This document shows, piece after piece, positions 1 through 64,000 of a stretch of 64,000 nt of DNA. Both the position numbers and the translations under genes were made by a program. The notes beneath the pieces are model-generated. The model saw only the letters and a program-made list of their open reading frames with translations, made no database searches and had not been told where the DNA came from. The stretch lies in IMG/VR virus record IMGVR_UViG_2751186034_000001, positions 1-64,000 of that record; one strand, 5' to 3'. The first letter of the stretch is position 1. Every line of letters starts with the position of its first letter. This DNA comes from a virus. Lineage: Duplodnaviria > Caudoviricetes.

Positions 1-81
1 GGTCGTCTCCTGGAGTGGGCGGGCGTTCGCCTACCCTACAGGAGCCGATCGCGCACGCAAGCCACAGGCTGCATCAAGATG

Positions 82-594
82 CTAACGGGCGATGGTTTGC
101 ACGTAGGCCTGGCACGCTCGTAAGGCAATCAGGGCGTTATCGCCGTCGTCGGTGATGGCGATAATTCGCTGAGCATGCGCCGGGTCAAGTCGGGCTCGCG
201 GGGCTGCATGAACCAGGCCGCTGGCGGTGGTGGGGGCTGGCACTGCACTACCGTTGGCGGGGTCGCGGGTGTCGAGAAGGACTGACAACCGCACATCAGC
301 AGTGGCCAGGCGATCACGCAAAGCAGCCTGATGACGTTGTGCATCGCTTAACTCCTGCGCGTGTTGTTGATCGTTGGCGCTGAGCTTCTGCTCCAGGGCC
401 AGTCGCTTGTCGTGTTCGGCCTGTTGTTGACGCACGGCCAACTGGTGTTGTTGATCGAGCTCCCGGGCATGTATCGTCGCCAACCGTTGGATCTGCGCCT
501 CATACCGCCAGACCTGCACCTGCCAGGCCAGCCCCGCCGCCATCGCCACCAGCAGGAAATAGCCGAGCAAACGGTAGGACGTTAAGAACCGCAT
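82..594 (-). CDS. Rz-like i-spanin (tailocin)
   Basis: N-terminal TM segment, coiled coil, C-terminal ALRACQAYV; follows the endolysin; start MRFLTS at 594. Confidence 0.85.
   Translation of the reverse strand: MRFLTSYRLLGYFLLVAMAAGLAWQVQVWRYEAQIQRLATIHARELDQQHQLAVRQQQAEHDKRLALEQKLSANDQQHAQELSDAQRHQAALRDRLATADVRLSVLLDTRDPANGSAVPAPTTASGLVHAAPRARLDPAHAQRIIAITDDGDNALIALRACQAYVQTIAR
129..344 (-). CDS. Rz1-like o-spanin lipoprotein nested in Rz
   Basis: Signal peptide with lipobox LLMCGC, Pro-rich, embedded in another frame of Rz; paralogue at 15766-15981. Confidence 0.75.
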   Translation of the reverse strand: MHNVIRLLCVIAWPLLMCGCQSFSTPATPPTVVQCQPPPPPAAWFMQPREPDLTRRMLSELSPSPTTAITP

Positions 595-1139
595 AACACT
601 GCCTTCGCCCGCGCCCACAGCTGCATGCGCTGCTCCAGGCCATTGAGCCCACCATTGATGCGGCGCGTAATCGTGGTGAATTGATCCTTGTCGGCCAACG
701 CGTTCAGACCATTGCTTGCCCAATACCAAGCCGCCGACTCACACGCCCACCGGGACTGCTCAAGCAGTTCAGGCTGTGCCAACAGGCGATCGTCGCCGAA
801 TAGCGCCCGACTGCACGTCATATAGTTTCGACGGCCGGTAACCTGGATGAGCCCCCTGCCCCGATACTTCTGACCGTCACCGTCCGCTTCGGGCGTATTG
901 CCCAGGCGCGCAGCCAAGGTGCCGGTGTCGTATTTGCTCAGGTATTGGTGGCTGCCCAATTCGCGCAGGTATTGCAGCTCGCCGGATTCGTGAGCGATCT
1001 GAGCGAGAAAGGCAGCGATGCGTTGGGGGGTGTCGATAGCGTACCGTTCCATCGCCGCATTTATGGCGGGCAAAAAAACACCCGCTACGAGGCGGGCTGC
1101 TGGCATGATGTGGACAAGCTGGGCAAGCGTAATCAGCAT
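582..1139 (-). CDS. Glycoside hydrolase family 19 endolysin
   Basis: AAFLAQIAHESG, YRGRGLIQVTGR, ITRRINGGLNG motifs. Confidence 0.93.
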   Translation of the reverse strand: MLITLAQLVHIMPAARLVAGVFLPAINAAMERYAIDTPQRIAAFLAQIAHESGELQYLRELGSHQYLSKYDTGTLAARLGNTPEADGDGQKYRGRGLIQVTGRRNYMTCSRALFGDDRLLAQPELLEQSRWACESAAWYWASNGLNALADKDQFTTITRRINGGLNGLEQRMQLWARAKAVLCGS

Positions 1140-1161
1140 GGTTTCTACTCTGTAAGAAGGT

Positions 1162-2172
1162 CTAGATCGACAACCCGCCCGCCACAATCGAACTGCGATA
1201 CCCCGTCGTCGGGTCACCCACATGGGTCACTTGGGTGATCGACCAGCGCCCTTGCATATAGGACGGCCAGCTCTCATCCAGCAGCAGCAACCCTTCAGCG
1301 GCGAGCAGCGGGTTGCCTGGACAATCGATCTGTAATTTCAAACCTTCACGGCCCACGCGCCGCAGTTCGCCTTCGGCCACAGCGCGGGCTTCGGCTTCGT
1401 TCTGGCAGCGTTGGCGCAAGGTTTTGAACGGCGCAATGCCGACTTGCACGACGTGCTGTTTGCCCCCGGCGGCATCCCACCAGGTCACACGGCACCCCAT
1501 GTACTTAGAGCGCGATTGTTCGTCGAGCTTGGCTGTGATGAACGCTTGGTCACCGGGCCGGTTGTCCTGGGTCACGGATAACGTCACATCCGGCAGAGGC
1601 TGGCCGGAAAGGGAGTGAACCTTGCCGGCTTCCGCCAATACATACAGTTCGTTGATCGGTTTTGTGATGGCGCTATAGCGATTGGCCAGGCGCGTGATAA
1701 ACGCCATGTCGCTTTCGTTGGATTGATCGATATGGGGAATCGGAATGCCTTCCAGCGCCGGTGCCACCCGGGGTGAATAGCCATGCCGGCTGACTAACTG
1801 ACGAAACAGCGCGCCCAGGGTGGTAGGCCCGTAACTGGCGGAGCGACGCTGCCGGTAATGGCTGGGGTCCGCAGCACTGAAAGGTGCGGCGGTGGCGACG
1901 ATCATCAAGCGCATCGGAAACAGCACCGGGGTTCGCTGCGTGATGACGAATTCGCCCTTCTCCACCAGGCCCGACTCCTGATAGCCGACCCGCATGCCGA
2001 TCTTGCCGCTCAAGCTCGGCAACCCTTCCAGGCCCTCGGTATTGAGCGTGAGTTCCAGTCGGTCGGTCTGGATACCGGCGGCATCGGTATGGCTCCAGTG
2101 CATCAACCGTTGGTTAAGCAATGCCGCATTGGCACCGTAGAACTCAACGACCGGGGTGAATCCCTGTGTCAT
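1162..2172 (-). CDS. Late control D-like baseplate hub protein
   Basis: HIDQSNESDMAFITRLA motif; synteny after U and X. Confidence 0.88.
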   Translation of the reverse strand: MTQGFTPVVEFYGANAALLNQRLMHWSHTDAAGIQTDRLELTLNTEGLEGLPSLSGKIGMRVGYQESGLVEKGEFVITQRTPVLFPMRLMIVATAAPFSAADPSHYRQRRSASYGPTTLGALFRQLVSRHGYSPRVAPALEGIPIPHIDQSNESDMAFITRLANRYSAITKPINELYVLAEAGKVHSLSGQPLPDVTLSVTQDNRPGDQAFITAKLDEQSRSKYMGCRVTWWDAAGGKQHVVQVGIAPFKTLRQRCQNEAEARAVAEGELRRVGREGLKLQIDCPGNPLLAAEGLLLLDESWPSYMQGRWSITQVTHVGDPTTGYRSSIVAGGLSI

Positions 2173-2181
2173 ATGGCCTCC

Positions 2182-2394
2182 TCAATCCCAGGCCGAAATC
2201 GGCCGCAAAGCCGCTGGCCGGGCGTGCAACTCCGGCACCACCACCCACACGCCCGCCGGCAATACCGGCCCGTGCTCGGCCAGTTCGGGGTTCAGGCGCC
2301 AGAGGGTTTCTTCAGCAGCGTCGTCACAGCGCCCCAACTCGCGGTACAGCAGCAGGTTGACTGAATCCCCGGCAATACTTCGCACTCTACGCAT
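2182..2394 (-). CDS. Tail protein X (P2 gpX-like)
   Basis: GDSVNLLLYR...LNPELAEHGPVLPAG motif. Confidence 0.88.
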   Translation of the reverse strand: MRRVRSIAGDSVNLLLYRELGRCDDAAEETLWRLNPELAEHGPVLPAGVWVVVPELHARPAALRPISAWD

Positions 2395-2773
2395 TGACGA
2401 ACTCCTCCAATTCAAGGCTCCAGGACATGACCATGGCGGTGCCGTCGTCGATCACATGGCTTTGGTTTTCCACCACGGCGTTGATGCGCCACAGCCCCCA
2501 GTTCCGGCCGATCCCGTCGACCAGCGGCAGCGGTGCCCGCGCATTCTGCAAGGCGCGTAACTCGTCCAGGCGCTGCATACCTACGGCGTACATTGCCGTG
2601 CCGCCGAACGTGAGTTTCTCCAGAGCCTGACCGCTCTGACGGGACTGCGGCTTGCTGGCAATGATTTCCAGGTTGCTCCAGCCCCCGTAACTGCTGTGGG
2701 TGAGCGTGGCGTAGGCAAAACCTCGTGAGAGGCCAAAGATAAAATCGCCCAATACCATCTGTTGTCGCATCAA
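2387..2773 (-). CDS. Tail protein U (P2 gpU-like)
   Basis: LVDGIGRNWGLWRI motif; synteny. Confidence 0.88.
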   Translation of the reverse strand: MMRQQMVLGDFIFGLSRGFAYATLTHSSYGGWSNLEIIASKPQSRQSGQALEKLTFGGTAMYAVGMQRLDELRALQNARAPLPLVDGIGRNWGLWRINAVVENQSHVIDDGTAMVMSWSLELEEFVNA

Positions 2774-4014
2774 TCACCTCCGGGGTCGGCCAATGCCGCG
2801 TTGCGTCGAATACCGAGGGAATCGGTCACCATGGGCGTGCATTGGAATTGCAGGGCCTGGAGCACTTGGTTGACCACTTGCTGGGCATCGGCGGGGTTGA
2901 CGCCAGTGATCTGGATGCTCGGCGAGATCGTGACCTGGATGTTGTCGGTGCGAGCACTGTTGAGTTCCTTGCTCAAGGCATTCGGCGCGGGCAAGCGATC
3001 ACTTGAACTGAACAGTTTGTCACCGAGCCAACTGCCCGCTTCGCTGCCCAGCAAGCCACCGATTGCACCACCGACGGCGGTACCGATACCGGGAAAAACC
3101 AGCGTGCCAAGTGCAGCCCCGGCCGATGCGCCAGCCCAGGCGCCACCGGCGGTGCTCAGGCCACTGCCAACGGCTTTTGCATCGCCCTGGCGCACGCCTT
3201 GCACGACGGCCATCGCGGTGTCGACGTACTTCAGCGGGCCCAGCCTGCGCACGAAGGATGATTCCAGTCGGGTCGCGGCGCCAGCCAGGCTCGAAGGGGC
3301 CGCTGTGCGTGGAGCAATCGTCGAGGCATTGAACCCCAGGCGCGGACCTTCGAAGACCTTGCTTACCTTTTCGAAGAGGCTGCGCACCGTGGCGAACAAA
3401 CTCAAAGAGGTTCGGGGGGGACTGCGCCTTGACTTCATGAACGTGGGCTTGCCTGGCCCTCTCTTCCCAGATGACTTGTTGGGCCCATAACGCTTACGCC
3501 CCCGCGGCACCTCGCTGACACCCGAGCAGCAAGCGTCACCGCCCTTGCCGGCCCCCTTAAACACCGCGCCGATGCGGGGGATCTTGCCCAAGGTCGCTTC
3601 AAGCACCTTGTCTGAAACCTTGGTTCTGAACGAATCCGCCAAGCCTTCAACGGCCCACTTGAGCAATTGAGTGGCGGAGGATTCGGCAGGCTTTGTTTCT
3701 TCCGGCGTTTTCTTCGTCTCACTGGTCGCGGGGCTCAGGGCCGGGGCGGTCAGGGCAGCGCCGGTGATGAACAACGTCGTGTTGAGCGTCTCCAGCGTCT
3801 CGCGCAACCGTACCTGCTCCAGGGTCAACGCATTCAGGTCCACGCTGACGGTAACCAGCGCCGAGCTGAGCGTCGATTGCGGTGATGGAGCCTCGCGTTC
3901 AGGCGCGGCCAAGCTTGCAGAGAACGGTGCGAGCACACTGCCCAGATCCGCGTCACCGAGCATCCAGCGGTTGTCTTGCACCGCGAGCCGGGTCGCATAT
4001 TGAGTCTCTTGCAT
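2770..4014 (-). CDS. Tape measure protein (short, 414 aa)
   Basis: Position between chaperone and U; Gly/Ala-rich GAAxGxxxxPGIGTAVGG repeats. Confidence 0.7.
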   Translation of the reverse strand: MQETQYATRLAVQDNRWMLGDADLGSVLAPFSASLAAPEREAPSPQSTLSSALVTVSVDLNALTLEQVRLRETLETLNTTLFITGAALTAPALSPATSETKKTPEETKPAESSATQLLKWAVEGLADSFRTKVSDKVLEATLGKIPRIGAVFKGAGKGGDACCSGVSEVPRGRKRYGPNKSSGKRGPGKPTFMKSRRSPPRTSLSLFATVRSLFEKVSKVFEGPRLGFNASTIAPRTAAPSSLAGAATRLESSFVRRLGPLKYVDTAMAVVQGVRQGDAKAVGSGLSTAGGAWAGASAGAALGTLVFPGIGTAVGGAIGGLLGSEAGSWLGDKLFSSSDRLPAPNALSKELNSARTDNIQVTISPSIQITGVNPADAQQVVNQVLQALQFQCTPMVTDSLGIRRNAALADPGGD

Positions 4015-4020
4015 CTCGCT

Positions 4021-4715
4021 TTACTCCTGTTTAACCCCAAGGCGAGTGATCGCAATGTCGTAGCGGCGCAGTGCTTTTGCGGCGTCCCAGTCGAGAATTT
4101 CCGCTTCGTTTACCGAGTAAACCAGCGGCACCACATCGAGGATCACGTCGATGTCGCGTTCCGAAAGAAGTCCGCCGGTTGATTTAAAAAATCGTCGATG
4201 CGCTCCTGCAATTCCGTCCAGTCCGGTACGGTCAACCCCGCGAGATCCGGGATCATCAAGCCGGTGCAATGGGCGGTGATGAATTCGGCGCGTTCTTTGT
4301 TGGTGGCGAGTTTTTTCATCACTTTGGTGGCGCGCAGGGCGGGCATTTCCAGGGGCAGTTCATTCAGGGTTCGGCCGGCTGCATCCAGGGGCAATAGCAG
4401 TTGGATGGGCTGGTCGTGGGACGACTGCTGAGGTTCGTTGAGAAAGAATGAAGCAGGTCGCGTCGACATCTCGTGTACGTACTGAGCGATAGACACGTAG
4501 TCCGGGCGCTTGAGCTGGTCGAGTTCTTTTTCCGACAGGCCGGTGGCGAGTTTCGCCAGTTCAAAGAACTGATCGTCCTCGTCGTCACCGGCCCGGGCCA
4601 GCGCGTCTTTTTGCGCGGCGTAGTACAGCGGTTTAAGTTGCACCTGCTCGATCGTCGCGCCGGTGTCGGCGGTGATTGCAGACAGCAACCTATGCAGCGG
4701 TGGCATCCAGGCCAT
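4021..4715 (-). CDS. Tail assembly chaperone E (4143-4715) with predicted -1 frameshift extension E' to 4021
   Basis: In-frame slippery heptamer T-TTT-TTA at 4191-4185; the -1 frame continues FKSTGG...GVKQE. Confidence 0.75.
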
Positions 4716-4765
4716 GGGGCAATTCCTTGTTCAAGCAAGGGGCGAGCGCACCCGCCCCCAGGGGT

Positions 4766-5272
4766 TTAAGGCATCAGCACAGCGCGGCGCGCATCGCCCA
4801 GGATGTCGACGCCATTGAGCACGAATTTTTGGGTGCGCACATCGATGTCGATCACCGGGATGCCGTTTTCCAGTCGGTTGTAGGTGCGGCAGGACAACAC
4901 CAGCGTGGTGAGCGCCTTGTCGCCCATTTTCAGCTTCGCTTCATCCAGGGATTTGAGCTTGCCGCCGACGGTGTGGTAGGTGAAATACGTCTTGCCATCC
5001 TGGTCCTGGCCGGCTTCACGTACGTTGAGCAGGATGTCGTCACCCATGCGCACGCCCAGCGCCAGCATGATTTCAGGACCGGCACCCTGGAGGACCAGCG
5101 TGGCATTGAGCACCTTGCCGCTCTTGGCCATTTCCTCGGCGATAAAGCGCCCACCGGACATGAGTTCCATGTCGAACTCGATCTTCGGCGGGGTGAACTC
5201 TTCCACGGTCGCGGACAACGGCAGGCCTTGGAGGGTGGCCGCAATGGCCTGTCTGACTCGGTTGGTAAACAT
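4766..5272 (-). CDS. Major tail tube protein
   Basis: P2 FII-like sequence; follows the sheath gene. Confidence 0.92.
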   Translation of the reverse strand: MFTNRVRQAIAATLQGLPLSATVEEFTPPKIEFDMELMSGGRFIAEEMAKSGKVLNATLVLQGAGPEIMLALGVRMGDDILLNVREAGQDQDGKTYFTYHTVGGKLKSLDEAKLKMGDKALTTLVLSCRTYNRLENGIPVIDIDVRTQKFVLNGVDILGDARRAVLMP

Positions 5273-6438
5273 TAGAGAACGTCCTCCAGGAACTGCTCGA
5301 TGATTTCATCACGGGCGTTGAGTTGATAAATCATGTGTTCGTTGGGCGCGTAGCGGCCATAGTCGATGACGATGAACCAAGTGCCGTTTTTGTACTTCTC
5401 GACACTGTTCAACTCCGGGTGCAGGTACACGCTGGCGCCGGGAATGGTTTCGTCGGCGACCAGGGTTTGCAGCCAGTCGTTGATGCGCTTGACCTCCTGA
5501 TCCATGAAGGACTTGGTGAGGTTCTTGGCCATGGCTTTCTGGCCGGCCTTGACCAGTTTGCGGCTGATGGCATCTTCCAGGCCGACATAGCTGATGAATT
5601 TGCCGGTGATGGAACGGTTACCCAGCAACGAGAAGCCGCCGAGGATGGTGCGCGCGTAGTAGCTCACGCCATAACGGTTGAGCAGGTCGCCTTCGGTGGA
5701 GGTGTCGAGGATGTTGTACTCGACCACGCGGGAAACGTCCTCGGCGAACGTCACCTGATTACCCGGGCTCTCCCACTGCTTGACCTTGGCCAGCGCGGCG
5801 ATCGCCAGAGACGACGGCGACAGAAACACGTTTTTCTTCGCCGCCTTGGAGTACACCGACGGCATGTTGTGCACCAGCAGGCAGCGGTCGAAACCCAGGT
5901 CGGCGCCGCCCAGTTCGCCGCTATAGGCCACTTGGTCGGCGACGCTGGCATCTTTGCCGTCGAGCACGACACGCGCCTTGATGCGCTTGCCGAACGAGGC
6001 AAACTCGCCGGCCACGGCCTTGGTGCCAGTGAAGCCGGGGGCGCCGATGATGGTCAGGTCTTCAGGCACGCTGGCGAGTGCGGCCAGGCCCAGTTTGCGG
6101 CCGGTGACCGGGTCGTTACCGCCGATCACATTGTTGAGCGTATCGGCCGCAGTGGCGCCCTCTTCGACGATCACCACGTAGACCGGCACCTTCACCACTT
6201 TGAGAATCTGGTAGACGGCGTGGAACAACGTGCCCGACTCGGCACCGGTGGTGTCCAGCAGCGCCTGGGTAGTGAAGCTATTGATGCGAAACGGCGCATT
6301 TTTCGGAATCGACGCATGGGCGTTCGGCGCGGTGCCGACCAGACCGATGACGTTATCACCCAGGCCACCCATGGCCTCGGGGGATTCGGTGGCATTGACG
6401 GTAATACCGTTGTGCTCGAAGTTCAGAACCTCAGCCAT
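5272..6438 (-). CDS. Tail sheath protein
   Basis: 388 aa FI-like protein; VIGLVGTAP and YGRYAPNEH motifs. Confidence 0.93.
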   Translation of the reverse strand: MAEVLNFEHNGITVNATESPEAMGGLGDNVIGLVGTAPNAHASIPKNAPFRINSFTTQALLDTTGAESGTLFHAVYQILKVVKVPVYVVIVEEGATAADTLNNVIGGNDPVTGRKLGLAALASVPEDLTIIGAPGFTGTKAVAGEFASFGKRIKARVVLDGKDASVADQVAYSGELGGADLGFDRCLLVHNMPSVYSKAAKKNVFLSPSSLAIAALAKVKQWESPGNQVTFAEDVSRVVEYNILDTSTEGDLLNRYGVSYYARTILGGFSLLGNRSITGKFISYVGLEDAISRKLVKAGQKAMAKNLTKSFMDQEVKRINDWLQTLVADETIPGASVYLHPELNSVEKYKNGTWFIVIDYGRYAPNEHMIYQLNARDEIIEQFLEDVL

Positions 6439-6440
6439 GG

Positions 6441-6614
6441 TTATTCAGCCTTCTTCGGGGTGGAGTTAAGGACGCTGGTCAGTTCCAGACGGCCAGCGGT
6501 GCGCAGGGCGGATGCTTCGACGTCCAGCAGTTCCAGTTCCTGGCCAACGGTGGACCAATGGCCGCCTCCGGTAGGGAATGGGATGAGGACGGTGTAGGTT
6601 TGGCGGGTAGGCAT
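6441..6614 (-). CDS. Small tailocin protein
   Basis: Short ORF with RBS directly before the sheath gene. Confidence 0.6.
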   Translation of the reverse strand: MPTRQTYTVLIPFPTGGGHWSTVGQELELLDVEASALRTAGRLELTSVLNSTPKKAE

Positions 6615-6673
6615 AGGTGGGTTTCTCCGGGTTGAGAACGCCAAAGCCCCTTGAGGAGGGGCTTTGGGGAGGC

Positions 6674-6694
6674 GAAAAAAAACCGCTTTCGCGG
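6674..6694 (-). terminator. Intrinsic terminator after the fibre genes
   Basis: ACCGC-GAAA-GCGGT stem followed by T8 on the minus strand. Confidence 0.7.
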
Positions 6695-6699
6695 TGAGG

Positions 6700-6936
6700 T
6701 TATTTGAGAAAGGACGGTTTAGATGGCCACTCGACCGCGTCCGGGTCGCTGCCTTGGTCCGGGATATCTCGCAGGCCCTGGCGATAGGCTAAAAACGCAG
6801 CCTTGTTTGACTCCTCCATTGGATAATCTGGCATAGCCGCATAATCACTGGCAGCCAGATCCTGGTCGCGAGCACTACGAATTACCTGCCACTTGATTAG
6901 CGGATGAAGTTCAGCAGGTACAAAAATCGGTTTCAT
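6700..6936 (-). CDS. Tail fibre assembly protein
   Basis: YRQGLRDIPDQ...VEWPSKP motif. Confidence 0.8.
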   Translation of the reverse strand: MKPIFVPAELHPLIKWQVIRSARDQDLAASDYAAMPDYPMEESNKAAFLAYRQGLRDIPDQGSDPDAVEWPSKPSFLK

Positions 6937-6945
6937 AATTTCTCC

Positions 6946-7698
6946 TTAATTCAACGCCAACATAGTTCCCCAGTCACCTGGACTAGTAACAACACCCGTA
7001 CATGCACCTGCCAGCATCACCTCGACAACCCCGGAGGCGGAGTTACGCATTGGGTGCAGATGATAATAAGCACCGAAGAGCTCGGTGGGTGCTACAACTG
7101 CAGAGCACCAGCGCCATTTGCCTTTTTCTGCCCCTGTGCTCCAAGCACCAGCAATTGCCCCCTCTACAACGCGGACAAAAGCCCCCAATGTAATGTAAGA
7201 GTTAAGCGGCACCGCGCCAGTCCCATTTGCAAGCGCCGTATCTACGGTATAGGGGAAAGCCAGCCAGGGACTCACATCGGCGGTTGCCCATTTCAACTGC
7301 CACACGTTGACGATAGTTCGCCAGTACTCACTGGCCCTAATATCAAATCCAGGAAACTGTTCACGCACGTCCGCCTGTACCTGCAACATGAAGTCCACAT
7401 CCGCCTGGGGGCGTCCCGTGGCTTGAGAGGTAGTAGTTATCGAACGAAGTTTGTTGCAAGTAACTTCACCATGAATACCCCAGTTATCAATCAATTTCCC
7501 GTCGGCGCTGGGGTACAAATTGAAATTTTTAGTCACCGCCAGCCTTGGCAAGCGATTTTTAAGATCCAACAATTGCGCTTCATAGGCACGTCGTGCCTCA
7601 GCAATCGCTTTATCAATCTCTCCGACCTTTCCGGTGATAACTTGGGTAAGGTTATTCGCTGCACTGACCACGGCGGCCAGTTGTTGTTCTGTACTCAA
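6946..7698 (-). CDS. Tail fibre / receptor-binding protein (distal)
   Basis: N-terminal coiled coil; AT-richer DNA; lies between the fibre anchor and chaperone genes. Confidence 0.65.
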   Translation of the reverse strand: MSTEQQLAAVVSAANNLTQVITGKVGEIDKAIAEARRAYEAQLLDLKNRLPRLAVTKNFNLYPSADGKLIDNWGIHGEVTCNKLRSITTTSQATGRPQADVDFMLQVQADVREQFPGFDIRASEYWRTIVNVWQLKWATADVSPWLAFPYTVDTALANGTGAVPLNSYITLGAFVRVVEGAIAGAWSTGAEKGKWRWCSAVVAPTELFGAYYHLHPMRNSASGVVEVMLAGACTGVVTSPGDWGTMLALN

Positions 7699-7760
7699 GA
7701 TATGATCTCCTTATCTTTTACAATGACCGGACAGCTTCTCAATTTAGAAAGCCGACAAAA

Positions 7761-8303
7761 CTAGATGCCACCCCCAACACTTTCGAGTTTCATTACTCGA
7801 AACATGAGCCCTACCCCTCTGGCCATGTTGTCTACACTGGCTGCGGACAACGCTGCCAACTCATCGATCAACAACACATTCAGATTTTCACTCCCCACTA
7901 AAATCACCACGCTATCCCCCGGCAACGGCGAAACATCCAGCGTAAACTTCTGCAGCACCCGAGCCGCCGCCGCTTTATACGTCAGCAACTTGCCTGCGAC
8001 GGAATACACCGCCAACAGCGTCCCACTGGCGAGATAAAAACCAAACTCGCCAATTTCATATTCCCCGTCGCCGTCAAACAGCGCGGCCATCCTAAGTTGG
8101 TGGTTGCCCAGGTCTTCGTAATCCACGATGGCGACCCGTTGGCGTTCGTCGCGCAAGGCCACTTCGCTGCCGTCCGGGTTGTAGCGGCCGGTGCCGGCGC
8201 CAATGTGGGTGATTTCACCTTTCAAACCCTGGTTCTTCGCCTGCAGCACTTCATCCAATCCCTTGGCGGTGAAGCGCACCAGGCGCGTAATGTCATCTGT
8301 CAT
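7761..8303 (-). CDS. Tail fibre N-terminal (baseplate anchor) protein
   Basis: gpH-like N-terminus (ITHIGAG...EIGEFGFY); only 180 aa. Confidence 0.8.
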   Translation of the reverse strand: MTDDITRLVRFTAKGLDEVLQAKNQGLKGEITHIGAGTGRYNPDGSEVALRDERQRVAIVDYEDLGNHQLRMAALFDGDGEYEIGEFGFYLASGTLLAVYSVAGKLLTYKAAAARVLQKFTLDVSPLPGDSVVILVGSENLNVLLIDELAALSAASVDNMARGVGLMFRVMKLESVGGGI

Positions 8304-8938
8304 GGCTGCGCCCTGAGGTCGTAGTCGTTAATGGTGTAGTGCAGGGCTGCGCCGGTTTGGGTAAGCCGGGCGCCCAGCACTGTTTCGGGTAGAGCGCCCC
8401 GCAGGGAAAACTCACTGTCACTCAACGGCGGGTCGAGCGCGCTGCTGATCGAAAGGCCGCCCAAGGTCTCGTGGACAATGGTGATGGTGGCCTGATCACG
8501 CTCGCTCTTGGCCGCGTTGATACGCCGAATCAGCCGGTTGTGGTCACCGCTGGACCAACTGCGCCCCACAATTGCCTGCACGTCAAAGGTGTACGGCACG
8601 CCGAGCGGCCGCTGCTGATACCAGGCGCTGATATTGGGCGTAAAACCCAAAGACTCCACCGCATGGTTCAACGCCTTGGGCGTGCCCGCCTGACGCTGGA
8701 TCTGCCAGGAAAGCCCCACGGTCAGGCGTTTTTCCGTTTCGCTGGCTTGGGTATTCCATTCGCTGACACCCCGGTCGGCGGCCAGGTACGGCAGAAATTC
8801 GACGGGGGTTTGCAGCGGGTTCATCAGCGCGGGAAACGGCGGTACGACGCGGTCCAGCAGGGTGCCGAAGCCCAGGTCCAGGGCTTTCTCCAGTGCTGAG
8901 CTATTGGCCGGCAACAGGCTCGCTTTGCTTTCACTCAT
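8300..8938 (-). CDS. Baseplate/tail protein I
   Basis: SLLPANSS...FLPYLA..GVSEW motif. Confidence 0.88.
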   Translation of the reverse strand: MSESKASLLPANSSALEKALDLGFGTLLDRVVPPFPALMNPLQTPVEFLPYLAADRGVSEWNTQASETEKRLTVGLSWQIQRQAGTPKALNHAVESLGFTPNISAWYQQRPLGVPYTFDVQAIVGRSWSSGDHNRLIRRINAAKSERDQATITIVHETLGGLSISSALDPPLSDSEFSLRGALPETVLGARLTQTGAALHYTINDYDLRAQP

Positions 8939-9930
8939 AGCGTGCGCACCTCCACCTCGACACCGGTGCAATAAGGGGCCTGGAAGGCTGTGGTGATGAT
9001 CGGTTCCAGAGGTTCGAGAATCTGCAACTGCGCCGCGCCTGCACTGTGAATGGCGTAGTCGATCCAACTGGGGTCGACGCGTCCTTCGAGGCGATGGCAG
9101 GAGTCGGCGTAGGTTTGCAGCAGGCGTTGAGCCGCCACTTGGGTCAACCCGGAATCCGGCCCGGCGTTGATCTTGGCCACGACGCGGATTTTGTACGGCA
9201 GGATCTGCGCACTCTGCACGCTGACCAGATCGGTTTCCGGCCTTACATCCGGCCGTGCGAAATGTCGTCGCACGCCGTCAAGCAATTCGGAGGATGCGCT
9301 GCCGTCGCCCTCCCTGGACAGTACCGTGACCATGACTTCACCTGGAGCGGTGCGCCGCGCATTGCCATCCTTGACTTGGGCCGCGTAACCGTCCGGGTCG
9401 AAGGTGTAGCTGACGGTAACCACGCCGGGAGTGGCGCTCTGCACCTTGACCGACGGCCGTTCACCCAGGGTGAAGACCTCGCGTCGATACTGCATCCGCG
9501 AGCCTGCCGCCGGTGCATGGGGTGCCAGGTAGTAGCGCAGACGGGCATCGTCGTCGCTTTCCAGAATGGGTGGTATCGGCGGGAATGCGGCCGGGTCGCC
9601 AGGGTCGAGGACTTGGCGTTCCAGCCCCATGTCGGCAAGGCGTGCATCCAAGTTGCTGCCGGTTGCCCACCACGCCAGCATCTGCTTGATACGGGCGTTG
9701 TACTTGCGTTCATGGGTTTGCAGGCGCACGCAAAACGCTTCCAGGGCCAGGGTCAATAATTCGCTTTCATTGTCCAGACTGGCTTTGAGTTTGGGCGCGC
9801 TTTGCGGCGCACGGGTGGCCACGTAATCGATGACGAACGCCTTGAATTCCGCCAACAACGGCTCGAACGCCTCCACGGCAATAAGCGTCGGCTCCGCCAG
9901 TTGGTTCTGGCCGGGGATCAACATGCTCAT
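8935..9930 (-). CDS. Baseplate J protein
   Basis: WATGSNLD, ESDDDARLR, VRPETD motifs. Confidence 0.9.
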   Translation of the reverse strand: MSMLIPGQNQLAEPTLIAVEAFEPLLAEFKAFVIDYVATRAPQSAPKLKASLDNESELLTLALEAFCVRLQTHERKYNARIKQMLAWWATGSNLDARLADMGLERQVLDPGDPAAFPPIPPILESDDDARLRYYLAPHAPAAGSRMQYRREVFTLGERPSVKVQSATPGVVTVSYTFDPDGYAAQVKDGNARRTAPGEVMVTVLSREGDGSASSELLDGVRRHFARPDVRPETDLVSVQSAQILPYKIRVVAKINAGPDSGLTQVAAQRLLQTYADSCHRLEGRVDPSWIDYAIHSAGAAQLQILEPLEPIITTAFQAPYCTGVEVEVRTL

Positions 9931-10259
9931 GTCACGACCTCGAAGGTTTGTTGACGGTTTTTCCAGGAGCCGGCAAAACGCAGCAACAAACCAGCGCCTT
10001 GCCGCGTGGCGACGATGACCTCGGGTTGAAAATCGGCGATGCCATTCTGGGTGTTGTAGAACGCCTGCGCGGCATGGCTCTGGGCGAGGATCAGCAGGTC
10101 GTCGCCCAGGTTCTGACCAAGCAATTGCGGGATCATCGAACCGTACAGCGGGCGCTTCTGGCGAGTGCCTATGGGAGTGGTCAGCGCTCGGGTGGCGCGC
10201 TGTACGAACTGCAGCCAGTCATCCACGGCTGCCCCGGTGTTTCTATCGATTCCGAGCAT
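9927..10259 (-). CDS. Baseplate W / gp25-like protein
   Basis: LTTPIGTRQKRPLYGS motif. Confidence 0.88.
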   Translation of the reverse strand: MLGIDRNTGAAVDDWLQFVQRATRALTTPIGTRQKRPLYGSMIPQLLGQNLGDDLLILAQSHAAQAFYNTQNGIADFQPEVIVATRQGAGLLLRFAGSWKNRQQTFEVVT

Positions 10260-10268
10260 GGCAGATCC

Positions 10269-10880
10269 TTATGCGCTGCTGATCACACGGCCCTGGTGAT
10301 CCACCACCGGGCCACTTAAATGCACTCCGCCGGCATCCAGCCGCAGGCCGGTAGCCCCCAATTGCAGGGCAATGCTGTCGGCCGTCAGTACCAGGCTGGC
10401 GGCGCCGACCTGTGCGAAGACCTGCTCCCGTGAGCCCGTGACGGTGGTGGGTCCGTTGCGCCAATTGAACAGGTGAGTGGCATCGTCGTAATCGCTTTGC
10501 GTGCCGTCCTGATAAAGGCGACGCGTCAACGTCGCCACACGGGAGACAGGCGGAAACTGACTACTGTTGAGGCCGAACAAGGCCACGGACTGCGTCCCCC
10601 CTTCTCCACCTGCATAGTTGAGCAGCAGGCATTGCTCGCCCACAGATGGGATGCGGGTTTCCGTCTGCGCACCGGCGCTGGGGTTGAAAAAATGAATGGC
10701 CGGGGTGAGCAAATCGCCATGCCGAACCTTGCATGTGTGGCTGGCGGCATCGACTTCCTCACATACGCCAATCCGACAAAAACTGTCGGCACGGCGGTAC
10801 AGGTCTTCGAGCTGGGCCTCCATTTGCGCCAGGCGCTCGATGATCGGCCCCAGATGCATGCGTAGTAACGCGTCAAACAT
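10269..10880 (-). CDS. Baseplate spike protein V
   Basis: PSVGEQCLLL OB-fold motif. Confidence 0.9.
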   Translation of the reverse strand: MFDALLRMHLGPIIERLAQMEAQLEDLYRRADSFCRIGVCEEVDAASHTCKVRHGDLLTPAIHFFNPSAGAQTETRIPSVGEQCLLLNYAGGEGGTQSVALFGLNSSQFPPVSRVATLTRRLYQDGTQSDYDDATHLFNWRNGPTTVTGSREQVFAQVGAASLVLTADSIALQLGATGLRLDAGGVHLSGPVVDHQGRVISSA

Positions 10881-10883
10881 GGT

Positions 10884-11399
10884 CTACTCCTGCAGAGGTC
10901 GATATTGATCGGGATCGTCGATATTCGAAACTTCCCAGGTGCAGGCAAACAGCGGTTTACCCGTAGGATCTTCGAGCAGCGGCGGCCCCAGATAGAGCGT
11001 TTGGCTGAAGGCCACCGTCCAGGTGTCGTAGTCCGTTTCGCTGGAGCCCAGAACGGAGGGTGCTGCCACAATGGCCATGGGCAGGTCGCATTGTTCGGCC
11101 GGCAGCCCCCAGCGGTTGTCTAGGGCCAGATCCATCAGTTGGCTGGCCAAGTCGCAGGCGTCAAAGGGCGCCGCACCGCTGGCAACCGTGACTTTGAGAG
11201 ACACCGACAAGGCATGCGCCTTACGCCCGTCCAGGGCGCGTATTCCGGGGCCGTTACGCTCCACGCCGATCAAAATGCCGCTGGCATCCGTGGCGCCGTT
11301 GAAATCCTGGTGATTGCCCACCCGCAGGTGCGGGAACGCCAGCTTGAGCGTTTCTGCGATCGCGATGGGCAGTTGGGAAGGTTTTTCGATAAGTGTCAT
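10884..11399 (-). CDS. Tailocin tail terminator-like protein
   Basis: Conserved position between holin and V; intact ORF. Confidence 0.7.
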   Translation of the reverse strand: MTLIEKPSQLPIAIAETLKLAFPHLRVGNHQDFNGATDASGILIGVERNGPGIRALDGRKAHALSVSLKVTVASGAAPFDACDLASQLMDLALDNRWGLPAEQCDLPMAIVAAPSVLGSSETDYDTWTVAFSQTLYLGPPLLEDPTGKPLFACTWEVSNIDDPDQYRPLQE

Positions 11400-11420
11400 A
11401 GGGTCGCGTCCTTGCAGCAA

Positions 11421-11765
11421 TTACTGCTGATCGGGCCGCGAAGTCGGCGTCTGGTTGACCCCGATACGCTTGGCCGCCCAGCGTTCATAAAGACCGATGG
11501 CTACGTCGGCCCCCGCCATGGCGGTGAGGCAGCCGATGGCGCCGGCAGTCCAGATCGACATGCCGGCGGCGTAACACAGCATCAGGGCCGAAACCCCGCA
11601 CACCATGCACGCGCCAGACCTCAAGGCCAGGCGCCGGATCAACGACCAACCGCGGGCGCCCTCCTTGTCGGCGCGCCACATTTCGCCGGATACCCCGCCG
11701 ATCAAGGCCAGTGCAATCACCAGCCAGATAGGCATTTCCGCTAACGCTTGCTGCTCGTTTGTCAT
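11421..11765 (-). CDS. Holin (tailocin)
   Basis: Three hydrophobic segments; first gene of the operon. Confidence 0.88.
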   Translation of the reverse strand: MTNEQQALAEMPIWLVIALALIGGVSGEMWRADKEGARGWSLIRRLALRSGACMVCGVSALMLCYAAGMSIWTAGAIGCLTAMAGADVAIGLYERWAAKRIGVNQTPTSRPDQQ

Positions 11766-11839
11766 ATCACGCCTCCTGGCTGAGCAATGCCGGCTGAATG
11801 CCGGTTTTCCGGATAAATCCATTTATAGGTAGGCATTCC

Positions 11840-11864
11840 AAAAAGCCCGGTTGCCCGGGCTTTT
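11840..11864 (-). terminator. Intrinsic terminator upstream of the holin gene
   Basis: GCCCGG-GCAA-CCGGGC followed by T5 on the minus strand. Confidence 0.7.
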
Positions 11865-12196
11865 CAGTAATGCTGTCCTCGAACCTTCGGCGCTACTGGC
11901 GCGGTACGGTTCTTTCCTCAATGTTTTTCCGACCACGATCCCTGTCTGCCGGATAACTGCTTCTGGTGCTTTACGCTGCACACCCGGGTCAGTTGCCAAC
12001 CCTCTGAACCGTTAAGGCCGGTTCATCGCTGCCTGTTTCTTGTAAAGCGGTGTCACTAAAGAGCGTCGGCATCCTTGCCGGTATTGCCTGCCATCCCTGC
12101 CATCGCTGTGATGGCGTCCTTGCCGATGTTGCTTGCCTTCCTTGTCATCCTTGGCAGCATCCTTGCCGCCTCCACCAGGCCTTGTTGGCTGGCTTG
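11840..12196 (-). ncRNA. Putative structured leader / small RNA of the tailocin operon
   Basis: Bounded by a promoter and a terminator; six CA(A/G)GGA motifs, boxA-like CGCTCTTTA (12065-12057), several hairpins; no convincing CDS. Confidence 0.55.
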
Positions 12197-12202
12197 AGAT
12201 GA

Positions 12203-12231
12203 AGAATATGCATGTATGCATATACAGTCAA
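12203..12231 (-). promoter_or_regulatory. Sigma70 promoter of the tailocin operon
   Basis: TTGACT-N17-TATTCT. Confidence 0.75.
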
Positions 12232-12275
12232 TGCGTAAATGCATTTATTTTCACTCAGGATATGCTCATGTGCAT
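12208..12275. promoter_or_regulatory. Three ATGC-N6-GCAT operators
   Basis: Copies at 12208-12221, 12231-12244 and 12262-12275 overlap or flank the promoter. Confidence 0.7.
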
Positions 12276-12318
12276 TTTTGGCTTGGCGATTCAAGGGGTT
12301 ACTGGCTTTTGGCAGGCG

Positions 12319-12346
12319 AAAAAAAACCCGCTGCTTGGCGGGTTTT
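12319..12346 (-). terminator. Terminator of the repressor gene
   Basis: CCCGC..GCGGG stem followed by T8. Confidence 0.75.
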
Positions 12347-12362
12347 GTCCTACTGAATTGGG

Positions 12363-13097
12363 TTAACGCGCGTACATGCCCCACCAGAACACATGGCCGA
12401 GGATACTGATCTGCTCGTCCTGGATTTCCTGGAAACTGTAGTCCTCGTCCGGATGCTCGTCGCGATTGAAGCTGCGCAGACGAATCCGGGATGGCAGGCG
12501 ATAGAGCTGTTTGACCCGCAATTGGCCATTGTGATTGATGGCATACAGATCGCCATCGACGATATCGCCGATGCCGCTCTTGCCCGCATTGACCCCGACG
12601 GTTGCGCCATCGCGCAGCACTGGCAACATGCTGTTGCCGCGCACCGTCACACACTTGGCCTGGTCGAATTGCACACCATTGTGTCGCAAGCTGCGCTTTC
12701 CAAAACGCAGGCTGGCTTTCTCGCTTTCCTCGATGACGAATCTTCCTGATCCAGCAGCCAATTCAACCTCGCGCAGAAAGGGGATCGACACCTCATCGTC
12801 ATTGATAGGGGTGTCGTCGTCCCACAGGCTTATGTCCTTGAGTTCCGAATGCATCGGGTCGCGCCCGTCGTCCCGCGCAGCGCCTACGGCCACGCGCCCG
12901 CGCAGTTGGTCGGTGCTCACGCCAAAGTATTCGGCAATGCGGGAGATATGCTTGTCAGACGGATCGACAATCTTGCCGCTGAGGATCCGAGACAGCGTGG
13001 ACTGAGGCACACCGGTACGCCGGTGAAGCTCCGTTGGGGAGATCCGGTCGCGGTCCAGCAATTCTCTTAATACGATAGAAACGTTGCGTTTTTGCAT
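12363..13097 (-). CDS. PrtR-like XRE/S24 autocleaving repressor of the tailocin
   Basis: N-terminal HTH, LAAG cleavage site, GNSM and VKQL catalytic motifs. Confidence 0.92.
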   Translation of the reverse strand: MQKRNVSIVLRELLDRDRISPTELHRRTGVPQSTLSRILSGKIVDPSDKHISRIAEYFGVSTDQLRGRVAVGAARDDGRDPMHSELKDISLWDDDTPINDDEVSIPFLREVELAAGSGRFVIEESEKASLRFGKRSLRHNGVQFDQAKCVTVRGNSMLPVLRDGATVGVNAGKSGIGDIVDGDLYAINHNGQLRVKQLYRLPSRIRLRSFNRDEHPDEDYSFQEIQDEQISILGHVFWWGMYAR

Positions 13098-13133
13098 AAC
13101 GGCGATAGTGCCGGGTGTTTTGCAGCTTGGCAA

Positions 13134-13147
13134 ATGCTAATTTGCAT
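13134..13147. promoter_or_regulatory. ATGC-N6-GCAT operator upstream of the repressor
   Basis: ATGCTAATTTGCAT. Confidence 0.65.
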
Positions 13148-13317
13148 ATTTTATGCACAGGTCGCGCTGTATCAGGGGCAGCGTCTCTGCGTTTTGTACA
13201 CCGGTTTGCAACCTGCGAAGCGCCGACTTCACATGTTAACCTTGCGGCCATTGCAATAAGCAGGGCCGAGCGCCCCACCTTTGCCCCACTCCTTTCAACG
13301 AATTTGCTAACTATCTG

Positions 13318-13413
13318 ATGAGTAAGAACACGTCCGATCTGTCCTCCCACACCCCGATGATGCAGCAGTATGGGCTTGATCGATGCGCAAGCCACGTTAG
13401 GCGGGGCTTTTAA
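13318..13413 (+). pseudogene. mutS: 5' fragment of mutS interrupted by a prophage
   Basis: MSKNTSDLSSHTPMMQQY matches the MutS N-terminus (HTPMMQQY); it diverges after 13370 and stops at 13413; mutS is expected next to this tailocin. Confidence 0.85.
13345..13370. other. Probable att core at the host/prophage junction
   Basis: MutS homology ends at ...GATGATGCAGCAGTA; exact core length needs the other junction; GTCTAAAAC and GCAATAAAAC arm-like motifs follow. Confidence 0.55.
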
Positions 13414-13583
13414 GGTTCCTCTGTCTAAAACCCTAGCGTCATTTTGGAGGCTTTAGGGGCAATAAAACCGGGTTAACGGCAGGCAGTATTAGACAGTGAA
13501 CCCCCCCCCGGCGTCCTGCCGATCTATATCAAATCCCAAGCTTCAAACGGCTGCTAAGCTGGTCACTCAAAAGAGGAAAAAGC

Positions 13584-13793
13584 ATGCCGAATTCAGACCT
13601 ACTCCCCTCCCTGGTTACCAAGCTCTATGAAAATCAGCTGGCACTCGAAGCATCGATCATGGAGCTATCAAACTGGGTGGAGCAACGCGGCTCCGCTGAG
13701 GTCGCTGCGAATGTACGCGGCGCACTGGACACGCTCAGTCACAATGAGGAATTCATCAAGCTCACATTGGCGGTGTTGATGTCGCCAGAGTGA
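13584..13793 (+). CDS. Small hypothetical protein
   Basis: AGAGG RBS; intact 69 aa ORF. Confidence 0.65.
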   Translation: MPNSDLLPSLVTKLYENQLALEASIMELSNWVEQRGSAEVAANVRGALDTLSHNEEFIKLTLAVLMSPE

Positions 13794-13842
13794 CGCCATA
13801 CAGCTCGTCGCTTCGAATCGCATCAGTGGCAAAGCTGGATTA

Positions 13843-13858
13843 CTGTATACACATACAG
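13843..13858. promoter_or_regulatory. LexA (SOS) box
   Basis: CTGTATACACATACAG = CTG-N10-CAG, flanked by TA on both sides. Confidence 0.85.
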
Positions 13859-13880
13859 TAAAAAATAAGCAGTCACTCAC

Positions 13881-14606
13881 ATGCCCCCTACAGAACTAAA
13901 AAAGGAATGGCTCGCCAAATGGCGGAGAATCCTCGACGACAACGCGTCCCGGATCGATAACCCCGAAGCTCATCGAATGATGTGCCGTTGGGAGACTCGT
14001 GACATGTTAGAGGCAGGGGTCATCGATGAGATGGAAAAATTTGAGATGGATGAGCTGGCCGACGCGGCTTACTGGCATGCCGTTGAAGAGCTGGTCACCA
14101 CACCTGCGGGATACACGTATGGCGGCTACTATGACGTCATTCAACGAGCAACATCGGAGTGCGTCGGGTACATCCGAAGCAACACCTATTACTCAGCGCT
14201 CGGCCCAGGTGCTGATGGGTTTGATGGAAAGGTGTTTCGCGACAAGAATGATTTGCGACTGGTGTTCCGCAACGACAACCAGACTTGGGCGATAAATGGG
14301 TTGTTGCTTACCGCGCCATCTGGTGAGCTGTACGATCTGGTACAGACCGCGCAATTTATCTATGGGCAGGTCTACCCAGTTATCTGCGATGCCGATATCT
14401 ACCGTGCGCTGGTAGATTGCGCACAGGTCGCCTTGGAGAGCCGCGATTTTGAGAGCTATCGCAAGGCCCGTCCTCTACTGCTCTCCGCCCAGTTCACCAA
14501 GTGCGGTGCCTGCCTGGACCGATTCGGACAGCGCGAAGATTGCAGCAACTGCACAGGTAACGGCTTTGTCAGTACAGCTGGCACTCAGCCGACGTCGTCC
14601 GCATAA
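13881..14606 (+). CDS. SOS-regulated hypothetical protein with C-terminal Zn finger
   Basis: CGAC...CSNC motif; SOS box upstream. Confidence 0.75.
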   Translation: MPPTELKKEWLAKWRRILDDNASRIDNPEAHRMMCRWETRDMLEAGVIDEMEKFEMDELADAAYWHAVEELVTTPAGYTYGGYYDVIQRATSECVGYIRSNTYYSALGPGADGFDGKVFRDKNDLRLVFRNDNQTWAINGLLLTAPSGELYDLVQTAQFIYGQVYPVICDADIYRALVDCAQVALESRDFESYRKARPLLLSAQFTKCGACLDRFGQREDCSNCTGNGFVSTAGTQPTSSA

Positions 14607-14794
14607 CCTGCAACAGCCTCCTCGACCAGCTCGCGCCATTCTCCGCTGTCGATCACGCCTCGCTCCAACATGTTGTCGGCCAGTGCGAGGCGCGTTTCAT
14701 AGCGATACTCAGGGCCGCCTGCCGTGAATTCGGCGTCATTGAGCAGCGCATGCCACGCTTCCATCTCGTTGACCTTCTGTATATCAGTTGTCAT
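14585..14794 (-). CDS. Small helical protein (W..LL/EW.ELV family)
   Basis: Similar to 53492-53713, 54620-54841 and the N-terminus of 13881. Confidence 0.7.
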   Translation of the reverse strand: MTTDIQKVNEMEAWHALLNDAEFTAGGPEYRYETRLALADNMLERGVIDSGEWRELVEEAVAGYADDVG

Positions 14795-14877
14795 GACGAA
14801 TCTCCGGTGCCGGTGTCTACAGTGTAGAGATCGGCCGGCGCGCGGCTGTTCATCAAGCCCGACGAGCGGAGACAGTT

Positions 14878-15567
14878 ATGTGCGGACGCCTTTCACAGTA
14901 CAGCGGCATTCATGACTTCGTTGCGGCCCTCAGCATGCCGAACGCCATGGTCAACTCGGTCGGCGAACTGCCCCTGGAGCGATACAACGTCGCCCCCACC
15001 ACCCAGGTCGCCGTGCTCCACGTACAGGGCGAACTCCTTTTGGCTGATCCGGTGCGCTGGGGATGGAGACCGCACTGGGCAACGGATCGCGCCGCGCCGA
15101 TCAATGCCCGCGTCGAGAAAGTCGCCCACGGCCCGTTCTTCCGGGCAATCTGGCCGCACCGTGCAATCACACCAATCAATAACTGGTTTGAATGGGTCGA
15201 TGAAGGCGGGCAGAAGAAACAGCCCTATCTGATCCGACGGCGCGACGGGGCGCCGATCTACTGCGCCGCTATTGGCCAGCTACCCAACGCTAACGAAGGC
15301 CCAGGTGAGCATGACGGATTTGTGATCATCACTGCCGACAGCGCAGGCGGCATGGTGGACATCCATGACCGGCGGCCCGTGGTGCTGAATCCCGAACTGG
15401 CTCGCGAATGGTTGGACCCGGCCACCCCCAAGGAGCGCGCCGAGCAGATGGTGCTCCATCAGGGCGAGCCGGCCGAGGTGTTCGAGTGGTACAAGGTCGA
15501 CACAGCCGTGGGCAATGTGCGCAACAAAGGCGAGACGCTGATAACGCAAATTGGAGGTGTCAGCTGA
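14878..15567 (+). CDS. SOS response-associated peptidase (SRAP/HMCES family)
   Basis: N-terminal MCGR, RYNVAPT, INARVE, IHDRRP motifs. Confidence 0.93.
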   Translation: MCGRLSQYSGIHDFVAALSMPNAMVNSVGELPLERYNVAPTTQVAVLHVQGELLLADPVRWGWRPHWATDRAAPINARVEKVAHGPFFRAIWPHRAITPINNWFEWVDEGGQKKQPYLIRRRDGAPIYCAAIGQLPNANEGPGEHDGFVIITADSAGGMVDIHDRRPVVLNPELAREWLDPATPKERAEQMVLHQGEPAEVFEWYKVDTAVGNVRNKGETLITQIGGVS

Positions 15568-15718
15568 AAATCCACATGACAAAAAGTACGGCACTGATCC
15601 AACAGACCGTGAGAAGGATTGAGAGGCCCGCCAGTTGCTTGTCCATAAGGCACTGTCATTTTTGAGAACAAAAAGAATGGCCTCGATTTTTCGAATACGC
15701 AACGATGACTAATAGCCA

Positions 15719-16225
15719 TTATTGCGTGATGGTCCTTACGTATGCCTGGCATGCCCGTAAAGCAATCAGTCCTCGATCCCCGTCGCCGGTGATGCCGAGA
15801 ATTCTTTGAGCATGCGCTGGGTCAAGTTGGGCTCGACGGGCTGCATGAACCACGCCGACGGCGCCGGTGGCGGTAGGCACGTTGCAGCCACCGGCTGTAT
15901 CGGCTGCGTCGATAAGGACTGACAGCCGCACATCAGCAGTGGCAAGGCGATCGCGCAGAGCAGCTTGGGTACGTTGGGCATCGGTCAATTCCTTGGTGTG
16001 TTGTTGGTCCTGGATGGCCAACTGTTGCTCGGTGGCCAGGCGCTTGTCCTGCTCGGCGCGCGCTTGGGCGGAGGCAGCATTGGTGATCTCCGCCAGGTCC
16101 ATCTGGTGCAGGTTGACCTGTTCGGCGAGCTTCTTGCCCATCCGCCAGTCCTGCACCTGCCAGGTGCCAGCGGCGCTAAGGACCATCGCCAGTAGGATCG
16201 CGCCCAGAATCTGCCCGGGCGTCAC
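15719..16225 (-). CDS. Rz-like i-spanin (prophage)
   Basis: GTG start overlapping the endolysin stop; TM segment plus coiled coil; ALRACQAYV. Confidence 0.85.
   Translation of the reverse strand: MTPGQILGAILLAMVLSAAGTWQVQDWRMGKKLAEQVNLHQMDLAEITNAASAQARAEQDKRLATEQQLAIQDQQHTKELTDAQRTQAALRDRLATADVRLSVLIDAADTAGGCNVPTATGAVGVVHAARRAQLDPAHAQRILGITGDGDRGLIALRACQAYVRTITQ
15766..15981 (-). CDS. Rz1-like o-spanin lipoprotein
   Basis: Lipobox LLMCGC, Pro-rich, nested in Rz. Confidence 0.75.
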   Translation of the reverse strand: MPNVPKLLCAIALPLLMCGCQSLSTQPIQPVAATCLPPPAPSAWFMQPVEPNLTQRMLKEFSASPATGIED

Positions 16226-16731
16226 GACATCACCCCGCCCGCCAGCCGGTACTGCTTCAGCAGATCCTCCAGGCGGTGTTCGCGCTGCCCGTATCCCGCG
16301 CCGGGCAGACTGGCCCAGATGTTCCGGCACTTCGCGATAGCCGTTTCAATCCGCCCGGCCACCACGTCGGGCAAAGCCCTGCACTCGCGTATGTGCTGCA
16401 GCGCCAGAAGGTCTTGGCTGATCGGGCTGAAGTCCGGCAGCTTGAGCAGCGCCTTGTAGTGCGGCCAGTCCTTCAGCATCTGCTGGTATCGGCCGGAAGC
16501 ATTGGACGTCAGCCCCTTGCTGTTGATGACCTTCGACGCGCGCCCCTTGGCGAACGGGTGATCTGTGAAGTCCTTGAAGACCTCGGGCTTACGATCGGCT
16601 CCGGTGACGATCACGTCGTAACCGTCCATGGCCGTGGCCGGAGATGTGCTGGTGCCCTCGGACCAGGCGAGCATGTCGAGGAACGCCAACGCGTTACGCC
16701 CGCCGGCGAGTGATTCGGAAAGTCGTGCCAT
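16222..16731 (-). CDS. Endolysin, lambda R-like
   Basis: AFLDMLAWSEGT, ASGRYQ, WASLPGAGYGQ motifs. Confidence 0.92.
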   Translation of the reverse strand: MARLSESLAGGRNALAFLDMLAWSEGTSTSPATAMDGYDVIVTGADRKPEVFKDFTDHPFAKGRASKVINSKGLTSNASGRYQQMLKDWPHYKALLKLPDFSPISQDLLALQHIRECRALPDVVAGRIETAIAKCRNIWASLPGAGYGQREHRLEDLLKQYRLAGGVMS

Positions 16732-16791
16732 TGCTTTTCTCCAGGCAAAAAAAATACCCGCTCGTGGCGGGTGGCGGTGTTCGGCAGAAAC

Positions 16792-17004
16792 TCAAGACGC
16801 TGGTGGAGGGCTCAGCCGGTTGATGGTTGCGCGGGCGGCTGTGCGCGCCTCTTTGATGTCGTCCGGGATGGGCGTGCCATCCTCAAGCAGGGCGAAGGCA
16901 TGCCAGTTGGTTTCCTTCAGGTATGCGTGGGCCTGGTCCAGGCTGATCTCGTCCGCCAGATCCTGCGCCGTCTTGATCGGTTCAAGCTGGCTCAAATCCA
17001 CCAT
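16792..17004 (-). CDS. Small tail fibre-associated protein
   Basis: AYLKETNWH...IPDDIKEAR..AR motif. Confidence 0.7.
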   Translation of the reverse strand: MVDLSQLEPIKTAQDLADEISLDQAHAYLKETNWHAFALLEDGTPIPDDIKEARTAARATINRLSPPPAS

Positions 17005-17362
17005 TTTCGGGTTCCTCTATAAAGGTCGGCAGTTCAACAATCGGGGCAATAGGCGGGGTTGTATCAGGGAATGGAACTGCCCCGCTTTGAATATCGATAA
17101 TGATTGGCTCGGCTGGATTACGGGACTCTTCAGGGCTATCCCAGTGGACTGGAAGAAGTAGCGTAAAGTTAAGAACCCCGTCAACTCGTTCGATGTAGTC
17201 CGTATCTAGGAAGAACCGATTACCGACCGCACTACCGGGCAAACGGTATCCTGCGGGAATTCCGGATAGGTCGATAGTCTCTCTGTTAATAGTGATTACG
17301 TCACCCTTAACCGATGCCTCCAGCAGATCATTAGTCAAAAACGGGAATAACTTAATCTTCAT
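16982..17362 (-). CDS. Tail fibre assembly-like protein
   Basis: Directly downstream of the fibre gene. Confidence 0.7.
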   Translation of the reverse strand: MKIKLFPFLTNDLLEASVKGDVITINRETIDLSGIPAGYRLPGSAVGNRFFLDTDYIERVDGVLNFTLLLPVHWDSPEESRNPAEPIIIDIQSGAVPFPDTTPPIAPIVELPTFIEEPENGGFEPA

Positions 17363-18231
17363 TTCCAGTGACCTATAATTATTGCTCGCGCATAAAATGT
17401 TTGAGCTGTTGCGCCATTTCTTATCACAAGATTTACTTGCGTTGTCGAAAGCATATACGCCGTCATAAGGGCAAAGTCATTCGCACCGTTTGGAATTAAG
17501 GAAACATAGGGTGTTGCAAAGCTAGAGTCTGGCCCTGATGATGCAGGCAGCGTTAGGGTTACCGTACCCACCGTGTTTGCTGCAATAGACGCGGTAGTAC
17601 CGATGGGGCCATTCATAACTATAAGACCACTGACGAACTTATTTATAACCATTCCGCTTATGATGGTTCGCGAGTTAATACCGCCACTAACTGAGGAGGG
17701 GTCTAGGCTAACGTTAAAATCGTTGTACATGATGCGCCATGCACCCCAAGCACCGTTAACGCAAATTCTTTCTGCGCGAATGCTTTGGGTAATTCCGTAA
17801 GCCTCTTGATGATAGTACCCAGCGCCATGGACACTAACCTTTAGAAAAAATGCATTGCCTGAAAAGTTAGGAGGACCATTAGTATAGGTTCCGTTAAGTG
17901 CATACAGCATAGCCGTTATAAGAATGTTGCAATCCGTACCATTTCCCATAACTTGTGCGGTGCCACCATTCCACCCTGCATGACCGACCGTTAGTACCTC
18001 GCCAGCTTTCACGCTGTCGCGAAATGCCTTCGGCAGCCCCAGAGCGCTCTGCGCCCCTGCTTGCGTCGTTGCGCCTGTTCCACCACGCTCCAATGGCAGC
18101 GGCGCAGCGGGTGTGCCAATCCCCTGGTAGAGCTCCAAGGTCATCGCATTTATCTTTGCGCTCGCCACGCGGGGCGTGTCGCCACCGAGACCTGTAGGCG
18201 GCGTACCGAGAATAATTTCTTGTCTTGCCAT
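17359..18231 (-). CDS. Tail fibre protein
   Basis: MARQEIILGT..TGLGGDTPR N-terminus; WGAW motif; AT-rich. Confidence 0.8.
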   Translation of the reverse strand: MARQEIILGTPPTGLGGDTPRVASAKINAMTLELYQGIGTPAAPLPLERGGTGATTQAGAQSALGLPKAFRDSVKAGEVLTVGHAGWNGGTAQVMGNGTDCNILITAMLYALNGTYTNGPPNFSGNAFFLKVSVHGAGYYHQEAYGITQSIRAERICVNGAWGAWRIMYNDFNVSLDPSSVSGGINSRTIISGMVINKFVSGLIVMNGPIGTTASIAANTVGTVTLTLPASSGPDSSFATPYVSLIPNGANDFALMTAYMLSTTQVNLVIRNGATAQTFYARAIIIGHWK

Positions 18232-18295
18232 GGTTTTCTCCAGGCGAAAAAATACCCGCATAGCGGGTGGTGTAGATCAATTGATGAGTGCCCGA

Positions 18296-18982
18296 TCAGG
18301 TGCCGGGAAGTCTGGCGAATACCGCGCCGGGTGCGCCGATATTTGTCCATGGTGAGAGAGCGCTAACCCCAAACACCTGTAACCTGTTCTCTGAATAGTT
18401 GAACCTTACAGCTGATGTTAGCCAGTTTGTGTGGTTCTGTAGTATTCCTCGCGAAAACGGATTGATCATAAAGTACTCATCAGATTGCAGTGGTGCAACA
18501 GATCCATTCGCCCAGTAGTACGCCTGTGCTGTCGCATTTAGAACTACCTGACCCTGATATGACCATGAGTTATTGGCTCTCGTGAAGATCACCGGAGCGG
18601 CCCCTGAGTCGAAAATCAGCACGCCATTTTCGCCCCACATCCTGAGCCCATAATCGGCCTTAGTGATTGACGCGAACACCGCTGCAAACCACTTGCCTGT
18701 TGGCCTGAAGTCGATGTTCAGGGACGTTATTGAAAACCCAGTCCAAGCACCAGGACCGCCGCTAATGGTCATGCTCGTGTATAGCTCATTCGGTCTAGCC
18801 GAGCTGTTCTGAATGAATACGCACGGCGGCTCCGGCGTGGTTATGGCGGATGGGAACGACACTGACACCGATGAACTGCCGGATGCCTGATACGTTCCAC
18901 TGTACAGCGCACAAAGCCTAGGTTGCTCTGAGTCTATCTGTACATAGCTTCCATCGTTTACAACAGATAGACCGAAATTCAA
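18296..18982 (-). CDS. Tail tip accessory protein
   Basis: YGLRMW...LIFDS motif; downstream of J. Confidence 0.7.
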   Translation of the reverse strand: MNFGLSVVNDGSYVQIDSEQPRLCALYSGTYQASGSSSVSVSFPSAITTPEPPCVFIQNSSARPNELYTSMTISGGPGAWTGFSITSLNIDFRPTGKWFAAVFASITKADYGLRMWGENGVLIFDSGAAPVIFTRANNSWSYQGQVVLNATAQAYYWANGSVAPLQSDEYFMINPFSRGILQNHTNWLTSAVRFNYSENRLQVFGVSALSPWTNIGAPGAVFARLPGT

Positions 18983-19305
18983 TTTTTGAACCTCATTACA
19001 AGCAACCTGAACTGTATTGTTGATCCTATAGCGCCCGGCTCATTTGGGTGTTTTGAGCGTACAACAACCGAACCGACGCCTACCGACATAAACGGCATAG
19101 CGCTGTAGCAGTAGTTGTTAGCCGCGGCCTGGGTAGGAAGTATGACGGCTGTGCATGTTGCCGGGTTGAACCCGGCAATGTTTGCTGTAACTACGGCGCC
19201 CATGGCGAGCGTATAGACTGCATTGTGCAGCACCTGATAGGTGTAGCTGTCGGTATCCATTTCGAGCACGCCATTCGCGCTCCACGTCCTTACTCCATAA
19301 GTCAT
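18979..19305 (-). CDS. Tail tip accessory protein
   Basis: MTYGVRTWSANG start overlapping the J stop. Confidence 0.7.
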   Translation of the reverse strand: MTYGVRTWSANGVLEMDTDSYTYQVLHNAVYTLAMGAVVTANIAGFNPATCTAVILPTQAAANNYCYSAMPFMSVGVGSVVVRSKHPNEPGAIGSTIQFRLLVMRFKN

Positions 19306-22300
19306 GGCGAAAGCCTCCCCACCAATACACGCAGAAGCTCGTTGATGTCGTATACCGAAAGGCCATCGTTATTGAGCAGTGTCGAGCCACCGGTGCCGGC
19401 GCTACGAAGCGTGAACGTGCCGGCCTTGACATTGATCTCCAGTAACGGCCGCCCCTTGGAGTCGACCGTCTCTGATTTCAGCGTCATCCCCAGAATGATC
19501 TCCTGGATAAAGGCCTTGCTGATAATTGCCTGATTGAGGACTACCTGGTTCCCCTGAACAACAAACATAGGAGTGAGCTGTCCGCTAACCTCGTCGACTA
19601 CCGCAAAACGCTGCGCAAAAATCAGAAACTCCGACTGCTCGCCATCTGAGCCAAACGCGAAGCCGGAGGCGACCGTCTTTCCTCCAGCAGTGGTTTGGGC
19701 CTTGAACGTAACCATCGACGAAACCTTCCCGTCGGTGGTGGCCTGAGCTTTGCTGACGACCTGAATAGCTGCCGAGTTATCGCCGGCAACCGCCTTTAGG
19801 GTTTTGATCTCTTCGGCAGTGGCAGCTTTGTCAGTTGCCACGGCTGTCTGCACGGTCGTGATGCTTGCCGCGTTCGCCGCCACATTCGCTTCGACAATAT
19901 CTGTACGCTGCGACTGCGCGAAATCCCGCTCAGCAATTGCGGACATCAACGACCAGGCCCCGGCCGAGGCGGTGTCATCACCCGCACTGCCCTGCTCCGA
20001 GCCTGCTGAGTCGGATTTCACCAACGCATAGACGCCTTCCAAGCGTTCGGCGGTGGCCGTGACCTTCCCGTCCACCTCTTCGATGGCTGCCTTGTTCTGG
20101 CTGATTTCCAGTGCCATCGCCGCATTCGTTTCGGCGATGGTGCCCAGGTTGAACCAGTAGTTGGCGTTCGGCGGTGTGGTGTTGACCGGTACCGCCTTGG
20201 TGGCCTGGAACAACTGCTGGCCTACCCGGACCATGTCGCCCTTGGCGTAGGTCTTTGTGGCGACGTACTCCAGAGCGTCGACCACTTCCGAGATCAGATC
20301 CTCCAGCTCCTGCTTAGCCTTCTCCAGACGATCGTTGACCGAGCCCGGTCCATCACCAGTAATCAGGTCGATCTCTTCCCGCAGGCTCTGGTACAGCGCA
20401 CCCTTGCCGATCTTCTCGGCGAAGTACTTGTCGTACTCGGTCCGGTCAGAACTGGCCCGGCCATTCACGGCGCCCGGGATCGGCCAGAACGGCCCGACGT
20501 TGCCGGTACGGTCCACCAGGCGTGCCCAGAAGTAGAAGCTCGCCCCCGCCAGGATGTTCTGCATCTCGTGCTTGGCCTGCGGGTAGCTGAAGTCGCTCAG
20601 CTTCACCGCAGTGGTTAGGTCCGGTGACTGGCTGTACCACAACTCGGTGCGTTGGGTGTCCTCGGCGCCCGGCGGGAAGCCCCACTGGATGCCAATGCCA
20701 TAGACCAGGCTGCTGGTGGTCAGGAACGCCACCGCCGGCGGCAGGCCAACCTTCCCTTCCAGGTTGGTCAAATTGGAGCTCTTCCAGATCGAGGAGATCT
20801 CGAAGGCGCTCACCGACCGAACCCGGGCCACGTAGGAGCCCGCGTAAATGCCGGTGACGTCGACGCTGGTCGAACCGGTGCGCTGCACCTTGATCCAGTT
20901 GCCGCTGTCCTTGCGCCACTCCACGTCATACGCGACCGCACCGTTCACGGCGGGCCACGAGATGTTCATGGTGCTGATCGCGAGGCCCTGGTTAACGGCG
21001 TAGCTTGACGTCAGCGTGACGCTCGCCGGCGCCGGAACGACGGTGATCGGCACCACGCTGATTGGGCGTTCTTCCAGGCGCGCACCGGTATCGATGTGCG
21101 CGAACTTGCTCGGGTCATACTGCACGGCCGAGATTTCAAAGACGCCTGGCTCCGGCCGGGCCACGCTCACCACCCTGTATAACGGGATTGCCAGGTCGTC
21201 GGCATCCAGCGCCCACACCAGTTCGGGTTCGGGCGCAACGGAGTAGGCCACGGTAACGGTGACCTGCCGGCCGCTGACCAGTTGCACGGTGCGCCCCTCG
21301 CACTTGCCGTCGGGCAGGTTGAGGATCAATCGATCGCCGGGCTTGGCCTGGGTATCACGGTCCAGTGTGATGACCTTGCCGTTCACAGCAGCGATGCGCC
21401 CGCCCACCGGCCGACCGGCCAGGAGTTCGTCGGCGATCGGGATCACGTAGCCAGGCAGCGGGATGCGCCCGTCGAGGCCGACCTTGAAGGTAACGGCCCG
21501 GTCCTTGGAGTTGGTGAGCAATGCCCACTTGCCCCGGCGCTGCGCCTCCGACTCGCGGGTGCAGCCGATGGCGCTGATCTCCAGCGGGTTGTCGCCGTAG
21601 CGGCGCTGCAGCTTGGCATCCGTAACGGCCGTGACGTCGGTGTCGTAGTTGTTCGCCGGGTTGTCGTAGCTGATCAGCGCGCGGCTGTACCGGGTGCGCT
21701 CCGACGCACTCGAGTAGGTGAACTTGCTGTCGATCACGTTCGCCCGGGTGTAGGCGAAGTCGAAATCAGTGGCGCGCGGCATGTCCGACAGCGTGAAGAC
21801 CTGGCCCTGGGCCCAGTAGGTCATGCCCCGGTAGATCGCCGAAATGTCGCGCAGCAGCGACCAGGCGTCAGCCTTGCTCTGCAGGTTCAGGTTGCAGATG
21901 AAGCGCGGCTCCTGGCCGCCCTTCCCGTCCGGTACCAGTTGGTCGCAGTACTGAGAGATGCGGTAAAGCTCCCACTTGTCGACCATCCAGGGTTTGATGC
22001 GGCGGCCAAGGCCGAAGCGGTCGGCCGTGGTGATGCCGTATGTAGCCCAGGTCGGATTGTTGGTGTAGGCCTCTTTGAGCGTTCCGTCCCAGATACCACT
22101 GTATGTCCGCGACACGGGGTCGTAGTTGCTTGGGACCTGCCATTTGCGAGCCTTGCAGCCGACGGTTACCGCTGGAATGCTGCGGAACTGCTCGGCCGAA
22201 AATTCGATGTAGAGCAGCGCGGTGTTCGGATAGCGGATCTTGGCGTCGATCACCTCAGTGAAGCCGGCGATCTGCATCGTGTCGGAGATTTTGTTGTTGT

Positions 22301-22901
22301 TCTGGTTGATCGTCAGGCGGGTGATGCGCATCAGCCAGCCGGCGGTAGCCTTGGGTAAATCGATACGACGAGTGCGCTCGTAAAGGCTGGTGGTCTTACC
22401 GTCGACCGCCTCACTCAGCACCTGCTGGTAGGCGCCGCCGTCGGTGGCGAGCTCAACTTTGTACTCAATCCGGTAGCCGTTGATGTTGTTGCTGGCATCC
22501 ACAGACTGGAGCGCCGGCCAAGCAAAACGCACGCGCACGGCCGAAAGCTGGGTGTTACTGATTGCCCGAACCCACGGTGTGCCGCTGCGCAGCTCGGTAC
22601 TGATGGTGGTCTCGTTCTCGATCGAGGGGATGCCCTGGATATAGGTCTGGTCCACGGCCCCGGTGCGCCACTCCCACTTCACGTTCGGGAAGTTCATGTT
22701 GCCCTGAGGATCTTGCAGCGGGGTGTTGTCGAGGTAAATGTCGCGAGCGGTTGGAGTGCCTTCGAACTCACCCTCTCCGATGGCAATCAGCATCTTGGCG
22801 ATGGCAACAGAGCGCAGGCTATCCGGGGCTTCCGTTGGCGTTTTTGCTTTCTCTTCGCCGCCCTTGGCGCCGTGGATATCAATCTTGCGTGCTGCGCCCA
22901 T
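19302..22901 (-). CDS. Host specificity / tail tip protein J
   Basis: GAKGG start, EAPDSLRS, FN3-like region, FLIFAQRFAV. Confidence 0.93.
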   Translation of the reverse strand: MGAARKIDIHGAKGGEEKAKTPTEAPDSLRSVAIAKMLIAIGEGEFEGTPTARDIYLDNTPLQDPQGNMNFPNVKWEWRTGAVDQTYIQGIPSIENETTISTELRSGTPWVRAISNTQLSAVRVRFAWPALQSVDASNNINGYRIEYKVELATDGGAYQQVLSEAVDGKTTSLYERTRRIDLPKATAGWLMRITRLTINQNNNKISDTMQIAGFTEVIDAKIRYPNTALLYIEFSAEQFRSIPAVTVGCKARKWQVPSNYDPVSRTYSGIWDGTLKEAYTNNPTWATYGITTADRFGLGRRIKPWMVDKWELYRISQYCDQLVPDGKGGQEPRFICNLNLQSKADAWSLLRDISAIYRGMTYWAQGQVFTLSDMPRATDFDFAYTRANVIDSKFTYSSASERTRYSRALISYDNPANNYDTDVTAVTDAKLQRRYGDNPLEISAIGCTRESEAQRRGKWALLTNSKDRAVTFKVGLDGRIPLPGYVIPIADELLAGRPVGGRIAAVNGKVITLDRDTQAKPGDRLILNLPDGKCEGRTVQLVSGRQVTVTVAYSVAPEPELVWALDADDLAIPLYRVVSVARPEPGVFEISAVQYDPSKFAHIDTGARLEERPISVVPITVVPAPASVTLTSSYAVNQGLAISTMNISWPAVNGAVAYDVEWRKDSGNWIKVQRTGSTSVDVTGIYAGSYVARVRSVSAFEISSIWKSSNLTNLEGKVGLPPAVAFLTTSSLVYGIGIQWGFPPGAEDTQRTELWYSQSPDLTTAVKLSDFSYPQAKHEMQNILAGASFYFWARLVDRTGNVGPFWPIPGAVNGRASSDRTEYDKYFAEKIGKGALYQSLREEIDLITGDGPGSVNDRLEKAKQELEDLISEVVDALEYVATKTYAKGDMVRVGQQLFQATKAVPVNTTPPNANYWFNLGTIAETNAAMALEISQNKAAIEEVDGKVTATAERLEGVYALVKSDSAGSEQGSAGDDTASAGAWSLMSAIAERDFAQSQRTDIVEANVAANAASITTVQTAVATDKAATAEEIKTLKAVAGDNSAAIQVVSKAQATTDGKVSSMVTFKAQTTAGGKTVASGFAFGSDGEQSEFLIFAQRFAVVDEVSGQLTPMFVVQGNQVVLNQAIISKAFIQEIILGMTLKSETVDSKGRPLLEINVKAGTFTLRSAGTGGSTLLNNDGLSVYDINELLRVLVGRLSP

Positions 22902-22960
22902 GCTTTCCTCCAGGCAATAAAAAACCGCCTCTTGGGCGGCTGCGGTGCTGCGGGTTTCTG

Positions 22961-23572
22961 CTACATCTGGTCTTCGGCGTAGATGGCGGCGCTGATAATT
23001 GCGCCACCCCACCGGCGCTCGCCTATACAAAGCGGTACCGGGTTACCGGATGCAGTGGTGTTCTTGGCGCTGCCGAAGGCATAGCCGGGGGTGTTCTCTG
23101 GCGCGGCGCTGGTCTTGAGGCCGCCGGCCTGGGGGCTGAGCATTTGGATTACGCCGCCCAGCACCATCGATCCGCCCATCATGATCAATGCCGAGCCGAA
23201 AGGGGCCATGGTGCCGAAGCTGCCACCGGTGATCACCAAGCCAACGACGATGAGTACGGCTCCAATGATTGTTTGTAGGGCGCCACCCCGTTTACTGCCT
23301 GTGATTACCGGTGCGATCCGGATGCTTCCTTCGCCGGAAAAACCGAGCTCTTTTTCTTCAAGATTTTTCGATCCGCGGAAAACCGCAAATTCGACACCTC
23401 GCGATTTTGCATTCGACAGGAACCGCTCAAAGCCGGGAATCTGGACGCACAGAGCTTTAACTGCTTCTGCCGGCGTCCTTACGACCATCCGAAAGGACCT
23501 CCCAAACTGACGAAGCTGTCCGTAGAGCAGGATCGTGGTCATGGGCTGATAATTGATGGCAAGTGCCGCCAT
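22961..23572 (-). CDS. Tail assembly protein I
   Basis: GNPVPLCIGERRWGG motif. Confidence 0.9.
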   Translation of the reverse strand: MAALAINYQPMTTILLYGQLRQFGRSFRMVVRTPAEAVKALCVQIPGFERFLSNAKSRGVEFAVFRGSKNLEEKELGFSGEGSIRIAPVITGSKRGGALQTIIGAVLIVVGLVITGGSFGTMAPFGSALIMMGGSMVLGGVIQMLSPQAGGLKTSAAPENTPGYAFGSAKNTTASGNPVPLCIGERRWGGAIISAAIYAEDQM

Positions 23573-23634
23573 GTGCTTTTCTCCAGGTAATAAAAAGGCC
23601 CGCCGAAGCGAGCCTTGAACAATTTGATTTGCCG

Positions 23635-23985
23635 CTACAGGCAGCCTTGCAGCGCGGTCAGCCGTTTATTGGCGATCCAATTACCCACCACCACGTAATA
23701 CTTCGCCTCTGAGCCCGCGCCCTTGGGCTGGATGTCCACAAAATAAGCAGAGGCCTCAGTGAAAACGGTATAGCCGCTTGGTCTTCCGGCTTGAAGTGTT
23801 GCACCTGGCGTTCCGCCGAAAATTGCCTGATTTTGCCATTCGTACTGAACGCATTCAGCGACGTCTTTATCCGACTTTTTCGAATGCAGGACCTTGTAAG
23901 GGCCATCTAGGCGAGCCTCGTTCATCGTTGGCGGCATACACCCCGCCAGCATCGCCACCGCTACCGCCGCTATCAAAGTTCGCAT
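23635..23985 (-). CDS. Lipoprotein (moron)
   Basis: Lipobox LAGC. Confidence 0.75.
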   Translation of the reverse strand: MRTLIAAVAVAMLAGCMPPTMNEARLDGPYKVLHSKKSDKDVAECVQYEWQNQAIFGGTPGATLQAGRPSGYTVFTEASAYFVDIQPKGAGSEAKYYVVVGNWIANKRLTALQGCL

Positions 23986-24006
23986 GTCGTTCCTTCTTTG
24001 GTTTGT

Positions 24007-24294
24007 CTATTTGAAGCTCGTCGGAATGGTGGGCACTTCAACGACCTTGCCGTCCACTATGCGGAAAGAGACCACTCGGCTAGCGCCAGTCATGCCGTTC
24101 GCGTGGCTCCAAACCCACATCTGTCCGTCAGCCCGAGAAACGACGGAGTACGGAGGCCCCATAATCTGGGTCACCTGTTCCTCAGTCATTCCGATCTGGA
24201 CCTTCCTGGCGTCATCATACGAAAAGCTTGTTCCGGCACAGCCAGAAAGCACGAACGCCAAAGCAGCTGCGGCGACAACCTTTGAAATCCGCAT
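24007..24294 (-). CDS. BamE/SmpA-domain lipoprotein (moron)
   Basis: Lipobox LSGC; VQIGMTEEQVTQIMGPP motif. Confidence 0.75.
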   Translation of the reverse strand: MRISKVVAAAALAFVLSGCAGTSFSYDDARKVQIGMTEEQVTQIMGPPYSVVSRADGQMWVWSHANGMTGASRVVSFRIVDGKVVEVPTIPTSFK

Positions 24295-24427
24295 GAGCAT
24301 CTCCTTGCCCTAAAACGCCGACTGTACCCCGTACCTGTCCGGGCATCCAGTGTGGATGGAATGCCAGTAGCGACTGATCCATGAGCGGTAGTAGCCTCCG
24401 CCAACTCAAAGTCGGCCAGGAGGCCCT

Positions 24428-25027
24428 ATGTCCTCGCTCTTGTTCTACACGGATGAAAACGACGCAATTGTGGCCACGGATACGCTTTTACATTATTCCG
24501 TCGACACGCCCCCAGGATTCGCCAGCAAAGCCATCTCTATACCTCACATGCGAATGATCATCGCAGGTACCGGATCGGCGCTTCTCTTCAGTCGCTGGAT
24601 AGGCCTTGTGAATAACCAAGGTTTTGCCCTCGATGTAGATACGGTCGATGCTCATGCCCCCCAGGAGCTTCAGGCCCTCTGGAGCGAACTGAATCGCTAT
24701 GTCCCCGCCCTCCAAGACCAAACTGCAACGATCTATCACTTCGGGATTTCCGACGATTCTGGAAAAATCCATGGATTCGCTTACCGTTCTGTGTCGGACT
24801 TCAAATCCGAGCGTTTAGATTATGGGCTCGGGGTAAAGCCAGAGCTTATGAATAAGGCGGGTATCGACTTGGATTCGTTCCCTGCGTGTGCGCCCGACAT
24901 AATGCGCGCGCAATCGCGACAGGAAGACGAAAAAGCCCTAAATCGCGTTTATATAGGCGGGTCGGTGCAAGTCACCCATCTATCCAAGCACGGGTTTTCC
25001 ATTTATTCATTGGGCGATCTGGACTGA
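24428..25027 (+). CDS. Proteasome-beta-like Ntn hydrolase candidate (moron)
   Basis: Ser1/Asp17/Lys33 after Met removal, IIAGTG, C-terminal IGGSVQV; opposite strand with GGAGG RBS. Confidence 0.6.
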   Translation: MSSLLFYTDENDAIVATDTLLHYSVDTPPGFASKAISIPHMRMIIAGTGSALLFSRWIGLVNNQGFALDVDTVDAHAPQELQALWSELNRYVPALQDQTATIYHFGISDDSGKIHGFAYRSVSDFKSERLDYGLGVKPELMNKAGIDLDSFPACAPDIMRAQSRQEDEKALNRVYIGGSVQVTHLSKHGFSIYSLGDLD

Positions 25028-25776
25028 GCATCTTTGTGCCTGAGTATCAGGCGAGTTCTGTCATGCCACGGTCCGCCGAACACCAAAATCTCGGACGGCC
25101 TACCGTACAGGTGGTGCAGCAGGAACGGGCCAGGGCCGAAGGTGCCCGACTCTTCACCGGGCAGCGTTGGATCGGTACCCAGGTAGATCCCAGCGTGGTT
25201 CGGGTGAGCTGTCCGGCCAACCTGCATAACGATCATGTCGCCGCGCTGCGGCCGGTCGACACGTACAAAACCGGCGGCCTCGTAGTTCGCCTCGTACAGG
25301 CTGGCGTTCTCTGCGCTCTCCCACCAGCCATCGGCGCGCTGGAAGGCTTCGAATTCCAGACCCCATTCGCGCTGGTACCACTCGGCACAAATACCCCAAC
25401 AGTCCCAAACCCCATGAACAAATGGGCGATTGAGCAGCGGCGTGCTGCCCGTTGGCGTGATCGACCTGAGATCGCCCTCGGGCCAACTCAGGATATGCCA
25501 GGGCAGCTCTGTAGCTTCGCACATGGCCAGGTCATGCGGTGATGGTCTGCTGGTGGCATCAGGATGCGAGTGAACGATCCCGATCACCTCGCCCAAATCT
25601 TCCGCCGCGGCGTATTCCTCGGGATCGAGCCGAAACTCTTCGTTCGGCTCCGTGGCGATGTTCCGGCATGGGAAGTACTTCTGCGCGCGCCCTATGGCCA
25701 ACAACAGCCCGCAGCACTCGCGGGGATACTCCGCTGCCGCGTGCGCCTGAATCGCCGCAATGATGTGTTTGCGCAT
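25003..25776 (-). CDS. Tail assembly protein K (JAB + NlpC/P60)
   Basis: HSHPD..PSPHD and DCWG..NHAGIY motifs. Confidence 0.92.
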   Translation of the reverse strand: MRKHIIAAIQAHAAAEYPRECCGLLLAIGRAQKYFPCRNIATEPNEEFRLDPEEYAAAEDLGEVIGIVHSHPDATSRPSPHDLAMCEATELPWHILSWPEGDLRSITPTGSTPLLNRPFVHGVWDCWGICAEWYQREWGLEFEAFQRADGWWESAENASLYEANYEAAGFVRVDRPQRGDMIVMQVGRTAHPNHAGIYLGTDPTLPGEESGTFGPGPFLLHHLYGRPSEILVFGGPWHDRTRLILRHKDAQSRSPNE

Positions 25777-25778
25777 AG

Positions 25779-26531
25779 TCAGCTCCTTGAGACCAAGCTC
25801 ACAGCGGGGAATCCACCGAAACTGAGCTCGTTGCTCTCGCCGAAGCGCAACTTGCACGACGACAGGCAGCCCTTGCACTGATCCTTGGCGGGGTCATCCG
25901 TGGGGTTGTCCTCGTCATCGAACATGGCCGCGCCGGTGTAGCCACAGTCCGGCCCGCGGTAGCCGTTTGTCATACTCCAGTGGCAAAACGTCGTCATCTG
26001 CCGGCCGGGCAGTCCGTGGTTGTCGATCTCCCCCGGGGAAGACAGCTCCCAGACCACCGCCTCGCCGTCCTCGCTGGTTTTCTGGTCGATGTACCAGATC
26101 TCCAACGCTTCCTGGGTCGGGTCTGCAGTCGGGTTGCCGTCAGGAAAGTTGGCCGCGTCCAGGTACTGGGCCAGGGTCTCGCGAACCGTCAGCTTGAACT
26201 TGAGCATGTCCTCGAAGGCCAGGCACAGCGCCGTGACTCTGCCGTTGACGTTGCCGGCGGCGAACGTCGGCCGTGAGGCTGTGCCGTCGCTACTCGAAGA
26301 AATCCCCTCAATCTGCACCGGCCAGGCCGCGTACTCTTCGCCCTGCCACCAGATCGACTTCGCCGGCAGATCCTCTTCCGAATGCTCGTAGGCCAGCAGT
26401 TCTTCTGGTGTGTGCGGAATGGCGTGCCCGTGGAAGCGCAGGTAATCCGCGCCGTACTCAGTCCCGTCAATTTCAAACAGGCGAATCTCGCCACCGGGCT
26501 CCAGTTTCTGGATGTCCGTGATCAGTGCCAT
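25779..26531 (-). CDS. Minor tail protein L
   Basis: Cys cluster, FGGFPA C-terminus. Confidence 0.92.
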   Translation of the reverse strand: MALITDIQKLEPGGEIRLFEIDGTEYGADYLRFHGHAIPHTPEELLAYEHSEEDLPAKSIWWQGEEYAAWPVQIEGISSSSDGTASRPTFAAGNVNGRVTALCLAFEDMLKFKLTVRETLAQYLDAANFPDGNPTADPTQEALEIWYIDQKTSEDGEAVVWELSSPGEIDNHGLPGRQMTTFCHWSMTNGYRGPDCGYTGAAMFDDEDNPTDDPAKDQCKGCLSSCKLRFGESNELSFGGFPAVSLVSRS

Positions 26532-26540
26532 GGATAGGCC

Positions 26541-26879
26541 TCAGGGATGAAAGGTTTGCTTGAAGGTCGCGGTGATGGCGTAGACCTGACCGCCACGGTG
26601 AACCGGTTTGTAGCCGTTGCACTTGTAGAGGCCAAGCTCGCCCAAGGGCGGCTCCCATAGAAAGCCCTTGGCGCCCTTGTGCCGATCGAGGAACGCCTTG
26701 ATTTCCAGAACGCGAGCCTTGGCGCCGGTGAACGTGAGCGGCCAGGATTGGGACTGGTTATTGAGTCCGTCTTCGACCGACTGCTCATACCCATCGCCGA
26801 ACTGCTTGGTCCGGACGCGCTGGGTCACATCACCCTCCGCGCCCTTTTCCGTTGCCCAGGTGAATCGTTCGATTGCCAT
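26541..26879 (-). CDS. Minor tail protein M
   Basis: FGDGYEQ...GLN motif. Confidence 0.92.
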   Translation of the reverse strand: MAIERFTWATEKGAEGDVTQRVRTKQFGDGYEQSVEDGLNNQSQSWPLTFTGAKARVLEIKAFLDRHKGAKGFLWEPPLGELGLYKCNGYKPVHRGGQVYAITATFKQTFHP

Positions 26880-29800
26880 CAGCGCCCCTTGATTGCTTTG
26901 TTGATGACGCCGCCCTGGCCCATGTCCTTGTTGCGTAGCTGCTGATACTTCTGCTCAACAAAAGCCGCCAGCTCCTTGCCAAACATGTCGTAGCCAGGCG
27001 CGTCGGCGGAGGACGATGCGTTGCCGTCTCCGTCGATATGGACCTCGACATTGATCTGTGTTGCGCCGGCCCCGCCACCGCCCATGGCCATAACGCCGAG
27101 CTTGCCGCTCGATGTCCGGGTCAGGGGCATGATCGCCTCCGGACCGGCCTCACCAGCGATACCCATGTTGCCGTTCGCCATGCCAAACGAGGTTGGCTTG
27201 CTGACGATGGAGTTGGTGAACGCGCCGCCGTCGGCGAACATCTGCACGCCGCCCGACCAGGCGCCGCCCATGGCTTGCGGGAAGTAGCTGCCCGAGTAGC
27301 CCCCCGCTGAAGCACCGAGGTTGGAAGATGCAGCGCCAGCAGATCCTGCGGCCAGCCCGTTGCCGCCAGCAGCACTGCCGCCGAAATAGCTCGCCGCCGC
27401 CCCCACCAGGCTGCCCAGCAAAGCGGAACTGGCCTGACGTGTCGCAATGCGCGCCATGTCCGCCAAAATCGACTTGGTGAAGTCCGCGAACGACGCTTTG
27501 CCTGTAACGGCGAAGTTGACGAGCGAATCCTCCATGGAGCTGAAGGCGTTGCCGAACAGGCTTTTCGTCTGGCCGGCGATGTTCCGCGCCGAGTCCAGGT
27601 AATTGTCCCAAGCTGCCGTCGCGCCCTTCGTCCAATCGCCCTGGGCGGCTTCCACATCCGCGTAGTTCTGCCGGATCTGGTCGGTGGCGGCCTTGTTCGC
27701 ATCGGCGAGCGCCTGGGATTTACGCTTGAACTCTTCCTCCGACATGTTCCGCGACGGGTCGGACTTCTGGTTGGCCAACTCCAGGGACTGCTGAGCAAAC
27801 CGGTCTTGCTGGCTGTTCAGCTCGCCGCTGAGTGCGTTTTGACGATCACCCTGGCCCACACCGAGGACTGCACGCTGGCCAGCCAGCTCCAAGGCTCGCT
27901 GCTGCTGCCCCAGCGCCTGAATGTAGGTGCTGATCGCGCGCTCCTGCTTGGCAAGCCGCCCGGCCTCGTTGGTGGCCAACACTTCAAGCTGGCTGTCGGC
28001 ATCCTTCTGCGCCTTGACCATCCCTGCGCGCGCATCGGCTATCTTTTGGTCCAGCTGGATGCTTTGCGCGGCCGATGTGGTCTTCTTGCCCTTGGCGGCC
28101 TCCAGCGCGGTGATCTCCGCCTCGTAGGCTGCCGTCACCTGATCGCGCTCGTTGCCGATCAGGGCCTGGCGGCGCAGCAGGTAGTCAGCCTCGGATACCA
28201 GGCCGGCCTTCTGCGCCGCGTCCAGTTCCTTCTGGTAGTTTTTGTAGTCGGCCGCGATGGCCGCCAGGTTGTTCTTGGCGTCGTTGAAGCCGGCCAGGTT
28301 GACCTGAGAACCCGAGGCATTGGGGTCTTTGAACTTGTCGTTGATGTTGGAGATGTTCTTGTCGATCGCCGCCTGATCGAGGCGAGAATCCTTCGGGTCG
28401 ACCTTGCGGATGTCTTCGAGCTGCCGCTTGTATTCCTTGATTGCCTCGGTGCGCTTCTGCTCATTCGTCCACGACGATTTGGTGAGCACGTCGATCTTGT
28501 CGCTGGCGACGATGGCAGCTTGCTGGGCCCTTCCCTGGTCATCGAAATACTTGATCCGAGCATCATCGGCATCACGCTGCAGCGTAAGAAAGGTGATCTG
28601 CGCCTGAATCTGGGCCCGAACCTTCGGGCTCACCTCCTGGGCGTTCATCCTCGTGCCGCCAACGTCGAACGCATCGGAGCCGGAGAGCTTGGACTGCAGG
28701 TCCTTAATCTGGTCGTTGTAGCTCTTCTGCCGACCTACATCGCTGATTCCATCTAGGGCGCCGCTCGCGGCACTCTTGATGCCAAGCCAGGCCCGCTCCC
28801 ATAGATTCAGGTTCTCTATCACCTGGCGGGATCTGGTCTGTACAGTGTCGGCATAGGTGTCGGTCAGCAGCTTGGTGGCGCCGATTTCGTCGCCTTGGTC
28901 CTTGAGTGCGACGATCTGCGAATAAACCGAGGCTGTGAGGAAGTGGTACTGCTCGTTGAGCGACTTGGCGGCGGCCACTGGGTCGTCGGCGATCTTGACG
29001 AACTCGGCAACGGTTGCCTCGATGGACTTGCCGGTGGCCTTCTCCATGGATAGAGCCGCCTCAGCGATCTCCACGAAACTGCCGCTGGCGAGCTTACCGC
29101 TACCTGCCAGGGTGGCCAGCACGTCCGCAGCCTGCCCGGTGGTGCCCACGGTCGCTGCGACCTGGCGGGACATATCGCCCAACTGTCCAGCGCTTGCACC
29201 TGCATAGTTGCCGGTTAGGATCAGCGCTTTGTTGAAGGCTTCCGTCTCTCTGCTGCCGCTGTAGTAGGCGTAGGCCAGCCCACCTATGGCTGCGGCGACA
29301 AGGCCAATCGGAGCAGCTAGTGCCAGCAGACCGCTCATGGAGGCGCCAGCCCCTACGCCGATCTGCGTGATTGCCCGGGCACCGCTCCCCCAATCGCCGG
29401 TGGAGAGGGCATTACCGAGCTGCATAACGTTTTCCTGCGCTTGGCGGGTGCCGAGGCGCAGCTTGTCGAAGCCGGTGGTGGTTTTTTCGAGCTTGGCGTA
29501 GTCCTTGTCGATATTGCCCAGGGCTTTGTTGTAGTCGTCCTGACTCAGGCGACCCGCGTCCAAGTACTTGCCAAGTTGCTCGACTTGAGTGTCGAGTTTC
29601 GCCAGCGCGGCGCGGGCCGGGTCAATCGCCCCCAACAAGCTGTTGAGAGCTTTTTGCTCATCCAGTGCGGACTTGGCCAGGGCCACCTGCTGCTTGTCCA
29701 GCTGTGCCGATATCTTCGCTGCTTCTGCCTCGCCATAGGCGCCGGTCTTAGTCAGCTTGGCGAGAGCGTCACGCTGCTTTGCCAGGTCCTGGGTGGTTTT

Positions 29801-29962
29801 AGCGCTGGTGGACAGCGACTTTTCCAGCGCCTGCATTTCGTTCATCAGCGAAACGGCGGACTGCTCGGCCCGGCCGCCGGCCTTCGCCATTTCGTCCAGG
29901 CTCGTTTTAGCCTGGATTGCATCGGCCGAGTCGATCTTGACGCCGAGTTCTGCAATTTTCAT
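26879..29962 (-). CDS. Tape measure protein (lambda H family)
   Basis: 1027 aa helical protein; FNKALILTGNYAG and GEAGPEAIMPL motifs. Confidence 0.93.
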   Translation of the reverse strand: MKIAELGVKIDSADAIQAKTSLDEMAKAGGRAEQSAVSLMNEMQALEKSLSTSAKTTQDLAKQRDALAKLTKTGAYGEAEAAKISAQLDKQQVALAKSALDEQKALNSLLGAIDPARAALAKLDTQVEQLGKYLDAGRLSQDDYNKALGNIDKDYAKLEKTTTGFDKLRLGTRQAQENVMQLGNALSTGDWGSGARAITQIGVGAGASMSGLLALAAPIGLVAAAIGGLAYAYYSGSRETEAFNKALILTGNYAGASAGQLGDMSRQVAATVGTTGQAADVLATLAGSGKLASGSFVEIAEAALSMEKATGKSIEATVAEFVKIADDPVAAAKSLNEQYHFLTASVYSQIVALKDQGDEIGATKLLTDTYADTVQTRSRQVIENLNLWERAWLGIKSAASGALDGISDVGRQKSYNDQIKDLQSKLSGSDAFDVGGTRMNAQEVSPKVRAQIQAQITFLTLQRDADDARIKYFDDQGRAQQAAIVASDKIDVLTKSSWTNEQKRTEAIKEYKRQLEDIRKVDPKDSRLDQAAIDKNISNINDKFKDPNASGSQVNLAGFNDAKNNLAAIAADYKNYQKELDAAQKAGLVSEADYLLRRQALIGNERDQVTAAYEAEITALEAAKGKKTTSAAQSIQLDQKIADARAGMVKAQKDADSQLEVLATNEAGRLAKQERAISTYIQALGQQQRALELAGQRAVLGVGQGDRQNALSGELNSQQDRFAQQSLELANQKSDPSRNMSEEEFKRKSQALADANKAATDQIRQNYADVEAAQGDWTKGATAAWDNYLDSARNIAGQTKSLFGNAFSSMEDSLVNFAVTGKASFADFTKSILADMARIATRQASSALLGSLVGAAASYFGGSAAGGNGLAAGSAGAASSNLGASAGGYSGSYFPQAMGGAWSGGVQMFADGGAFTNSIVSKPTSFGMANGNMGIAGEAGPEAIMPLTRTSSGKLGVMAMGGGGAGATQINVEVHIDGDGNASSSADAPGYDMFGKELAAFVEQKYQQLRNKDMGQGGVINKAIKGR

Positions 29963-29989
29963 CGACTCACCTTGAATAAGTGCCCGTGG

Positions 29990-30693
29990 TTACGGGCTGT
30001 TTTCCCTTTCCTCCGCCATGACGCGCAGGGCTTCGCCTTCCAGGACTTGAAGGTCAGGGAAGATTTCAGCGAGTTTCTTTTTCTTGATGCCGAGGAAGCC
30101 GGCCACGTCGCGGATGCTGCTGTAGTCGAGACCGATCGCGCCGCTGGTGCCCGCCCGCCACTGTGTGGACATCCTGTTGAACAGGAGGAAGGCCGGCCAG
30201 TTGCAGGGCCAGACTTCCACATCGTCCTCATCGAGGTCGGCAGCCGTCAGCCCGAGAGCAGCCAATTGCTCAGCAGATTGGCCGCTTCCGTACATTGCTT
30301 TGGCTGCCGCTATCAGTTTCCCAGGCGAGCCTGGCTGAATGCGCTCTGATAGGCGCTCACGACCGCTTCGGCTGTGCCATAACAGGACTTAACAAGGGCC
30401 TGGATGCTCTTGTCGTCAAACTTGTCATCGAACCCCCACCCAACGACGAGATCCTTGATTTGCTGCACCTGAAGCTCGGTCTCGGCAGAAACGACATCGG
30501 ACAAAGTGGTGGCTTCGCCGAAGCTCTCGCGCATCTCCTTCCCCTTTGCGCTCCAATCATCGAATAGGGCGGCAAGCCCCGGGCGATCCCGATACTTGAA
30601 GGTGAACTCGATTTTCTCGGGCTCCTCTCCAACAATTGGGATCAGCACGAATGCCTTGAATGTAGGGTTCTGGGCGATCCTGATCTTTGCCAT
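29990..30693 (-). CDS. Tail assembly chaperone G (30313-30693) and G-T -1 frameshift fusion to 29990
   Basis: G-GGA-AAC heptamer at 30322-30316; the -1 frame GKLIAAAKA joins MYGSG of 29990-30295. Confidence 0.82.
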
Positions 30694-30702
30694 GGGAACT
30701 CC

Positions 30703-31362
30703 TTATGCGCCAGCCAAATAACGGAGCGAACGAGCGGAAAGCCCGATGCTGATGGTGCGCGTCATGACGTTGTTGCGCTCCATGGTTGGGTCAGGAGTAA
30801 TGCTCACATAGCCCGGGTAGAGAATCTGGTCACCGTTACGCAGCTTCATGCGGACCACCGCCAGTTCCTTGGTGTCGTCGTACCCTTCGACGGTCTCGAC
30901 GTATTGAGCCGTTGGCTGGTCCTCCACCACGATGGTGATCGTGGTCGGATTGCGGTTTGTCGGGAACTGTTTGTCGTCGTCATCTTCCAGGTAGCCGACG
31001 GTTTGGTACTGCTGCTCACCGCCTGAGGACGTGAAAGAAGTCACCTTGGAGATTTGCGTCCATCCGGACACGGGAATCACAGAACCGGCGCCTGCACCGA
31101 CGGTGTATTTGTCGGTATTGGTCGTGTTGAGACCGGCCAGAGCGAAAGCATCTGCAGTAATGCCGGAAGCCTTTACTGCGCGGTCGTTGATGAGCGCCCA
31201 GCCAGAGTTGATCAGCAAAACGTCGCCATTTTCAATGCTGTGCCCTACAGACGCAGCGACTGGCGATTTCGCATTGGTCAATGCGGTGAAAGCGACTGCG
31301 GAGCCCATAACGCTGGCGATCTCCAGCACAGCGCCGTTCGGCAGCGGGAAGCGTGCGGCCAT
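30703..31362 (-). CDS. Major tail tube protein
   Basis: WTQISKV...GGEQQY motif; synteny. Confidence 0.85.
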   Translation of the reverse strand: MAARFPLPNGAVLEIASVMGSAVAFTALTNAKSPVAASVGHSIENGDVLLINSGWALINDRAVKASGITADAFALAGLNTTNTDKYTVGAGAGSVIPVSGWTQISKVTSFTSSGGEQQYQTVGYLEDDDDKQFPTNRNPTTITIVVEDQPTAQYVETVEGYDDTKELAVVRMKLRNGDQILYPGYVSITPDPTMERNNVMTRTISIGLSARSLRYLAGA

Positions 31363-31401
31363 GGTGTATTTCCTCTTGAGTGCCCGCCTGACGGCGGTAG
31401 G

Positions 31402-31830
31402 TTATGCCCCAGCGGGCGGTTGGTCTGCGACACCCAGGTAGGTGAAGCTGGCCGGGACCGTGTAGGTCGCCGACTCTGTGATAGTTGGTCCCTGATCTAC
31501 TGGCTCAGTGATCAGGCCATCGAAACCGTTACGGGTCAGAGGTGTGTCGACGCGGAACAGCCGGGTCAATTCGTCAATAAGCGTCTCGGCGGTGGCCAAA
31601 GCCTGGCCGGACGGACAAACGATGCTGACCTGATAAACACCGGCGTACTCGTAGGCCTCCCCGCCGAGATAGCGGCAGGTGGTGCTGGCTGGAAGTTGAA
31701 AGGCTTGGAGGTAGGTTTCAGAAGAACCCGGAGTGAACGGTTGATTTGGGTAGGCCACCCTTATCGGGCGCGCAGCCGCCCATGCGGCCAGCTTCGTTTC
31801 GATGGCCTGACGGGCGCGTGCGTGACTCAT
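31402..31830 (-). CDS. Tail terminator protein
   Basis: VAYPNQPF, GVYQVSIV motifs; synteny. Confidence 0.8.
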   Translation of the reverse strand: MSHARARQAIETKLAAWAAARPIRVAYPNQPFTPGSSETYLQAFQLPASTTCRYLGGEAYEYAGVYQVSIVCPSGQALATAETLIDELTRLFRVDTPLTRNGFDGLITEPVDQGPTITESATYTVPASFTYLGVADQPPAGA

Positions 31831-32483
31831 ACTTGGTTGTTCCTGATGGCCTCCAGCACGATCTGCTGAAAGCGAGCCACAGTTACCCGAACCATGCCTC
31901 CGGGGGCCTGGGTTGAGTGGCCGAACTCCAGCGGAATCGCGTAGGGCAAGTTGTTGATGATGTAGGCCATTTGGCCAGCGGTGAAATCACTCATCGCGGC
32001 AACCATTGCAGCGGTGGTTTCGGCGCCGCTCGGGTCAACCTCATCAAAGGTGACGCTCTCTACCACGCCAAGCGATATGTGCCAGTTCGCCCGGAACCGG
32101 CCGCCGACGTAGTCCTTGCCAGCCACCAAACCGTTCACGTTGAAATTCTGGTCGCGCTCGGTCTTTGTCAGGGGCTTGGCGTACTTCACACCCTTTCGCA
32201 ATTTGCCGGCTTTGGTGAAGTTCGACTCGTTGAGGTTGATGATCGTATTGCGGACCGCGACCTTGAAGTCATAGTCGTCGGCCGCCCGAGTGTTCGCCTC
32301 ACGGTGAGCAACGTTTGCGGCCCAGATCTCCGGGTTACCCACGGGAGACATTCGAATCAGGCTGCTGCCGACCTCGATGATGATCTCGCGCACGCTGGCG
32401 TCGATGGCTTCGCTGGTTTGGGCGGCGAACTCGGCCAGGCTCAGGGCGAAGCTGCCGGATTGACCGGCGCCTGCCCGGCTCAA
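31827..32483 (-). CDS. HK97 gp10-like tail completion protein
   Basis: GRFRANW, NNLPYA..LEFGHS.QAP.GMV motifs. Confidence 0.85.
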   Translation of the reverse strand: MSRAGAGQSGSFALSLAEFAAQTSEAIDASVREIIIEVGSSLIRMSPVGNPEIWAANVAHREANTRAADDYDFKVAVRNTIINLNESNFTKAGKLRKGVKYAKPLTKTERDQNFNVNGLVAGKDYVGGRFRANWHISLGVVESVTFDEVDPSGAETTAAMVAAMSDFTAGQMAYIINNLPYAIPLEFGHSTQAPGGMVRVTVARFQQIVLEAIRNNQV

Positions 32484-32851
32484 GACCGCACCTGCAGTTC
32501 ATACAGAATCGGCGTGCCGGCCGGATTGACCTCTTTCAGCGGCGGAACGATGGACCAGGTGCGGCCCTGGGCGCCCACCTTGTCCAGCAAGCCCGGCACC
32601 CAGGTCAGCCCCTGCGCGGCGATCTTGAGCTTCTTGTCGCCCTGTTTGATCAGGCTGTTGTTCTGGAATTCTTGGCCGGTGAAGTCGAGCAGGATGCCCT
32701 GGGCAATTTGCTCGACGGTTGCGCCTGGCGCTTCGCCGCCCGTCTCCGGGTCGTACTCGCCCGGCTCCGTCTTGCTGATGGTCACGGGCTGGCCGAACTC
32801 TGTGATCATCTCCAGAGCCATCACGGCCATTTCATCGTAGAAGGTGGCCAT
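32480..32851 (-). CDS. Head closure / head-tail connector protein
   Basis: Synteny; LYELQVR C-terminus. Confidence 0.75.
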   Translation of the reverse strand: MATFYDEMAVMALEMITEFGQPVTISKTEPGEYDPETGGEAPGATVEQIAQGILLDFTGQEFQNNSLIKQGDKKLKIAAQGLTWVPGLLDKVGAQGRTWSIVPPLKEVNPAGTPILYELQVRS

Positions 32852-32868
32852 GATTTCTCCAGAAGTTT

Positions 32869-33186
32869 CTAGTGGGTAAAGTCTGATCTCTTTAAAAAGA
32901 AAGCACGCAAATATAGAAGAGCAAATGCAGGAATTGCGGCCGCAGACAAAGCAACCAGCCAATTGCTGTGGCTATCGTCGTAAAACTTGTACGACATAAC
33001 CGCCTGAAACAGTGCAATCAAAGGCAGACTGCATAACGCAATCATTCGTCGCCTGCTTCGATGCAAACTTTGATTCCGCACTGATGCGCTAAAAAACAGA
33101 ATGAGCCACAGAAAAAACCACTCTGTGATCCCCGTTAAAATCAAAGCTAGTGAAATTAGATCTATGAGCAAATCAACTATCTCCAT
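32869..33186 (-). CDS. Small multi-pass membrane protein (moron)
   Basis: Three hydrophobic segments; AT-rich; interrupts the neck genes. Confidence 0.55.
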   Translation of the reverse strand: MEIVDLLIDLISLALILTGITEWFFLWLILFFSASVRNQSLHRSRRRMIALCSLPLIALFQAVMSYKFYDDSHSNWLVALSAAAIPAFALLYLRAFFLKRSDFTH

Positions 33187-33231
33187 CCATCACCAGGCCA
33201 GAATATTGAAGATCGTTTCCAAGCTTCTATT

Positions 33232-33735
33232 CTAGGCTCTAACGGCAAATAGTCCGCGCCGCTGCAAATAGTCGGAAAACTGCGTAGCGCTGGGTCGATC
33301 AGGCGCCGCTGGCAGCAGCCGGTTACTGGTAGACGGAATAGCCGCATACTGTCGCGTCACCGCCCCCTCAACACGATCCAGCAGCACAGCTCCTTTGCGC
33401 TTCTCCACCGGGTCGATATCGTCCTGATGAATCTCGGCGGCCAGGGCCATCTGGCCATACTGGATGCGCGCCGGCAGGTAGTTGTTCGGCTTGATCTCCT
33501 GATCCAGCAGCACTTCCCGGCGCGGCCAGGACAAGGCCTGCTCGCTGCTCATCTTGCGGCCTTTCCAGGTCTTGCCATCCATCGCCAAGGCGGCCCGGCG
33601 CAGCAATGCTTCCTGCTCGGGAACGCCTGCGGGGATAACCGTGCCGAATTTCACGGCATACATGGCCAAGTCCTCAGCGCTCGCGTAGCTTTCGGCGTCA
33701 GGCTTGCCGGTGCCGTCCTCGATGATGAGTGTCAT
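33232..33735 (-). CDS. Head-tail adaptor protein
   Basis: LIIEDGTG..AESYAS, QALSWPR motifs. Confidence 0.8.
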   Translation of the reverse strand: MTLIIEDGTGKPDAESYASAEDLAMYAVKFGTVIPAGVPEQEALLRRAALAMDGKTWKGRKMSSEQALSWPRREVLLDQEIKPNNYLPARIQYGQMALAAEIHQDDIDPVEKRKGAVLLDRVEGAVTRQYAAIPSTSNRLLPAAPDRPSATQFSDYLQRRGLFAVRA

Positions 33736-33794
33736 GCGTCAACTCGCTGGAATGGTTTGAAGATTGGCCACCGGGTAACCGGCAGCCAGCAGTA

Positions 33795-34385
33795 TCACGC
33801 CTTGGGCAGATCAGCGACGAGCTTTTCCAAGGAGTCTTTCGAGGCGTTGGCCCGGTATGGCACCTTCGCTTCGTCGAGCTTGGCTTTCAGGTCGGCGATT
33901 TCTCCAGCCTCATCAGCCGGCGGCGTGATGGCGGCCTTCTTCAGCGCTTCAACCTCGCCGCGCAGTGTGTCGACGGTCACGAGCAGGCCGTCACGCTCAG
34001 TAGTCAGCTCTCCAACCGAGGTGTGGATGGTGCCCAGCACGCCAAACAATCGCAACGCGATTTCACCAAATTCGGGTCGCTGAATTTCGCCAGCTTCCAG
34101 GCCATCAACCAGCAGAATGAGCGCGCCATTTTCAGTCCGCAACCTGGCAATTTCCTCAGCCAGCGCATCGGATAGTCCCGCTGGCACGCTGACTGCGGAA
34201 GGTGCTGGAGTCTCGACGACCGACACGTCAACGCCTGCAGCCTCATAGGCAGCGACGATATCTGGATGTTCGCCAACGACTACCACCGCCGTCGCGTCGC
34301 GTTCAATGCCGCGAAATAGACTCGCAGTCCGGTAGCGCTTCTCCGGATCAAAGCCCTCAAGCTGGTTCGTGTAAATCAGTTCCAT
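33795..34385 (-). CDS. Capsid-associated protein with C-terminal HeH/LEM-like motif
   Basis: LKAKLDEAKVPYRANASKDSL; follows the capsid gene. Confidence 0.6.
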   Translation of the reverse strand: MELIYTNQLEGFDPEKRYRTASLFRGIERDATAVVVVGEHPDIVAAYEAAGVDVSVVETPAPSAVSVPAGLSDALAEEIARLRTENGALILLVDGLEAGEIQRPEFGEIALRLFGVLGTIHTSVGELTTERDGLLVTVDTLRGEVEALKKAAITPPADEAGEIADLKAKLDEAKVPYRANASKDSLEKLVADLPKA

Positions 34386-34431
34386 GGGAATCTCCGTAGC
34401 GGCCGTTGCCGACCGCTTCCTGGGGTGAATA

Positions 34432-35394
34432 TCAGCCGCCGGCTGGTGGCGTAGTGGTGAGGGTGATCATCACGCCGGCGGTGACCTTGTTGCTGTCGGC
34501 ATGCTTGACCCAGTTGGCCGCCGAACCGACAGCCGCCAGGGTTGGGTTCGCGCCGCCGGCAGTTTCCTTCCAGCTGTAACCCAGGACGTCAATGTTGACG
34601 GTGCCCTCGGCGCGGTAGCCGATGCCGAGGTTTTCCTCGTCGTCCACATTGTACGAACGGAAGCCGGGGGCTTGGGACTCGGTGATCACCACGGCGTTCG
34701 GCAGCAGGCCGAAGATCACGTCAGATGGCGCGGTATCAGTCACCAGCACGGGCTTGCCCAGGGTGCCAGGCAGGCCACCATAGATAACGACACCGGCTTC
34801 TTCGTAGATTTTGTTGGTGATGGCCTCGTCGACGATGTCGAAGTAGGCACTGGAGTGCATAACCCACAACGCAATGCGACCGAACTTGTCGCCGAATTTG
34901 CGCATGCCGCGGGTCAGCGTCTTCTTGCCGTCGGTTTCGATGTTCGCCGAGACCACCATGCCGGCGTTGGAGCCGATGGCGGCGCGCAACGCGGCGGTGG
35001 CGTACTGGATGAAGCCTTCCAAGGTCGCGTCGGCAACGTCGGCACCGATGATCTGGGAGAACTCATCAACCGGGCGGCCGCGACGCTTGAACGCCTCTTC
35101 GGTGGTCTGGTACGGGCCGTATTTCCACGGTGCTTTGACACCGACGGCCTCACCGGCGCCGATCTTTTTGGCGGTCACCTTCCCGGTGGAGTTGACGTCG
35201 CGGTGTTCCAGCGAGCCGCCAATCTTGTAGAAAGCGCGCTTGCGGAAGTCGCCTTCGATCAGCTCGTTGTCGAGGACGATCGCGCCATTGGAAGATGCGT
35301 TGAACACGTCCAGGTTGTCCTGAACGCGCTCCAAGTATGCAGTTTGCGCCTCATCGTTGTAGATGATCAGGTCGCTATTGACGGTTGTCGCCAT
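34432..35394 (-). CDS. Major capsid protein
   Basis: 320 aa; follows the scaffold gene; TLGKPVLVTD motif. Confidence 0.88.
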   Translation of the reverse strand: MATTVNSDLIIYNDEAQTAYLERVQDNLDVFNASSNGAIVLDNELIEGDFRKRAFYKIGGSLEHRDVNSTGKVTAKKIGAGEAVGVKAPWKYGPYQTTEEAFKRRGRPVDEFSQIIGADVADATLEGFIQYATAALRAAIGSNAGMVVSANIETDGKKTLTRGMRKFGDKFGRIALWVMHSSAYFDIVDEAITNKIYEEAGVVIYGGLPGTLGKPVLVTDTAPSDVIFGLLPNAVVITESQAPGFRSYNVDDEENLGIGYRAEGTVNIDVLGYSWKETAGGANPTLAAVGSAANWVKHADSNKVTAGVMITLTTTPPAGG

Positions 35395-35406
35395 GAGTAT
35401 TTCCCC

Positions 35407-36135
35407 TTACTTGGGCAATTGCAGATATGCGGTTTGGCCGTGCTTGCGCTGGTATTCGCGCTTTTGCTCGGAGGTCATTTCGGAGCGCTTGAATGCAGCC
35501 TGGCCGCCGCCCCCGCCCGGGGCTTGTGTCCCTGAAGCCCTTGGCCACAGGTGGGGTGCGCTTTCGCGCAGGGATTCCGCCCATTCGAGCGGAGTCAGAG
35601 GGGTCTTGCCGTCTTTGCCGAGGATGGTCTGGCCATGCTCATCGACAGCGACCGCTTCGCCCTCTTCGTTCAGAGAGAACACGCCTTTGGCGCGCAGGAT
35701 GATGTCGTCGGTTGCTTCCGGCAGTGCGCCGGCTTTCAGTGCAGCGCCGCGCACCGAGTCGCCCAAGACCTTGCCCTGGAACTTGGCGGCGAAGGCTTCA
35801 GCCTTCTCGGCGCGGCCGGCGAGCGCCTTCAGTTGCTTGTCGTGCTCGCCACGCAGGCGCTCGGTGCGCTTGTTAAACACTTCGTCAACCTTGCCCTCAG
35901 TTAGCAACTTGGTTTCTTCGTCCTGGCCCGCTCGACTGAGCAGTCCTTTGACGGCGTCGATGTCGATGCCTTCAAATTGGGTTTCGAACTGGGTCAACTT
36001 GCCGGAGGTTTCCTTCAGCTTGCCCAGCAGTTCCGAGTTCTTGGTTTTCAAACCAGAAACGGATGCTTCAACGGCAGTCGCGATAGCGGCCTTGATTGCC
36101 GGGTTTTCCAGGTCGATTTCGTTTTCTTCTGCCAC
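35407..36135 (-). CDS. Capsid scaffolding protein
   Basis: Coiled coil, GLKTKNSELL, GTQAPGGGG tail; GTG start. Confidence 0.8.
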   Translation of the reverse strand: MAEENEIDLENPAIKAAIATAVEASVSGLKTKNSELLGKLKETSGKLTQFETQFEGIDIDAVKGLLSRAGQDEETKLLTEGKVDEVFNKRTERLRGEHDKQLKALAGRAEKAEAFAAKFQGKVLGDSVRGAALKAGALPEATDDIILRAKGVFSLNEEGEAVAVDEHGQTILGKDGKTPLTPLEWAESLRESAPHLWPRASGTQAPGGGGGQAAFKRSEMTSEQKREYQRKHGQTAYLQLPK

Positions 36136-36217
36136 GTTGATGCACCCCTTGGGTATGTTTCGCCCGCTTTGCAGGCAATAAAAAACCGCCCGGAGGCGGC
36201 TGATTGAATGTGTTCGG

Positions 36218-37303
36218 TTAAATTCCGGCGCGCTCGAATGCCAGCGGTTCAAGCCCTTTCATTTGCGCCAGGGTCAGCGGCGCGAAGTTGCGATCAAGCT
36301 GCAGCTCCGAGAAGCGCTCCACGGTCAAGCCACCCTCCCGGAACAGCTTGGCACGCACCGGACCAATCGCCACATCCTGAAACGCCGCAGGCTGCTGCTG
36401 AAGCCAGTGGTAATAGTCGAGGTCGGCACTGACCTGCTGTCCGCCATTGGCACCCACCGAAGCCCGGGTAGCACCTTTGGCAAACATCGCGCTGAGCTTG
36501 GTCAGGAGAATGAAGGTAGTGCGGCAGTTCGGGTGGAATGGCGGCCTTGGGCCGGAATCCACCGGAAACTTGCGCTTGTCCATAGAGCGGCAAAGCTGAC
36601 TGGTTTTGCTGTCCAGCGTGGCCACCATCTGGATTTCTTCCACGATGTCAGTGTTGGCCTTGGCCACCTCCATACGCGCCTGAGACGACACATGCTGAAT
36701 CGCGGTATGTACGACCGTGGCGGCATTGCGGTTGGTGGTCGCCAGGATGCCGTCTTTGTACCCGGCAGCCTTGGTACCGCGAATGTTGCGGATGATCTGG
36801 AAGTTCGTCTGCCCTTCGAAGTAGCCCTGCCGAATAGTGCCGGTGACACGCTCTCGCTCGGCGCCGGTCCAACCCTTGATGAAGGCCTTCAGCAACTTCC
36901 CACCGCCGGTACCGCGCACGCTGAGCGGATTCTTCAGCACTGCAGTGCGGATTGCTGCGGCTGTCGGCGCAACCACGTCGAGCGATACGCCGACCGGTGC
37001 TGACCTGGCAAGACTGGTCGCCTCGAACTCGGCCTCATAGTTGGCGATATCCACCAAGTCGAGGTTCAGTTGCGCGCTGTAGCGGTCGAAGATGCCCAGC
37101 AACAGGCTGTCGACCTCCTTCAGCAGCGCTTCCAGGCGCTTGACGTTGTACTCGGTCAGGTCCGACTGGGTCAGCCGGTCGCGGATCGAGCGATCGATCT
37201 CCTTGAGGAAGGGGGCGAACTTGCCCACCTCCCCCGCCTTCAGCTTTTCGAGGAAAACGGCGTGCCGGATGGTGGCGTCATGGATTGCTTGGTTTGCCGC
37301 CAT
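36218..37303 (-). CDS. Minor head morphogenesis protein (SPP1 gp7 / Mu F family)
   Basis: ATLDSKTS..C, PPFHPNCR motifs. Confidence 0.9.
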   Translation of the reverse strand: MAANQAIHDATIRHAVFLEKLKAGEVGKFAPFLKEIDRSIRDRLTQSDLTEYNVKRLEALLKEVDSLLLGIFDRYSAQLNLDLVDIANYEAEFEATSLARSAPVGVSLDVVAPTAAAIRTAVLKNPLSVRGTGGGKLLKAFIKGWTGAERERVTGTIRQGYFEGQTNFQIIRNIRGTKAAGYKDGILATTNRNAATVVHTAIQHVSSQARMEVAKANTDIVEEIQMVATLDSKTSQLCRSMDKRKFPVDSGPRPPFHPNCRTTFILLTKLSAMFAKGATRASVGANGGQQVSADLDYYHWLQQQPAAFQDVAIGPVRAKLFREGGLTVERFSELQLDRNFAPLTLAQMKGLEPLAFERAGI

Positions 37304-38696
37304 TTGGTGCGTCCTCGTTGTCCAGGCCCAGGCCGTCGCCCTGCTCCTGCAATTCGCCGTCGATCTGCAGGTCAGTGCGCTCTGGCGCGATCAGGCCCAA
37401 CTTACGCAGGTAGGCCCGAAGGTCAGCCTTCGCGAATCCGCCGTTCTGCCACAAGCCGACCAAGGCGGTGATCATCTGCGGATCAGCCGTCAGCTCGACG
37501 AACTCCTGATTCACCTGGTAGGCAACCTTCTTGTCAGCGATGCCCATGTAGGCACAGCACCACATGATTGCTCGGGTGTAAGCCTCGCTTACGTTTGCCA
37601 CGCAGCCGGCCAGCACCGAAGTGGAGGCCGACTGATCACCACGAGACTCCGTAGCGGTCTTGGTGGCAATTGACGCCACCACCATCCGCGCGCCCAGCTC
37701 GATCATCATCTGGTTCTTGTCGGCCATGGCCTCTTTGACCAGTGTGTTGGGCAATGGCTGCGCGTAGCCGAACTGGCCACCGGCCGGCAGCATCATTGGC
37801 GCCCTGGAGCCGACATAGACGCCGTTCTTCTCCATCCAGTCGCGCCACTGCTCATCCAAGCCGCTGATCCACGGCTGAGCCTGCCCACACCAGAAAACGC
37901 TGTCTTCATAGTCGGCGCTGTTCCGGTAATGACCTAGGTTGATCATGGCAATGTCGTACAGCGGTGATTCGTCGATGCTGGGGTCATTGTTCTGCGCGCC
38001 GACAAAGGTGAACGGGATCTCTTTGAAACGCCCAGTGACACCTTCAGGCCTGAATTCTTCGGTGACCGCCAACGGCCCGCCACCTTTCGGCCCGGACCTG
38101 CGCCAGACCCGGCAGACAAAGCCGTCGTCCTCCAGCGCCAGTTCCCGGTACTGCTCGACCGTCTTGAAACCGAAGCCGTCGGGAATCTCAGGCGACTCAC
38201 GCAACACCACCAGCGTCAGCACGCTGTGACCGTTAACCATGCCGGTGCGCCAGTTGATGATGTCTTCAGCGCAGTAGGACAGGATCACCGAGTGCCCGCC
38301 GATGCTGTCGTCCTGGTGATAGTCGACGTACAGCCCATGCCGACCGGCCTCAAGCACCTTTTCAAGCGTGCCCTGGGAGTGCTGGTAGACGCTGACGCCG
38401 GAACCGTTGGCATTGTCCTGCAGGTACTCAAGCTTCTTCGACACCGTGAGTGTCGGGTCTTTATGGAAGGCCAGGCCAAGCAATCCGTTACGGGTGTGCC
38501 CGGTGGCGTTCTTGAACACCGCTCGCTCGCGGTAAGCCCGGTTCCGGTCTTCGTTCTCCGGCGACTTGTCGTGCGCGTTGATGTACGGGAGCCGATCGAC
38601 AACCCGGTGCTGCCCGGCGCAGACGTCGCGAACGGTCGCCCAGCGGTCCAGCGCTTCAATGTAATCCGCCCGCTTGAAGGAGACGTCGTTGCTCAT
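37278..38696 (-). CDS. Portal protein (DUF4055-like)
   Basis: Follows TerL; EIPFTFVGA..N motif. Confidence 0.85.
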   Translation of the reverse strand: MSNDVSFKRADYIEALDRWATVRDVCAGQHRVVDRLPYINAHDKSPENEDRNRAYRERAVFKNATGHTRNGLLGLAFHKDPTLTVSKKLEYLQDNANGSGVSVYQHSQGTLEKVLEAGRHGLYVDYHQDDSIGGHSVILSYCAEDIINWRTGMVNGHSVLTLVVLRESPEIPDGFGFKTVEQYRELALEDDGFVCRVWRRSGPKGGGPLAVTEEFRPEGVTGRFKEIPFTFVGAQNNDPSIDESPLYDIAMINLGHYRNSADYEDSVFWCGQAQPWISGLDEQWRDWMEKNGVYVGSRAPMMLPAGGQFGYAQPLPNTLVKEAMADKNQMMIELGARMVVASIATKTATESRGDQSASTSVLAGCVANVSEAYTRAIMWCCAYMGIADKKVAYQVNQEFVELTADPQMITALVGLWQNGGFAKADLRAYLRKLGLIAPERTDLQIDGELQEQGDGLGLDNEDAPNGGKPSNP

Positions 38697-40009
38697 CGGG
38701 CGTATCCCATTTTGATAGCGGTGACCGGTTTGATGATCGGGTACTCGCGGTGGATGAAGTAACCGCCAGCGTCGTTCGCGTGATCGATCCCGGCAGTTTT
38801 GTCTGGCTCCCCGTTCGCGCCCCACACCTGCTGCTCCAGGCCATCGGCGTAGGTTGGGCAGGTAAACGGATTGACCAGGTAGCGGCGCTCGCCCTGCGCA
38901 TTGCAGAAGACGGCGTTCATTGCGTTGATTCGGTCCTTCACCGGCGGGTTTGCCGCTGGAGCGATGACCGCGAACCCGGCCTGCTTGAGCATGGCAAGGT
39001 CGGTGATGCTGGCGTTCACAGACTTGCGTGAATCGCCCGAGGCATCCGGGTAGATCCTGATCTCGCAGGTCTTCTTGAAGTCATTCCCATCGTGCTGCCA
39101 GTAGCGTTCCTTGATGCGACGGATCATGTCGGGCGTGTCGTAGCCGTCGATCAGCTCATCCACGGCCCTGGGCAAGCCTTGATCGCGCTTGACGTGGGTG
39201 ATCGCCGCCATCTTGCCGACGTTGAAGTCCATGCCGATGAACAGGGGCTCACCAGGCTTTACGGTGTCGAAGCATTCGTTGAGCTTGCGATCGTAGGCCG
39301 TGTAGATCGTCCCGGACGTCAGGTTGACGAACTGGCCCTTGAGGTACGCCATGATCAGCTGTGGTGGATACGACTCCATCAGGGATGCGATGTAGTCATC
39401 CGGCAGGTTCAGCTCGTTGTCGAAAGTGCTGGCTTGTACCAGGCCGTACATCTCTTTGAGCGAAGGCTTGTCCCGCAACTGCTTCACGAACTGCAGGAAG
39501 ACGAACTTGAAGCCTTCCGGTGTCGTGGTTACGTCCACCCCGTTCTTCAGCCCGGGCAGGTTGTAGCGCATCCGGGCAATGATCTTGCGCCAAGCTTGCT
39601 GCGCCTTGACAGCGGTCAGCACGTCCAGCTCATCCACTAGAGCATGGCCAATCTTGAAGCCGACGATGGTCTGCGGCTTCTCCATCGATCGGCAGATCAC
39701 AGTGCCGCGGGACTGGCGGCCACTGTAGATATGAACCTCGTGGTTCGCCTGGTTGATCTTCGTCTTCAACCCCCAGTCGTAGGCCACCTCATCCATGGTC
39801 GGATAGAAGATGTCCCGGATCTGCGGGTAAGTCGGTGCGAAGTAGCCCGCGTTGACGCCAGGCCACTCCATGAAATGCTTGCTCAGTGCCGAGCATCCCA
39901 CCCAGGTCTTGCCTGAACCGAACCCGGCAACGAACGCGCGAAACTTGTGGGGCAGTGTGAGGAACTGAGCCTGCGGAACGTTAAGGCTCGGCATTCGGCT
40001 TCCTCGCAT
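38693..40009 (-). CDS. Terminase large subunit
   Basis: GFGSGKT Walker A, LVDE Walker B, GMDFNV and DHANDA nuclease motifs. Confidence 0.95.
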   Translation of the reverse strand: MRGSRMPSLNVPQAQFLTLPHKFRAFVAGFGSGKTWVGCSALSKHFMEWPGVNAGYFAPTYPQIRDIFYPTMDEVAYDWGLKTKINQANHEVHIYSGRQSRGTVICRSMEKPQTIVGFKIGHALVDELDVLTAVKAQQAWRKIIARMRYNLPGLKNGVDVTTTPEGFKFVFLQFVKQLRDKPSLKEMYGLVQASTFDNELNLPDDYIASLMESYPPQLIMAYLKGQFVNLTSGTIYTAYDRKLNECFDTVKPGEPLFIGMDFNVGKMAAITHVKRDQGLPRAVDELIDGYDTPDMIRRIKERYWQHDGNDFKKTCEIRIYPDASGDSRKSVNASITDLAMLKQAGFAVIAPAANPPVKDRINAMNAVFCNAQGERRYLVNPFTCPTYADGLEQQVWGANGEPDKTAGIDHANDAGGYFIHREYPIIKPVTAIKMGYAR

Positions 40010-40442
40010 CCACCACGTCGACCTGGATTCGGGTCGGGATCACCGGTTCGTCGCCAACCTCTTCCTTCCGGGCCCGGTTGACGTAGATGTCGCCGGTTTC
40101 CTTCGCGGCCTGTTCGAGAATTTGCATTGCCAAGCCGATGTTCTTCATCGTCTCGGCCTTCTCCACGAAACGATTCATGGCGCGGAGTCGATAAGCTCGG
40201 TTAGCTATGGGTATCTCTGCGGTTTGCTCACGGAAACGCTTGCGAGTGTCGTGGAACAGGGTTTGCCATTTGAGTGCCAGATGGGAGCCAGCACGCTTTG
40301 TGGGGTCGTGCTGCTCTACCTGCTGGCGGGTCACGTCCACGTCGAATTCTTGCTTCACCGCTTGTGAGACCTGGCTCGGCGTGTCGAAACAGGCCAAAGC
40401 CTGAACGATGAAGCTCTTCACCTCATTTTTCAGGGCTGCCAT
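39981..40442 (-). CDS. Terminase small subunit (DUF2280-like)
   Basis: LACFDTPSQV...HDPTK; precedes TerL. Confidence 0.85.
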   Translation of the reverse strand: MAALKNEVKSFIVQALACFDTPSQVSQAVKQEFDVDVTRQQVEQHDPTKRAGSHLALKWQTLFHDTRKRFREQTAEIPIANRAYRLRAMNRFVEKAETMKNIGLAMQILEQAAKETGDIYVNRARKEEVGDEPVIPTRIQVDVVDARKPNAEP

Positions 40443-40473
40443 AAGTTAGATTCCGTCTCACGCCTGTCTTACA

Positions 40474-41082
40474 TCAGGCCAACTTGAGCAGACAGGTTCC
40501 GCAGGCCCTCGATATGTTCAATTTCCCCACCTCAGCAGGACTGTTTGCAGCGTCCACCAACGCTTGGACGTCAGGGCTCGCACCATAGCGGCGGACCACA
40601 CCGACGAACTCTTCGACGTCGTGACCGCGCATCTCAAGCTTGGGCAATCCTTCCTGGGTGAACTTGGGAGCGCCGTACTGATCCTTCGCCTGGGCGATGT
40701 GGTACAGCTCGTGCTCTACCAGGGCACAGAACTCAGCCTCGGTGCACTGGGCGCAGTAGTCAGCGGCAAGGGTGATCAGGAACTCTGGCTCTTCGCCGAA
40801 CCAGTCACGCATCTGCTGCTCTTGTCGGGCCTTCTGCCAACCACCCGCCCGGATCATCAGTTGCTCGGCCTGGCCCAGCACCGTCCTACCCTTCTTCGCA
40901 AACGCAGACGACGCCCACAGCACGCCGACATTCGCGTCGATGAGGTGAGCGTGCTCTTCGTTGTGGATACCACCGGTGGTGGCGAGGATCTCGGCCTGTA
41001 TCCACTCCCATACATCAGGGGCAGGTTGCAGGGTGAGCCATAGCGACTCGAGCAGGTCGGCCGGTGGCATCGGTCTGCTCAT
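40474..41082 (-). CDS. Putative phage metallopeptidase
   Basis: HELYH motif, GHDVEEF.GVVRRYG. Confidence 0.82.
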   Translation of the reverse strand: MSRPMPPADLLESLWLTLQPAPDVWEWIQAEILATTGGIHNEEHAHLIDANVGVLWASSAFAKKGRTVLGQAEQLMIRAGGWQKARQEQQMRDWFGEEPEFLITLAADYCAQCTEAEFCALVEHELYHIAQAKDQYGAPKFTQEGLPKLEMRGHDVEEFVGVVRRYGASPDVQALVDAANSPAEVGKLNISRACGTCLLKLA

Positions 41083-41173
41083 AGCTACTCCCGCGCCACA
41101 AAACGGCGCATGTCGATTTCGTGGCGCGGTGGAATTATCCTATCCGCGAATGAATTACCCCACAGGGATCGGG

Positions 41174-41596
41174 ATGACCAGACTTACCAAGATTCGTATT
41201 GCCCTCACGCTTGGTGCGCTCGCCGGAATCGCTCCAGTGACATTGATCTTCCTCTGGGGACTAATCTATTTGGTCATAGCCATCGTCTATATGGATAAGC
41301 TTGCCTTGCCAGTGACGATAATCGCCATCTCTGTACCGAGCCTATGGGGGTGCTGGAAAGCCTATGCAGCCGCAATGGCGAGCAAGCCCAGGCACCCACG
41401 TGACTGGCGAGTTATCGCGTCAGTCATTGTCGCCACTTTCTGGGCCTTCCCATGCAGCGCGGCAATGAGCTGGGATCTCACGATCCTATTCACATTTCTC
41501 ATGCCGGGATTGACTGCAGCGATCATGCTCGCCGTGACCGAGTGCCGCGCTCGCAGGAATGGTCAGAACGGCGAGGTTACGGCGATACCCGATTGA
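41174..41596 (+). CDS. Multi-pass membrane protein (moron, opposite strand)
   Basis: Four hydrophobic segments; divergent orientation. Confidence 0.65.
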   Translation: MTRLTKIRIALTLGALAGIAPVTLIFLWGLIYLVIAIVYMDKLALPVTIIAISVPSLWGCWKAYAAAMASKPRHPRDWRVIASVIVATFWAFPCSAAMSWDLTILFTFLMPGLTAAIMLAVTECRARRNGQNGEVTAIPD

Positions 41597-41894
41597 GGGC
41601 CTCATCAGCCTTGTCGGCTGCCTTTGTAGCGGTGGTCGCCGCCTTGGTGGCCTTCTCGGCTGCCGAGCTGGTCTTTCGGGTCAGCTCATCCAGGCGATGG
41701 TCACGCTGCAGCGTGGCCTCGTCGTAGGCGGCGCGGATCTCGGCGACCTGTTGGCGGTAGGAATCAGCCAGCGCCCACTGACCGAGCTGGAAGCCGAAGA
41801 AGACCCCACCGGTGACCAGCAGCATCGCGATAAACCACACCTCCACCCGACGCCACCAATGGCGGGCCATGAACTGGATTGCGCACTTGTCCAT
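41577..41894 (-). CDS. Membrane-anchored coiled-coil lysis-region protein
   Basis: Single TM segment plus coiled coil; coupled to the upstream gene. Confidence 0.65.
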   Translation of the reverse strand: MDKCAIQFMARHWWRRVEVWFIAMLLVTGGVFFGFQLGQWALADSYRQQVAEIRAAYDEATLQRDHRLDELTRKTSSAAEKATKAATTATKAADKADEALNRVSP

Positions 41895-42265
41895 CAGGTA
41901 GTACCTCCCAGCTTGATGCGCAGGCGGGCGATCTCGTCGCTTTGCAGCGTCACCCGCTCTGTGAGGTTGGCGACCTGACTGGTCAGGGCTTCGATCTTCC
42001 CTTCCATGCGGCCGACGGTTGCGGCCAAGTCATTGCGCTCCTTGGCGAACTGATCGGCGCGGGCCTCGGCAAGCTTGCGGGCCTCACGTTCGGAGTCGAG
42101 CAGTTCATTCAGGCGGCGCACGGTGCCGATGTCGGCGTTATCCATTGCGCGGTCAGCTGCATCCTTAGAGAGGAACTTGCGCAGCCAGAGGAATCCTCCC
42201 AGCAATACGGTGCCCGTTCCGCTCAGCCAGGTAGCTGTGCCTGGGCCAAGGTCGGTTGGGTCCAT
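41894..42265 (-). CDS. Holin-like membrane protein, first late gene
   Basis: N-terminal TM segment; directly after the pR'-like region. Confidence 0.55.
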   Translation of the reverse strand: MDPTDLGPGTATWLSGTGTVLLGGFLWLRKFLSKDAADRAMDNADIGTVRRLNELLDSEREARKLAEARADQFAKERNDLAATVGRMEGKIEALTSQVANLTERVTLQSDEIARLRIKLGGTT

Positions 42266-42311
42266 ATTTGCTCCGCCCCGTCCGGGACTCTTGAGGCCCT
42301 CTTGCGGGCAA

Positions 42312-42340
42312 TAAAAAACCCGGCTTTTTGGGCCGGGCTT
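42312..42340 (-). terminator. tR'-like terminator
   Basis: CCCGGC..GCCGGG stem followed by T6 on the minus strand. Confidence 0.7.
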
Positions 42341-42383
42341 CTTGTGGTCACTCCTAAACGCGCAGGAATGACAGGATGGGTGG

Positions 42384-42413
42384 ATATTGGCTCATTGGCT
42401 CACTCGTCGTCAA
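42384..42413 (-). promoter_or_regulatory. pR'-like late promoter with tandem GAGCCAAT repeat
   Basis: TTGACG -35 overlapping the Q stop; CAATAT -10; 8-bp direct repeat in the spacer. Confidence 0.55.
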
Positions 42414-42955
42414 GCGACATTTGCCACCAATAGGCCTTCATGGTCGAGAATGTGCTGAGCCTCGGTCAAAGCCTCGTTAACGGCGCCCTCCAGCACCTTG
42501 CGGATGTCACGCCGCCAGCGCTCTTGGGTCTTGATTGGGTGCGGCTCGTTTGACCAGTTGTCCATCTCGTACCAGCCGGCCGGCAAGACGTTCGTCGACC
42601 GCTTCCCATCCACGCCAGGCAGCTTTGGCAACGCCCATGTGACGACGGCACAGTGAAGGAAACGCTCGGGCGCTGGGGATCGCATGACCTTGGTCAGCTC
42701 CGCGATTGCCGCGTGTTTGCGCTCGGTGTGGGTCGAGAACTTCGCCACCAGCGCCCGCCAGTGCGCCGCCGACAGCGACTTATGCAGCCGGCCGAACACC
42801 CAGCAGTCGGTCAGGAAGGCAGCCTCCTTCCCGACGATCTCCCCCTTCTGCTTCGCGCACTGAACCTTTGGCTCGAAATCGCAGCCGCCGGCAGAGTTGA
42901 TGGTTTCCGCGGCCAAGGCCCGGACTACTGCTGAAACAACGTTGCGATAGGTCAT
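42410..42955 (-). CDS. Late antiterminator Q-like protein
   Basis: Position after ninG and before the late promoter. Confidence 0.65.
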   Translation of the reverse strand: MTYRNVVSAVVRALAAETINSAGGCDFEPKVQCAKQKGEIVGKEAAFLTDCWVFGRLHKSLSAAHWRALVAKFSTHTERKHAAIAELTKVMRSPAPERFLHCAVVTWALPKLPGVDGKRSTNVLPAGWYEMDNWSNEPHPIKTQERWRRDIRKVLEGAVNEALTEAQHILDHEGLLVANVA

Positions 42956-43587
42956 GCTGCCTCCCCCTTCTTCAGCTCTTTGGTCATTGCCCGGTACTTG
43001 GCCTTGATGGCCTTGATCTCTTCGACGGTGTACTTGCAGGCCGGGTGCAGCCCTTCCAGCCATGCCACCTTCTCGGCGCCGATGCGCTGGACTAGGCGGA
43101 TGCGGTACTCCACGGCGTTGCCGGAAAGGTTGCGGTTGCACTTCACACACTGGCGATGGATGTTCAGCGGCTCGAAGCGAAGCTCAGGACACGCGCCGAC
43201 GGAGCGGTAATGCCCGGCGTCCCAGCGGCTGCCGGTCATGAGGTCGTTGTCGTTCGGCGTGGAGTCGCAGCTGATGCACGGCAGGTGCGCGTCACGGAGG
43301 CGCACGTACTCGTTCACCGCGACCTGGGCTTCGCGCAGGTGATCCGCCCTGCTCTTCAGCTTTTCCTTGCGGACCTTGATCTCCCGGCGCCCTACTTCTG
43401 CCAAGGCTTTCCCGGCAATGGCTCGCCCCTTCTCGGACTTGCCGTGTGCGATGGCGCACTCGATCTCGCCGCACACCGCCTGCGCGCTTCTGGATGGCGT
43501 GAACATCACCCGGCACTCGGGGCAGCGCTTGCGGCGTGGCGCCCCAGATTTGATCGGGGTCTTGCGCTGCAGTGGGGTGCGCTTCAT
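42952..43587 (-). CDS. ninG: NinG/Rap recombination endonuclease
   Basis: CISC, WDAGHYRS, NIHRQCVKCN motifs. Confidence 0.92.
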   Translation of the reverse strand: MKRTPLQRKTPIKSGAPRRKRCPECRVMFTPSRSAQAVCGEIECAIAHGKSEKGRAIAGKALAEVGRREIKVRKEKLKSRADHLREAQVAVNEYVRLRDAHLPCISCDSTPNDNDLMTGSRWDAGHYRSVGACPELRFEPLNIHRQCVKCNRNLSGNAVEYRIRLVQRIGAEKVAWLEGLHPACKYTVEEIKAIKAKYRAMTKELKKGEAA

Positions 43588-43895
43588 GCGGCCTCCTTTG
43601 GCGGGAAAACCGTCCAGTCGCCAATGTCCGACCAAACTCCGTGCTTGTGAGTCAGCTTGTCGGGCGAATAGCTGAAGCCGCCGATGAATGTCCAGAAGAA
43701 CAACGGAATCCATGACAAGCCTGCGCGACCTTTAAGGCCATGCGTGCGGATGATTGCTTTCGTCCATCGGCAAACACTGGATGCCCGACCAATTGCGATA
43801 GCGACCCGAGGAATCGCTTTGCCGATTGCCCATGCGAGCCTGATCAGCACAGCCCAGCCGATCGCATAAACGATCACATCGAACCAAGTAATCAC
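43584..43895 (-). CDS. Hypothetical protein
   Basis: Translationally coupled ORF. Confidence 0.6.
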   Translation of the reverse strand: MITWFDVIVYAIGWAVLIRLAWAIGKAIPRVAIAIGRASSVCRWTKAIIRTHGLKGRAGLSWIPLFFWTFIGGFSYSPDKLTHKHGVWSDIGDWTVFPPKEAA

Positions 43896-44164
43896 AGGGC
43901 CACCTCCTGCGACTTCTGCTGCTCATGGGTAAAGTCGCCCCTCAACGGCATCAGGTCTGCCGCCCTGAAGAATCCGTAGCCGTCCTCATCATCACGTCCA
44001 ACGACCCAGCCCGCGTGCGGAGCGAACCACAAACAGCCATCCGGCTCGATAGCACCCTCCCCGGCAGGAATGAACACAACCAGCGACACAGTAGCCATAG
44101 CCGGAATCTGGTATTTCGAAACCAGCGTCAGTGCCAGGTCGCCCGGCTTGAAGTTATGGCTCAT
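43892..44164 (-). CDS. Hypothetical protein
   Basis: FKPGDLAL...LMPLRGD; coupled ORF. Confidence 0.7.
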   Translation of the reverse strand: MSHNFKPGDLALTLVSKYQIPAMATVSLVVFIPAGEGAIEPDGCLWFAPHAGWVVGRDDEDGYGFFRAADLMPLRGDFTHEQQKSQEVAL

Positions 44165-44748
44165 GCGTAGCTCCCGATCTGGTCAGCAGCACTCAAGGCC
44201 GCCTCTTCCGATTCAAAGTGGGCAGACAGGACCAAGCGCCAGCAGGCGTTGAACACGTCGCGGTAAAGGGGCTCAAAGGCTGTGTCATCCATCGAGGCCC
44301 AACTGATCGACTTGGCTTCCTTGCGCACGCCGTCGGGAGTGCGCACAAGATGAAAATGACCGGCCTCGATCGTCACCCACTCACGGAATGCCTCGCGGGA
44401 CTTGTCCACGGCAGGAAAGCGCTCAGCCCTGGCCGACTCTAGGCCGGCGATGTATGCATTAACCGCATGCGACAACTGCCCAGGCTTTCCGCTCTGCGCC
44501 TCGAAGAACTTGGCCAGACCCTGTATGCCTCGCAACTCCTGACGAGGCACCAGGCCGCCGACCGGCTCCCAGTACTCCCACGCCAGATCCAGCATCGAGA
44601 AGAATTTGCCGTGGAACTTGGCGTTGCGCATGCGGGTGAATTTGCCGTGCACGACCTGGCCCAGCTTCCACTTCTGGGTTAGCTCGCGGTCGGCCTCGGT
44701 GGCGGGTACCAGGCCCTGGGCTGTGCGGATAAGGGCGAGTTCAGCCAT
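44161..44748 (-). CDS. DUF1367 family protein
   Basis: RNAKFHGKFF, KSISWASMDD..FEPLY motifs. Confidence 0.85.
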   Translation of the reverse strand: MAELALIRTAQGLVPATEADRELTQKWKLGQVVHGKFTRMRNAKFHGKFFSMLDLAWEYWEPVGGLVPRQELRGIQGLAKFFEAQSGKPGQLSHAVNAYIAGLESARAERFPAVDKSREAFREWVTIEAGHFHLVRTPDGVRKEAKSISWASMDDTAFEPLYRDVFNACWRLVLSAHFESEEAALSAADQIGSYA

Positions 44749-44856
44749 GAGAGAGCCTCCCAAGCACAAACGCAGCTACTGCAATGATCACCAGAGAGAC
44801 AACCCCGTAAACCAGCGCACGCCTGGCCGCTTTAGCGATTTCGTTGCCGATTCCAT

Positions 44857-45048
44857 TCATGTCCGTTGCTCCGCCGCTTCTGCGATCAATGCCATGCGCC
44901 CAAAGCGCTCAGCGGCCTGACTGGCGAGATTGACCATGTCCGCCTCATCCACCACCGGCATGCACACGAAACGGATGCCGTGCTTGACCATGGTGTTCGC
45001 CATCTCAAGGGATTGGCGTAGCTGTGCTGGGTTTGCTCGCTTCATCAC
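44857..45048 (-). CDS. Hypothetical protein (DUF1382-like)
   Basis: GIRFVCMPV motif; coupled ORF. Confidence 0.65.
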   Translation of the reverse strand: MMKRANPAQLRQSLEMANTMVKHGIRFVCMPVVDEADMVNLASQAAERFGRMALIAEAAEQRT

Positions 45049-45263
45049 TTGCGCTCCCGTGCAGCCAGCATCTCGTCGGCGAAGCGATAGGCGGCGACCG
45101 AATACTCCGGCATCGATGTCCAGTTGTGGCGCTTCCCGTCGCTGTCGGTGTAACCCCAGCCGCCGGCGATGATCATCGCGTTCATTGCCTGCATAGCGAT
45201 CTCATCGCGCAGACGAACAAGGTCCTCGGAGGCAGGGGTGAGTTTCTTTACCGGGCTCGTCAT
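45045..45263 (-). CDS. Hypothetical protein
   Basis: LRDEIAMQAM...AYRFADEML motif. Confidence 0.7.
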   Translation of the reverse strand: MTSPVKKLTPASEDLVRLRDEIAMQAMNAMIIAGGWGYTDSDGKRHNWTSMPEYSVAAYRFADEMLAARERK

Positions 45264-45763
45264 TGCGAGATCCCCTTCAGCAGTTCCTGCAACTGTTTCA
45301 GCTTGCCCACGGCCGCTGCGTTGGTTTCGCGCTCAGCCTCCACGGACAGCGCCACCTCTTCGATGCGACTGGCGAGCGCCTTCATGCGCTTGCTGAAATC
45401 ATCAGCCAGGCTCACGACTTCGCCGGAAAGGCTGGCCATAACATCCAGGGGGCCTTCGGACTTCTTGATCGAAACAACGGCTTGTTTGGCTACCTGGGTC
45501 ACGGCTTGCTCCTTGATTGTTTTGGGGGTCGCTGCGTCACGCTGAAACTTGCCACCTATCGGCTCACGGATGAGGCCCGCTTCCTTGAGTTCGCCGAGGG
45601 CGCGGCGGATGGCATAAGGCGATGCGCTAGTAGCCTTGGCTGTGAGGGCGGCGCCGTGGATTTCGTGATTGCTCCAGGCCGCCTGGATGGGAACCAGGGT
45701 GAAAACCTTCTGAGCGATCGAGGATTGCCCGGCGAGGATCTGCTGCTGTCTGGATTCATTCAT
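45260..45763 (-). CDS. Hypothetical protein (wHTH + coiled coil)
   Basis: Coupled to dnaB. Confidence 0.65.
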   Translation of the reverse strand: MNESRQQQILAGQSSIAQKVFTLVPIQAAWSNHEIHGAALTAKATSASPYAIRRALGELKEAGLIREPIGGKFQRDAATPKTIKEQAVTQVAKQAVVSIKKSEGPLDVMASLSGEVVSLADDFSKRMKALASRIEEVALSVEAERETNAAAVGKLKQLQELLKGISQ

Positions 45764-47163
45764 CAGAAGCCACCCCGTGGATTGAAGTCGTTCAAAAGGG
45801 ATTTGGAGGACTTGCGGGGCGCTGGCGCGGCGGCTTCTTGCTGCTGCTCGCGCTGCCCTGCGTAGCTGACGAACCGTGCGAACTCGCCCTGGTGCTGGAG
45901 CAGGCAGTGCCCGACCGATGCATGCCGGTGCTTCACCACGTCGATCTCGGTCACGCCGCTGCGCCCGAGGTCAGAATCGGCGTCACGGTGGGCAATCATG
46001 ATGATGTCGGCGTCCTGCTCGATCTCGCCGGAGTCGCGCAGGTCGGACATTTGTGGCTTCTTGGTCGAGCGCGTTTCGATGCTGCGGTTGAGCTGGGCCA
46101 GGACGATAATCGGGATGTCCAGTTCCTTGGCCATCGCCTTGATGCCTCGACTGATGGCGCCCAGCTCCAGGTTCCGGTTCTGCTGGCGAGAGCTAGCCTC
46201 TGGCGCGATCAGGCCGATGTAGTCGATGACAATCAGGTCCAGCGGCTTGGCGCGGTGCTGAAAACGGGCGATGTTGCGGATGCGGCTCAGCGGCAGGCCG
46301 CCCTTCTGGCAGATGCGCAGATCGGCAGAGTGCATGCGGCTCACAGCGCCGGTGATTCGAGTAATCGATTCGTCGTTGCCCATGGCCTGGCCGGTGTCGA
46401 TGCTGCCAAGTGTTACCGCCGAAGAAGACGCCAGGCTGCGTTTGGAAAGCTCCTTGGCAGACATTTCGAGCGAGAACACCAGCGCTGACTTGCTTTCGCG
46501 GATGGTCAGGTTTTCGGCGATACCCAGGCCCAGCGTGGTTTTACCAGTGCCCGGACGCCCAGCGATGATGATGACGTGTGAGCCGCGCAGGCCTTGGACC
46601 AGTTCATCCAGATCCTTCAGGCCTGTTGCGTGGCCGTTGATGCCCTCGCCATTGAAGCGAGCGTCCATTTCGTCAACGACCGGGCCGAGCGCTTCACGCA
46701 GGCTGATCACGTCCGGTTCGTCGTCTTCGCTGTTCAGGGCCAAAACGGCCTCTTGAGCGTCTGCGATGATCCCGGCCAATGGCCGTGCGTGGCTCGCCAT
46801 GTCGATGATGGCCTGACCGATCTCCGCGACCTTCCGGGCCTTGGAACGCTCCACCACGATACGGGCGTACTCCAGGCCATTCGCGGCGCTTGGCACGCCG
46901 TTGTAGATCTCGGAGGCCCGGATCATGGTCAGTTCGCCGCTGGACAGTTCGTGGCGAATGTCGGCAATCGAAACAGGGTCTGCTGGCCGGCCGGCGGAAC
47001 GGGCGGCAAGGATAAGCGTGTAAATCTCGGCAACGTCTTGGTCGTAGAAGTCGGTCGGGCTGACCATGGCGCCGATTGATTCAATCAGATCGGGTTTGAT
47101 GAACAGGGAGCCGACAACGCCGTATTCAGCTTCCATCGCAACCAGTGGGCGATCAGTAATCAT
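45763..47163 (-). CDS. dnaB: Phage replicative helicase
   Basis: AGRPGTGKT, IVIDYIGL, LAQLNR, DLRDSGEIEQDAD motifs. Confidence 0.95.
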   Translation of the reverse strand: MITDRPLVAMEAEYGVVGSLFIKPDLIESIGAMVSPTDFYDQDVAEIYTLILAARSAGRPADPVSIADIRHELSSGELTMIRASEIYNGVPSAANGLEYARIVVERSKARKVAEIGQAIIDMASHARPLAGIIADAQEAVLALNSEDDEPDVISLREALGPVVDEMDARFNGEGINGHATGLKDLDELVQGLRGSHVIIIAGRPGTGKTTLGLGIAENLTIRESKSALVFSLEMSAKELSKRSLASSSAVTLGSIDTGQAMGNDESITRITGAVSRMHSADLRICQKGGLPLSRIRNIARFQHRAKPLDLIVIDYIGLIAPEASSRQQNRNLELGAISRGIKAMAKELDIPIIVLAQLNRSIETRSTKKPQMSDLRDSGEIEQDADIIMIAHRDADSDLGRSGVTEIDVVKHRHASVGHCLLQHQGEFARFVSYAGQREQQQEAAAPAPRKSSKSLLNDFNPRGGF

Positions 47164-47984
47164 AGGGCCTCCAACACTTTCAGGACCTTGTCCTGGCGGG
47201 TCAGAAACTCAATATCGGCAGTCCAGCCCCGGTCGTTCTCACCGATCCAGTGCTTGTTGTTCAGGCAATCGGTGAAGTACGCGGTCCAGAACTCACCCTT
47301 GCGGAAGGGATGAACGCCGTTGATCTCCAGGTTCCAGCAGCCCTTGATCAGGTTCTTGCGTTTGGTCGAGAGCTTCAGGCACTTCGGCAGCTTCTCGCCG
47401 CAGACGGTGTTGTAGATCTCAGCGATTCGGCCGTACGGGATTCGATCAACCTTGGCTGCAGGAGGTTGATCAGGTTCTGGCGCGCCCTGCTGTTCCGGCT
47501 CAGATTCCAAATCCTCGCCGGTCGAAGCGTCAGCGGCGACAACTGCGTTAGCAGTTAGATTTGTATTTCTGTCTTTTATGTGTGTAATTTTCGACACGGT
47601 GGAAGGTGCGCTTTCTACACAGTGTGTAGTTTTCGACACGGTGGATTTAGGGTCTATTTTCCATTCGGTTACGGGTAGAAAAGTGATCGGATCACGACTC
47701 CCGCCATCACGAAACAGAACCCGCTGACGGATCAGGGAGTTGATTGCTCGGGATACGTTTGCACGCTCCGACACGGCCTTCTCCTCGTCGCTGTACATCA
47801 TTTTAGAAATGTAGAGGGCCGCTACCTTCACCGCTTCCTTGTTGTAACCGCTGGTGAGCCTGTGGATCGCCAGGGCGACACGCAGCTCACGTCCTGAAAG
47901 GTCGGCACCTATCAAGGCTTCGTACAGGTCGTTGTCCATCCGGGTAAATCCCCCGGTATTGCGAAGTGGGATGACATTGCTCAT
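47160..47984 (-). CDS. Replication initiator (lambda O-like)
   Basis: GFTRMDN..Y N-terminus; WTADIEFL; internal iterons. Confidence 0.88.
   Translation of the reverse strand: MSNVIPLRNTGGFTRMDNDLYEALIGADLSGRELRVALAIHRLTSGYNKEAVKVAALYISKMMYSDEEKAVSERANVSRAINSLIRQRVLFRDGGSRDPITFLPVTEWKIDPKSTVSKTTHCVESAPSTVSKITHIKDRNTNLTANAVVAADASTGEDLESEPEQQGAPEPDQPPAAKVDRIPYGRIAEIYNTVCGEKLPKCLKLSTKRKNLIKGCWNLEINGVHPFRKGEFWTAYFTDCLNNKHWIGENDRGWTADIEFLTRQDKVLKVLEAL
47581..47645. repeat. Origin iterons within the O gene
   Basis: TGTGTA(A/G)TTTTCGACACGGTGGA at 47581-47603 and 47623-47645, with a degenerate copy between; AT-rich flank. Confidence 0.75.
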
Positions 47985-47986
47985 AC

Positions 47987-48247
47987 TTAATGCGTCCTGA
48001 TATTTGAAATGCTCGCTTCGGTTGCAGCCGAACGAGACAAAGAAGCCCGCAAATGACTCATGCAGTCGTTGCGGGCTTTTTTCTTGGCTGGCTCGCTGTA
48101 GGAAAGCCGAACCAGAAACGCAGCCTTCTCTGCTGCGAATTGATGAAACTCACGGGTGCCCGCCTCCACCGGCACTGAGTCAGCGAGTTTTTCCAAGGCC
48201 TCATCGAGACCCTGATTGATATGACGCGCAGGGTGCGGGCGAAACAT
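47987..48247 (-). CDS. Hypothetical protein
   Basis: Coupled between cII and O. Confidence 0.55.
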   Translation of the reverse strand: MFRPHPARHINQGLDEALEKLADSVPVEAGTREFHQFAAEKAAFLVRLSYSEPAKKKARNDCMSHLRASLSRSAATEASISNIRTH

Positions 48248-48723
48248 CAGGCCACCTTCACCGAGGCTTTCAATTGCGCCAGGGCGCTCTCGGCATGATC
48301 GATCTCGCGAAGAATCCGGGCGCGATCGACCTGGTCTACTCGACCATCAGCCATCGCCGCATGTGTCTCGACGGTGACTTCTGCAAACTCCAGGGTTGCG
48401 CGCCCCAGTGCGTCATGAATGTCGATAGCCTTAGGCTGGGCAGTCTTCACGATCGAATAGCCGAACTCGCCAGCCAGCGCAGCCAGTGGCCGCATGTCCT
48501 CGGTATGCAGCAGCAAGGAGTACAGGTGCTTCACGTTGAACCAAGCGCCGTCGTAGTTCGCGTTGGCGCGCTGGAGCAAGCTCACCGGCGGCATGCTCAT
48601 CAGTGTCGCGAGATTCTTGGTGTTCGCCTCTTCGACAGAGGTGTCGCAAGCCCTCAGAAAATCCTGCATACCTAAAACCTCGAATTTCTTTACGTGGCGC
48701 CCTGCGGGTGCAGAGGCGATCAT
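48247..48723 (-). CDS. CII-like regulator
   Basis: Position after cro; DGRVD..DRARI motif; start uncertain. Confidence 0.75.
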   Translation of the reverse strand: MIASAPAGRHVKKFEVLGMQDFLRACDTSVEEANTKNLATLMSMPPVSLLQRANANYDGAWFNVKHLYSLLLHTEDMRPLAALAGEFGYSIVKTAQPKAIDIHDALGRATLEFAEVTVETHAAMADGRVDQVDRARILREIDHAESALAQLKASVKVA

Positions 48724-48751
48724 TTGCTCAATGGAACGGCGGACAGGGATG

Positions 48752-48991
48752 TCAGGCGGCGGTCTTCTTCGGATGGGCCTCGGAAAGAAGCCAAGAAGGT
48801 TCGAATGGCTTGCCGTTAGCAGAAGCTAGGGCCGCGATTCTTTCTGCGTACCGTGTCTCTCCGGTGTATTCGGTGCGGGGCAGGCAGTCGGCGGTAAGCC
48901 ACTTGTAAACGGCCCGAGGCGTCTTGCCGCATGCCAGGGCAACCACCGGAACGCCGCCGGCATCATCAATTGATTTCTTAAGCGGGCTCAT
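48752..48991 (-). CDS. cro: Cro-like repressor
   Basis: HTH; LPRTEYTGETRYA; divergent from cI. Confidence 0.85.
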   Translation of the reverse strand: MSPLKKSIDDAGGVPVVALACGKTPRAVYKWLTADCLPRTEYTGETRYAERIAALASANGKPFEPSWLLSEAHPKKTAA

Positions 48992-49009
48992 GTGGCCACC
49001 AAGCGAAAT

Positions 49010-49083
49010 ATGAACTTGCAGTACATATTATGTCGGAACTGAAAGTACATGCAAGGCCATGCGATATTGAACCTATGGTTCAA
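49010..49083. promoter_or_regulatory. OR: three 17-bp operators
   Basis: ATGAAC-N5-GTACAT (49010), CGGAAC-N5-GTACAT (49034), TTGAAC-N5-GTTCAA (49067). Confidence 0.75.
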
Positions 49084-49935
49084 ATCGAAGAGATACGCGC
49101 AGCGTTTGCCTCTCGCCTCAAAAAATCCGTTGCCGCAAAAGGCATCGATCAATGGGGCGCGGGCGCTCGGCTGTCTGAAATAGCCAAGGTCACCCCGAAA
49201 GCAGCCAGCAAATGGCTGAACGGTGAGAGCATTCCAGGTCCTGCCAAAATGCAGGCTATAGCTGAGGCGCTCGACGTGAAAATCGAGTGGCTACAGCATG
49301 GGGCAGGTGATGAGCCGGGACACTCCAGCTTACACATGACCAAAGACCCAGCGAGCGCAGATAGGCTGTCTGCCGCCGATCTAGTGCGTGACATGCTTGA
49401 AAAGCACGGAAAGGGTTTGCCAAAAGAAGTACGCCAGCGCATTGCGTCAGCGGCAAATGAGCCGGCGAGCAACGTCATCACCGTCGACTTCTCCCGCCCC
49501 GGCCAGGTCGGTGACGAGGTGTGGATCGCTCACTACGACGTTCGCGCAGCCATGGGCGGCGGGCAGATCCCGCACGAATACCCGGAAATGCTCCAGGATA
49601 TCAGGGTCAGCCCCAAGCACCTGCGCGACCTAGGCGTCACCTTCAAAGAGCACTTCCACCTCAAGATGATCACCGGGTGGGGTCAGTCGATGGCCCCCAC
49701 GATCAAGGACCGGGATCCGCTGCTGGTAGATATCACGATCCGGGAGTTCACCGGCGACGGCATCTACCTCTTCTCCCACGACGACATGCTGTACGTGAAG
49801 CGCCTGCAGAAGAAAGGCAAGGACCGCTTCAAGATGATTTCGGACAACAAGCACCACGCCGCCGAGGATATCCGAGTGGACGACACTCACATTCTGGCTC
49901 GGGTGCTTTACGTGTGGAACGGACAACCGGTGTGA
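49075..49935 (+). CDS. cI: CI repressor (HTH + S24 peptidase)
   Basis: HTH, AAMGGG cleavage region, GQSM and VKRL motifs. Confidence 0.93.
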   Translation: MVQIEEIRAAFASRLKKSVAAKGIDQWGAGARLSEIAKVTPKAASKWLNGESIPGPAKMQAIAEALDVKIEWLQHGAGDEPGHSSLHMTKDPASADRLSAADLVRDMLEKHGKGLPKEVRQRIASAANEPASNVITVDFSRPGQVGDEVWIAHYDVRAAMGGGQIPHEYPEMLQDIRVSPKHLRDLGVTFKEHFHLKMITGWGQSMAPTIKDRDPLLVDITIREFTGDGIYLFSHDDMLYVKRLQKKGKDRFKMISDNKHHAAEDIRVDDTHILARVLYVWNGQPV

Positions 49936-49939
49936 CGAC

Positions 49940-50176
49940 ATGGCCCTCACTAAACCCAACCAGCAGCTGCGTCGCGACCTGAAAGATGCTGCGGCCCTGC
50001 TCAAGTGGTCGGGCGTCGACCTGAAGCAGGCTGCTGTAAAGCTTTCTGATGCCGGCCAGGAAGATGACGCTCGCGAACTGATAGCGATCGCTATGAGGTT
50101 CCAGGAGGTCGAGGAGCTGATGGATGGGTATGCGGATGAGGTAAAGACGGCGCATATAACGCGCGTCAGTCGCTAG
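49940..50176 (+). CDS. Small helical protein, paralogue A
   Basis: KPNQ.L.RDL...LKWS...GYADEVK motif shared with 50409-50654. Confidence 0.75.
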   Translation: MALTKPNQQLRRDLKDAAALLKWSGVDLKQAAVKLSDAGQEDDARELIAIAMRFQEVEELMDGYADEVKTAHITRVSR

Positions 50177-50207
50177 GTAAATAATCGCACAGATAAATGC
50201 GGAGAAC

Positions 50208-50399
50208 ATGGCTATGACGCAGACTGCAAAATCTGAGATTGAAGCTTACTCGGCGAACCTTGAAGCTATCGCCGAAACGCTGGCCAGTCAGGCAGTGGAA
50301 TTAATGAATGCAGGCCTTATCGATCTCGGCGAAGCAGCCCTGGAGCAGTCCGTAAAGCTCAGAGACGCCATTGAGCGCCTTCGAGCCATAGATCTGTAA
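50208..50399 (+). CDS. Small helical protein
   Basis: GGAG RBS; intact ORF. Confidence 0.6.
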   Translation: MAMTQTAKSEIEAYSANLEAIAETLASQAVELMNAGLIDLGEAALEQSVKLRDAIERLRAIDL

Positions 50400-50408
50400 G
50401 GACGCATT

Positions 50409-50654
50409 ATGACCCTCGACAAACCAAACCAAGACCTTAAGCGCGACTTGCAAGGCGTCGCCTCCGACCTCAAGTGGTCAGCCGTAGAGCTGATGAGGAT
50501 TGCGGAGCGGCTGAGCCTTGCAGGGAGCGAGGCGGACGCCCAGGCCGTGCTGAAGATGTGCACCGTGTTTCATGCTGATGAGGATCGACTGGCGGGTTAT
50601 GCGGATGAGGTGAAGGACTGCCGGATAATTCGGACTGCGGAACAGCGCAAATGA
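50409..50654 (+). CDS. Small helical protein, paralogue B
   Basis: Similar to 49940-50176. Confidence 0.75.
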   Translation: MTLDKPNQDLKRDLQGVASDLKWSAVELMRIAERLSLAGSEADAQAVLKMCTVFHADEDRLAGYADEVKDCRIIRTAEQRK

Positions 50655-50866
50655 CTGCATGGCGAGAGCAAAGCTTCTGGAGCAAGGTGGGGGTCATTGC
50701 CTGGCTGGCGCTGCTTATGATGATCCCCGGATACTCCGACGCAGCTGGTCTTAGCTGGGGTTCATCCGGCCGCAAGCGAGTCTTCAGCCCTGGCTTCGTT
50801 GTGCTCTGCACCATCGTGGCGGTGGTTGAGCTGATAGCGCTGAATCACTTTTATGGCAGCGGATGA
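50651..50866 (+). CDS. Small membrane protein
   Basis: Two TM segments; ATGA overlap. Confidence 0.65.
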   Translation: MTAWREQSFWSKVGVIAWLALLMMIPGYSDAAGLSWGSSGRKRVFSPGFVVLCTIVAVVELIALNHFYGSG

Positions 50867-50955
50867 GGTGAATGCGGGAAGCATAATCAGAACGTAACCG
50901 GGCCGTACGACTAAGAAGGTTACGCATTTAAATTTAGCTCAGGGATAGTGCGGCT

Positions 50956-51699
50956 ATGTCGGACCTAGTAACAGCTGTCGAAATTGTTCGACAAAGCCAT
51001 CAGGGAATATCCATAAAGCCTTTCATTGTTCGTGCTGACGATGGTGAAACCTACTTTGTAAAAGGGCTTTCCAAATCTGGCGGTCCGGCACTGATATCGG
51101 AGTTACTCAGCGCAGAATTGGGCAAAATTCTCGGGTTGCCTATTCCTCCATGGAAAAAGATGGTCGTACCTCAAGACCTGATCGACTTCAGCGTGGTTCC
51201 AAACGTCTCCGATCTGGAGGGGGGATTAGCCTTCGCATCGCAAGCGGTCGAAAGCGCCGTAGATTTCAACATTGCCCATCTGAAATCCACCCCTCGAGAC
51301 CTGATGAGGAAGGTTCTACTTTTTGATTGGTGGGTACAAAATGGTGACAGGATTCTCGGTCCAATGGGTGGGAACGTGAACCTTCTATTGGACAGCCGTG
51401 GCGAGCTAGCCGTCATCGATCACAACATGGCATTTCATAAGTCATTCAATCAGGAGGAATTTCTAGAAGAGCACGTATTCTGCGAGTGCCGTAAAGATTT
51501 TAGGGACTACCTCGTTCGTCAGGAATACACTGATATCCTCAGCAAGGCGCTGTCGAACTGGGATACGATCACCACCTTTTTGACCGAAGACTGGCTTTAT
51601 AGGGATGCAGACCTCATCGACCTGACAGAGCCAACGCTAGCAAGCCGGCTAGAAATTCTGCAGATGTTCAAGGAAGAGCGATTCTGGGGGGCCCTATGA
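50956..51699 (+). CDS. HipA-like kinase
   Basis: YFVK, SELL, FDWWVQNGDR, NVNLL, IDHNMAF motifs. Confidence 0.88.
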   Translation: MSDLVTAVEIVRQSHQGISIKPFIVRADDGETYFVKGLSKSGGPALISELLSAELGKILGLPIPPWKKMVVPQDLIDFSVVPNVSDLEGGLAFASQAVESAVDFNIAHLKSTPRDLMRKVLLFDWWVQNGDRILGPMGGNVNLLLDSRGELAVIDHNMAFHKSFNQEEFLEEHVFCECRKDFRDYLVRQEYTDILSKALSNWDTITTFLTEDWLYRDADLIDLTEPTLASRLEILQMFKEERFWGAL

Positions 51700-52538
51700 G
51701 AATCATATGTAATTATTCAATTTTGAGGTTTCTCCCTTACCCAGAGACGGGTGAGTTTGTAAACATCGGGATAGTGTTGTTGGCCAATAACGGTGATTTT
51801 CGTTTCGTCGTAGAGACCAAACGCCAGCGCGTAACAACATTTTTCCCAAGTCTTGATGCCAAGATTTTTATCAGGGCACGAAAAGAAGTAAATGCTGAGC
51901 TTGCTAGGCTCAGCGGCTTTTTCACGAGCCATAGATCTGATCGCCAAGCCCTCTCTGCGACATTCAGCCACCTGGTGCATCCGCGGGAAACGATGATGCG
52001 CTTCAGTGAGCCTGGATCAATAGTTGCGGCAAATTCAGACCAGGCACTAAAGGCTCTATTTGACCACTATGTGAAGCACAGCTTTGCAACAAAGGAATAT
52101 CAAGAAGCAGCTCTAGAGAAACAGTTAGGCAGGCTGTTGGCTGACGTTAATCTGAAGCAGCACTACGTGGATCGAAAGCTGGGCTCAGCTGACTACCCAG
52201 TGAAATTTCCATTCGTACTGATCCAGGGCGGTAAGCCTGTGCAGGCAATCAAACCATTGCACCTTGGTCACGAAGAATCCGGAAAAATTTATGAACACGG
52301 GGATGCATGGATATCACGAGTGCGACGCCTAAGCGCAAAGGGCCAGCTACCACCTGATACCTTGTTTGTCGCGGGCCCTCCTATCGCTGGAAAGCCGAAG
52401 CTTTTTAAGGCTTATAAAGAAGTTTCAATAGAATTGAGTGCGTTTCCAGAGGTTCGCGTGATCAGTTCAGAAGAAGATCGAGCAAGCATGGTGAGTCTAA
52501 TTAAGGAAGGCATTCCAGCCTCGGCTGAAATAGCTTAG
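51696..52538 (+). CDS. DUF3037 family protein
   Basis: YSILRFLPYPETGEFVNIGIVL; ATGA overlap with the kinase. Confidence 0.85.
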   Translation: MRIICNYSILRFLPYPETGEFVNIGIVLLANNGDFRFVVETKRQRVTTFFPSLDAKIFIRARKEVNAELARLSGFFTSHRSDRQALSATFSHLVHPRETMMRFSEPGSIVAANSDQALKALFDHYVKHSFATKEYQEAALEKQLGRLLADVNLKQHYVDRKLGSADYPVKFPFVLIQGGKPVQAIKPLHLGHEESGKIYEHGDAWISRVRRLSAKGQLPPDTLFVAGPPIAGKPKLFKAYKEVSIELSAFPEVRVISSEEDRASMVSLIKEGIPASAEIA

Positions 52539-52624
52539 GTAAAGCCCGGCCAAGCGCCGGGCTTCTTGTTTCTCCACCTTGAGATGATAAAATCTGTGCC
52601 CTCCTCTCGAATGGACTCGTTTTT

Positions 52625-52969
52625 ATGCGCCTATCCTTGATGCCATTGGCCTTCTGCGCCCTATTCACCTGCATTTCCTTCACCGCCCAAGCAGAAACCC
52701 AAAAAGAGAGAGACCTCCACTGCGCGGCCTACTACGAAGTGCTTTCAGTAGCTGGTGACCAGCCAGACATAAGCCGCAGTCAGTCCTCAAGAGCCTCCTA
52801 TGTACTATTGGTGCATGCTGGCTATACCCCGGAGGCTCAGGAAGAAGTTGCGCAAAAAATGGTGGAATTGCACAAAGAGACACCAGGGCGGATGACGCCA
52901 GCTAGCACTGCCAAGCTGCGTGAAAAATACGACGCCGAATGCAAAGTCCTTCTGAAGGCCGCCATGTGA
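52625..52969 (+). CDS. Exported protein
   Basis: Signal peptide (AQA); two Cys in the mature part. Confidence 0.7.
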   Translation: MRLSLMPLAFCALFTCISFTAQAETQKERDLHCAAYYEVLSVAGDQPDISRSQSSRASYVLLVHAGYTPEAQEEVAQKMVELHKETPGRMTPASTAKLREKYDAECKVLLKAAM

Positions 52970-53118
52970 AGATCCTGGTACTTGTGAGAGCTGTTACCCT
53001 GGCGGTAGCAGCATAAGCAGCCATCATCGAGCCCGGCCCTGCGCCGGGCTTCTTGTATCTGGCGAACGCTCTGCTCTGCTATTGTGGCGCCCTCTTGATG
53101 CAATGGAAGCAAAGAAGA

Positions 53119-53445
53119 ATGGACTCATGGAAGACTCTAGCGATCGCACTGCTGGCATCGGTCAGCACGCAGGCCGTATCAGGTGATGGCGCCAACCCTA
53201 TCGCTGCCGCGATATTTCTCACAATCTCCGCGCCAACTATTTTAATTGGCGCGACCACATCTCTCACAACCGAGCCGCCTAAGATTTTCAAATCGGCGAA
53301 GACCGACGCTCTGGCGTTCATTGGTTCGGATGGCGAGATCCGCGGTGCCCAGTTTGAGCAAGCCTCCAGGTACTACCGCTCGACCAGCGCACCGCCGCTG
53401 ATGTCAGACACGCAACTGGCCAGGGCGATCGCAACTTCCCTCTGA
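53119..53445 (+). CDS. DUF2388 family protein
   Basis: AKTDALAFIGSDGEIRGAQFEQA motif. Confidence 0.75.
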   Translation: MDSWKTLAIALLASVSTQAVSGDGANPIAAAIFLTISAPTILIGATTSLTTEPPKIFKSAKTDALAFIGSDGEIRGAQFEQASRYYRSTSAPPLMSDTQLARAIATSL

Positions 53446-53491
53446 CAGCCACTTCCCAGCCGTCCACGGCGCCGGCCTTCTTGTATCTGCC

Positions 53492-53713
53492 CTACCCAGG
53501 TCCGCCCATACACTCGGAGGTGCTGGCAAGCAATGTTCCCGCCTCCCTTACAAGTCTTACCCATTCGTCGCTGGTGATGAGCTCGGCAAGCTCCATGGCG
53601 TCAGCCCGCCGCAACAAGCCAAAATACTTAACCTCTGCGTCCATTTGACTTCCAGCAAGTGCAAACAGGTCTCGCCAGGCTGTCATAGCCAGTCTTCGCT
53701 GCGCCTCTCTCAT
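53492..53713 (-). CDS. Small helical protein (W..LL/EW.ELV family)
   Basis: AW..L...RRADAM...I..DEW.RLV.EA. Confidence 0.6.
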   Translation of the reverse strand: MREAQRRLAMTAWRDLFALAGSQMDAEVKYFGLLRRADAMELAELITSDEWVRLVREAGTLLASTSECMGGPG

Positions 53714-54154
53714 TGAGGGCCCCTGATGATGAGATGACTCAGTATGTATCAGGTTGCCGGGGACGTTCGGAATGATCTCGTAATTGCCGACAAATGGTGG
53801 CATTACGCCATGAACGGCAAGATATTGGCTTAGCCACGCTGAATAATCGGCGCCCTAGTTGTTACAAAGCGCCCGCCCCGTGCGGGCTTTCTGCTTTTGC
53901 GACATCCTTTTCACCTGGCATATTCAGGATAGCGGCCATGCTCTCCATTCCTTCTACTGGAGACCAAATCGTTGCCCTTCCCCGGATACTCACTGACCTG
54001 ACTCAATGGATATCCCGGCGTAGAGCAGCGCTTCTTGTTTCTAGATGACGATCGGATAGTTTTTCCTCGGTTAACTATCAACCTGCTTCTATGTACATTG
54101 ATGTCATTATGCCGCATAACGGTCTTATCGCATTTATACGCAGGGGATGCCTAA

Positions 54155-54424
54155 GTGAAAGTCTTTATGCTGGGTATCCTGATCCCACTCTGCGAATTCA
54201 GCTATTTAGGTACTAGCGGCGACAACGAGGTCGCGCTGTTTGCCAACATTCTGTTCTTCTCAAGCGCTACAGCTCTGTATTTCTACCCATCAATATGCGC
54301 AATGGGCCATACCAGTCAAACTCGCTTATCGATCTTCAAGCTGAATCTGCTAGCTGGCTGGACCGGAGTCGGTTGGTGTTTAGCGCTATATCAGGCCTTG
54401 GCGTTGCCGCTGGCGAGCGAGTAA
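54155..54424 (+). CDS. Superinfection immunity protein (T4 Imm-like)
   Basis: YFYPSI...IFKLNLLAGWTGVGWCLAL motif. Confidence 0.75.
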   Translation: MKVFMLGILIPLCEFSYLGTSGDNEVALFANILFFSSATALYFYPSICAMGHTSQTRLSIFKLNLLAGWTGVGWCLALYQALALPLASE

Positions 54425-54619
54425 TTCGAGCCCGACTTGTTGTCTCCGCCCTTCCTTGACCGCTTTCTAACTTGGTCTACGATCAAATAGTCGAGCTGCA
54501 AGTCCCCCTCCGTGCTCGACCTTAGCTCGCATATGCGAGCTTTTTTGTTTGCTTCCCGATTTGCGACAAAGGATCGAGCTCTACGGCGGTAACGACGGAT
54601 GAGCGAGCCACTAGGGTGT

Positions 54620-54841
54620 TTAAGGGCCCACGTCATTCTCGCTACCTTCCCCCACCAAAATTATGGACGCGTCACGAACAAGGTGACGCCACTCGGCAGG
54701 GCTGATGATGCCTGCTTGCTCTAAAGAATCAGCCATCTGGAGGAGCAGATCGTAAAGCTCTTCGGGGTCGATGTAGAGCTTTGGTTCTTCGAGCATGCGG
54801 TGCCAAGTGGCCAGCGCAATTACTTTACTGTCTTTGCTCAT
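54620..54841 (-). CDS. Small helical protein (W..LL/EW.ELV family)
   Basis: WH.ML..P...DPEE.Y..LL.MAD.L...GII...EW..LV..A. Confidence 0.65.
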   Translation of the reverse strand: MSKDSKVIALATWHRMLEEPKLYIDPEELYDLLLQMADSLEQAGIISPAEWRHLVRDASIILVGEGSENDVGP

Positions 54842-54961
54842 AACGACACGCCGAGTATTTTTTATTGGGTTAGCCAAGCTTCGTCTTTCTAGCCGCGGCA
54901 GCTCTAATAGTAGCTGTTCGCCACGAATGGTAAAGTGCGGGCTCAATTAAGGAGGGAACAA

Positions 54962-55537
54962 ATGAAGGGATTTGGAACGTTCGCACTGATCGTCGGGATA
55001 TGCTGGCTGGTCTTCGCGCTGAGCATGGATGTATCCGTGGCAACCGGTGCCGGCGGCCGAGTGAACAACATGGGGCTGATGGCCGACCGGCAGATCCATA
55101 CGATTGTCGGCGGCATGATCGCGCTCGCCGGCCTGCTCATGGTTTTGCTGGGCGGCAAAGGCTCCCGTACTGCCACCCAGGTAGAGAAAGATACTCGCTC
55201 CTGCCCTATGTGTGCCGAGAGCATCAAGAATGCTGCGGTCAAGTGCAAGCACTGCGGCGCCGATATTGAGCCAGTAGCAGCCCCGCGCCCTAAAAATGGA
55301 TGGGTTGCATCAACTGCCTGCCGTGACGAAGAAGAACAGCAGCGAACCATTGAGGCAATTGCCAGCACCGGACTTCCGGTTGTTCCAATGATCGGTCTGG
55401 CAGTGGGTGCCGGCCCATTTGAAACGAAAGAAGAGGCAAAACAGGCCCTGGTCACTATGCGTGATGGCCCCAGGTTGTTCAGCGAGATCGTCTACAGAGA
55501 CTCGGTGAGCGGCAAGTACCCACCGATTACAGACTGA
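54962..55537 (+). CDS. Membrane protein with Zn ribbon and SPOR-like tail
   Basis: Two TM segments; CPMCAE...CKHCG; GPFETKEEA. Confidence 0.75.
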   Translation: MKGFGTFALIVGICWLVFALSMDVSVATGAGGRVNNMGLMADRQIHTIVGGMIALAGLLMVLLGGKGSRTATQVEKDTRSCPMCAESIKNAAVKCKHCGADIEPVAAPRPKNGWVASTACRDEEEQQRTIEAIASTGLPVVPMIGLAVGAGPFETKEEAKQALVTMRDGPRLFSEIVYRDSVSGKYPPITD

Positions 55538-55585
55538 CCAACCATTTTTTAGTGAGCCCGCCAAGCGCGGGCTTTTTCTTGTCAG

Positions 55586-55897
55586 TCAGAAAGGCGCCGC
55601 CTCCTCTTCCAGCTCGAACGCGACATCTCCCCTCTCCGCTACCTCGACGTCCTGTTGTTCCCACCTCACCGTCACACTGCCGTCGTCATTGAGCGTCAGC
55701 TCCAGTTCGTCCGTATCGGCGATTACGCTCAGCACCTCCTCCCACTCGCGGTCTCCATCCGTGTCCAGGCGGTGAATAGTCACCCAGCGCTGCGCCTGCG
55801 CGACCGGGTGATTGATCATCGACGAAACCCTCAGCCCAAGGCGCTCCATCCCGTTCATCTCCTGCCTCGCTACCGATGCCGCCTGCTTCTTCGCCAT
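55586..55897 (-). CDS. DUF1654 family protein
   Basis: ERLGLRVSSMINHP.AQ..RWVTIHRLDTD motif. Confidence 0.8.
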   Translation of the reverse strand: MAKKQAASVARQEMNGMERLGLRVSSMINHPVAQAQRWVTIHRLDTDGDREWEEVLSVIADTDELELTLNDDGSVTVRWEQQDVEVAERGDVAFELEEEAAPF

Positions 55898-55919
55898 GGA
55901 ATCATCTCTCGATTAAATA

Positions 55920-55935
55920 CTGTATATGCGTACAG
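55920..55935. promoter_or_regulatory. LexA (SOS) box
   Basis: CTGTATATGCGTACAG, 23 bp upstream of the DUF1654 gene. Confidence 0.85.
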
Positions 55936-56024
55936 TTATGGCGCGAGCATAGCGAACCGTTGGTTCAACGTAAATCCCATTTCGTCCGCCGTTTTTCCTT
56001 CCTTCGAAAGTGAACCAGAAAATT

Positions 56025-56069
56025 ATGTACTTTTGGTACTTGACTGAATGTGAACCTGTAGTTCATATT
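56025..56069 (+). promoter_or_regulatory. OL operators and pL
   Basis: ATGTAC-N5-GTACTT (56025), GTGAAC-N5-GTTCAT (56050); TTGACT-N18-CATATT. Confidence 0.72.
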
Positions 56070-56119
56070 TAACCCATCGCAGCGACTTACGAGGGACTGC
56101 GAAGGGCCTCACAGCTCGC

Positions 56120-56131
56120 CGCTCTTTAACA
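56120..56131 (+). promoter_or_regulatory. boxA antitermination element
   Basis: CGCTCTTTAACA. Confidence 0.75.
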
Positions 56132-56392
56132 GTTCAAGACCTTCGCAGATCGATCCCCGGCAACGGGCACAGCGCGAACAATAAATTCGATCTCCACGCC
56201 AGCTCTGGAACTGGCCGTGCTCACCAGATGTGAGTACGCGAAACCACGCAAGCCAGCCAGGAAGAACACCGGACACGAAATGTGTGACCTGGCCAGAGAT
56301 ATGAATCCGGCGATGCGCGTGGTGGAGACAACAGATTTCCTCGATGACCTTGGCGACAGGGTCATCCGGAAAATCAAACGGAGAATAAAGCG

Positions 56393-56578
56393 ATGAGCAA
56401 TCAATTCGATGTGAAGGTGAAGTCGAGCCACGAAGCCTACGTCGTCACTTGCAAAGACGCAGGAGAACGCAACTCCGTAACAACAGAGTGCGTTCGGGAT
56501 GGTCATGAGCACCAGCCTGCGACCGAAGCCGACCAATCGCTCCAGCGTGTTGATTATTTGGACTGGAATCCAGCATGA
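56393..56578 (+). CDS. First early-left protein, hypothetical
   Basis: GGAG RBS. Confidence 0.6.
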   Translation: MSNQFDVKVKSSHEAYVVTCKDAGERNSVTTECVRDGHEHQPATEADQSLQRVDYLDWNPA

Positions 56579-56748
56579 GCAGATCGCCGGCAGTAGCCAT
56601 CAACAGCCGATGGGTTGGCAGCAAAGGCCGAGTCGTCGTGGTGCTGGAGCGAAAGCCATTCGGAATCCTTGAGTACCAGATCGAGGGTCGAGCAATCTTC
56701 GGTAGCAGTAAGCAGGCCGACTTCCTGCGCAACTTCAAACCAGCATGA
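56575..56748 (+). CDS. Small hypothetical protein (57 aa, below the ORF-track cutoff)
   Basis: Manually translated MSRSPAVAINSRW...DFLRNFKPA; ATGA overlap. Confidence 0.6.
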   Translation: MSRSPAVAINSRWVGSKGRVVVVLERKPFGILEYQIEGRAIFGSSKQADFLRNFKPA

Positions 56749-56809
56749 CCGCATATTCCTGATGCCGCTTCTATGAGGCGGCATTGGAAATCCAATGGAG
56801 GGCAAGACG

Positions 56810-56998
56810 ATGACCGATGCAGCAGCAACGCAAACGAAGTGCACGTACTGCGGTAAGCCAGCCGAAAAGGTGGTGCGCCGCAACATTCACGACCGCACCC
56901 GCGACCCATACACCAATCGGCAGGTGCTTCGCACTCGAGAGTTGTCGTTTTGCAGCGCCGAGCATGCAAGCAACTACCAAATGGGCTGCGAAGGCTGA
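56810..56998 (+). CDS. Small Zn-finger protein
   Basis: CTYC...FCS..H..C. Confidence 0.65.
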   Translation: MTDAAATQTKCTYCGKPAEKVVRRNIHDRTRDPYTNRQVLRTRELSFCSAEHASNYQMGCEG

Positions 56999-57056
56999 CG
57001 GACCTTTTCACTGATGCCCATCCAGAGCGGTGGGCATTGGGAAAACAACCCGGAGC

Positions 57057-57260
57057 ATGACCATGAACAAAGTCATCCACATCACTCTGCGCGGCGAACT
57101 TCAGGTATTTGCCGATAAGAGCCTGGCCGCCTGTATCAGCGAGGCAAACAGGCTCAACGCTGAGCGTGGATTCACCAGTGGCGTGCGCGTTGTTGAGTGC
57201 GAAGACGGACATCGAATGACGGCCGCCGATTGCAAGTCTTACTTAGATATTCCCGTCTAG
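57057..57260 (+). CDS. Hypothetical protein
   Basis: GGAG RBS; 3' end overlaps a convergent moron. Confidence 0.65.
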   Translation: MTMNKVIHITLRGELQVFADKSLAACISEANRLNAERGFTSGVRVVECEDGHRMTAADCKSYLDIPV

Positions 57261-57620
57261 GGAGTAGATAAGCGGGGCGGTGATCGTAATTGGGCCGTCT
57301 TTCATTAAGTCGGCTGGTGGTTTTGGCAGTGGCTGGGCGCGACGGATTAACTCTAGAGTGGCCGCGTCCAAGTCCACATTTCCTGAACTTTGTACCAGCT
57401 CATAAGAAACGACATTTCCGTCGCCATCTATCGTAAAGCGCAGTTGGTTTGTCCCTTCAATCCCGGCCAATTGCGAGGCGATCGGGTAATTCTTGAATTT
57501 ATTCAAATGCGCCACGAGCCCGGCGCTCAGTGTCTTTTCTTGTTCGGCAGTGGAGGAGCAACCAGAGATTACGCCGAGAAAAACAAAGGCAAAAATAGTG
57601 GTTAGAAAAAATCTGAACAT
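57243..57620 (-). CDS. Stand-alone TonB C-terminal domain lipoprotein
   Basis: Lipobox ISGC; YP..S...GIEG...LRFTIDGDG.V......SSG..DLD.A.L..IRRA.PLP.PP. Confidence 0.8.
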   Translation of the reverse strand: MFRFFLTTIFAFVFLGVISGCSSTAEQEKTLSAGLVAHLNKFKNYPIASQLAGIEGTNQLRFTIDGDGNVVSYELVQSSGNVDLDAATLELIRRAQPLPKPPADLMKDGPITITAPLIYSLDGNI

Positions 57621-57839
57621 TCAAAGTCTCGCTATTTGGCGGTGCGATTCTCGCACATGGCTGTTTTTAGCCTATCAGCTCACTCAACTGTCCAGCAATA
57701 AAAGCGCCGCTTCAACGAAGTTGGATGACCTGTCCTCCCTTCCCCGCCTCTATTACGTCAGCACTCCTCCCCCGCGCCCATCGGCAACCAGCGGGAGGAA
57801 TGAGTGTTGACGAATACAGGTGAACCAAAGGAGCGAGAC

Positions 57840-58046
57840 ATGAACTTCCAACCGCCAGATCCGCCCGATTATGGCCACTGCCTGACCTGCAATCGGGTCA
57901 TCCATGTGGACGAAAAGCGAGGCGATAACTGCATCGAGTGTGACGACCAAGGAGGGAGCGACGGCGCCGATGAAAACGGGGTTCGCCCCGCTGTTTCTGA
58001 GGACGGCGCCTACCGCTTCAACCCGTGGACCGGCCAGCACGAATAG
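57840..58046 (+). CDS. Small Zn-ribbon protein
   Basis: CLTC...CIEC; GGAG RBS. Confidence 0.55.
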   Translation: MNFQPPDPPDYGHCLTCNRVIHVDEKRGDNCIECDDQGGSDGADENGVRPAVSEDGAYRFNPWTGQHE

Positions 58047-58085
58047 TCCGCTCGTTCCGCCTAACCCCAAACACTGGAGGTCGCC

Positions 58086-58349
58086 ATGGCCGTCACTACC
58101 TCGCAGGCTGTCGTCTACAAGGGCGGCGGTCGGCGTTATCTCACGCTCAGGTCGGCTTGTGCTGCCGAGGCCCGGGCACTGCTCAAAACCCGCTGCGACT
58201 GCGAGTACATGGATTACGGCGGTTCAATTGGCGGCGAGTGGCTGACCTGCTGGTATCACGAAGAAGAACGCAACGCCGTACTGATGCGGCGCCTGACCGG
58301 TGCGTATATGCGCCGCTACCGAGCGCAGAACGCGAGGATCAAGCCATGA
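58086..58349 (+). CDS. Hypothetical protein
   Basis: GGAGG RBS. Confidence 0.65.
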   Translation: MAVTTSQAVVYKGGGRRYLTLRSACAAEARALLKTRCDCEYMDYGGSIGGEWLTCWYHEEERNAVLMRRLTGAYMRRYRAQNARIKP

Positions 58350-58771
58350 ACGCAGCATTGAAGATTTGTCAGGCGATGTACGACGCCCAGTTGCCTCCAC
58401 CAGTGAGCGAGTCGGCGGTGGAGATTGCCCGCAAGGAGTGGCTTTACAACGCCACCGAGCAGTTGGTGCGGTTCCGTATGGATGTCAAGTTCCAGCGCCG
58501 TATGTGCCAACCACAGGGCGTGCGGGTGTCCCAGCTTGCCTTGGCGCTGGATGAGCACGTGAACAACCGGCTGGCGAACTGCGAGGTAACCTCACCGGCC
58601 CTGGGCTGGCTTCTGGTCACCACTGACGACAATCCCGACAAGAACGCCATAGCCGAGCTACTCGGCCCCAGTGACCACCACTTCGGCAAGCTTGGCGAAA
58701 TTGCAGAGGCTCTACTAAGGCCCCTCGCAGACGATGCACTGGCCGCCCAGGCCGAGGACGAAGAACTATGA
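58346..58771 (+). CDS. Hypothetical phage protein
   Basis: ATGA overlap; CQAMYDAQLPPPVSE motif. Confidence 0.7.
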   Translation: MNAALKICQAMYDAQLPPPVSESAVEIARKEWLYNATEQLVRFRMDVKFQRRMCQPQGVRVSQLALALDEHVNNRLANCEVTSPALGWLLVTTDDNPDKNAIAELLGPSDHHFGKLGEIAEALLRPLADDALAAQAEDEEL

Positions 58772-58983
58772 ATACCCCTACCACCCTCGCCCGCCTGTGC
58801 CTGGAAATCGCCAAGATGAAGAAGTCATGCACCCCGGTACCGGACCGCACCTTTGTCATGGGCATGATCGAAATGGCCGAGTTCGCCGATCTGGTCGACT
58901 CCCCTACCGCAAACCGTTACCGCGATGCGTTGGACGCCAAGTTCGTCGAGCGTAATGCAGAACTCAAGAGGGCCGCAGCATGA
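58768..58983 (+). CDS. Hypothetical protein
   Basis: Coupled ORF. Confidence 0.65.
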   Translation: MNTPTTLARLCLEIAKMKKSCTPVPDRTFVMGMIEMAEFADLVDSPTANRYRDALDAKFVERNAELKRAAA

Positions 58984-59174
58984 CTACCGCGCCGGTTAAA
59001 TCGCTCGCAGAAGAGAATCTCGACGACATCGAGCGCCGCATTGCCATCCTCGGCTTCGGCCTCCCCTTCAACGAGCTGATCGGCCGCAAGCGTGAAGACC
59101 TGGTACGGGATCTGCCACAGCGCCTGGCGCCAACCATGAAGGGTGGGCGGATTGCGGTGAGGGTTCGGCCATGA
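58980..59174 (+). CDS. Hypothetical protein
   Basis: Coupled ORF. Confidence 0.65.
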   Translation: MTTAPVKSLAEENLDDIERRIAILGFGLPFNELIGRKREDLVRDLPQRLAPTMKGGRIAVRVRP

Positions 59175-59527
59175 ACCCGCGCATTGAAAAGAAGCTCAGC
59201 AAACGCCTTGTACAGCTGTATCCGCACTTATACGGACGCGCCTGGATCGACGACGATCATTCGGAGCTGGCTTATGATGAAAACTCGAATGTTCGGCATT
59301 GTCCGAGCGTCGGCGGCGGGTACGACTCGTACACCGGGGACAGCGACGAGGCCTACACAGTTTGGGCGTCCTGGCTGCATATTTGGCCTTGGCATGGTCC
59401 ATTCGACGCATACCCGCACGACCACAAGCACGCGATGTTCCCCAATACAGAAGGCTTCAGGCCGACCACGCGAAACCTGCTGAGGTTGGCCGCCCAGTGC
59501 GAAAAAGCCGAGCGGTTGAGTTCATGA
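59171..59527 (+). CDS. Hypothetical protein
   Basis: Coupled ORF. Confidence 0.65.
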   Translation: MNPRIEKKLSKRLVQLYPHLYGRAWIDDDHSELAYDENSNVRHCPSVGGGYDSYTGDSDEAYTVWASWLHIWPWHGPFDAYPHDHKHAMFPNTEGFRPTTRNLLRLAAQCEKAERLSS

Positions 59528-59686
59528 CCACCCACCAGCGGCACCGGCGCCGCGCCATCCGCCCTCTGTCGGCCATCGTTGGCCTGACCTTCCTCACCAT
59601 CGTTCTACTGGGCCCCGCTATCGGTGGCCTGATCACTCAATAAACAACACCTCTAATCGCTGCGAGCATCGCGGCAGGGAGTCACC

Positions 59687-60844
59687 GTGTCCGCACAACA
59701 GCAAGTAATCACCATCGACGACATCAGCGCCGACAATGCTCCGGCCATCTACGTGGCCGGCGGCCTGGGCCAGTTCTTCGAAGCGGTGAAAGCAGAAGTC
59801 ACCGGAGAGGTGCCCGATCTGACCACTGTGAAAGGTCGCGCTCGCATCGCCTCCTTGGCAGCAACGGTGAGCAAGTCCAAGGCTGCTGTCGAGAAGCCTG
59901 GTCGCGACTACCTCAAGCGCCTCAAGGAAATGCCAAAGGTCGTCGAGGCCGAGCTACGCGAGTTCGTCACCAAGATGGACAGCCTGCGCGATGCAACCCG
60001 CCAGCCCCTGACCGACTGGGAAAATGCCGAGCAGGTCCGCAAGGACCGGCACGTCGACAACATCCAGGCCATCAAGGACATGGAAGTGTTTGGCGCCACG
60101 CCGACTGCAGCTGCAGTGGCGCAAGTGATTGTCCAGCTGGAAGCCATCGAGCTTGGCGACTCCTGGGAAGAGTTCCTGCCAGAAGCAGCCCAGGCGAAAG
60201 ACCGCACCCTCTCACTATTGCGCGCAATACATGCCGAGCGCACCCAGCACGAAGCCGAGCAGGCCGAACTCGTCCGGTTGCGCGCCGAAGCAGAAGCCCA
60301 GGCCCAGCGAGACCGTGACGCTGCTATCGCCCAGGCCGCCGCTGATCAGGCCCGCCGTGAAGCAGCTGAGCGTGCTGAGACTGAGCGCTTGGCCGCCGCC
60401 CGCCGAGAACAGGATCTACTTGATCAGGCCGCCGCCGCACAGCGCGCCGCCGCTCAAGCCGTACTGGATGCCGAGGCCGCCGCCGAGCGCCAGCGCATGC
60501 GACTTGAACTACAGGCCGAGCAGGCCCGTGCAGCAGCGGCGCAGGCCGAGTCAAGCCGTCTGGCCGCCGAACAGCGCGCCGAGCAAGATCGTGCCGCCGC
60601 AGCGCAGCGCCAGGAGCAGGCAGTCGAGCAAGCACGCCAGAACGAACTGGCACGCCAGGCCGCAGCCGTAGCGTTCGAACTGGAGCAGGCCCAGGCCCGC
60701 GAAGCTGATGAAGCGCATCGCCGCGCAATCAACCGTGCAGCCCTGGACGCCTTTATTGCTGGCGGCATGCCAGAAGAGTGCGCCAAGCAGGCCGTTAAGT
60801 TGATTGCCCAGCGCAAGATTCCAGCCGTATCCATTTCCTACTGA
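59687..60844 (+). CDS. Coiled-coil phage protein (Ala/Glu/Gln-rich)
   Basis: GTG start with GGGAG RBS; precedes recT. Confidence 0.75.
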   Translation: MSAQQQVITIDDISADNAPAIYVAGGLGQFFEAVKAEVTGEVPDLTTVKGRARIASLAATVSKSKAAVEKPGRDYLKRLKEMPKVVEAELREFVTKMDSLRDATRQPLTDWENAEQVRKDRHVDNIQAIKDMEVFGATPTAAAVAQVIVQLEAIELGDSWEEFLPEAAQAKDRTLSLLRAIHAERTQHEAEQAELVRLRAEAEAQAQRDRDAAIAQAAADQARREAAERAETERLAAARREQDLLDQAAAAQRAAAQAVLDAEAAAERQRMRLELQAEQARAAAAQAESSRLAAEQRAEQDRAAAAQRQEQAVEQARQNELARQAAAVAFELEQAQAREADEAHRRAINRAALDAFIAGGMPEECAKQAVKLIAQRKIPAVSISY

Positions 60845-60851
60845 GGTCGCC

Positions 60852-61796
60852 ATGAGCCAAGCCGTCGCAACAATCACTCAGGACATCTACGGTGCGCGCA
60901 ATCAGTTCGCCAACGTCCTGACCGACCGCTCGCTGAACTTCGAGCGCGAGGCTGAATTCGCCATTCAGGTGATCACCTCCAGCGAGTACGCCACCAAGAT
61001 CGCCGTACAGAACCGGCAGTCAGTGGTCAACGCAATCACGAACATCGCCGCCATCGGTATCAGCTTGAACCCTGCGAAGAAGCAGGCCTATCTGGTTCCT
61101 CGGGACGGCAAGATCTGCTTGGACATCAGCTATATCGGTCTGATGGACCTGGCCATGGCCACTGGCGCAATTCGCTGGGCCCAGGCCGAGCTGGTTTATA
61201 CGGCTGACTCCTTCGCTCTCAACGGCTTCGACAAGCCGCCGACCCACTCATACAACCCGTTCGCAAAGGATCGTGGCGAGGCTGTCGGCGTTTATGTGGT
61301 GGTCAAGACGGCAGACGGCGACTACCTCACCGAGACGATGAGCATCGACGACGTGAACGCGATCCGTGACCGTTCAAGCGCTTGGAAAGCATGGATCAGC
61401 AAGAAGTCATCCTGCCCATGGGTTACCGACCCGGGTGAAATGGCAAAGAAAACCGTGGTGAAGCGCGGCTACAAGTATTGGCCGAAGACGGAGCGACTTG
61501 AGCAGGCCATCCATCACCTGAACACCGATGGCGGCGAAGGCCTCGCATCGATTCAAGGCTCGGCTCCAACCGACCCTGAGATGGTGAACGACTGGATTGA
61601 TTTGGCTATGCGCGCCGGAAGTCTGGAGTCACTCGCCGAGGTTTACCACAACGGCACGGCCGCGATGAAGCAAGCCAAAGATGCTGCTGGTCACGCCCGC
61701 TTTAAGGCGGAAGTGACCAAGCGCAGCGAAACCCTGAAAGCAGCAGCCGAGCCAATCGAAGGTGAAGCTGAGGAGGTGTTAGATGGAACAGCGTAG
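60852..61796 (+). CDS. recT: RecT-family single-strand annealing protein
   Basis: GISLNPAKKQAYLVPR, EMAKKTVVKR motifs. Confidence 0.88.
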   Translation: MSQAVATITQDIYGARNQFANVLTDRSLNFEREAEFAIQVITSSEYATKIAVQNRQSVVNAITNIAAIGISLNPAKKQAYLVPRDGKICLDISYIGLMDLAMATGAIRWAQAELVYTADSFALNGFDKPPTHSYNPFAKDRGEAVGVYVVVKTADGDYLTETMSIDDVNAIRDRSSAWKAWISKKSSCPWVTDPGEMAKKTVVKRGYKYWPKTERLEQAIHHLNTDGGEGLASIQGSAPTDPEMVNDWIDLAMRAGSLESLAEVYHNGTAAMKQAKDAAGHARFKAEVTKRSETLKAAAEPIEGEAEEVLDGTA

Positions 61797-62415
61797 CGCT
61801 GAATGGTTTGCGGCAAGGCTGGGCAACGTCACGGCCAGCCGCGTCAAGGATGTGATGGCCAGCGGGCGCGGCGGCGCACCTTCTGCCACTCGCAAAAATT
61901 ACATGATGGAGCTGCTCTGTGAGCGCCTGACCGGACAGCAAGGCGGTAGCGACCTTTCGCGCAACGCTGCAGTACAGCGCGGCGTCGAGCTTGAGCCGTT
62001 CGCCTGCATGGCCTACGAGGCTGATAAGGGTCTGATGGTGGAAGAGACCGGGCTTGTCATGCACCCCAAGATCCAGGGCTTCGGTGCATCACCAGATGGG
62101 CTTGCAGGTGATGATGGCGTTCTTGAAATCAAGTGCCCGAACACCGCAACCCACATCGCGACGATGCAGTCAGGCAAGCATGACCCTCAGTACGAATGGC
62201 AGATGCTGGCCCAGATGGCTTGCACCGGCCGCAAGTGGGCCGACTTCGTGAGCTACGACGACCGCTTGCCTGAAGAGCTTCAGTACGTTTGCTTCCGGTA
62301 CGAGTTCGACTTCAAGCGAGCCCGCGAGATGGAATCCGAAATCACGGCATTTCTGGAAGAGCTGGCCGACCTTGAGAAGGAAATGCGGGAGCGGATGAGG
62401 AGCAAAGCAGCATGA
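61783..62415 (+). CDS. YqaJ / lambda exonuclease family protein
   Basis: WFAARLG.VTAS, GASPDG, EIKCP, Y..Q motifs. Confidence 0.92.
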   Translation: MEQRSAEWFAARLGNVTASRVKDVMASGRGGAPSATRKNYMMELLCERLTGQQGGSDLSRNAAVQRGVELEPFACMAYEADKGLMVEETGLVMHPKIQGFGASPDGLAGDDGVLEIKCPNTATHIATMQSGKHDPQYEWQMLAQMACTGRKWADFVSYDDRLPEELQYVCFRYEFDFKRAREMESEITAFLEELADLEKEMRERMRSKAA

Positions 62416-62660
62416 CCTACGTCAGCAACCACCTAAGCCTGGTAGAGCAGCACCGCCAGCACGCCGACTCAATATCGGAACGCACCGCGCAGTTCCTGGC
62501 TGCCGGCGGGAACGTCGCCCAGGTGCCAAGCCTGGCGGGCAATCCGATCCCTCCCAAGCGATCCGCGAAGATTGATCCCGAAACCATCCTCAAGCGCCGA
62601 AAGCCAGCCATCACCAGGGCTGAGCGTAACGCGCTGCGCAAATTGGCGGAGGCATTATGA
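62412..62660 (+). CDS. Hypothetical protein
   Basis: Coupled ORF. Confidence 0.65.
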   Translation: MTYVSNHLSLVEQHRQHADSISERTAQFLAAGGNVAQVPSLAGNPIPPKRSAKIDPETILKRRKPAITRAERNALRKLAEAL

Positions 62661-63127
62661 GCAAGCGTAAGCCTCACAACCTGCAGGCGCGCATCGCCCG
62701 GTCGTGCCGGTCACTCCTGACATCCAACCATGTCGCGGTGGTGAACATTGATCCCAGCGGCCGCCAGGGCATGATCAATTACAAGTCACTCAAGAACATT
62801 GCGCCGGGGAAGATCGGCCAGGCCGTGTGCGGCATCCCTCACCGCTGGACGATCTACATGAGCGCAATGTGCATTGACGCTCGCGGCGACCGCTACAGCA
62901 AGTCGGTGGAACTGGCACCGGACGGGGTTTACCTGTCCGACCACCTGGAAGACGTGATCGAGCATTGCTACATGAAGCTGCGCGCCGAGGCCAACCAAAG
63001 CCAGATGGTGGCCTCCGGCTGGATCGCCATCCCCGACACTCTGTCGCTGGACGAGGAACACGCCGCGCGAATCTTCGAAGCGGTCGGTGCTTGGCGCCAG
63101 GTGAAGGTCGATTCATGCGCCGCATAG
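62657..63127 (+). CDS. Hypothetical phage protein
   Basis: Coupled ORF. Confidence 0.7.
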   Translation: MSKRKPHNLQARIARSCRSLLTSNHVAVVNIDPSGRQGMINYKSLKNIAPGKIGQAVCGIPHRWTIYMSAMCIDARGDRYSKSVELAPDGVYLSDHLEDVIEHCYMKLRAEANQSQMVASGWIAIPDTLSLDEEHAARIFEAVGAWRQVKVDSCAA

Positions 63128-63196
63128 CCCGCACCCAGCAACGCAAACGTCAAACCTGGCTCGCACTGCCGGCCAGCGGAATAGAGGAGGTAGGCC

Positions 63197-63520
63197 ATGG
63201 CGAAAACACCGCAGGAACGCTCGGCCAAAACCGCCAGGAAGCGCGTGGCGAATGCCGAAGAGGAATTGAGGCTCAGCGTTCGCCCCGGCACCCGACAGGC
63301 GCTGGCCGACCTGATGGAGTGGTCAGGCATTACTGAGCAGGGAGAGGCAATGACGCTGATGATTCATCGTCTTCATGACCTTGGCTCGAAGTCCAAAGCG
63401 CTACTCGAACCGCCGCGCCACGAATTCAAGATATCCGAAAACGTGGCGCGGGAATTTCGCAATAAAAGCCTGCTCGCCATCCAGAAAGACCCCGGCGACG
63501 AGATCATCGAACCCGAATAA
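63197..63520 (+). CDS. Hypothetical phage protein
   Basis: GGAGG RBS. Confidence 0.7.
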   Translation: MAKTPQERSAKTARKRVANAEEELRLSVRPGTRQALADLMEWSGITEQGEAMTLMIHRLHDLGSKSKALLEPPRHEFKISENVAREFRNKSLLAIQKDPGDEIIEPE

Positions 63521-63577
63521 CCCACCCTACTCGCTGCATCCGGTAACCGGAGGGCGGCGCCTGACTGGAGACAATCC

Positions 63578-64000
63578 ATGAGCAACATTCCCCCGCGCCC
63601 GAAGGCCGACAAAGTAATGATCCTTGCGGCTTGCACCCTTGTTGCTGAGAAGATCAACGGCGATGCCGAAACCATCGCCAAGCACTACCGTCGCCACATG
63701 GACGGTTTTGAGCTGGCAAAGGAACTCGATAAGTACGCGTCCTGGGACACCACGCGTGATGATATGGATGCGCTGGACGAGGTCGACTATCTCGTAGATC
63801 GGGCCGAGGGCCTGGCGGTTAAAGCGTGGGCTGAAGAGTTCAAGCCCGAACCGCCGCTGCCTATTGGCACCAGGGTAAAACAAGGCGTGATCACGCGGAT
63901 CTACGAGCACACCCCAGCCACGTACTGCGTCAAAGAAGACGGCTGCACCAACGATACCCGCAGCCTGCTGATCAAGTTCGAAGACGCCGTAGCCGTCCGG
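63578..64000 (+). CDS. Hypothetical protein, runs off the window
   Basis: GGAG RBS; open to the window end. Confidence 0.6.
   Translation, partial: MSNIPPRPKADKVMILAACTLVAEKINGDAETIAKHYRRHMDGFELAKELDKYASWDTTRDDMDALDEVDYLVDRAEGLAVKAWAEEFKPEPPLPIGTRVKQGVITRIYEHTPATYCVKEDGCTNDTRSLLIKFEDAVAVR

Follow-up and report, generated by a model that had tools for sequence, protein, structure and literature searches.

The leader of a PrtR/SOS-controlled Pseudomonas tailocin operon is a modular non-coding RNA with a boxA, a pseudoknotted core shared with temperate phages and an array of Rsm-consensus motifs

A non-coding leader between repressor and holin

What lets RNA polymerase into a lethal tailocin operon whose first gene, a holin, lies behind an intrinsic terminator? 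The question matters because tailocin production kills the producer, so that its control decides the cost-benefit trade-off, which has been studied in plant-associated Pseudomonas and in plasmid-host conflict. The locus lies within a 64,000-nt stretch of viral DNA (IMG/VR record IMGVR_UViG_2751186034_000001), here called the window. On the minus strand it reads, in order, a PrtR-like repressor gene (12363-13133; HTH plus S24 peptidase; Pfam Peptidase_S24 at 1e-18, HTH_3), the terminator of that gene, a promoter, the 357-nt leader stretch and the holin as gene 1 of the tailocin operon (11421-11765; Pfam Phage_holin_3_5 at 3.9e-53). P. rhodesiae DSM 14020 has a holin with 100% identity to it, and downstream of the holin follow P2-type baseplate and fibre genes, a presumed sheath gene, and the tube, tape-measure and lysis genes; the presumed sheath gene has no Pfam match and is named from its position. 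The earlier note on this DNA had remarked on the lack of an activator gene, and the ORF listing of the locus indeed shows no activator ORF between prtR and holin, and no ORF of any kind between leader and holin.

The sigma-70 promoter predicted at 12231-12203 (minus; TTGACT-17-TATTCT, start predicted at ~12196) is the one from which the earlier note had started. It is nearly invariant in 53 loci and 80-97% identical in other subgroups. Abutting its -35 hexamer is the PrtR operator ATAAATGCATTTAC (12248-12235, minus), a 14-mer that also occurs at the PrtR1 ChIP-seq summit in P. protegens CHA0, 391 bp upstream of hol (PMC12066065). In CHA0, a 516-bp intergenic reporter was still inducible by mitomycin C over ~3 logs when prtR1 and all tailocin and prophage genes were absent, from which its authors infer further regulation besides PrtR1 (PMC12066065).

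The stretch 12196-11840 is the untranslated, non-coding leader of this PrtR/SOS-controlled operon, ~350 nt long. It is modular, consisting of a GGA array, a boxA, a pseudoknotted core RNA and a terminator, all on the minus strand; the elements for which the earlier note gave coordinates are found there. We compared holin neighbourhoods from 80 Pseudomonas species (L001-L080). Array, boxA and terminator are retained across 53 species of the P. fluorescens subgroup, within which positions 12035-11895 are almost invariant and the sequence just outside the leader varies. In the other subgroups (L054-L080), the promoter, the boxA, the 3' 200 nt and the terminator are kept at 83-92% identity. The earlier note was thus right to see here an RNA leader that carries Rsm-consensus sites, a boxA and a terminator; the leader is non-coding and its boxA is conserved. 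The Rfam search that it proposed returned no family for the leader, at the gathering score or at E up to 10, and we found no published description of the leader RNA or of its Rsm sites in the literature, nor a CLIP or RIP data set that covers this locus.

Folding bears out the terminator that had been placed just before the holin (11864-11840, minus; GCCCGG-GCAA-CCGGGC plus U5; -21.6 kcal/mol, z = -5.3). It overlaps a near-invariant AU-rich linker, GCAUUACUGAAAAG (11873-11860, minus), at the 5' edge of which RNA-seq contigs stop. Four RNA-seq runs from two studies gave contigs of 305-334 nt that cover only 11871/11876 to 12178/12187, two of them running into Illumina adapters at 12180 and 11871. 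No contig joins the holin or prtR; the contigs give neither strand nor level, and the lack of contig cover over holin and promoter is not evidence of absence. These data suggest that the leader exists as a discrete RNA whose end lies at the terminator or slightly upstream of it and which is not joined to the holin, in line with the ~355-nt transcript foreseen. Since the contigs stop before the holin, read-through appears low in the sampled RNA-seq; this speaks against antitermination that is constitutive and put-like, and in favor of a conditional step.

Upstream of the linker lies an accessory domain (11912-11881, minus) in which P5 (GAACC/GGUUC) encloses P6 (GCGC-CAGUA-GCGC). In P5, four of the five pairs persist although both partners change, the fifth (192:215) being unsupported, and P6 has one compensatory change. 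The covariation that the earlier note had proposed to look for was found in P5 and P6 as well as in the core and in a hairpin of the array. A long-range pairing of the 3' half given by RNAalifold was dropped for local hairpins with covariation support.

The boxA and the pseudoknotted core RNA

The site called boxA-like by the earlier note, CGCUCUUUA in the RNA (CGCTCTTTA; 12065-12057, minus), contains an exact boxA core, and the final UAG of the site doubles as the stop of a 34-codon ORF. The exact 8-mer GCTCTTTA occurs twice in the window, the second copy standing in the leader of a lambdoid prophage, ~55-60 nt downstream of its presumed PL/OL. That presumed PL leader (56072-56400, plus) contains a boxA, CGCTCTTTAACAG (56120-56132), and a hairpin with a GCAA loop. 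The boxA is conserved in tailocin leaders: among 186 copies of the core RNA compared, the core is preceded by exact GCTCTTTA in 131 of 136 copies of the tailocin type and in 24 of 50 of the phage type. A terminator follows the core in 133/136 tailocin-type copies, and 42/50 phage-type copies have no adjacent terminator.

Behind the boxA, what had been described as further hairpins are present, and they turn out to belong to a phage-derived pseudoknotted RNA family. The core RNA (12036-11929, minus; ~110 nt) scores 153.7 bits over the full length of our covariance model R1. Covariation supports P2 (12025-12019 with 12011-12005); Pa, a GGGU/ACCC helix (12002-11999 with 11989-11986) that forms a pseudoknot with P3 (AACUG/CAGUU, 11994-11990 with 11959-11955); P3b (11984-11980 with 11969-11965), with the conserved loop GCAGCGUAAA; and P4 (11952-11945 with 11938-11929), with the loop CAGGGA. 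Besides P2, P3, P3b, P4 and the GCAGCGUAAA loop, the window's copy carries the conserved GGCAGCGAU segment of the model. The core has no Rfam match. It is present in the tailocin leaders of all but 2 of the 80 species, and on the alignments it is the ancestral and most conserved part of the leader, shared with temperate Pseudomonas phages. BLAST against phage records found it in the lambdoid phage PseuP_224, where cI is followed by the RNA and then by the early-left genes, and in the P. syringae phages Orimi01 and Orisa, where it lies between divergent early operons, ahead of the ERF recombinase operon; Aurca01 and Medea1 gave weaker matches. The phage copies stand directly after a repressor-controlled early promoter, often behind a boxA.

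The structure rests on an alignment of 47 sequences drawn from phages and from 119 IMG/VR contigs with an invariant 21-mer in common. In it, pairing reaches 99% in P2, P3b, P4 and the GGGU/ACCC helix that is pseudoknotted with P3. Compensatory changes occur at nine pairs, a value that 0/500 shuffles reach. Examined as a local helix, P4 shows two A-U pairs that change to G-C, with three states seen. When distant homologues are included, 17 of 25 pairs are compensated, with 98.5% pairing, in an alignment that was fitted to the model and leans towards it. A P1 helix (CAGC/GUUG) was given up, since Orimi01 disrupts it but has compensatory changes in GGGU/ACCC. Model R1 had matches in 11 of 151 sampled family genomes, ten of which carry the RNA. 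Three genomes hold distant copies (27-51 bits) with P2, P3 and P4 largely or fully re-coded, the re-coding being full in the two 50-bit copies (L210 and L211), and these distant copies keep RGCAGCGA and most of the loop GCAGCGU(AAA). Coding by the core is excluded by stop-codon and indel variation. An ATG at 12027 was ruled out as a start by TAA, TGA or 2-nt indels among species (the variants TAA, TGA and CAA and the 2-nt indels sit in a hairpin loop), and a 58-aa ORF at 11999-11823 by non-triplet indels, near 11880, that break the frame.

Several features of individual copies were seen along the way. The eleventh model match (L213:1501-1628, minus; 23.9 bits) is a type I-F CRISPR spacer, CAAGGTGTGCAGCGTAAAGCACCGAAATGGAA, between GTTCACTGCCGTGCAGGCAGCTTAGAAA repeats downstream of csy3/csy4; since its sequence corresponds to the conserved loop region in RNA of the L210 type, a host CRISPR array evidently targets the core element. 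The RNA in L210 (287-661, minus) is followed by a small GerE/LuxR-type HTH protein (Pfam GerE). In PseuP_224 (L201:4236-4470, plus) an unannotated ORF directly after the RNA reads like a GerE/LuxR-type protein, and ~13 similar ORFs with an N-terminal sequence in common occur in IMG/VR phage contigs, mostly as the first gene after the RNA. In Orimi01 (L202:4140-4290, plus) the RNA is followed by a long stem with a GGTTCGAATCCC inside it that resembles a tRNA T-arm; ARAGORN detects neither a tRNA nor a tmRNA at this place. Among the tailocin loci, that of P. karstica (L059:2800-2850) has four CAAGGAAGA units of 9 nt in tandem, and its core RNA and terminator are both gone. P. cyclaminis (L027:2860-2935) has lost the core alone and keeps a weakened terminator (-15.5 kcal/mol), so that its holin is presumably expressed without the core.

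The relation of the core to the boxA is best seen in three phage leaders (L089, L084 and L082) that have their 5' leader and boxA in common with the lambdoid prophage of the window; the boxA is exact in L089 and L084 and has one mismatch in L082, and L089 and the prophage also have the sequence before the first gene in common. In the prophage of the window, a small, boxB-like GCAA hairpin takes the place that the core RNA has in these three phages. Because homologous phage leaders carry either the hairpin or the core, the core occupies the boxB slot of a nut-like site. No GNRA-type boxB hairpin was found behind the boxA of the tailocin leader. In the best reading of these comparisons, core RNA and boxA are inherited from temperate Pseudomonas phages.

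We therefore favor, with a probability of about one half, the reading that this is an N-independent antitermination or attenuation leader onto which, in the fluorescens subgroup, an Rsm-binding platform has been grafted. Antitermination, the use of Nus factors and Rsm binding are what we infer here, and the leader probably decides whether the lethal operon gets read. The boxA and pseudoknotted core (~110-160 nt) would sit where lambda nutL or HK022 putL would and, most likely, make polymerase termination-resistant together with host NusB/NusE, without N or Q. The terminator before the holin would halt each polymerase that lacks this modification, and because it stops unmodified polymerases, the suicidal operon would be read only from the PrtR-controlled promoter. 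A modified polymerase would likewise bypass an internal terminator-like hairpin, ACCGCGAAAGCGGT plus T7 (6695-6682, minus), which folding places between the tail-fibre genes and the presumed sheath (then tube) genes; no promoter-like site is predicted downstream of it. A conserved RNA in place of N and boxB would explain how terminators are passed in phages and tailocins that have neither N nor Q. Against the favored reading stands the finding that about half of the phage copies are without a boxA and most are without an adjacent terminator. The locus of P. cyclaminis, which kept a terminator after losing the core, also counts against it.

The same facts could be read as a conditional attenuator. 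In such a riboswitch-like leader, polymerase would terminate by default and undergo no processive modification, and the pseudoknotted RNA, on sensing a ligand or a protein of the host that may be connected with DNA damage, would inactivate the terminator next to it. A structured RNA with conserved unpaired RGCAGCGA and the GCAGCGUAAA loop does lie directly before the terminator, the RNA-seq contigs do end before the holin, and mitomycin C induction in CHA0 does persist without PrtR1 and the cluster genes. However, a LexA-like promoter box could account for the PrtR-independent induction, the alignment reveals no conserved alternative pairing between core and terminator, the stems of the terminator vary freely, and the great majority of phage copies have no adjacent terminator. 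We consider this reading unlikely.

The GGA array

Between the transcription start and the boxA lie six CANGGANG motifs (12165-12070, minus), the number that the earlier note had counted: CARGGAHG has six matches in these 96 nt versus 15 in the other ~128 kb (both strands). The two GGA sites that had been assigned to clean hairpin loops fold as predicted. Hairpin H1 (GGCGGC-AAGGAU-GCUGCC; 12170-12153, minus) presents its GGA in a hexaloop closed by C-G and also holds an AUG behind GGAGG, and H6 (CGGC-AAGGAU-GCCG; 12080-12067, minus) ends 1 nt upstream of the boxA. Between motifs 3 and 5 stands a further hairpin, GCCAUC-ACAGC-GAUGGC (12115-12099, minus), with a variable loop and a U-A to C-G compensation in three species. 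Four units, namely H1, H6 and two more hairpins, read GGC-ARGGAY-GCC in most species. An ANGGAN hexaloop closed by C-G is the high-affinity form in RsmE-RNA structures, and several motifs of the array have it, presenting GGA in loops as Rsm sponge RNAs do.

The array is a lineage-specific insertion of ~110 nt, which by species comparison belongs to the P. fluorescens subgroup only. Leaders L001-L053 have four to seven motifs each at fixed spacing, L025 with two being the exception; the array is also present in L059, despite its number outside that range, and absent from the leaders of 25 other species (L054-L080). The expected conservation of the GGA loops is therefore seen across the fluorescens subgroup and does not extend to those 25 species. 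Within the array, GGA positions are 98.95% identical versus 89.5% at positions outside the motifs, and the variable positions of the 8-mer are 3 and 7, that is, the two N of CANGGANG. As far as the alignment goes, conservation follows the Rsm consensus; the case for motif-specific selection rests on a modest contrast, since the whole array is 90-99% conserved. The array is most likely, judging by its motifs and loops, a binding platform for the CsrA-family proteins RsmA/E/I.

The likeness to RsmX/Y/Z that had been proposed holds for the multiple GGA sites in hexaloops and not for descent: the PrrB_RsmZ model gives 17.3 bits against a cut-off of 44, and the GacA box TGTAAG-N6-CTTACA has no match at 12200-12362 with up to three mismatches. 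On the same strand as its tailocin leader, and 4.4 kb away from it, the near-identical P. rhodesiae genome has a genuine rsmZ (G001:C33:336752-336885, L218; 119.7 bits). Derivation of the array from this neighbor was ruled out, the likeness being limited to the GGA motifs. In leaders L055 and L063-L077 an extra covarying hairpin separates P5 from the terminator. Its loop contains ACAGGAU, and GAAGGAAGG and GAAGGAC come after it; this may represent an independent gain of GGA sites. Over non-fluorescens leaders, ANGGA is weakly enriched (2.9 versus 1.7 expected).

Might the array have nothing to do with Rsm proteins? It could have arisen by tandem-repeat expansion of a GGCAAGGAYGCC unit and have been retained because it serves as a structural spacer, binds Hfq or gives Rho no place to load on the untranslated leader. 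The 9-nt tandem repeat of P. karstica, a unit number that differs between species and a G/A-rich, C-poor composition would all fit such an origin. Against it stand the position-by-position match to the Rsm consensus, the C-G closing pair, the ANGGAN hexaloop and the retention of the motifs in 53 species, and we think this explanation rather improbable. Still less probable is a role in trans, in which the terminated leader would be an SOS-induced sponge for RsmA/E/I and the phage RNA would merely stabilize it. An apparently discrete and stable RNA that has six consensus sites, presents three or four of these in hexaloops and weakly resembles the PrrB_RsmZ model is what a sponge would look like; yet most subgroups keep the leader without the array, the promoter region is without a GacA box, a genuine rsmZ lies close by, and a trans effect would have little time to matter because induced cells lyse.

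Finally, the array contains the 34-codon frame that ends in the boxA. Its AUG (12163-12161) lies in H1, 8 nt behind an SD-like GGAGG. Of 49 species, 36 keep the frame open as far as this stop, or 37 if one in-frame 3-nt insertion is counted, and in 11 it is broken. As a coding unit this small ORF is unconserved. The variable columns of the array fall 10/14/13 over the codon positions, with no third-position bias, and the variants are 7 synonymous versus 40 non-synonymous, no better than in the other two frames. With no codon periodicity and a broken frame in these species, the conservation of the leader does not follow a coding pattern, which the earlier note had named as an outcome that would tell against it, and the coding reading of the ORF was rejected. 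That its translation governs boxA access or termination is thus very improbable, the SD-like sequence and the frame open in most species notwithstanding, as a T-poor sequence remains open through composition alone.

Returning to the leader as an antitermination or attenuation device with a grafted Rsm platform, the array would have been inserted in the fluorescens subgroup between the transcription start and the boxA, and three or four of its motifs, as AAGGAY hexaloops on GC stems, would serve RsmA/E/I. Because H6 ends so close to the boxA, a bound Rsm protein could block the loading of Nus factors; such a block would couple read-through to Gac/Rsm status, and abundant terminated leader could also titrate Rsm proteins. 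In P. fluorescens SBW25, loss of gacS ameliorates the fitness cost of SOS-driven tailocin expression, and the tailocin holin mediates plasmid cost (PMC8544851); however, Hall et al. ascribe the gacS effect mainly to PFLU4242, which counts against a Gac link via the leader. Neither the CHA0 nor the SBW25 study takes the leader RNA into account.

One tentative extension, which we would not expect to hold in full, is a two-input RNA gate: SOS cleavage of PrtR would start transcription, assembly on boxA and phage RNA would terminator-proof the polymerase, and array-bound Rsm protein would veto this when Gac is off. Through an Rsm-type array, SOS-induced lysis would be connected in a concrete way with Gac/Rsm signalling. 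The gate, if true, would be the first case in which a CsrA-family protein controls antitermination that is processive and independent of protein N, and it would tie population-density signalling directly to tailocin release.

Comparison with known systems

Each element of the proposed scheme has a counterpart elsewhere, and the leader differs from all of them. Like HK022 putL/putR, it is a cis-acting structured RNA directly after a repressor-controlled early promoter, with no N- or Q-type gene and with terminators downstream. The described structure sets the two apart, put being two stem-loops of ~70 nt without boxA, whereas the leader has four to six helices, a pseudoknot and a boxA. With lambda nutL/nutR (boxA and boxB, acting with N and NusA/B/E/G) it has in common an exact boxA core in the same place, just downstream of a repressor-controlled promoter, and the homologous phage leaders that carry either a GNRA hairpin or the core RNA behind the boxA. 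Unlike nut, however, it has no boxB and no N-like ORF, its core RNA is ten times the size of boxB, and that core is conserved in tailocins, which have no early genes.

The control of alpBCDE by AlpR and AlpA in P. aeruginosa (PMC7969949) also joins an SOS-cleaved LexA-like repressor to a lysis operon guarded through leader terminators. There the AlpA protein, loaded at the promoter, antiterminates, whereas the tailocin locus has no AlpA- or Q-like gene. RsmX/RsmY/RsmZ (Rfam clan CL00106) resemble the array in repeating the CANGGANG motif and in placing several copies in hexaloops atop short GC stems, but the leader scores too low to be a homolog, its promoter is PrtR/SOS-controlled rather than GacA-dependent, and its array forms the 5' portion of an operon leader instead of a gene of its own. 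The logic that we propose for the array resembles that of the E. coli pgaA leader, where a CsrA-family protein on a 5' leader alters elongation or termination; pgaA acts via Rho loading, whereas the target proposed for the array would be the assembly of Nus factors on the boxA.
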